Source: a virus (taxonomy: Duplodnaviria > Heunggongvirae > Uroviricota > Caudoviricetes). From it: a stretch of DNA of 10,075 nucleotides. Positions within the stretch are counted from its first letter, which is position 1. Each line of letters starts with the position of its first letter. The position numbers were made by a program, and so were the translations under genes. The notes below the pieces were generated by a model. The model made no database searches, was not told where the DNA came from, and worked only from the letters and a program-made list of their open reading frames with translations. This document shows, in pieces, positions 1 through 10,075 of the stretch. The DNA is taken from the IMG/VR virus record IMGVR_UViG_2654587588_000010, positions 1 through 10,075 of that record, one strand, 5' to 3'.

Positions 1-2085
<2,085 letters not shown>

Positions 2086-2098
2086 CCATCAACGAAAA

Positions 2099-2118
2099 AG
2101 CCCACATCTGTGGGCTTT
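2099..2118 (+). terminator. Possible weak intrinsic terminator after the autotransporter gene
   Basis: Seen: 8-bp stem AGCCCACA / TGTGGGCT with a 3-nt loop, 14 nt after the stop codon, followed by only TTT. The short T-run makes this weak. Confidence 0.3.
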
Positions 2119-2401
2119 CATGTCACCAGGAGCCGCGGCTCCTTTGCGTATCCTTTTATGTCTCTTCACCGTCTGGTCGGCGTCCTGCTGAGACTTCTAA
2201 CTTCCTGTTTTTATTGGTGTTGTCCTTATACCGTCCAATCATGATTGGGCTGGCGGAGTTTGAATAAATATTGTATTGCTTTGATTTTTTAATGATTTTG
2301 TTTAATTCAGCTTTTGTGTGTATACCTAATCGTATACCAATGGCTGTAAGTTAATGTGAAATGAAAGCGCATTTTTACTTGGATTGATGCTATATCGTAC
2401 A

Positions 2402-2704
2402 GGAAAAAATTTTTTTTCGGAAGAACTGTTCACACTGTTCACCATTTGGTTTTCTCCTTTTATTTCAGCATGATAGGTGGTGAATAATGGGTGAAGGGTG
2501 AACATTCGATTCTTCACCTCCGGCATTCTGCCGGTGTGACTCATACCGGTGATTAATCCCCCGTACTGAAATCACACAGGGAGAAAAAAGTTTTTTTTTG
2601 ATTTGATTGTTCACACTGTTCACCTTTCATTTTTCTCTTTTAATTTCAGTATGATAACGGGTGAATACACGGTGAAGGGTGAACAGTGGATTGTTCACCT
2701 TCGG
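2402..2704. repeat. crr-like cis replication region: two direct repeats of about 122 bp at a 180-bp period, each carrying TGTTCAC-type iterons
   Basis: Seen: 2402-2522 and 2582-2704 align nearly base for base, each with TGTTCACACTGTTCACC, GGTGAA, GGTGAAGGGTGAAC and TTCACC motifs. Established (from memory): P4 crr is two 120-bp direct repeats with type I iterons bound by alpha, next to the 3' end of the alpha gene. Confidence 0.6.
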
Positions 2705-2717
2705 GGAATTCAGGGAT

Positions 2718-2742
2718 AAAAAAAGACCGGCAGATGCCGGTC
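2718..2742 (-). terminator. Rho-independent terminator of the leftward alpha operon
   Basis: Seen: minus-strand hairpin GACCGGCATCTGCCGGTC (plus 2725-2742) followed immediately by a 7-nt U-run (plus 2718-2724), 17 nt after the alpha stop codon at 2759-2761. Confidence 0.5.
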
Positions 2743-2758
2743 AGATGAGTCATGAGGG

Positions 2759-5092
2759 TCAGGTTGTTGCAGGGTCGTCACATTTTGGCAGCCAGTCGCC
2801 GTAGCTTTCCTCTTTCAGCGTCAGGTTGGTCTGTATCCCCTGTTTGGTATGGCGCTTCTCGTAATTCAGTCCGTATTCCTTCAGCATCACCGGCAGCCCC
2901 AGCCCGAACATTTTCAGACTGAGTACATTCCGGTAGCCGTTTGCCTCCATGTAGGCCAGATAGGCGTGATAGAGGTATTTACGGTAATTACGCGGGATGA
3001 TACTGGCGTTCCCCATATACATGCCGCTGGTCTGCGGCAGGGTTTCCAGATAGCCGATAAAATCAAACGTCGGGTCGGCATCCCGTTTGATGTTCAGCGC
3101 CTCGTCTGAGTTCTGCTGGGACTGAAGCAGTGACCGGGCGAGCATCGGGTCGCTGAACTTCTGCATCAGGTGACGCACGATGACCGCCAGCTCGCGGGTG
3201 ATTTTGTCCTTAAGCTGCGGGTCGCGCTCCTGCGGGGCTATCTGTTCCGGGAAGTGAATAATCACCCGCCGGCGTGACACGCCGCCGCTGCGGTCGGTGA
3301 AGCGCATCGGGTTATTGTTCACGGCCAGAATCACCGCCGGGATGTGCGTGGAGTACGCATCCCGGTATTTCGGGTCAACGGACACCGCATCGCCGCCGGT
3401 GATGGCCTTGAGTCCGGCACCGTCGCCGCTCCATTTTTCCTGGTCCGGCAGGCGTATCAGTGAGAAGCCAGTTAACGCGGCACGTTCACGCGGGGATTCC
3501 AGCGTCTCGATGGTGGCCGACGTGGCGTTATCCTCCCCGGCCAGCAGGGTGGCGATTTCGGCCATGATACTTTTGCCGCTGCCGCCGGGACCGGTCACCT
3601 CCAGAAAGAGCTGCCAGTCGTAGCGGTTTGCCAGCACCATAAACAGTGCGGCCAGAATCACGTCGCGTTTTTCCGCACGACCACCGGCGGCACGGTCAAG
3701 CCAGCGCCAGAACGCGGGAGCGTGGGTTTCCAGCGTTTCCCCTTCCACCGGCGGGGTGAAATCCACATCGCACAGGGTACGCATCCAGTGTGACGGACTG
3801 TGCGGGTGGAACGTGCCGTTCTGCGTGTCGGGCACGCCGTTACGAAAGCCAATCAGGCGGCGGGAGGGGGCTTCCTGCTGCGGAATAATCAGCTTCAGGG
3901 TGTCCACCACGGAGGCCACCTTCCCGGAGGAGAACGGCGCACGCAGACGCTGAAACAGCCCGGCCACATCCCGGGCAAAGTCCTGTGGCGGCAGCACCTT
4001 CCAGACACCATTTTCATAACGGGACAGAAGCTGGCCGTTGGCATCGACCGCGAGCGCCTCGCCGTAATGCTCATAGATACGCATGGCCTTTTCGCTGGTA
4101 CTCATGGCGGAAAACTCCGCTTCACTCATGGTGTCGAACGGGCTTTCAGCCGGTGGCCGGATGGCATCGTAAATGGCCTTACGGGTGGCCTCCCCGCCGT
4201 ACTGCGTGAAGGCATCATTCCAGTCACCGAAGACCGGTGGCAGGGCAACAACACCTTCACACGCATCTGCGGCTGCGGCGGCTTTTTTCTGGCCGTCACC
4301 GCTGAGGTCACGGTCAGCAGCAAGGACAATCTGACAGGCCGGATGCTTCTGCCGGGCAAGGCTGGCCAGAGAAAGGAGGTTCACGGAAGAAAGCGCCACC
4401 ATCACCGTTTCACCGGTCAGGTGATGTACGGTAAGTGCGGTCGCGTATCCCTCCGCTATCCACAGACGTTTTCCGGCCTGATTCTGTCCTTCAAGGGTGT
4501 GACAGGTGCCCCTGACCTGTCCGCCTTTCAGGGTGCGCTTACGGCCGTCAGCACTGATTAACTGAAGGTTAACCAGTTCGCCGCTGTCGTCATACAGTGG
4601 CACCACAAGGTCACCGGCGCGCCAGCTCACGCCACCGGCTCTGTGTGTGCCGGTCAGCATCCGGCATTCCCGGCCGGGAAAGCCCTTGCGGGTCAGGTAG
4701 GCGTTACCGGTTCCGGGACGGGTTTTCGCTATCAGGGTTTGTGCCAGTGCGGCGGCGTTCTTCCGGGCAGCGTCTGTTTCAGCACCGGCGGCAGCCGTCA
4801 CTGCCGGGTCAGCCGGGGGCAGGCTGCCGGTCACGGCAGCCACCTTTGCGGCCGCGTCGGACGGGGAGACACCAAACACCTTTTCAACCAGTTTCAGGCC
4901 GTCACCGGCACCACACTGATTGCAGTACCAGGTGCCGCGCCCCTCCCTGTCATCAAAACGGAAGCGGTCACTCCCGCCACAGACCGGACAGGGCTGATGA
5001 CGGTTCTTCAGCACCTGAATCCCCAGCGCCGGGAGAATACGCGGCCAGTGGCCGAGCGCATGGCTGACGGTGGCGGTTACGTTCATTTTCAT
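2759..5092 (-). CDS. alpha: P4 alpha-type primase-helicase replication protein (777 aa)
   Basis: Seen: N-terminal zinc-binding motif CPVCGGSDRF...WYCNQCG; Walker A GPGGSGKS in the central NTPase domain; RBS AAGGAGA 8 nt before ATG at 5092. Established: P4 alpha is a 777-aa primase, helicase and origin-binding protein. Lies next to the crr repeats as in P4. Confidence 0.9.
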   Translation of the reverse strand: MKMNVTATVSHALGHWPRILPALGIQVLKNRHQPCPVCGGSDRFRFDDREGRGTWYCNQCGAGDGLKLVEKVFGVSPSDAAAKVAAVTGSLPPADPAVTAAAGAETDAARKNAAALAQTLIAKTRPGTGNAYLTRKGFPGRECRMLTGTHRAGGVSWRAGDLVVPLYDDSGELVNLQLISADGRKRTLKGGQVRGTCHTLEGQNQAGKRLWIAEGYATALTVHHLTGETVMVALSSVNLLSLASLARQKHPACQIVLAADRDLSGDGQKKAAAAADACEGVVALPPVFGDWNDAFTQYGGEATRKAIYDAIRPPAESPFDTMSEAEFSAMSTSEKAMRIYEHYGEALAVDANGQLLSRYENGVWKVLPPQDFARDVAGLFQRLRAPFSSGKVASVVDTLKLIIPQQEAPSRRLIGFRNGVPDTQNGTFHPHSPSHWMRTLCDVDFTPPVEGETLETHAPAFWRWLDRAAGGRAEKRDVILAALFMVLANRYDWQLFLEVTGPGGSGKSIMAEIATLLAGEDNATSATIETLESPRERAALTGFSLIRLPDQEKWSGDGAGLKAITGGDAVSVDPKYRDAYSTHIPAVILAVNNNPMRFTDRSGGVSRRRVIIHFPEQIAPQERDPQLKDKITRELAVIVRHLMQKFSDPMLARSLLQSQQNSDEALNIKRDADPTFDFIGYLETLPQTSGMYMGNASIIPRNYRKYLYHAYLAYMEANGYRNVLSLKMFGLGLPVMLKEYGLNYEKRHTKQGIQTNLTLKEESYGDWLPKCDDPATT

Positions 5093-5106
5093 GGTGTTGT
5101 TCTCCT

Positions 5107-5427
5107 TCAGTGCAGTACCGGCGCTTTTATGTGACGGGCACAGAGTTCATCCATCACAACCAGCCCGAGAAAGGACAGCGACGGCGCGGCCTTCAGGGGG
5201 CCGGATTCCATTAAATCTTCCAGCAGGGCACAGGCTATCTGACGCCCTTTTTCCTCACCGTGCTGGCGCAGATAAAAGCCCTCCAGCTCAGCGGCGATGG
5301 CCGCCTCCAGTGATTCAAGGGTGAGATGCGGGTAGCGGTGCTGACGTTCGCACACGGTCAGCCAGGCACAGGCGACAGCGCGACGGTAAAGGGCAGCGCG
5401 TAAGACGGGCGGTAAGGGTGTTTTCAT
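5107..5427 (-). CDS. Small protein of the P4 left operon (106 aa), function unknown
   Basis: Seen: RBS GGGAGG 7 nt before ATG at 5427; stop TGA at 5107-5109 sits 14 nt before the alpha start, inside the alpha RBS region. Immediately upstream of alpha and co-oriented. Confidence 0.55.
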
Positions 5428-5562
5428 TTGTTTTCCTCCCTGTGACAGATGACTGCATTCCGTGCCGGTTGCATTAACTGATAAGGCATATCTGCGTCTC
5501 CTGAAGACGTGCGTATCCCTGCGCGAATACGCACATTTAATTTTTCGGGTGTCGTTTTTTAA

Positions 5563-6018
5563 TTACAGATAATTGCGGTAACTGTTATCCGGGGTGATTT
5601 CCGGGTCAGGCTCCGTGCGGGGAATTTCCCGCCATTCCCGCGCCACCGGTGCCGCCCGGCTGACCGGAACAGGGTCCTGCGGGTAAATATCCAGATATTT
5701 CTCCCGCCATTTCTGTAATTCCGGGTCTCCGGCCATTTCTTTCAGTACCGCATGCCGGTTTACGGGGCTGCGTCTGAACAGGTCAGGACGGTCACAGGTA
5801 AATTTCCGCAGAAAACGCCCCAGCGGGATATCTGTGGTGCGCCCGTCAGCGAGGATACGCACAAGGATACTGAATTTACGGCGGTACGGGTTCCAGACAA
5901 TGTCCGGGCAGCGGTACGGCATTTCCCACGGAATACCGTCTTCCAGAATGCCAACCACGGCCACATCGGGAAAACCGGCAGAACGGTAAATCTCACCGGG
6001 CTGGGGAAAATCAAACAT
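5563..6018 (-). CDS. P4 orf151-like protein (151 aa), function unknown
   Basis: Seen: RBS GGGGAGA before ATG at 6018; the start overlaps the stop of the upstream ORF (ATGTTTGA), indicating translational coupling. Established (from memory): P4 has a 151-codon ORF between epsilon and alpha. Confidence 0.6.
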   Translation of the reverse strand: MFDFPQPGEIYRSAGFPDVAVVGILEDGIPWEMPYRCPDIVWNPYRRKFSILVRILADGRTTDIPLGRFLRKFTCDRPDLFRRSPVNRHAVLKEMAGDPELQKWREKYLDIYPQDPVPVSRAAPVAREWREIPRTEPDPEITPDNSYRNYL

Positions 6019-6298
6019 GCGTCTTGTCTCCCCGGTCTTTCTGCTGGGCGAGAAAATCGCGGCACAGGCCTTTGGCTTTCAGCTCATTCAGCACAAAATC
6101 AATATCTTCATTCAGGTAGCTGAAAATATGCGGAATGTAGAGCTGATGCAGGCCGGAGAGTTCACGGTGAATCAAATCACCCCCAACAAACTGGGATACG
6201 GCGCTGGCGCGGTTGAGCTTATGGTAAGCCTCAATGCTGAGGTGTTCACGGGCGTCATGACGCGCTGAGACGGTCTGAGGGGCTTTTTTATTACGCAC
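6011..6298 (-). CDS. epsilon: Probable P4 epsilon-type derepression protein (95 aa)
   Basis: Assigned from position (directly upstream of orf151 in the left operon) and size only; no motif recognised. GTG start at 6298 overlaps the stop of the eta-like ORF (GTGCGTAA). Confidence 0.5.
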
Positions 6299-6488
6299 GG
6301 GACACCTCCATCACCGGCAGACGGGCAGCAAGGGAGAGCACATAGTCACGGACAAGGGAACGGCGGGCACTGCGTTCATCACCGGCGACGGTGCGAAGCA
6401 TGCAGATACGGGGGTGACGGTCTGCGCGACGGACAGCCGCAAACACAAAGACAAATTCAGGGTGTGAGGGGGTAAGGGTTGTAGCCAT
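6291..6488 (-). CDS. Small ORF (65 aa) at the position of P4 eta
   Basis: Seen: internal ATG at 6488 of the long 6291-6890 ORF, preceded by AGGAGG (plus 6497-6502) that overlaps the seqC-like element; stop overlaps the epsilon start. Upstream part of the long ORF rejected. Confidence 0.4.
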
Positions 6489-6499
6489 GATGGCAGCCT

Positions 6500-6540
6500 C
6501 CTTGAAGTAACAGTTACAGCTACCACTGGAGTTCCTACGC
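6500..6540 (-). promoter_or_regulatory. seqC-like antisense target: two 8-nt blocks complementary to seqB
   Basis: Seen: plus-strand CCTTGAAG (6500-6507) and GTTCCTAC (6531-6538) are reverse complements of CTTCAAGG and GTAGGAA in 6565-6586. Established: in P4, CI RNA pairs with seqA and seqC on nascent leftward transcripts to terminate transcription and block translation. Confidence 0.5.
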
Positions 6541-6545
6541 TCATG

Positions 6546-6625
6546 GGTGGTAGCCCGGACGGGGGTAGGAATACCGGCCTTCAAGGAAACCGGCCAGCCC
6601 GAAGGCTGCCCCGCCCGGACCACCA
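6546..6625 (-). ncRNA. cI: CI-type immunity RNA candidate carrying seqB; ends approximate
   Basis: Seen: GC-rich segment with long-range pairing (GGTGGT 6546-6551 with ACCACC 6619-6624; GGGCGGGG with CCCCGUCC allowing one G-U) enclosing a CAGCC-UUCG-GGCUG tetraloop hairpin and the seqB blocks at 6565-6586. Boundaries not determinable from sequence alone. Confidence 0.45.
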
Positions 6626-6721
6626 TTATCTGACAGAGGCTACGGTTTAAAAACCACAGCCAGAAAAACAGGTGTGCCGAAGCAACGACGTAAAAAAAGA
6701 CGCATGGCGCGTCATATGTCG

Positions 6722-6745
6722 CCTTGAAGTAACTCGGGTTCCTAC
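6722..6745 (-). promoter_or_regulatory. seqA-like antisense target in the early leader
   Basis: Seen: CCTTGAAG (6722-6729) and GTTCCTAC (6738-6745), the same two blocks as seqC, complementary to seqB. Confidence 0.5.
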
Positions 6746-6776
6746 GCCCGGCTGCCGATTTTGCGGCAGCGGAAAA

Positions 6777-6806
6777 ACTATATCCGCAAATGCCGGAAAA
6801 AGGCAA
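6777..6806 (-). promoter_or_regulatory. Candidate early leftward promoter (PLE-like)
   Basis: Seen on minus strand: -35 TTGCCT (plus 6801-6806), 18-nt spacer, -10 TATAGT (plus 6777-6782); predicted start near 6770, about 25 nt upstream of seqA and about 395 bp downstream of the predicted PLL start. Established (from memory): P4 PLE lies about 400 bp downstream of PLL. Confidence 0.4.
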
Positions 6807-6841
6807 GCCAGAAAAAGGGAGTTTTTGCAGAACAGGCATCA

Positions 6842-7108
6842 TCATGCGTCGTACCCCCGTTTGCGTCCGGCAATGCGCCCGGCCATCCATGCGGTGACTT
6901 CAGAGTGCAGCCAGGCCACATTTTTACCGCCAAGACTCACCTGCGGCGGAAATTCCCCCTTACGGATGAGTTCGTAGATGGTCGAGCGTGACAGGCCGCA
7001 CAGGTGCATCACTTCCGGCAGACGTAAAAAACGCTCCTGCGTGATGTCCGGCAGCGGCATCAGTGGCGTCACAGGGGCGGGAGACGGGGAAGAAAAAACA
7101 GCTTGCAT
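6842..7108 (-). CDS. vis: Vis / AlpA-family DNA-binding regulator (88 aa)
   Basis: Seen: helix-turn-helix segment [30 protein letters not shown] typical of the AlpA family; RBS GAGG before ATG at 7108; sits between the late-promoter region and the immunity module as P4 vis (orf88) does. Confidence 0.85.
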
Positions 7109-7210
7109 CGGGCTACCTCGTTAATGTCCATACAGCACCGGATAAGTCCGTCCGGCTTCGGGTAGCGCTTTATTTTGTGAATATTTTCAGCAGACGCAAC
7201 AGGGGGGATT

Positions 7211-7228
7211 TGTTCCGGCAGTCTTACA
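7211..7228 (-). promoter_or_regulatory. Ogr/Delta-type activator site (TGT-N12-ACA) of a leftward late promoter (PLL-like)
   Basis: Seen: TGTTCCGGCAGTCTTACA. Established: P2/P4 late promoters carry TGT-N12-ACA centred near -55; that places the start near 7165, 57 nt upstream of vis. Confidence 0.4.
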
Positions 7229-7386
7229 ATGGCTGTGTATTTTTTGTACATCAGCGCCAGATAGCTTTAAAACGCTCTGGAAGGAGCTGGAAAAAATTAT
7301 AGTGAAATACAAATTGTTTTTTCTTATTTATTTCAGTGAATTAATAAAAATAAAAAGTAATAAACAGCACAAAAAGCCCATCAACG

Positions 7387-7491
7387 GGTGAACAGTGGTG
7401 AACAGACGGTGAACAGTCATTACTGCGATTGTTCACCCTTTAAATTACTGTATTACTTATCTTTTTTCTTATGGTGAACAGAGGTGAACAG
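7387..7491. repeat. Origin-of-replication iteron cluster (six GGTGAACAG / TGTTCACC copies) in an AT-rich intergenic region
   Basis: Seen: GGTGAACAG at 7387-7395, 7397-7405, 7408-7416, 7473-7481 and 7483-7491, plus inverted TGTTCACC at 7430-7437, flanked by AT-rich DNA (7290-7380, 7440-7510). Same motif as in the crr repeats. Established (from memory): P4 ori consists of alpha-bound type I iterons. Confidence 0.6.
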
Positions 7492-7569
7492 TAAAATATA
7501 AAAAAACAAACAGTAAGCCGGTTTTTCCTGCGACCTTTTCCTGGCTTGCCGGTCTGAGGATGAGTCTCC

Positions 7570-7636
7570 TGTGTCAGGGCTGGCACATCTGCAATGCGTC
7601 GTGTTGTTGTCCGGTGTACGTCACAATTTTCTTAAC
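7570..7636 (+). promoter_or_regulatory. Psid-like late promoter with Ogr/Delta-type activator site
   Basis: Seen: TGT-N12-ACA at 7570-7587 (TGTGTCAGGGCTGGCACA); weak -10-like CACAAT near 7622-7627; RBS GAGGAG at 7647-7652; sid ATG at 7660. Confidence 0.45.
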
Positions 7637-7659
7637 CTGAAGTGACGAGGAGCCGGAAA

Positions 7660-8394
7660 ATGTCTGACAACACCATCCCTGAATATCTGCAACCCGCGCT
7701 GGCACAACTGGAAAAGGCCAGAGCCGCCCACCTTGAGAACGCCCGCCTGATGGATGAGACCGTCACGGCCATTGAACGGGCAGAGCAGGAAAAAAATGCG
7801 CTGGCGCAGGCCGACGGAAACGACGCTGACGACTGGCGCACGGCCTTTCGTGCAGCCGGTGGTGTCCTGAGCGACGAGCTGAAACAGCGCCACATTGAGC
7901 GCGTGGCACGCCGGGAGCTGGTACAGGAATATGACAATCTGGCCGTGGTGCTGAATTTCGAACGTGAACGCCTGAAAGGGGCGTGTGACAGCACGGCCAC
8001 CGCCTACCGGAAGGCACATCATCACCTGCTGAGTCTGTATGCAGAGCATGAGCTGGAACACGCCCTGAATGAAACCTGTGAGGCGCTTGTCCGGGCAATG
8101 CATCTGAGCATTCTGGTACAGGAAAATCCGCTCGCCAACACCACCGGGCATCAGGGCTACGTCGCACCCGATAAAGCTGTCATGCAGCAGGTGAAATCAT
8201 CGCTGGAACAGAAAATAAAACAGATGCAAATCAGCCTCACCGGCGAGCCGGTTCTCCGGCTGACCGGACTGTCAGCGGCAACACTCCCGCACATGGATTA
8301 TGAGGTGGCAGGCACACCGGCACAGCGCAAGGTGTGGCAGGACAAAATAGACCAGCAGGGAGCAGTGCTTAAGGCCAGAGGACTGCTGTCATGA
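7660..8394 (+). CDS. sid: Sid capsid size-determination (external scaffold) protein, 244 aa
   Basis: Seen: ATG at 7660 with RBS GAGGAG 7 nt upstream is preferred over the GTG at 7642 in the ORF track; stop overlaps the delta start (ATGA). Established: P4 late operon is sid-delta-psu and Sid is 244 aa (from memory). Confidence 0.85.
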   Translation: MSDNTIPEYLQPALAQLEKARAAHLENARLMDETVTAIERAEQEKNALAQADGNDADDWRTAFRAAGGVLSDELKQRHIERVARRELVQEYDNLAVVLNFERERLKGACDSTATAYRKAHHHLLSLYAEHELEHALNETCEALVRAMHLSILVQENPLANTTGHQGYVAPDKAVMQQVKSSLEQKIKQMQISLTGEPVLRLTGLSAATLPHMDYEVAGTPAQRKVWQDKIDQQGAVLKARGLLS

Positions 8395-8891
8395 TTTACT
8401 GCCCGTCGTGTGGACATGTTGCTCACACCCGCCGCGCACATTTCATGGACGATGGCACCAAGATAATGATTGCACAGTGCCGGAATATTTATTGCTCTGC
8501 GACATTTGAAGCGAGTGAAAGCTTTTTCTCTGACAGTAAAGATTCAGGAATGGAATACATTTCAGGCAAACAGAGATACCGCGATTCACTGACGTCAGCC
8601 TCCGGTAGCATGAAACGCCCGAAAAGAATGCTTGTTACCGGATATTGTTGTCGGAGATGTAAAGGCCTTGCACTGTCAAGAACATCGCGGCGTCTGTCTC
8701 AGGAAGTCACCGAGCGTTTTTATGTGTGCACGGATCCGGGCTGTGGTCTGGTGTTTAAAACGCTTCAGACCATCAACCGCTTCATTGTCCGCCCGGTCAC
8801 GCCGGACGAACTGGCAGAAAGCCTGCATGAAAAACAGGAACTGCCGCCAGTACGCTTAAAAACACAATCATATTCGCTGCGTCTGGAATGA
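8391..8891 (+). CDS. delta: Delta late-gene transcriptional activator: two tandem Ogr-like zinc-finger modules (166 aa)
   Basis: Seen: N-terminal module MIYCPSCGHVAHTRRAHF...CRNIYCSATF and a second C-x2-C...C-x4-C module CCRRCKGLA...CTDPGCGLVF. Established: P4 Delta is 166 aa and resembles a covalent dimer of P2 Ogr. Confidence 0.9.
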   Translation: MIYCPSCGHVAHTRRAHFMDDGTKIMIAQCRNIYCSATFEASESFFSDSKDSGMEYISGKQRYRDSLTSASGSMKRPKRMLVTGYCCRRCKGLALSRTSRRLSQEVTERFYVCTDPGCGLVFKTLQTINRFIVRPVTPDELAESLHEKQELPPVRLKTQSYSLRLE

Positions 8892-8964
8892 GGGCTGCCG
8901 GTTAACACCGGCCGTCGCCGCACACCGTATTTTTATTCTTCAGCATGATGAGAAAGATATAACG

Positions 8965-9207
8965 ATGGAAAGCACAGCCTTACAGCAGGCCTTTGACACC
9001 TGTCAGAATAACAAAGCAGCATGGCTGCAACGCAAAAATGAGCTGGCTGCGGCCGAACAGGAATATCTGCGGCTTCTGTCAGGAGAAGGCAGAAACGTCA
9101 GTCGCCTGGACGAATTACGCAATATTATCGAAGTCAGAAAATGGCAGGTGAATCAGGCTGAACCGCCCCGGGAATCCTGGAGACTAAACTCCCTGAGAAA
9201 GAGGTAA
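8965..9207 (+). pseudogene. psu: psu (polarity suppression / capsid decoration) truncated by IS insertion
   Basis: Seen: ORF starts MESTALQQAFDTCQNNKAAW... and switches at about codon 65 (near 9159) into IS-derived sequence, ending after 15 more codons at TAA 9205-9207. Established (from memory): P4 Psu is about 190 aa with this N-terminus. Confidence 0.7.
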
Positions 9208-9212
9208 ACAGG

Positions 9213-9539
9213 ATGACTAAAAATACACGTTTTTCCCCCGAGGTCCGTCAACGGGCAGTTCGTATGGTTCTGGAAAGTCAGGATGAATATGACTCACAGT
9301 GGGCGGCAATTTGTTCCATTGCCCCAAAGATTGGCTGTACGCCGGAGACTCTGCGTGTCTGGGTTCGCCAGCATGAGCGGGATACCGGGAGCGGTGATGG
9401 CGGACTCACCACCGCTGAACGTCAGCGTCTGAAAGAGCTGGAACGTGAAAATCGTGAACTGCGCCGCAGTAACGATATCCTTCGCCAGGCTTCCGCTTAT
9501 TTTGCGAAGGCGGAGTTCGACCGCCTCTGGAAAAAATAA
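9213..9539 (+). CDS. IS3-family transposase OrfA (108 aa, helix-turn-helix plus leucine zipper)
   Basis: Seen: [22 protein letters not shown]...[28 protein letters not shown], matching IS629-group OrfA as recalled; stop TAA at 9537-9539 overlaps the orfB ATG. Confidence 0.9.
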
Positions 9540-10075
9540 TGCCACTGCTGGATAAGCTGCGTGAGCAGTACGGGGTCGGACCGCTATGCAGCGAACTGCA
9601 TATTGCCCCGTCAACGTATTACCACTGTCAGCAACAGCGACATCATCCTGATAAACGCAGTGCCCGTGCGCAGCGCGATGACTGGCTGAAGAAAGAGATA
9701 CAGCGCGTATACGATGAAAATCATCAGGTATACGGTGTGCGTAAAGTCTGGCGCCAGTTGTTACGCGAAGGTATCAGGGTGGCCAGATGTACAGTGGCGC
9801 GCCTCATGGCGGTTATGGGACTTGCCGGTGTTCTCCGGGGTAAAAAGGTCCGTACGACCATCAGCCGGAAAGCCGTTTCCGCATGCGACCGCGTAAACCG
9901 TCAGTTCGTGGCAGAACGTCCAGACCAGTTGTGGGTGGCTGATTTTACCTGGGTAAGCACATGGCAGGGCTTCGTTTATGTGGCGTTCATCATTGATGTG
10001 TTCGCCGGATACATCGTGGGATGGCAGGTCTCATCATCCATGGAAACAACATTCGTGCTGGATGCACTGGAGCAG
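9539..10075 (+). CDS. IS3-family transposase OrfB (DDE integrase domain), 3'-partial at the window edge
   Basis: Seen: frame open from ATG 9539 to the window end (179 codons): [29 protein letters not shown]...QLWVADFTWVSTWQGFVYVAFIIDVFAGYIVGW. Missing from the ORF track because no stop codon is reached. Confidence 0.85.
   Translation, partial: MPLLDKLREQYGVGPLCSELHIAPSTYYHCQQQRHHPDKRSARAQRDDWLKKEIQRVYDENHQVYGVRKVWRQLLREGIRVARCTVARLMAVMGLAGVLRGKKVRTTISRKAVSACDRVNRQFVAERPDQLWVADFTWVSTWQGFVYVAFIIDVFAGYIVGWQVSSSMETTFVLDALEQ

Follow-up and report, generated by a model that had tools for sequence, protein, structure and literature searches.

A P4-type satellite prophage core integrated in the 3′ end of ssrA, with an insertion sequence inside psu

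A 10,075-bp Escherichia coli draft contig, analyzed here in its entirety as the window, carries a P4-like set of genes and has an insertion sequence (IS) at either contig end. The locus raises the question of what this element is: P4 itself, an immobile remnant, an assembly product, or another member of the P4 lineage. The contig ends inside the right-hand IS, and the window includes neither the 3′ portion of psu nor cos, the cargo hotspot, or int. We conclude with high confidence that a satellite prophage of the P4 lineage, of which the window holds the left two-thirds, has integrated into the 3′ end of E. coli ssrA next to ypjA, and that its psu gene is interrupted by an IS629/IS1203-type element.

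We observed 97.3% nucleotide identity between window positions 2404-9158 and positions 4291-11081 of P4 (NC_001609, also X51522), some 6.8 kb. In megablast and blastn searches, window 2404-6627 matched P4 4291-8504 (97.4%, E = 0) and window 6686-9158 matched P4 8608-11081 (96.8%, E = 0). Both elements carry crr, alpha, cnr/orf106, orf151, epsilon, kil/eta, the cI RNA, vis, ori, sid, delta, and psu in this order and on the same strands. The eight complete open reading frames (ORFs) have the lengths of their P4 counterparts, contain neither frameshifts nor internal stops, and encode proteins 98-100% identical to those of P4 (protein identities here and below are counted over aligned positions, the stop included). 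Profiles in Pfam, NCBIfam, and PHROGs assigned alpha, epsilon, vis, delta, psu, sid, and kil to their families. The initial annotation had proposed a P4-type core of canonical order and sizes and had named nucleotide alignment against the P4 reference as a test beforehand; the high identity, unchanged order, and equal ORF lengths bear this proposal out, and the near-identity to P4 likewise agrees with its view that the system is known, not new. Judged by homology, the feature is a P4-type satellite prophage core made up of replication, immunity, and helper-hijacking modules, a known kind of element.

In the replication module, crr (the cis replication region; 2404-2704, plus strand) contains 120-bp direct repeats at 2404-2523 and 2585-2704, and in each repeat are five type I iterons that bind alpha. 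The repeats align with P4 4291-4410 and 4471-4590, and every TGTTCACC/GGTGAACA iteron is kept. The 777-aa alpha protein, a primase-helicase and origin-binding replication protein (2759-5092, minus strand), is identical to P4 alpha at 769/778 positions and matched Pfam Zn_Ribbon_Prim, Toprim_3, D5_N, DUF5906, and Pox_D5 as well as phrog_2249 (5.9e-242). Its neighbor, orf106 (5107-5427, minus strand; 106 aa; Pfam DUF5375), is identical to P4 ORF106 at 107/107 positions and is the gene named cnr, the copy-number regulator. The ori region, with the divergent late promoters PLL and Psid, was placed at 7109-7659 by alignment to P4 9022-9593 and from the P4 feature table. Six type I iterons at 7387-7490 are conserved relative to P4. 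The PLL and Psid regions are conserved too, and TGT-N12-ACA sequences, the Delta-site consensus, mark candidate Delta-type sites at 7212-7229 and 7608-7625. A segment at 7248-7296 is unrelated to the three type II ori repeats of P4 and stands in their place; the same variant (CATCAGCGCC, at 23486-23506) replaces them in a relative from the same locus, L002. Between this segment and the att region, the only shared motif was the 10-mer CAATGGCTGT (2338 and 7227), at about chance level.

Also on the minus strand are orf151 (5563-6018; 151 aa; 148/152 identical to P4 ORF151; phrog_10748, 2e-100), epsilon for helper prophage derepression (6011-6298; 95 aa; 94/96; Pfam PF25738, Derepression), and the Icd-like kil with nested eta (6291-6488; 65 aa; 65/66; NCBIfam phage_ICD_like, 1.6e-21), which is the first translated gene past the immunity region. 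On the same strand, vis (orf88, AlpA-type; 6842-7108) encodes an 88-aa excisionase and late-promoter regulator identical to that of P4 at 88/89 positions, with Pfam matches to Phage_AlpA and HTH_17. Rightward, on the plus strand, lie sid (7660-8394; 244 aa; 242/245 identical to P4 Sid), for the external scaffold of small capsids, and delta (8391-8891; 166 aa; 164/167), for the Ogr/Delta zinc-finger protein that activates late promoters of both helper and satellite. The genes singled out beforehand for comparison with P4-family profiles all matched, alpha and delta through Pfam (Ogr_Delta for delta) and sid through PHROGs (phrog_6165, 1.5e-115); sid had no match among Pfam or NCBIfam models. 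The tight gene junctions seen at first reading were also confirmed: orf151 and epsilon overlap by 8 nt, as do epsilon and kil, sid and delta overlap by 4 nt (ATGA), and 14 nt separate alpha from orf106.

The gene list had included psu, of which the first 64 of 190 codons are present (8965-9158, plus strand; 64/64 identical to P4 Psu residues 1-64; Pfam Psu) and the rest is cut off. Homology to P4 stops at 9158, equivalent to P4 11081, and an IS629/IS1203-type element of the IS3 family occupies 9159-10075 (plus strand), with a left inverted repeat, orfA, a frameshift pseudoknot (Rfam ALIL, 9494-9610, 119 bits), and the start of orfB, reaching the contig end. It shares 96% identity with IS1203 and IS629 copies. 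The called 80-aa ORF at 8965-9207 is consequently a fusion of psu and IS sequence. By this junction, Psu, the capsid-decoration and anti-Rho protein, is lost from the window copy through the IS.

To the left, positions 1-97 (plus strand) are the right end of a multi-copy IS3-family element outside the satellite, annotated as an IS3 family transposase in matching genomes; we found 100% matches to it in 2,119 E. coli genomes, at up to 16 copies per genome. We considered whether this could be the other end of the right-hand IS and rejected the idea, as the sequence differs from the right end of IS1203 and belongs to a different IS3-family element, one outside the IS629 type. The NCCP15648 genome shares 100/100 bases with the left IS end, at a different junction. 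The chromosomal flank at 98-2088 (plus strand) is a ypjA/ehaD autotransporter pseudogene with ORF fragments at 270-1730 and 1759-2085 and Pfam matches to AIDA and Autotransporter; relatives annotate ypjA at this locus. Compared with L003, ypjA has a 1,320-bp internal deletion in the window, with its junction near 1608/1609, whereas the gene is intact in a complete relative.

The left junction of the integrated element is an att core at 2249-2264 (GCTGGCGGAGTTTGAA) that repeats the 3′ end of ssrA in degenerate form. The empty-site genome PSJ-14 matches the window to 2248 and then runs into ssrA (TGGAGCTGGCGGGAGTTGAA); in L002, an intact ssrA directly adjoins the int end of the element. The initial annotation started the core at 2402; the element itself begins ∼155 bp further left, at the att core. 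Read from these junctions, the window element sits within the 3′ end of ssrA, the tmRNA gene, and not in P4's attachment site. In K-12-type genomes, sequence shared with the window extends to 2264/2265 and so includes the att core; the CP4-57 cryptic prophage of E. coli K-12 occupies the same ssrA-ypjA site. CP4-57 is a larger decayed island that is not known to carry the P4 replication and hijack core.

Between the att core and crr lies a tandem 11-bp motif (GTATACCTAAT/CGTATACCAAT; 2322-2343, plus strand). By analogy with the tandem arm repeats of P4, we reasoned that these are probably integrase arm-type sites. L002 has near-identical 22-mers at 18538 and 30528 (95% identical), one of them adjoining the integrase at the other end of the element. 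The 22-bp repeat GTATACCTAA(T/A)CGTATACCAAT was also considered as the att core and rejected, because the PSJ-14 empty site puts the junction at 2249-2264; a chimeric empty-site query built on this repeat as the core gave no match.

The same arrangement of ypjA and a P4-like element was found in 115 complete E. coli genomes. NZ_AP027679 (PSS-08-2) and NZ_CP123059 (M25631H), for example, are 98-99% identical to window 98-9158 and have the same chromosomal junction. This collinearity of the ypjA-to-P4 junction weighs against an assembly chimera, in which unrelated pieces would have been joined via repeats in the draft assembly, as might be suspected of a short draft contig with repeats at both ends. 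An identical psu-IS fusion protein occurs on 4 contigs, the window contig was recorded in 2 samples, and the IS sequences are only at the contig ends, where assemblers stop. We therefore regard a chimera as highly improbable.

The relatives also indicate what may lie to the right of the window. Complete relatives at the ypjA-ssrA locus carry psu, cos (the P2-shared site GGCGAGGCGGGGAAAGCAC; at 27264-27282 in L002), a 567-aa ORF, a 398-aa integrase, and ssrA, and the two relatives examined in full both have this series. The integrase is a tyrosine integrase with Arm-DNA-bind_3, Phage_int_M, and Phage_integrase domains and is 36% identical to P4 Int; gop, beta, cII, and the P4 int are absent from the ypjA-ssrA relatives examined. 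The initial annotation had expected the right-hand side to carry the int, cII, beta, and gop of P4, which is probably wrong given the ssrA site and the relatives' 567-aa ORF and 36%-identical integrase. Mobilization by a P2-like helper, which the initial annotation had held possible, would hinge on the presence of cos and int beyond the right-hand IS.

Could the element nevertheless be P4 itself at its own attachment site, followed by gop, beta, cII, and int? The very high identity of the core would fit such a reading. However, homology ends exactly at the crr boundary (2404, equivalent to P4 4291), the att-proximal 100 bp is unrelated to that of P4, and the junction is with ssrA and ypjA. Where P4 has gop, beta, and cII, the same-locus relatives have other cargo and a different integrase. 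The immunity determinants, too, differ from those of P4 at both recognition boxes (see below). The chance that the window is P4 itself is, in our view, negligible, and we continue with the reading of a P4-lineage element at ssrA.

A rival that deserves more weight is an immobile remnant: a deletion or rearrangement marked by the right-hand IS would have taken away cos, the cargo, int, and the 3′ portion of psu, leaving behind a stranded set of replication, immunity, and hijacking genes capable of neither excision nor packaging. Both contig ends lie in IS elements, and the neighboring ypjA has been degraded by an IS, the 1,320-bp deletion, and a frame break. The psu::IS junction was absent from 5,426 complete E. 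coli genomes, so that no complete genome in the collection has this junction followed by the remainder of the element. On the other hand, none of the eight complete genes carries a frameshift, and their products remain 98-100% identical to those of P4, so any decay must be recent, and in M25631H an IS1203 copy sits in sid, not psu, with the entire right arm still present. A contig end at an IS is itself no sign of deletion, because draft contigs break at any multi-copy IS. We consider such a remnant possible, although we lean against it, and prefer an IS interruption of psu in an otherwise P4-like prophage.

Differences from P4 cluster in the immunity region. The cI immunity RNA, which contains seqB (6543-6630, minus strand), matched the Rfam C4 antisense RNA family at 86.1 bits (gathering score 45; E = 2e-16), and its predicted fold has the architecture of P4 cI. 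The cI locus in the original gene list is thus present, as an RNA gene with no protein product. Downstream, seqC (6495-6542, minus strand), the cI RNA target overlapping the kil ribosome-binding site, contains CTTCAAGGA and GTAGGAA, which are perfectly complementary to the cI loop and tail, respectively. Upstream, the PLE promoter, the leader with seqA, and the leader terminator occupy 6693-6806 (minus strand), with the -35 at 6801-6806, the -10 at 6777-6782, and seqA at 6718-6751. The leader matched Rfam isrK (73 bits) and c4-a1b1 (49.6 bits), and within it seqA complements both the cI loop and the cI tail. The PLE promoter sequence is the same as in P4, as are PLL, Psid, and the type I iterons, whereas the cI loop reads CUUGAAG in the window and CUGUGAA in P4, and the tail UUCCUAC in the window and UUCUCAC in P4; seqA and seqC are altered to match. 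Upstream of cI, the spacer in P4 exceeds that of the window by 45 nt.

Since the cI loop, seqA, and seqC have changed together relative to P4, their sequences predict that the window element is heteroimmune to P4, that is, of a different immunity type. Calculated duplex energies are consistent with this prediction: the cognate cI-seqA and cI-seqC duplexes of the window are predicted at -32.8 and -36.3 kcal/mol, versus -19.4 to -29.0 kcal/mol for window-P4 cross duplexes, which are 7-18 kcal/mol weaker. Across seven elements with five distinct cI loops, we found the loop and tail exactly complemented in both seqA and seqC in 7/7. The window immunity allele occurs at ≥99% identity in 132 records from complete E. 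coli genomes; a search of the phage collection for phiR73 or another sequenced satellite with this allele gave P4 only, at 84.8%.

A long frame of 184 codons in phase with kil (6291-6845, minus strand) starts at an ATGA overlapping the vis stop and crosses PLE, seqA, the terminator, cI, and seqC; its counterpart is the 199-codon frame of P4. This kil-phase frame is open in 7/7 divergent elements, in which the other frames have 1-9 stops, and 0.6-3% of shuffled sequences are open. In P4, late transcripts are translated across the immunity region, which would let them escape termination, and the principle has been described for P4 and phiR73, so that only a systematic picture could be new. In that picture, satellite immunity would fall into discrete specificity classes, with the cI loop and tail, seqA, and seqC co-varying, and one vis-coupled open frame would serve the escape of PLL transcripts; we think it unlikely to hold as a new generalization.

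The ORFs free of frameshifts and the cis sites present in the window indicate that, as first annotated, the replication, immunity, and late-activation modules are intact. With P4 biology and the near-identity as a guide, we infer the activities of the window element as follows. In a lysogen, PLE would be transcribed constitutively and the leader processed to cI RNA, whose loop and tail would anneal to seqA and seqC of nascent RNA, causing premature termination and keeping kil/eta, epsilon, orf151, cnr, and alpha off. With a P2-type helper present or infecting, Delta and the helper Ogr would activate PLL and Psid. Transcripts from PLL would begin upstream of vis, and their translation through the immunity region in the open frame would let them escape termination. 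Epsilon would then derepress the helper prophage, alpha would replicate the element from ori with crr, and vis would promote excision; Sid would turn helper capsid assembly to small capsids, and Delta would switch on helper late genes.

How does the element fit the family at large? In the definition of Moura de Sousa & Rocha, P4-like satellites have seven core components in a conserved order, with one or two absences tolerated (PMC8628076). Five of the seven are intact in the window (alpha, epsilon, alpA/vis, sid, and delta), with psu a stub and int off the contig, and the family order psu-delta-sid-alpA-epsilon-alpha is kept. Integrases are often exchanged in these satellites, and their variable cargo sits beside cos in the psu-int interval (PMC8628076, PMC9122126), a pattern that matches the window as compared with P4 and the relatives; this interval is the defense hotspot of Rousset et al. 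(PMC9122126). As for P4 in the strict sense, the window has its type I iterons, and its predicted immunity specificity and its attachment site are not those of P4, nor is the integrase of the same-locus relatives.

P4-like satellites have been reported from ∼44% of the E. coli isolates surveyed (PMC9122126). For such a common family, a copy 97% identical to the type phage is a minor discovery, and its value is mainly for annotation. A long "Icd-like" or "ash" CDS called across the immunity region overlies an RNA gene, and the removal of Psu by IS insertion in the window's strain is a further point for annotators. Should the systematic picture of immunity be true and uncatalogued, its specificity classes would define satellite-against-satellite exclusion groups, and the open frame, through its translation, would give late PLL transcripts a conserved way around the satellite's own RNA immunity. 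Overall, the window indicates that a P4-identical core can ride on a different integration module, at ssrA, and with a different predicted immunity type.

We aligned the window, which makes up the entire draft contig JHQY01000103.1 (10,075 bp; assembly GCA_001265185.1), with the satellite phage P4 reference (NC_001609). Positions 2404-9158 matched P4 4291-11081 in two aligned blocks of 97.4% and 96.8% identity (E = 0). Gene order and strands were common to the P4 feature table and the open reading frames (ORFs) of the window: crr (2404-2704); then, on the minus strand, alpha (2759-5092), orf106/cnr (5107-5427), orf151 (5563-6018), epsilon (6011-6298), kil/eta (6291-6488), cI (6543-6630) and vis (6842-7108); ori with the late promoters (7109-7659); and, on the plus strand, sid (7660-8394), delta (8391-8891) and psu (from 8965). 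ORF lengths were the same as in P4, without frameshifts or internal stops, and the proteins were 98-100% identical. Profile searches were concordant for alpha, epsilon, vis, delta, psu, kil and sid. The initial annotation had proposed a canonical P4-type order and sizes for a known system; the alignment, feature table and equal ORF lengths confirmed this. Identity was high, the order was that of P4, and alpha, sid and delta all matched family profiles. The family is very common and the element an ordinary representative, rightly recognized from the outset.

Public labels for sid conflict: it is called "glycoprotein 3", "hypothetical protein" or "capsid size-determining scaffold Sid" in RefSeq records, including L002 and L003 (two complete E. 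coli relatives), and "polarity suppression Psu-like" in PHROGs and the P4 RefSeq record. Separately, alpha carried nine substitutions compared with P4, five of them within 27 residues (100-126: T100A, V103G, D104A, M121I and T126P); this cluster points to a small patch of recombination in the primase domain.

Coding regions were 98-99% identical to P4, and divergence clustered in three non-coding places. Around ori, the six type I iterons, the surroundings of PLL and all of the Psid region as far as the start of sid were unchanged, as was every type I iteron in both 120-bp crr repeats. The -35 and -10 hexamers of PLE were also the same as those of P4. We found two TGT-N12-ACA motifs, the Ogr/Delta recognition pattern, upstream of PLL (7212-7229) and of Psid (7608-7625). 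In contrast, the three 10-bp type II repeats of the P4 ori (P4 9176-9205) were replaced by unrelated sequence at 7248-7296, a variant also present in L002; the adjoining Delta-type site and type I iterons were untouched. We also observed that the 10-mer CAATGGCTGT occurs twice: near att, directly behind the arm-type repeat (2338-2347), and bordering the Delta-type site of PLL (7227-7236). The two copies may bind a common protein (Vis?) or may recur by chance (expectation roughly 0.07).

A further place of divergence was the immunity region (6500-6800). The initial annotation had listed cI in the gene order; cI is not a protein gene but an RNA, which Rfam assigns to C4 at 86 bits (gathering score, 45). 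The Rfam family isrK (73 bits) matched the leader with its terminator, and c4-a1b1 (49.6 bits) the target boxes. The cI loop reads CUUGAAG in the window and CUGUGAA in P4, the tail UUCCUAC and UUCUCAC, and matching changes were present in both targets, seqA upstream and seqC downstream. The window's own duplexes were predicted at -32.8 and -36.3 kcal/mol and those of P4 at -33.2 and -40.8 kcal/mol, whereas window-P4 cross duplexes were predicted to be weaker (-19.4 to -29.0 kcal/mol). We then aligned the window and P4 with five further E. coli P4-like elements. Five different loops occurred among these seven elements, and the loop 8-mer and tail 7-mer were exactly complemented in seqA and seqC in 7/7. 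The window's immunity allele recurred at ≥99% identity in complete E. coli genomes (132 records). Together, the covariation and this recurrence show an immunity module that is intact and under selection. The immunity type (6486-6806, minus strand) is common to strain B2C, and both its boxes are unlike those of P4; heteroimmunity of the element to P4 is predicted from this, though not proven.

We also followed a frame that starts where ATGA overlaps the vis stop (6845) and runs in frame into kil (6291-6845, minus strand). In the window, in P4 (199 codons, P4 8168-8767) and in 5/5 relatives, no stop codon interrupted it through PLE, seqA, the terminator, the variable spacer, cI and seqC. The net length difference of 45 nt from P4 preserves the frame, which stayed open despite indels among the seven elements. 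The remaining two frames held 1-9 stops, and shuffled sequences were open in only 0.6-3%. RefSeq calls this frame a 549-591 nt CDS, "Icd-like" or "ash family", lying over the RNA gene. On our interpretation, PLL transcripts are translated throughout the immunity region and would thereby be shielded from termination, a mechanism reportedly proposed for P4 already.

The third divergent place lay left of crr, where all sequence was unrelated to the P4 attP region. Positions 1-97 hold the end of an IS3-family element that occurs in multiple copies. The IS629-type element on the right is another one, so two different ISs bound the contig. A degraded ypjA/ehaD autotransporter pseudogene follows (98-2088), damaged by the IS cut at 97/98, the loss of an internal 1,320 bp and with it the passenger-beta-barrel link (junction near 1608/1609), and a frame break at 1730. 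In E. coli PSJ-14, where the site is empty, ssrA lies 160 nt after ypjA, and the window agrees with that chromosome through 2248. At 2249-2264 the 3' end of ssrA then reappears in degenerate form (GCTGGCGGAGTTTGAA; native, TGGAGCTGGCGGGAGTTGAA). In a complete relative, the opposite end of the element adjoins an intact ssrA. The element is therefore integrated in the ssrA 3' end and not where P4 itself attaches, the leuX tRNA gene; a true P4 lysogen at that site is effectively excluded. A tandem 11-bp motif (2322-2343), which recurs beside the integrase gene in relatives, probably represents arm-type sites.

At the right boundary, P4 homology ended at 9158, where an IS629/IS1203-type left inverted repeat begins (9159, TGAACCGCCCCGGGAATCC...) and the IS extends to the contig end. 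Hence psu, listed in the initial annotation without a truncation, has its start but is cut after codon 64 of 190, and Psu is lost in this copy. Psu is dispensable for P4 growth but stabilizes the capsid. The IS holds an ALIL frameshift pseudoknot (9494-9610, 119 bits) and, at only ~96% identity to the IS629/IS1203 copies known from Stx phages and E. coli genomes, is a divergent isoform. The psu-IS junction was not found in any complete E. coli genome searched; an 80-aa psu-IS fusion protein was present on four contigs, and an assembly chimera is effectively excluded. We favor, with some reservation, insertion of the IS alone, the right arm being on another contig; IS-associated loss instead is the less probable reading, though a serious one.

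The ypjA and P4-like arrangement occurred in 115 complete E. coli genomes, two of which we inspected in full. In both, psu is followed by the P2/P4 cos sequence, a 567-aa ORF, a 398-aa tyrosine integrase (36% identity to P4 Int) and ssrA; gop, beta and cII of P4 were absent. The 567-aa ORF, the single gene in the psu-int hotspot (L002 27580-29283; L003 26240-27943), had no Pfam match and a weak PADLOC match to Cas13-ApeA (E = 7e-6); it is a candidate for an uncharacterized defense gene. In strain PSS-08-2 (L003), a P2-like prophage with integrase, CI, replication endonuclease and portal genes (29321-40381) lies at ssrA immediately beside the satellite; helper and satellite are in tandem at one att site, and the ssrA annotation is split. 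P4-like elements have a conserved core, often-exchanged integrases and variable cargo adjoining cos (PMC8628076; PMC9122126), and the window and its relatives follow this modular pattern.

Given the near-identity to P4, we infer the following from P4 biology. Transcription from PLE would yield cI RNA, whose pairing with seqA and seqC would terminate transcripts before kil, epsilon and alpha and keep the prophage quiet. Ogr of a P2-type helper, with the satellite's own Delta, would activate PLL and Psid, a picture that the open frame fits. Epsilon would derepress the helper, alpha would replicate the element from ori with crr, Vis would assist excision, Sid would force small capsids, and Delta would switch on helper late genes. 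As initially annotated, the replication, immunity and late-activation modules are intact at the sequence level, as are helper derepression and capsid-size functions; excision and packaging would depend on int and cos, both outside the contig. What is added to this known system lies in four corrections: a truncated psu, ssrA integration with a non-P4 module, a non-P4 immunity type, and cI as an RNA.

Follow-up and report, generated by a model that had tools for sequence, protein, structure and literature searches.

Replication of the satellite phage P4 requires two sites in cis, the origin (ori) and a second region called crr. The initiator protein alpha is thought to bring crr and ori together; it unwinds and primes the DNA at ori, bidirectional theta replication is carried out by the host DNA polymerase III, and Cnr acts as a restraint. 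Alpha reportedly binds type I iterons at both ori and crr, and its binding to the P4 sites is said to have been described by Ziegelin and co-workers in 1993. The description of crr reportedly goes back to Flensburg and Calendar in 1987 (J Mol Biol) and to Ziegelin and co-workers in 1993 (EMBO J); the replication mechanism is reportedly due to the same authors (the Ziegelin group in 1993, 1995, and 1997) and to Briani and colleagues in 2001.

In the GenBank record of P4 (X51522 / NC_001609), crr is annotated as 'cis required region for replication'. It is represented by two features named 'crr 120bp direct repeat' (4291-4410 and 4471-4590), which include ten 'ori type 1 repeat' features. The record further lists 'talpha' at 4604-4628 and the alpha gene at 4636-6969. 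A preprint likewise describes crr as the 'cis required region for replication' and as 'essential for ... replication of DNA' (bioRxiv 10.64898/2026.03.30.715334).

Here, a 10,075-nt stretch of a Caudoviricetes record (IMG/VR record IMGVR_UViG_2654587588_000010, positions 1 to 10,075) was analysed, which is referred to as the window. We are highly confident that positions 2404-2704 represent crr, the cis replication region, in a satellite prophage of the P4 type, i.e. a non-coding array of ten iterons in two 120-bp repeats. The feature itself is already known: it is the described crr of P4 (GenBank X05623, X51522), recognised here and not discovered. Minor points that go beyond the existing annotation are a polymorphism between one and two units, the better preservation of the alpha-proximal unit, the colinearity of crr and ori, and the replacement of the 'ori type 2 repeats'.

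Layout of the repeats and their position

A repeat search over the whole window returned one long family of direct repeats with two copies, at 2401-2523 and 2582-2704. The copies are 123 nt long, show 79% mutual identity, and have a start-to-start spacing of 181. For the unit bounds used throughout (Table 1), the register of the P4 annotation was followed. The region is AT-rich, with a GC content of 30-46% vs 53-64% in the flanking genes. It is located downstream of alpha and between this gene and the probable att, as is crr in P4. The repeats sit just beyond a terminator-like hairpin with a T-run on the minus strand (2725-2742), and 4683 bp separate them from the ori iteron cluster. A sequence-only reading of this DNA had described two 122-bp repeats at 2402-2704 with a 58-bp spacer, placed directly behind the terminator of the operon, at the alpha gene's far end, and 4.7 kb from an origin cluster, and agrees with these measurements. 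No Rfam RNA family matched in 2300-2760, nor did 2050-2850 yield a sigma-70-like promoter.

Table 1. Positions of crr and other annotated features in the window, with their counterparts in P4
Feature	Position	Strand	Remarks
Probable distal att, imperfect copy of ssrA 3' end	2249-2265	.	window GCTGGCGGAGTTTGAA vs ssrA reverse complement GCTGGCGGGAGTTGAA
crr direct repeat 1, 120 bp, alpha-distal	2404-2523	.	aligns with P4 4291-4410 'crr 120bp direct repeat'; 95% identical to P4 DR1
Type I iteron variant TGTTCACA, unit 1	2427-2434	+	P4 'ori type 1 repeat' 4314-4321
Type I iteron TGTTCACC, unit 1	2436-2443	+	P4 4323-4330
Type I iteron variant TATTCACC, unit 1	2479-2486	-	P4 4366-4373
Type I iteron TGTTCACC, unit 1	2497-2504	-	P4 4384-4391
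Type I iteron variant TCTTCACC, unit 1	2511-2518	+	P4 4398-4405
Inter-unit spacer, 61 bp	2524-2584	.	P4 4411-4470; poorly conserved in P4-like elements of other genera
crr direct repeat 2, 120 bp, alpha-proximal	2585-2704	.	aligns with P4 4471-4590; 97% identical to P4 DR2
Type I iteron variant TGTTCACA, unit 2	2608-2615	+	P4 4494-4501
Type I iteron TGTTCACC, unit 2	2617-2624	+	P4 4503-4510
Type I iteron variant TATTCACC, unit 2	2660-2667	-	P4 4546-4553
Type I iteron TGTTCACC, unit 2	2678-2685	-	P4 4564-4571
Type I iteron TGTTCACC, unit 2	2692-2699	+	P4 4578-4585
t-alpha, intrinsic terminator of the alpha operon	2715-2742	-	hairpin GACCGGCATCTGCCGGTC then TTTTTTT; P4 'talpha' 4604-4628
alpha gene (primase, SF3 helicase, origin-binding protein), 777 aa	2759-5092	-	768/776 identical to P4 alpha
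ORF106, homologue of P4 cnr (copy-number regulator)	5107-5427	-	position as P4 ORF106; DUF5375 match, E = 2.9e-63
P4 immunity RNAs	6543-6783	-	C4 antisense RNA (P4 CI RNA) 6543-6630; isrK 6693-6770; a1/b1 target 6731-6783
Type I iterons of ori, cluster with six exact copies of TGTTCACC	7387-7490	.	same sequence as P4 9310-9413, which carries six annotated 'ori type 1 repeats'
IS3-family element, IS629/IS1203 type	9159-10075		left end TGAACCGCCCCGGG; ALIL pseudoknot 9494-9610

Identity with crr of phage P4

When the window was compared with phage records by blastn, positions 2404-2752 aligned with P4 4291-4638 at 94% identity (E = 1e-148), and the same identity was obtained for the region of the two repeats by itself (2404-2704 vs P4 4291-4590). 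On a larger scale, the window matches P4 4291-11081 at 97.3% over positions 2404-9158; the homology begins exactly at the outer edge of crr (2404 = P4 4291). P4 coordinates were transferred to the window with an offset of -1887, changing to -1886 after one extra T. By this transfer, all ten annotated iterons of P4 crr fell on window sites that had been found independently. Both the 94% identity with the annotated region and the coincidence of the ten iterons support the earlier proposal that the repeats are crr, a further site that acts in cis in the replication of a P4-like element.

Pairwise and four-way alignments showed that unit 1 of the window is closest to unit 1 of P4 (95%) and unit 2 to unit 2 of P4 (97%). 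The two units within one element are only ~80% alike, so that the duplication must be old and both copies have been kept.

Every feature that defines crr of P4 at the sequence level was found in window 2404-2704. The two loci have in common (i) two 120-bp direct repeats with a spacer of ~60 bp; (ii) five type I iterons per unit, identical in position and orientation; (iii) the placement between att and the alpha terminator, ~4.7 kb from ori; and (iv) a cognate alpha with an identical DNA-binding domain. They differ in (i) ~6% substitutions, most of which lie outside the iterons; (ii) the spacing of the units, 181 vs 180 in P4, due to one extra T in a T-run; (iii) the partner site, as the 'ori type 2 repeats' are not conserved in the window; and (iv) the integration module, the element lying at ssrA beside ypjA and having an att unlike the annotated attP core of P4. 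Because this core differs from the 3' end of ssrA, the integration modules of the two elements are different, and the conserved P4 core begins with crr.

Iterons in crr and at the origin

The motif TGTTCACC occurs in 12 exact copies in the 10-kb window when both strands are considered, vs 0.38 expected, and this number was reached in none of 200 dinucleotide-preserving shuffles. Five of the exact copies fall into the repeats, six into 7387-7490, and a single stray copy lies in ypjA. The repeats and the cluster reported before at 7387-7491 thus indeed have a motif in common. Allowing up to one mismatch, ten sites were detected in the repeats, five per unit, with the same order and orientation in both units. 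They consist of the five exact copies and five variants with one mismatch, and both orientations are represented.

The right half of each crr unit (2475-2518 and 2656-2699) is colinear with the ori block 7382-7437, the order at both places being three minus-strand iterons followed by one plus-strand iteron. Local alignments of crr and ori reached scores of 30 and 40, compared with a mean of ~17 and a maximum of 25-28 for shuffled sequences. The ori core also resembles a crr unit in the overall order of its elements, i.e. an A/T run, TTTTCT..TTTATTTCAG, three minus-strand iterons, and one plus-strand iteron. Possibly, the ori core represents a third, diverged copy of a crr-type unit.

Some further differences and similarities were observed on the ori side. 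The three 10-bp 'ori type 2 repeats' of P4 (P4 9176-9205) are not conserved at window 7250-7297, where a patch of ~45 bp is replaced relative to P4 between nearly identical flanks. The replacement patch includes CTGGAAAAAATTAT, which resembles the start of a crr unit (CAGGAAAAAATTTT). Close by, the segment 7309-7336 (TTTTTTCTTATTTATTTCAG) is similar to the internal crr block TTTTCTCCTTTTATTTCAG.

Alpha protein and replication module

The cognate initiator alpha, with its origin-binding winged-helix domain, is encoded on the same element as crr. Its Pfam domains are Zn_Ribbon_Prim, Toprim_3, D5_N, DUF5906, and Pox_D5, and the solved origin-binding domain of P4 (PDB 1ka8) is matched by residues 671-770 at 100% identity. 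As both the iterons and the DNA-binding domain of alpha match those of P4, the sites and their reader are essentially those of P4. For the homologue of ORF106, the name cnr was adopted (PMC8628076). Taken together, the replication module is intact: the ori iterons are identical to those of P4, alpha is full-length (99% identity), and ORF106/cnr as well as the ten crr iterons are present. From this we infer that the crr copy in the window would still be functional.

Conservation in E. coli and other genera

The 301-bp crr was detected in 1126 of 5426 complete E. coli genomes. Every match was chromosomal, and coverage was at least 80% in 1069 of the 1126 genomes. For a wider survey, loci encoding alpha were scanned with one genome per species; 80 of the 184 loci, with alpha identities of 99-57%, were examined, and repeats were sought by aligning the 700 bp that follow the alpha stop codon with themselves (blastn). 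A repeat with two units of ~94-120 bp and a period of 166-181, starting ~52-69 bp after the alpha stop, was found in 16 loci. In three of these (including the loci L006 and L036), alpha is 97-99% identical to that of the window; the others belong to Enterobacter, Citrobacter, Klebsiella, Raoultella, Edwardsiella, Atlantibacter, Pseudescherichia, and Superficieibacter. Absence of the repeats from related P4-like elements had been named beforehand as evidence against a crr; the repeats were found to recur both in E. coli and in many other enterobacterial genera, so that this objection does not apply.

The occurrence in E. coli has a bearing on annotation, which is where the practical value of the present identification lies; as a discovery it carries little weight. 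RefSeq genomes leave the 300-bp crr block unannotated or place a spurious 'hypothetical protein' on it, although the block occurs in about a fifth of the complete E. coli genomes. Furthermore, crr marks the alpha-side end of P4-like satellites.

Conservation within crr was assessed by aligning the window, P4, and 15 two-unit loci, at an overall identity of ~69%. Of the crr columns, the 80 that belong to iterons were 97% conserved and 74% invariant, compared with 77% and 35%, respectively, for the other 221. Such preferential preservation of the iterons is a signature of selection on what would be protein-binding sites. The least conserved part of the alignment was the inter-unit spacer. Across genera, the alpha-proximal unit (DR2) is better conserved than DR1.

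We also noted loci that carry one ~120-bp unit, whereas the window has the full two-unit form. In these loci (Citrobacter, Kluyvera, Raoultella, Mangrovibacter, and others), the unit is homologous to the alpha-proximal one, is located ~55-65 bp after the alpha stop, and includes the same iterons, with four to six copies of GTGAACA. The locus L004 (SFGJ01000059.1), whose alpha is 99% identical and whose ypjA-side junction is as in the window, contains one crr unit ~30-160 bp after the alpha stop that is DR1-like on the left and DR2-like on the right. Such a hybrid is what unequal recombination between the repeats, with loss of 181 bp, would be expected to leave. Given that single-unit variants exist in nature, two units are not obligatory.

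The presence of crr was related to the divergence of alpha. At alpha identities of at least 81%, GTGAACA clusters usually occur on either side of the gene, one ~1650 bp upstream (ori) and the other downstream (crr). Below ~79% (loci L045-L082), most loci are without a TGTTCACC/GTGAACA cluster within 700 bp downstream of alpha, and several of them keep a cluster of 3-5 copies ~1.9-2.0 kb upstream of the gene. An exception among the distant loci is L083 from Serratia, with a 160-bp direct repeat of period 168. When 7-mers were counted in P4-like elements with an alpha identity below 75%, no convincing candidate for a different iteron emerged. As most elements with an alpha identity below ~79% are without the downstream cluster, crr may not be universal in the family.

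Since relatives have two, one, or no recognisable units, crr could also be viewed as a variable, dosage-like enhancer of P4-type replication and not as a fixed requirement. The resemblance of the ori core to a third crr-type unit would suggest, in addition, that the two sites go back to a single ancestral iteron module that was duplicated. We regard this combined view of a variable enhancer and a common ancestral module as speculative and, on balance, rather doubtful.

Four of the loci with E. coli-type flanks and an alpha identity of 97-99% (L004, L005, L006, and L036) are labelled as metagenome-assembled genomes of Clostridiales, Ferruginibacter, 'bacterium', and Ruminococcus. Most likely, these labels reflect binning contamination by E. 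coli DNA.

Possible interplay of crr and ori

The mechanism outlined here rests on the GenBank annotation of P4, two engineering papers, and the P4 literature. Its starting points in the window are the sequence identity of the sites, their position, alpha and its DNA-binding domain, and the purifying selection on the iterons across genera. Alpha would bind the crr iterons and the six identical ori iterons through its C-terminal winged-helix domain. When bound at both sites, it would join crr and ori and loop out the intervening 4.7 kb, whereupon its helicase and primase activities would start bidirectional theta replication at ori. Cnr (ORF106) would damp replication. The crr copy in the window would accordingly be needed in cis together with ori.

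The arrangement can be likened to that of the iteron plasmids R6K, P1, and F, in which a second cluster of initiator-binding sites, kilobases from the origin, acts in cis with the initiator at both places and is joined to the origin by initiator-mediated DNA looping. In R6K, the gamma-ori iterons activate the alpha and beta origins through the pi protein. The control iterons of P1 (incA) and F (incC) are negative copy-control loci, in contrast to crr, which is reported to be positively required. The likeness would be one of mode of action; these plasmids have no sequence or protein homology with P4-type crr, and the P4 initiator is a fusion of primase, SF3 helicase, and winged-helix domain, unlike the Rep/pi/RepA proteins of the iteron plasmids.

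Alternative explanations

The proximity of the repeats to the probable distal att (~2249-2265), some 140 bp from the end of the prophage, could indicate arm-type integrase/excisionase sites belonging to an attachment site, the more so as the attP arm repeats of P4 lie within ~120-380 bp of crr. The annotated arm repeats of P4 are, however, separate 12-bp elements at 3915-4174, outside crr. Moreover, homology with P4 starts exactly at the crr edge, crr is kept unchanged across different integrases, and the repeat motif is identical to that of the ori iterons 4.7 kb away and tracks alpha, not int. Arm-type recombinase sites were rejected, as the repeat motif does not co-vary with the integrase/att module between P4 and the ssrA-integrated element; we consider them extremely improbable. 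Equally little credence is given to a small protein whose gene would have been duplicated internally. Open reading frames do overlap the repeats (72 aa at 2326-2544 and 52 aa at 2465-2623, both on the minus strand), and a 'hypothetical protein' is annotated under crr in RefSeq NC_001609 and in some E. coli genomes. Yet the 72-aa ORF crosses the boundary of P4 homology at 2404 and is thus not common to P4, the longest open frame switches strand and frame among 17 crr sequences, and it is the 8-bp iterons and the A/T runs, not a reading frame, that are chiefly conserved. With neither frame nor strand conserved in the 17 elements, a small ORF was rejected. Two direct repeats around a unique spacer of ~60 bp might finally recall a minimal CRISPR-like or other spacer-acquiring array. 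This is refuted by the homology with P4 crr, which fully explains the region, and by the repeats themselves: the array has no more than two copies, each of 120 bp and with 79% mutual identity, instead of short (~24-48 bp), near-identical repeats accompanied by cas. No cas genes were found in the window, nor was there an Rfam CRISPR match. The sequence-only reading, which had already dismissed a CRISPR array, was therefore right on this point.

A further alternative concerns the activity of crr and not its identity. The region could be a true crr by descent that has no present role in a defective and immobile prophage. An IS3-family element of the IS629/IS1203 type, starting at 9159, interrupts psu after about codon 64, so that crr may no longer be used, and the neighbouring ypjA is damaged as well. 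However, psu is not known to be a replication gene, and the ori iterons, alpha (99%), ORF106/cnr, and all ten crr iterons are intact. Such a decayed relic appears unlikely to us, if far less so than the arm-type sites or the small protein. Despite the damage elsewhere in the prophage, the complete set of ori, alpha, cnr, and crr suggests that its replication module could still be active.

Prophage context

In complete E. coli genomes of the same arrangement, the element is found between ypjA/EhaD and ssrA, with the integrase adjoining ssrA. The imperfect copy of the ssrA 3' end at ~2249-2265 therefore probably marks the end of the prophage near crr. In the locus L002, the annotated ssrA has only 177 nt, and a further integrase comes after it, suggesting that islands are arranged in tandem at ssrA. 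Related genomes carry an IS of the same type as that in psu at a different place, in sid.

The ypjA/EhaD autotransporter gene of the window (1-2085, plus strand) displays an internal deletion of ~1314 bp relative to full-length ypjA. At the deletion junction, window 1600-1612 joins positions 8515 and 9817 of the locus L003 with a 13-bp overlap. In addition, the reading frame shifts between ORF 270-1730 and ORF 1759-2085. The ypjA copy of the window is thus probably a pseudogene.

The immunity RNAs are overlapped by an ORF of 199 aa at 6291-6890 (Phage_ASH), the length of which differs from that of the 137-aa 'cI' ORF annotated in P4. In the region of this ORF, the alignment with P4 is split into two pieces.

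Follow-up and report, generated by a model that had tools for sequence, protein, structure and literature searches.

A probable P4-type CI antisense-RNA immunity region with recognition blocks unlike those of P4 in a defective satellite prophage of Escherichia coli

The stretch of DNA that we analyzed (10,075 nt, referred to below as the window) contains a P4-like satellite prophage of E. coli, which is defective. Positions 2404-9158 of the window are colinear with positions 4291-11081 of P4, at an identity of ~97%. The features and genes of the minus strand are listed in Table 1; sid, delta and the start of psu are located on the opposite (plus) strand, and the crr repeats are also present in the P4-homologous part. 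The homology to P4 begins abruptly at position 2404, at the crr repeats. To the left of this position, two adjacent ORFs of the AIDA/YpjA-EhaD autotransporter type (270-1730 and 1759-2085) appear to be a split or truncated gene. At the other side, the homology stops at position 9158, where psu is cut by an IS3-family element that is IS1203-like in E. coli annotations. An 80-codon psu fragment is located at 8965-9207, and the insertion element (9158-10075, plus strand) contains an HTH_Tnp_1 ORF (9213-9539) and an ALIL frameshift pseudoknot (9494-9610, 119 bits). No integrase gene, tRNA or att core or site was found within the 10,075-nt window, including the left end of the P4 homology.

Table 1. 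Features of the immunity region and genes of the P4-homologous part, in the leftward direction
Feature	Positions	Strand	Remarks
vis (AlpA-family excisionase/regulator)	7108-6842	minus	Pfam Phage_AlpA, 74 bits; homologue of P4 ORF88; upstream of the PLE-like promoter
eta, 199-codon ORF in the kil frame	6890-6291	minus	spans promoter, seqA, t1, CI and seqC
PLE-type promoter-like site	6806-6777	minus	-35 TTGCCT 6806-6801, 18-nt spacer, -10 TATAGT 6782-6777
Leader RNA, isrK-like, ~78 nt	6770-6693	minus	carries seqA; isrK and c4-a1b1 matches, fold
a1 (seqA), GTAGGAA	6745-6739	minus	in the loop of the GGG/CCC hairpin (hairpin 2) of the leader
b1 (seqA), CTTCAAGG	6729-6722	minus	
Intrinsic terminator	6713-6692	minus	stem-loop GACGCGCCATGCGTC 6713-6699 and T7 6698-6692; terminator scan
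CI (C4-family) antisense RNA	6630-6543	minus	88 nt; Rfam RF01695, fold
b' (seqB), CCTTGAAG	6586-6579	minus	9 nt against seqC: TCCTTGAAG, 6587-6579
a' (seqB), TTCCTAC	6571-6565	minus	
Alternative helix	6554-6519	minus	CI 3' arm GCUACCAC 6554-6547 with GUGGUAGC 6526-6519; inverted repeat I4
a2 (seqC), GTAGGAA	6538-6532	minus	
b2 (seqC), CTTCAAGGA	6507-6499	minus	core CTTCAAGG 6507-6500 plus A; overlaps the kil Shine-Dalgarno
kil, 65-aa Icd-like protein	6488-6291	minus	NCBIfam NF033153 phage_ICD_like, 76 bits; first gene to be translated downstream of the leader
epsilon (helper derepression protein)	6298-6011	minus	Pfam Derepression, 170 bits; first regulated gene after kil
orf151	6018-5563	minus	after epsilon; colinear with P4
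orf106	5427-5107	minus	colinear with P4
alpha primase-helicase	5092-2759	minus	colinear with P4

A preliminary description of the region, made from the sequence alone, had noted a promoter-like -35/-10 pair just upstream of a central structured element. This pair is present, and it is located upstream of seqA, i.e., of the whole leader. A promoter consensus scan found one site against 1.1 expected in shuffled sequence, and the promoter call is therefore based on position and conservation and not on the scan score. The site is identical to that of P4 at the homologous position, and no change in its TTGC and TATAGT was seen among 11 aligned variants. The predicted transcription start is at ~6770, which is where the match to the isrK model begins, and we infer that the site has promoter activity. 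The leader matches two Rfam models, RF01394 (isrK; 73.4 bits at 6770-6693, gathering score 50) and RF03163 (c4-a1b1; 49.6 bits at 6783-6731, gathering score 46.7). Its predicted fold consists of hairpin 1 (6770-6751), hairpin 2 with a1 in the loop, b1, and the terminator t1. The terminator begins 8 nt after b1, between seqA and cI, and a spacer of 62 nt separates it from the CI segment. It aligns with homologous P4 sequence, from which it differs by one substitution, and the stem and the T-run are kept in the 11 variants. Its position corresponds to that reported for P4 t1 by Briani and colleagues in 2000.

The central element had been described as GC-rich and highly structured, and a folding analysis bears this out: the CI segment has a G+C content of 66% and a minimum free energy (MFE) of -53.3 kcal/mol (z = -5.0), and none of 200 shuffled sequences folded as well. 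Moreover, a covariance-model search placed the C4 antisense RNA model (RF01695) exactly on this element, which had been proposed to be a P4-type CI RNA. The match scores 86.1 bits against a gathering score of 45, covers model positions 1-87 of 87 and has an E-value of 2.3e-16. The predicted fold, which agrees with the RF01695 consensus, consists of a 17-bp closing stem (6625-6548) and two internal hairpins; the MFE structure leaves a' unpaired within an 8-nt junction and places b' in the loop of the second hairpin. Among the matches listed, the same architecture is predicted for 97 of 105 distinct homologues. Permissive Rfam searching of positions 6250-7150 gave nothing beyond C4, isrK and c4-a1b1. 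In Rfam, isrK and C4 denote the elements that are termed seqA and CI in the P4 literature (PMC3632133, PMC10111431).

The preliminary description was built on a three-way complementarity on the leftward transcript, in which two blocks of the central element pair with blocks both upstream and downstream of it. All block coordinates given there proved correct against the sequence, and the complementarity is exact: a' and b' are reverse complements, over 7-9 nt, of both a1/b1 and a2/b2. It also exceeds chance. Counting both strands, CTTCAAGG occurs four times in the window against 0.26 expected, at least four copies were found in none of 200 shuffled sequences, and three of the four copies are the b1, b' and b2 sites. 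GTAGGAA occurs three times (0.63 expected), and all three copies are the a1, a' and a2 sites. The same direct and inverted block pairs were recovered by an independent repeat finder (D2, D3, I1, I2, I5 and I9). The downstream target was said to lie over the ribosome-binding site (RBS) of the next ORF, and b2 indeed overlaps the kil Shine-Dalgarno AAGGAGG (6503-6497), which is located 8 nt upstream of the kil start codon (ATG at 6488). In an element with an identical cassette, this 198-nt kil gene is likewise annotated by PGAP.

We then analyzed whether the complementarity is kept in related elements, the loss of which had been named as an observation that would speak against the proposal. It is kept, through compensatory changes in the 85-119 listed loci analyzed. 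Among 119 non-identical listed loci, an exact complement of at least 7 nt to the locus's own a' was found upstream in all 119 and downstream in 117; for b' these numbers are 107 and 111, respectively. As a control, blocks exchanged between loci gave complements averaging 4.6-5.0 nt. In a position-based test, the targets were placed by landmarks that are independent of seqB (GCAAAATC and GGAG...ATG) in 85 listed loci representing ~100 species. Watson-Crick pairing was observed at 100% for a1-a', 96.9% for b1-b', 100% for a2-a' and 96.0% for b2-b', against 13-39% in registers slid by 1-3 positions. Up to four pair types occur per position, and for a1-a' there are two to four types at six of the seven positions. 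These block changes alter the amino acids of eta, whose seqB stretch differs here from the PVSCEAGILTP of P4. Since the eta sequence is changed and the complementarity is kept, it is base pairing that is conserved.

The element order and the spacing are those of P4 (PLE - seqA - t1 - cI RNA - seqC - kil/eta - epsilon - alpha). The backbones share ~97-99% identity, the promoter hexamers do not differ, the terminators are nearly identical, and P4 has the same CI fold and the same kil, eta, epsilon and alpha genes. When P4 itself was searched with the Rfam models, C4 and isrK matches were obtained at the homologous positions. The two elements differ, however, in the cassette at 6771-6497, which is 63% identical to that of P4, whereas its flanks are 98.6% identical. 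The diverged cassette runs from the predicted transcription start to the kil RBS, and in a comparison with P4 by 250-nt windows, the windows of the cassette are by far the most diverged (86% and 66%). Within it, the spacer between t1 and CI is 45 nt shorter than in P4 and 32% identical, and CI is 77% identical.

This divergence includes the recognition blocks. P4 has GTGAGAA/TTCACAGG in seqA and seqC and TTCTCAC/CCTGTGAA in CI, whereas the window has GTAGGAA/CTTCAAGG with TTCCTAC/CCTTGAAG; seqA, seqB and seqC are thus changed coordinately with respect to P4. The predicted duplexes between cognate blocks sum to -61.4 and -58.6 kcal/mol and those between blocks of the window and P4 to -38.2 and -35.4 kcal/mol, an advantage of ~20-25 kcal/mol in sum for the cognate pairs, with absolute values that are inflated by the G+C-rich flanks. 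Because its blocks are unlike those of P4 at all three sites, the element is predicted to be heteroimmune to P4. A similar case is the P4-like retronphage phiR73, which was reportedly found to be heteroimmune to P4 by Sabbattini and colleagues in 1996 and whose integration site is tRNA-Sec. phiR73 has a P4-type CI system with a specificity that is shifted from that of P4 by matched changes in seqA, seqB and seqC, as in the window. The tRNA-Sec site is also that of an element with an immunity core identical to that of the window, but the window lacks a retron. The phiR73 sequence was not found in the phage collections searched.

It is very likely that the region is the immunity region of a P4-like satellite prophage and that it specifies a P4-type CI antisense-RNA system. 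The RNA family, the fold, the complementarity with its covariation, the terminator, the overlap with the RBS and the P4 gene context are features of the DNA itself, and the C4 and isrK models, the colinearity with P4 and the covariation uphold the preliminary assignment to the architecture of P4 CI RNA immunity. Processing of the RNA, termination and immunity itself are attributed to the region by analogy with the P4 literature. In P4, the CI RNA arises by processing of the primary transcript, and its pairing with seqA and seqC leads to premature termination (PMC4825925); CI is a substrate of RNase P (PMC5499578). The same literature supports, by analogy, the proposal that the module works by premature termination and not through a repressor protein, since a terminator after seqA and a seqC over the kil RBS form the published layout of CI-dependent termination (PMC4825925).

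By this model, a constitutive PLE-type promoter at 6806-6777 would transcribe leftward through seqA, a weak t1, the CI gene, seqC, kil, epsilon, orf151 and alpha. CI would be excised from the same leader, as in P4, where this involves RNase P and 3' trimming. The exposed b' (in the loop) and a' (in the junction) would then pair in trans with a1/b1 and a2/b2 of new transcripts. Pairing with seqA would increase termination at t1, and pairing with seqC would cover the kil RBS, so that kil would remain untranslated and transcription would end before the replication and helper-derepression genes. The prophage would thereby stay silent, and incoming satellites with the same blocks would be shut off. 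Termination at P4 t1 is reportedly enhanced by CI, according to work of Briani and colleagues in 2000. P4 also has t4 and the Rho-dependent site timm after cI, and translation of kil prevents termination at timm.

The region is also open as a reading frame. The 65-codon kil ORF is the end of the 199-codon eta frame, which starts at 6890; the names kil and eta are said to come from Forti and colleagues in 1999. Among the matches listed, the kil frame extends upstream of the ATG without a stop codon for at least 285 nt in ~97 of 112 loci, and the other two frames have median open lengths of 24 and 129 nt in the 112 listed loci. The conservation of the eta frame indicates that coding constraints act on this stretch in addition to those on the RNA. 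In P4, eta is translated from transcripts of the upstream PLL promoter, which are thereby insensitive to immunity, and this fits a kil frame that is conserved open through seqC, CI, t1 and seqA.

The conserved frame raises the question of whether a protein repressor encoded by the overlapping ORF is the immunity factor, with the repeats acting as operator-like DNA sites. Old P4 records do annotate a 'cI gene product, 137 aa' or a 'transcriptional repressor' (Ash family), and the 199-codon ORF matches Pfam Phage_ASH with 118 bits. Nevertheless, the changes with respect to P4 are non-synonymous in this frame, yet the base complementarity is exact, and 96-100% Watson-Crick pairing in 85 listed loci, with up to four pair types, is the signature of RNA pairing. 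The covariance-model match is strong, the open frame has another explanation, namely that eta is translated from transcripts of the upstream promoter, and the P4 literature describes the immunity factor as an RNA (PMC3632133, PMC4825925, PMC10111431). We regard a repressor protein as hardly credible and rejected this reading, as the covariation pattern excludes it. A further concern is that the prophage is decaying and that the module is a non-functional relic, inherited but regulating nothing. The interruption of psu by the IS3-family element (~9158-9213), the end of the P4 homology at 2404 beside autotransporter gene fragments and the lack of an integrase gene, att site and tRNA in the window would agree with this, and because of the interrupted psu and the missing integrase and att, immunity may no longer matter for the life cycle. 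However, none of the six blocks is damaged, nor are the promoter hexamers, the terminator or the CI fold, and an apparently complete element at tRNA-Sec has a 331-nt core with 100% identity to that of the window. In addition, kil is predicted to encode a toxic, Icd-like protein, so that selection would probably disfavor a loss of CI control. These points make a relic improbable.

Unlike the preceding two, a third possibility would add to the CI mechanism and not replace it. The ~78-nt leader may act in trans like IsrK, either titrating CI through a1/b1 or remodeling the long transcript for kil translation, in which case seqA would also be an anti-immunity or activating element. The leader's match to Rfam isrK (73.4 bits) makes it a structural homologue of Salmonella IsrK. 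In Gifsy-1 (IsrK - orf45 - anrP), the homologous short RNA acts in trans to activate translation of a downstream ORF, and it shows complementarity to the CI-like STnc1160, a processed RNA located downstream of it (PMC4825925). Conformational switching in the long transcript is also plausible given a conserved alternative helix, which is described below. Against such a role, CI is reported to enhance termination at t1 in P4 (Briani and colleagues, 2000). In P4, seqA is described as a target that is needed for immunity (PMC3632133, PMC4825925), and what lies downstream in the window is the P4 operon and not orf45-anrP. The Gifsy-1 system differs from the window in its downstream genes and in its short RNA, which, besides activating translation in trans, triggers prophage induction (PMC4825925). 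We consider an additional IsrK-like activity of the leader rather unlikely, and the P4-type CI system remains our reading of the region.

The relationship of the module to the immI region of P1/P7 (c4, the a1b1/a2b2 targets, icd and ant) is also close. Both share the RNA family RF01695 and the target family RF03163, and in both the downstream target lies over the RBS of an Icd-like gene. The P1/P7 RNA is, like that of P4-type systems, processed from a transcript that is under its own control. In contrast to P1/P7, the window lacks the ant antirepressor gene and has epsilon, orf151, orf106 and alpha downstream, and P4 differs from P1/P7 by the addition of a CI-enhanced intrinsic terminator after seqA. 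The RNA module is therefore homologous to that of P1/P7, but the region is not an immI operon. P1-like and other phages match the stretch from CI to kil at ~70%.

The region thus contains a known system of the P4/C4 type with blocks that are not those of P4. The P4 system has been worked out experimentally since the 1990s, and the components found here are curated Rfam families, so that the region carries little weight as a discovery. The module is nevertheless missed by annotation, as PGAP labels only an "ash family protein" or an "Icd-like protein". Moreover, the blocks can be read from any P4-like element and used to predict which satellites exclude each other.

The 331-nt core is widespread: it matches 1793 of 5426 complete E. 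coli genomes (about a third), and 132 records have it at an identity of at least 99%. Nine E. coli variants have further block combinations, which are matched at all three sites. When species-representative genomes were searched for the invariant 27-nt core of CI, at least 120 stretches were obtained; most of the matches listed are from Enterobacterales, and a small number are from Aeromonas, Ralstonia, Cupriavidus and Aquitalea. At least 12 a-types, at least 36 b-types and at least 59 combinations were distinguished among 121 listed loci, and the combination present in the window recurs in at least three other loci of the species set. In genomes with co-resident elements, none of 25 pairs shares an allele, a comparison without statistical power, as only 0.4 such pairs were expected by chance; the a-block is shared by 4 and the b-block by 1 of the 25 pairs, in agreement with the between-genome frequencies of 17% and 7%, respectively. 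The block diversity, together with the sharply bounded divergence of the cassette, points to frequent exchange of cassettes or blocks and to the formation of new satellite immunity groups. Neither the immunity RNA nor block exchange is a topic of a large survey on P4-like satellites that we searched.

Finally, the 3' arm of CI can form an alternative helix with sequence located between a2 and b2. The resulting structure encloses a2 in its loop and cannot coexist with the outer base pairs of the closing stem of CI. In 109 distinct listed loci, the 9-bp helix is 91.8% Watson-Crick paired (97.3% including G-U pairs), against 6-39% in slid registers, and compensatory helix types exist, e.g., GCUAUCGCC/GGCGAUAGC in P4. 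The helix is absent from the Rfam C4 model, and our literature search found no description of it. It may be an undescribed switch that couples maturation of CI to the presentation of a2, or part of the atypical terminator t4. Taking these data together, one could tentatively view the a and b blocks as a two-part address code that evolves by exchange, complemented by the CI 3'-arm helix as an undescribed switch or a part of t4; this extended reading is possible, although we favor it far less than the P4-type assignment itself.

Unchanged copies of the 27-nt CI core were also observed at eight loci of Ralstonia, Cupriavidus, Aquitalea, Aeromonas and Motiliproteus, which means that the module extends beyond Enterobacterales. 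Six further loci with exact copies belong to assemblies whose labels read Vagococcus, Clostridiales, Bacillota or 'bacterium'; such copies are most likely explained by contamination with enterobacterial DNA or by mis-binning of contigs and not by true hosts among these taxa.

The tRNA-Sec element mentioned above, whose 331-nt immunity core is identical to that of the window, is from E. coli 1410D004 (NZ_CP149567; locus L132, 10265-14079), and it is P4-like and apparently complete. Between psu and int, it contains a gene for a protein with a protein-kinase domain and a gene for a hypothetical protein of 495 aa; this interval is the cargo (defence) hotspot described for P4-like satellites. Outside the cassette, the only 250-nt window that is less than 90% identical to P4 is 7084-7332 (~87%), located between vis and the ori repeats, and this segment is also diverged from the corresponding one of the 1410D004 element.

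Follow-up and report, generated by a model that had tools for sequence, protein, structure and literature searches.

Which functions are combined in the 551-bp spacer between the divergent genes vis and sid, and do they act on each other? The question was raised by a stretch of viral DNA of 10,075 nucleotides (IMG/VR record IMGVR_UViG_2654587588_000010, positions 1 to 10,075), the whole of which is called the window below. The window represents a P4-like satellite prophage. Its positions 2404-9158 showed 97% identity to phage P4 (X51522) and span crr, alpha, ORF106 (cnr), ORF151, epsilon, the cI region, ORF88 (vis), sid, delta and the start of psu. The 1.2 kb surrounding the vis-sid spacer were 96% identical to X51522 8722-9923. 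The following genes flank the spacer or encode products expected to act on it:

6842-7108, minus strand: vis (P4 ORF88), AlpA-family helix-turn-helix protein (Pfam Phage_AlpA, 7e-21), equivalent to ORF88 of X51522
7660-8394, plus strand: sid, capsid size-determining scaffold of 244 aa, matching the P4 sid CDS (frame checked)
8391-8891, plus strand: delta, two-domain Ogr/Delta zinc-finger activator of 166 aa (Pfam Ogr_Delta, two matched stretches)
2759-5092, minus strand: alpha, primase-helicase of 777 aa (Pfam Zn_Ribbon_Prim, Toprim, D5_N, Pox_D5)

The genes alpha, delta, vis and sid are all intact; vis is the first gene of the leftward late transcript, and the Delta protein aligned with P4 Delta at 98% identity. 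We consider it very probable (about 0.93) that the spacer is the P4 origin ori (ori1), situated between the divergent late promoters PLL (leftward) and Psid (rightward). A first-pass annotation of the window had already proposed that the origin and late-promoter control share this intergenic region. The proposal is borne out by the 96% identity to P4, the rep_origin annotation of the homologous P4 sequence, the six type 1 repeats listed there and the intact genes. As far as the sequence can tell, the identification is right but already known, since it reproduces the P4 annotation contained in the GenBank record and the older literature. It carries little weight as a discovery, for P4 is already on record as having its ori placed between PLL and Psid, together with the iterons that alpha binds, the TGT-N12-ACA sites and crr.

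The arrangement is widespread. Approximately 1,000 of 5,426 complete E. coli genomes possess the vis-sid spacer, which was chromosomal in every case. A search of genome contigs with Sid as query also disclosed at least one near-identical locus.

Probable origin core, crr and alpha

The elements of the putative origin and its distant counterpart are located as follows:

7387-7415, plus strand: type 1 iterons 1 to 3 (GGTGAACAG), starting at 7387, 7397 and 7408; "ori type 1 repeat" in P4
7430-7437, minus strand: type 1 iteron 4, inverted (TGTTCACC); kept in relatives though outside the search pattern used to find them
7438-7472: AT-rich spacer of 35 bp (83% AT) between iterons 4 and 5; nearly invariant in relatives
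7473-7491, plus strand: type 1 iterons 5 and 6 (GGTGAACAG), starting at 7473 and 7483
7289-7368: left AT-rich tract (82-85% AT), whose sequence is poorly conserved among relatives
7524-7553: block TTTCCTGCGACCTTTTCCTGGCTTGCCGG upstream of the Psid dyad, conserved in the footprint of the relatives and containing the direct repeat TTTTCCTG twice (family D8)
2404-2703: crr, two 120-bp direct repeats with ten type 1 iterons (at most one mismatch each) between 2427 and 2699

Six exact octamers, GGTGAACA or its inverted form TGTTCACC, reside in the spacer. They are direct at 7387, 7397 and 7408, inverted at 7430 and again direct at 7473 and 7483, and the five direct copies extend to GGTGAACAG. The whole window contains 12 exact octamers against 0.37 expected, a number that none of 200 shuffled sequences reached. 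Besides the six copies in ori, five belong to a second cluster at 2436-2699 and one is a stray copy at 780. These figures, together with the tract of 82-85% AT, confirmed the earlier description of six 8-9 bp iterons and AT-rich DNA lying between two dyads. The AT content is also raised to 70-75% at 7429-7528.

In the GenBank record of P4, the homologous vis-sid stretch is annotated as "origin of DNA replication" (rep_origin, 9086-9809). The six "ori type 1 repeats" of that record map one-for-one onto the octamers of the window; three "ori type 2 repeats" are listed as well. P4 ori (X51522 9031-9582) has the same flanking genes and the same six iterons with spacings of 10, 11, 22, 43 and 10 bp, and every iteron of the core is identical in both. 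The window thus reveals the order typical of a P4-type origin, i.e., three direct, one inverted and two direct type 1 iterons, as well as the AT-rich region associated with them. The 35-bp spacer at 7438-7472 is likely the region of unwinding and priming.

Two candidate interpretations were given up. A terminator-like hairpin at 7408-7437 turned out to be iteron 3 paired with the inverted iteron 4. It had also been our first guess that the vis-sid cluster is crr and that ori lies beside int; the P4 annotation gives the reverse.

The homology to P4 begins exactly at the first base of crr (P4 4291). Its 120-bp repeats are homologous to P4 4291-4590, a stretch that the P4 record annotates as 'cis required region for replication'. 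By this homology, crr is to be regarded as the other cis-acting portion of the bipartite origin of P4, placed on the same molecule as the vis-sid ori at a distance of 4.7 kb. The window also encodes the initiator that belongs to such an origin, an alpha protein combining a primase, an SF3 helicase and an origin-binding winged helix. Alpha residues 671-770 matched PDB 1ka8, the origin-binding winged-helix domain of P4, with E=1e-63. In crr, alpha and Delta the window and P4 are alike.

The mechanism of P4 alpha is established (Ziegelin 1993; Yeo 2002, as cited), and near-identity to P4 suggests that it applies to the window. Alpha, encoded 2 kb leftward, would bind the six GGTGAACA iterons by its C-terminal winged-helix domain and the ten crr iterons likewise, with ori and crr required on one molecule. 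It would then open the adjacent conserved AT-rich DNA and, by its own primase and helicase domains, prime and unwind it. Because crr is needed in cis, a negative result obtained with an ori fragment alone plus alpha in trans would be uninformative. The origin assay proposed in the first-pass annotation, which was of this kind, has to be corrected in that crr must be supplied in cis.

With the iteron origins of plasmids (pSC101, R6K, P1, RK2) the putative origin has in common that initiator repeats are spaced by about one helical turn and adjoin an AT-rich unwinding region (PMC2777425). It differs from them in its initiator, a single primase-helicase-winged-helix polypeptide instead of a Rep protein recruiting DnaB and DnaG, and in its bipartite structure, as the distant second iteron cluster crr is needed in cis.

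One may ask whether the prophage is in decay, with the iterons left as relics in DNA that now serves the promoters only. With psu disrupted by IS629 and the right end of the element falling beyond the window, the prophage may be defective overall; P4-like elements are, moreover, often partly degraded (PMC8628076). Against this, all six ori iterons are exact and identical to P4, the ten crr iterons are all present with at most one mismatch each, and alpha is a full-length ORF of 777 aa with every domain. We thus regard a relic as very improbable and retain the reading of the spacer as a P4-type ori.

Probable activator sites and late promoters

Perfect TGT-N12-ACA dyads occur at three positions in the vis-sid spacer, and each outer gene is preceded by a -10-like hexamer:

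7211-7228: predicted PLL activator site (TGTTCCGGCAGTCTTACA), TGT-N12-ACA, centre 111.5 bp from the vis ATG
7570-7587: predicted Psid activator site (TGTGTCAGGGCTGGCACA), extended palindrome TGTGnCAGnnCTGnCACA, centre 81.5 bp from the sid ATG
7608-7625: second Psid dyad (TGTCCGGTGTACGTCACA), 38 bp downstream of the first, overlapping the -10 region at about -17/-18
7172-7177, minus strand: -10-like hexamer CAAAAT of PLL, 45 bp from the dyad centre, with a putative start near 7165
7622-7627, plus strand: -10-like hexamer CACAAT of Psid, 46 bp from the dyad centre, with a putative start near 7634

The first two dyads had been noticed before and both proved to be perfect, while the third one (7608-7625) had been missed. 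The statement that they 'face outward' has no meaning for the dyads, whose specified bases form a palindrome; divergence is a property of the promoters. For the window as a whole, the number of TGT-N12-ACA motifs is not significant (five found, 2.5 expected, five or more in 24 of 200 shuffles). Their clustering is: three of the five fall into the 551-bp spacer, where 0.14-0.22 would be expected, and the probability of three or more was 0.0002-0.0015 in 20,000 Markov simulations. The Psid dyad, the second Psid dyad and the -10 region agree base for base with P4, as does the position of the PLL dyad. The PLL dyad differs from that of P4 by two bases of its spacer (TGTTCCGGCAGTCTTACA in the window, TGTTCAGGCTGTCTTACA in P4). 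A second PLL dyad near -18 was also considered, but the only candidates, TGT-N12-CAG at 7176-7193 and TGT-N12-TCA in the E. coli elements L006-L008, were judged too weak.

The geometry fits dyads centred near -55 from the putative starts of PLL and Psid, the third dyad then being centred at about -17/-18 of Psid. Of the two hexamers, that of PLL (ATTTTG on the plus strand) shows no variation among 11 aligned relatives (68-100% identity) and is largely conserved in a footprint of 109 sequences. The Psid hexamer, written as CAnAAT, is invariant in the same 11 relatives and conserved in the footprint. A consensus scan of 7050-7700 detected no sigma-70 consensus promoter, which fits activator-dependent promoters.

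Julien and Calendar (J Bacteriol 1995) are reported to have found that Delta protects a site at -55 in every late promoter of P2 and P4 and, in Psid, another one near -18; the second dyad near -18 is reportedly a feature of P4, unlike P2. The transcription starts, Delta/Ogr footprints and origin activity ascribed to this region are presumably those known from P4 work. Binding, origin firing, start sites and activator dependence may be assumed for the window by analogy to that work or from the geometry.

The Ogr-dependent late promoters of P2 share TGT-N12-ACA as their consensus (PMC3931495), and Delta is a homologue of Ogr, both proteins promoting P2 and P4 late gene expression (PMC8628076; PMC7552001). 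The window contains such a dyad upstream of each putative promoter and, in delta, the gene of a cognate Ogr-family zinc-finger activator. Like PLL and Psid, the P2 late promoters PP, PO, PV and PF carry TGT-N12-ACA upstream, are devoid of a -35 consensus and are activated by the Ogr family (PMC3931495); they differ in driving virion genes and in not being wrapped round a replication origin.

From these similarities the following scheme can be proposed. PLL and Psid, having no usable -35 region, would need an Ogr-family zinc-finger activator, either the element's own P4-type Delta or the Ogr supplied by a P2-type helper that infects the cell or is induced. The activator would bind the TGT-N12-ACA dyad near -55 and at Psid probably also the second site near -18, which overlaps the -10 region. 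Psid would drive sid, delta and psu, and transcription of delta from Psid would create a positive feedback. PLL would drive vis and the replication operon ending in alpha.

Conservation among relatives and the question of coupling

IMG/VR was scanned with the pattern of the first three iterons only, which yielded 110 distinct segments of 900 bp whose best alignments to the window were 71-99% identical. The Psid dyad was a perfect TGT-N12-ACA in all 110 segments, 178-183 bp downstream of the first iteron, and its spacer occurred in 22 variants with the consensus TGTG(C/T)CA…CACA. The second Psid site was likewise present in every segment at +218 to +221, 38 bp beyond the first, as TGT-N12-ACA in 34 and as TGT-N12-AGA in 76 of them. 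Iterons 4-6, the 35-bp AT spacer and the block 7524-7553 were almost invariant, iterons 4-6 and the AT spacer being outside of the search pattern. On the vis side, only 36 segments exhibited a perfect N12 dyad and 29 had TGT-N11-ACA; the rest were worse. As the PLL dyad is unconserved in two thirds of these wider relatives, a role for it is less certain than one for the Psid dyad.

More divergent E. coli elements, L006-L008 (68-78% identical) and L015 with a spacer of 917 bp, gave the same picture. L006-L008 share the vis-ori-sid layout with a spacer of 540-551 bp, RGTGAACA iterons arranged as in the window except that the sixth is GTGAATA, and a Psid dyad 81.5-83.5 bp from the sid ATG. They differ by the second Psid site (TGT-N12-AGA), another repeat patch and a short one-domain Delta of about 80 aa instead of the two-domain protein of 166 aa. 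The PLL dyad of L007 and L008 is N11/N13 or absent; in L006 its position is kept and its spacer differs. Hence, the pair of Psid dyads, the iteron layout and the 35-bp AT spacer with the ori core are family-wide, and the canonical PLL dyad, by which the origin is bracketed, and the type 2 repeat sequence are restricted to the P4 subgroup, to which the window belongs.

The conservation data also bear on the nature of the dyads, which might be sites of CRP or another host factor, or chance matches, rather than Ogr/Delta sites. The ends TGTG...CACA of the Psid dyad TGTGTCAGGGCTGGCACA resemble CRP half-sites, and TGT-N12-ACA specifies only six bases, with a whole-window count that is not significant. 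The CRP consensus TGTGA-N6-TCACA, however, spans 16 bp (TGT-N10-ACA); a CRP-binding site was rejected on spacing, as the span is 18 bp here and is kept in all relatives. In the Psid dyad the N12 spacing was perfect in 110 of 110 segments while the spacer sequence varied, a gene for an Ogr-family activator follows directly downstream in the element itself, and the motif is the published Ogr-dependent consensus (PMC3931495). This explanation is thus extremely unlikely, and the dyads are taken as Ogr/Delta sites in the following.

The first-pass annotation had further suggested that alpha binding and Delta/Ogr activation could interfere with each other. We obtained no support for this suggestion. 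Between the end of the last iteron at 7490 and the Psid dyad there are 79 bp, and between the PLL dyad and the start of the first iteron at 7387 there are 158 bp, so that the binding sites are separate without any overlap. In addition, PLL and Psid both fire away from the iterons. The distance between iterons and Psid dyad drifts by 5 bp (178-183 bp). This amounts to half a turn of the helix and speaks against sites held on a fixed face of the DNA.

A sharper form of this idea is a functional coupling, in which divergent transcription activated by Delta/Ogr affects how the origin fires, or complexes of alpha with the iterons influence the two promoters. Transcription could act through negative supercoiling of the DNA between PLL and Psid, which would aid melting of the AT spacer, or through steric or topological interference. 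The ori lies wholly inside two outward-firing promoters whose dyad centres are 359 bp apart, the distance between iterons and Psid dyad stays within 178-183 bp in relatives of merely 71-99% identity, and the conserved block 7524-7553 is situated between ori and the Psid dyad. Supercoiling arising from divergent transcription is an established principle (twin-domain model), which also speaks for coupling. If coupling exists, this principle predicts by analogy that divergent transcription would help rather than hinder origin melting. On the other hand, the gaps of 79 and 158 bp, the varying helical phase and the PLL dyad, which most relatives have in degenerate form (36 of 110 have the canonical one) so that the bracketing is not conserved, all argue against coupling. 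P4 replicates as a plasmid without a helper, and no report of such a coupling was found in the literature searched. We thus consider coupling unlikely and adhere to the reading of an ori1 that lies between PLL and Psid.

The patch at the position of the type 2 repeats

Scattered substitutions aside, the spacer diverges from P4 in one stretch only (about 7229-7308), in which the following feature is located:

7254-7293: variable patch at the site of the three 'ori type 2 repeats' of P4, with YTNRAA units at 7266, 7277 and 7287, 10 bp apart

The type 2 repeat sequence of P4 (three copies of CAYTTAAAGY in a patch of about 45 bp) is absent from the window. Its site is occupied by another allele, …GCTTTAAAAC GCTCTGGAAG GAGCTGGAAA. 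The immunity region left of the spacer (6484-6758) also differs from P4.

Three patch alleles are common in E. coli, that of the window in 373 genomes, that of P4 in 439 and an O157-type allele in 274. In all of them a YTNRAA unit recurs every 10 bp in the same register. Within a panel of nine elements, we found no co-variation of the patch allele with Vis, the form of Delta, the immunity region, alpha or crr. Each of the three alleles occurs with one and the same Vis protein (WP_001149160.1), and the short as well as the long Delta was found together with the window's allele and with that of P4. In this panel, the fixed differences that separate these two alleles fell within 7200-7399. The exceptions, which look phylogenetic, were two sites in the crr spacer and another at about 6400. 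The patch seems to be a freely recombining segment with three common alleles, a small and possibly undescribed detail.

The phased YTNRAA units would fit a phased-A-tract bend or a degenerate protein site. Two further readings are conceivable, though we give them little credence: the patch may be a selected exchangeable module, and the near-constant ori-Psid spacing and the block 7524-7553 may reflect a real coupling of replication and late transcription. Minimal ori1 comprises 123 bp and is reported by Tocchetti et al. (1999) to exclude the type 2 repeats. It is doubtful whether these repeats are a family-defining trait.

Directly observed in this study are the sequence features and their statistics, the homology to P4, the conservation and the presence of the trans-acting genes. 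Together they cleanly annotate a prophage region that is very common in E. coli, and the conservation check separates those parts of the textbook P4 arrangement which are general in the family from those found in the P4 subgroup only. If the type 2 repeats mattered for origin function, the element in the window could behave differently from P4. Were the patch indeed an exchangeable module, it could tune PLL, the opening of the origin, or both.

Conserved elements at the Psid promoter

Around the activator dyad of Psid, the rightward late promoter on the sid side of the replication origin (ori), two elements attracted attention:

7524-7553, block TTTCCTGCGACCTTTTCCTGGCTTGCCGG, between ori and the Psid dyad, at approximately -82 to -110 of Psid
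7608-7625, third perfect TGT-N12-ACA motif, overlapping the Psid -10 region

The block, in which TTTTCCTG is present twice, was strongly conserved among the approximately 110 relatives (distinct IMG/VR segments picked by the iteron triplet) and could be a candidate site for a regulator or a host factor. The right half-site of the 7608-7625 dyad reads ACA in 34 and AGA in 76 of 110 relatives. Since only these two triplets were encountered, the site occurs in two discrete variants.

Iterons of the origin and the patch at the type 2 repeat position

Neighbouring iteron pairs with a spacing of 10 bp (7387-7404 and 7473-7490) form the sequence GGT-N12-ACA, which is one base off the Ogr/Delta activator dyad. 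Within the iteron clusters of two divergent vis-sid spacers (L006 and L015) a perfect TGT-N12-ACA is even contained. The dyad-like motifs in all three clusters are possibly a coincidence.

A mosaic hot spot covers 7229-7308 (core 7254-7293), at the place which in P4 is occupied by the 'ori type 2 repeats'. Three common alleles of this patch were found among E. coli genomes (373, 439 and 274 genomes, respectively), which in a panel of nine elements exhibited no linkage to other variable sites. All patch alleles kept one YTNRAA unit per 10 bp in a single register.

Immunity region, left flank and interrupted psu

Divergence from P4 peaks in the immunity region (6484-6758), where each 100 bp contains 38-88 variable columns. 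Rfam disclosed the following RNA features here and nearby:

6543-6630, minus strand, C4/CI antisense RNA
6693-6770, minus strand, isrK
6731-6783, minus strand, a1b1 targets of the C4/CI antisense RNA

This prophage and P4 are probably heteroimmune. Compared to P4, the alpha 3'-end and terminator region (2714-2783) diverges as well, including a 9-bp insertion at ~2747 shared with some relatives.

The left flank (1-2403) is host DNA, in which an AIDA-type autotransporter adhesin ORF (ypjA/ehaD-like, 270-1730) adjoins crr, the second cis-acting half of the origin. E. coli ATCC 8739 (L005) harbors the same adhesin-crr junction, and its integrase adjoins ssrA. The integration site is of the CP4-57 type. 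At the right end of the window (8965-10075), psu is cut after approximately codon 63 by an IS629/IS3-family insertion starting at ~9153, inside which the following was located:

9494-9610, ALIL frameshift pseudoknot

The element contains no intact Psu.

Forms of Delta

The loci of E. coli M10 (L017) and HCM-26C-1 (L020) possess a P4-type ori and a perfect dyad of PLL, the leftward late promoter on the vis side, yet encode a short one-domain Delta of ~81 aa instead of the two-domain protein of 166 aa. The form of Delta is swapped independently of its own target sites.

Follow-up and report, generated by a model that had tools for sequence, protein, structure and literature searches.

Joining of an IS629/IS1203-type insertion sequence to psu at the end of the late operon in a P4-like satellite

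Near the right end of the DNA analysed here, a stretch of 10,075 nucleotides that we call the window, the reading frame of psu in a P4-like satellite runs into an insertion sequence (IS) of the IS3 family. The locus raises the questions of what joined the gene to the IS, what the damaged gene can still encode, and what lies on the far side of the IS. Window positions 1-10,075 are the entirety of a draft contig (JHQY01000103.1, assembly GCA_001265185.1), both ends of which lie in repeated DNA, the AIDA repeats of ypjA at the left and the IS at the right. Since the contig ends sit in repeats, the truncations at both window edges are assembly breaks, and the stop inside the IS reflects the breaking of short-read assemblies at multi-copy repeats rather than biology. 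The best explanation of the locus, to which we assign a probability of roughly 0.85, is that transposition of an IS629/IS1203-type element joined the left end of the IS to nucleotide 194 of psu, leaving an 80-aa peptide that would retain the stem alone of Psu. The features of the window are collected in Table 1.

Table 1. Features of the window around the psu/IS junction; coordinates are window positions
Feature	Position	Strand	Remarks
ypjA/ehaD autotransporter gene, damaged	1-2085		Context of the satellite
P4-like satellite prophage	about 2400-9158		crr repeats, alpha, orf106, orf151, epsilon, CI/C4 RNA region, vis/alpA, sid-delta-psu
sid, first gene of the P4-type late operon	7660-8394	+	244 aa, intact; 98.6% identity to P4 sid; gene call
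delta, Ogr/Delta zinc-finger late activator	8391-8891	+	166 aa, intact; Pfam PF04606, E = 6.9e-22
psu 5′ fragment	8965-9158	+	194 nt, codons 1-64 and two bases of codon 65
Chimeric ORF	8965-9207	+	80 aa, 65 from Psu and 15 IS-encoded; stop TAA at 9205-9207
GGC (or AGGC, 9155-9158)	9156-9158	.	Bases expected to be duplicated at the right junction if the insertion is simple; predicted from the 3-4 bp duplications of full copies and from PMC3271280
IS629/IS1203-type element of the IS3 family	9159-10075	+	Left 917 nt of a 1,310-nt element, cut by the contig end; orientation of psu
Left terminal inverted repeat	9159-9183	+	TGAACCGCCCCGGGAATCCTGGAGA
orfA	9213-9539	+	108 aa, helix-turn-helix, intact; Pfam HTH_Tnp_1, 2e-12; NCBIfam IS3 transposase profile positions 1-86
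ALIL frameshift-stimulating pseudoknot	9494-9610	+	Rfam RF01497, full length; 119 bits against a gathering score of 50, E = 3.8e-31
orfB	9539-10075	+	-1 frame relative to orfA; first 179 codons, open to the contig end; HTH_21 and start of the rve/DDE core

The satellite and its intact relative

Of the core of a P4-like satellite, the window contains intact alpha, orf106, orf151, epsilon, vis/alpA, sid and delta as well as the CI RNA, while psu is truncated; the sid-delta-psu operon context is common to the window and P4. Rfam matches for the P4 immunity RNA region fall on the minus strand at 6543-6783 (C4/CI antisense RNA, 6543-6630; isrK, 6693-6770; a1/b1 target, 6731-6783). A mechanically called ORF of 199 aa at 6291-6890 overlaps these immunity RNAs and is probably not a gene.

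An intact P4-like satellite lies between ypjA and ssrA in E. coli PSS-08-2 (NZ_AP027679.1). It is 99.6% identical to the window over positions 1600-9158, and its neighbour ypjA and its gene order are the same. Unlike the window, it has an unbroken psu of 190 aa, followed by cos, a cargo ORF of 567 aa, int and ssrA, and its ypjA is full length. A single-nucleotide deletion relative to PSS-08-2 was seen at window position 2404, at the start of the first 120-bp direct repeat of crr, which belongs to the region that P4 replication needs in cis. In this PSS-08-2 element, the closest intact relative (L004, 17761-24381), the 567-aa cargo ORF, which is uncharacterised, lies between psu/cos and int, at the known defence hotspot. 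Past the ssrA fragment of L004 there are a second integrase and a CI repressor, an arrangement that suggests tandem elements at ssrA. The cos site and int of the window satellite would be expected past the contig end, as in L004.

The neighbouring ypjA/ehaD gene differs from that of PSS-08-2 in two respects. Some 1,320 bp of the AIDA-repeat region is absent at about 1600-1609, and an additional G at 1715 shifts the frame, leaving ORFs at 270-1730 and 1759-2085. The window copy is a pseudogene relative to PSS-08-2. The deletion of AIDA repeats could be real, or it could be a collapse of repeats in the assembly.

The psu/IS junction and the insertion sequence

Megablast against phage records aligned window positions 7600-9158 to P4 positions 9523-11081 at 98.6% identity, in one ungapped piece ending at 9158. 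In the pairwise alignment P4 and the window are identical at 9080-9158 and unrelated from 9159 on, so that intact P4 psu (annotated at 10888-11460, 190 aa) parts from the window exactly where the terminal repeat of the IS starts. The break follows nucleotide 194 of psu, the second base of codon 65. At this point P4 reads ...CAG GCC GCC GGT... and the window reads ...CAG GC/T GAA CCG CCC (the slash marks the break); codon 65 becomes GCT, by coincidence still an Ala codon, and 65 native residues are thus kept. The 194 nt have one mismatch to P4 psu and none to the psu of PSS-08-2. Homology to the IS begins exactly at 9159 (TGAACCGCCCC...), at the IS3-type terminus TGAACCGCCCCGGG, with neither gap nor overlap with the P4 homology.

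Because the switch from P4 to IS falls, to the base, at the terminal TG of the IS, we attribute it to transposition rather than to a random chimeric join, and take the psu/IS junction to be biological, the product of an IS transposing into psu. The insertion is recent, since the adjoining satellite DNA is identical to that of the intact relative PSS-08-2 (zero differences over 7240-9158). The preliminary description had the psu frame meeting the terminal repeat of an IS3-family element at about 9159, after about codon 65; the position stands, and the element can now be named more closely.

The IS3 family transposes by a copy-out-paste-in route, and its two-ORF organisation was found here, with a helix-turn-helix in orfA and a DDE/rve domain in orfB, in the -1 frame and visible for only 179 codons. 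The orfB product scores 176.5 bits against NCBIfam NF033516, over profile positions 93-266 of 369. At the overlap of the two ORFs a run of six A residues (9531-9536) and the ALIL pseudoknot together make up a -1 frameshift signal.

The 917 nt of the IS in the window align from the first IS nucleotide with a 1,310-bp copy in E. coli O103:H2 12009, at 98.0% identity with 18 mismatches and no indels. That copy is flanked by TTT duplications, and its left and right inverted repeats agree at 22 of the first 25 positions; the full copies examined all terminate in the complementary right inverted repeat ...CCCGGGGCGGTTCA. The 917 nt match thousands of E. coli copies named 'IS3 family transposase' (E = 0), and the median number of places with this IS family in an E. 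coli genome is 3, the highest 52. The nearest copies found, in L005, L007 and L009, are 99.0% identical, and every copy in the 5,426 complete E. coli genomes searched differs from the window copy by ~2%. In O157, one copy is annotated by PGAP as 'IS3-like element IS1203 family'.

By the ISfinder convention, an isoform is 95% or more identical in nucleotide sequence to a named IS. Copies annotated as IS629 in Stx phages are 96.3-96.9% identical to the window copy, above this threshold in the comparison with such annotated copies. More broadly, the window copy shares with IS629/IS1203/IS3411 of E. coli and Shigella 96-98% identity over the 917 nt, the left terminus, the 0/-1 frames of orfA and orfB, and the ALIL pseudoknot; of a full IS629, the window does not contain the final 393 nt, the right inverted repeat or the duplication. 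IS1203 and IS3411 are treated as isoforms of IS629, with sub-types 4-5% apart (Rump et al., PMC3271280). IS629 prefers prophage or prophage-like DNA, where 62% of O157 copies are found (PMC3271280), and the event is therefore not unexpected, the window copy likewise sitting in prophage-type DNA. The IS3-family assignment of the preliminary description is thus narrowed to an IS629/IS1203 isoform adjoining psu at 9158/9159.

The identical OrfA protein was found in 102 blocks of the collection. An exact look-up of OrfA for a better-assembled copy of the junction returned 10 places, none of them adjoining psu. In two copies with identical OrfA (L008, 3330-6053; L012, about 3806-6113), orfB is itself broken by a gene for a group II intron reverse transcriptase (RVT_1 and GIIM).

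The far side of the IS

As proposed here, an IS629/IS1203-type copy would have transposed into psu, the last gene of the sid-delta-psu late operon, in a satellite beside ypjA in an E. coli-type chromosome. A gene that is 'interrupted' at the end of a draft contig is not resolvable from that contig alone, and two continuations have to be weighed.

After a simple insertion the IS would be complete and be followed by a duplication of 3-4 bp, psu codons 65-190, cos, the cargo gene and int. The full IS copies have target duplications of 3-4 bp (TTT, CCT, CCA, CCGC), and the same lengths are described for IS629 (PMC3271280); the predicted right junction would then read ...GGGGCGGTTCA + (A)GGC + CGCCGGTCGTTATATTCG, psu nucleotide 195 onward. 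Several searches were made for the two junctions and their products. A left-junction 30-mer and a gapped right-junction pattern had no match in GTDB representative genomes, JGI metagenomes or IMG/VR. BLAST searches of the 5,426 complete E. coli genomes with the actual left junction and with a synthetic right one gave no match that covered 80% or more. The predicted IS-psu fusion ORF had no match covering its IS-derived N-terminus among 5.8 billion protein clusters, and exact look-ups of four IS-psu fusion variants in the protein collection were negative. These junction negatives are expected, and speak neither for nor against a simple insertion, because the source assembly is outside the collections searched.

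The other continuation is an IS-mediated deletion or rearrangement. An adjacent deletion, or recombination of one IS629 copy with another, would have removed or displaced the 3′ part of psu from the right end of the IS, alone or along with cos, the cargo gene and int, and the satellite would be a decayed, non-mobilisable remnant. The DNA downstream of a contig that ends in an IS is unconstrained, the many IS places per E. coli genome offer as many recombination partners, and the right junction was found in none of the complete E. coli genomes, GTDB representatives, JGI metagenomes or IMG/VR, a result that the position of the source assembly outside the searched DNA collections would lead one to expect in any case. 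Against a deletion or rearrangement, the core genes from alpha to delta are intact and near-identical to those of a complete relative, which points to a recent event with little time for it. Since only 21 of 47 IS629 copies in O157 genomes, fewer than half, keep matching duplications (PMC3271280), we consider a simple insertion probable, by no wide measure, and a deletion or rearrangement unlikely while still to be reckoned with. 'Interrupted', the reading in the preliminary description, accordingly goes further than the contig supports, accurate as its coordinates and its account of the visible DNA are. An insertion sequence is indeed present, but 917 nt of it lie within the window, and the addition of more than 1.2 kb at the locus was not confirmed.

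It is exceedingly improbable that the assembly falsely joined psu to an IS copy from elsewhere, psu being intact in the real genome: the assembly is a short-read draft with both contig ends in repeats, but the join coincides with the first base of the inverted repeat of the IS, psu and the IS have no common sequence to seed a false join, the contig goes on for 917 nt of IS sequence that carries copy-specific SNPs, with 9-36 differences to the other copies, and the exact 80-aa chimeric protein occurs on 4 contigs, and only 4, of the public protein collection.

The Psu fragment and its consequences

The chimeric ORF stops inside the IS, upstream of the orfA start at 9213, as had been described before, so that no full-length Psu can be made from this locus. 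The first 64 codons match P4 Psu (190 aa; PDB 3RX6; Rho-Psu complexes 8PEU and others) identically in protein. In comparison with P4 Psu, the window product is cut at codon 65, has 15 IS-encoded residues appended, and is missing about two thirds of Psu, with the knot and the Rho-binding helices of the C-terminus among the absent parts. The Pfam Psu profile (PF07455) is matched at positions 1-61 of 182 only, and the full-length architecture of ~190 aa, with stem, knot and belt, is not found.

Psu is built from a coiled-coil stem at the N-terminus, a central region that forms the dimer knot, and helices 5-7 at the C-terminus (PMC3821671, PDB 3RX6); its last 20 residues are required for Rho antagonism and the remainder for structural integrity (PMC3821671). 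Of Psu, the predicted 80-aa product has the N-terminal coiled-coil stem only, without the dimerisation knot and helices 5-7. Because it keeps only the stem, the published structure and mutagenesis indicate that the peptide should neither inhibit Rho nor decorate capsids, with the probable loss of both functions of Psu.

Many 'partial' N-terminal Psu fragments, of 57-102 aa, are present in public E. coli assemblies. One of them, of 64 aa and on 10 contigs (P0130), ends exactly at Q64, the residue before the junction, and may represent this psu::IS allele where an assembly stops at the edge of the IS. The protein collection also holds a 102-aa C-terminal Psu ORF ('MQQHG...') on 30 contigs.

The preliminary description suggested further effects, on packaging into small capsids and on transcription leaving the late operon, and both are speculative. 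The P4 genome is 11.6 kb. We took the distance from ypjA to ssrA in PSS-08-2, ~11.0 kb, as the upper bound on the size of the element, a search for att repeats there having given only an 11-nt repeat, which is too weak. An element of the PSS-08-2 type (at most ~11.0 kb) with the 1.31-kb IS would thus reach at most ~12.3 kb. The capacity of P4-size capsids is ~12 kb (PMC9122126), and packaging into them with the IS might, speculatively, be borderline; it is not demonstrably prohibitive. A scan for promoters and terminators around the junction gave counts at or below shuffle expectation, and because nothing rose above that background, any effect on transcription leaving the late operon stays speculative.

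It is very improbable that the insertion does more than knock out psu. Because the IS shares the orientation of the late operon, helper-induced transcription from Psid would enter orfA and orfB, and read-through could in this way couple the IS629 transposase to P2 infection; other forms of the same idea are a truncated Psu fragment that binds Rho, or a selected loss of the Rho inhibitor that domesticates the satellite and its defence cargo.

Very improbable, too, is a new product from the right side of the IS. With a 3-bp duplication (GGC), psu codons 65-190, among them those of the Rho-binding helices, would be in frame with an IS-borne ORF. The product would be a Psu fragment with a replaced N-terminus, initiated at an ATG either 77 nt or 59 nt in from the right end of the IS and expressed by IS-borne or read-through transcription. 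The frame is open for 158-209 nt inside the right end, with ATG codons, in two different full IS copies. Yet this product depends on the predicted right junction and on a duplication of 3 bp, as with 4 bp there is no start codon; no such protein is present in a collection of 15 billion sequences, the promoter scan gave no evidence of a promoter, and the N-terminal stem and the knot are needed for structural integrity (PMC3821671).

The preferred reading, transposition of an IS629/IS1203-type element into psu, makes this a routine insertional inactivation, in which the satellite gene, the very common IS and the type of event are all known. In a survey of P4-like elements by de Sousa and Rocha, psu pseudogenes are noted in 8% of the psu-less variants, and these variants are mostly not recent losses (bioRxiv 10.1101/2021.03.30.437493). 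The window element is, like the psu-less and decaying elements of that survey, without a functional psu; unlike them, it has the cause still visible, as the end of an IS, and the event is very recent.

For annotation, psu at this locus is a pseudogene disrupted by an IS629-type element, and the late operon should not be scored as intact. If the element is otherwise complete, its genome would equal or slightly exceed what P4-size capsids can hold, ~12 kb (PMC9122126). The satellite would make capsids without Psu decoration, and would also be without the anti-Rho function of Psu; P4 particles that lack Psu are reportedly less heat-stable, according to work cited in PMC3821671.
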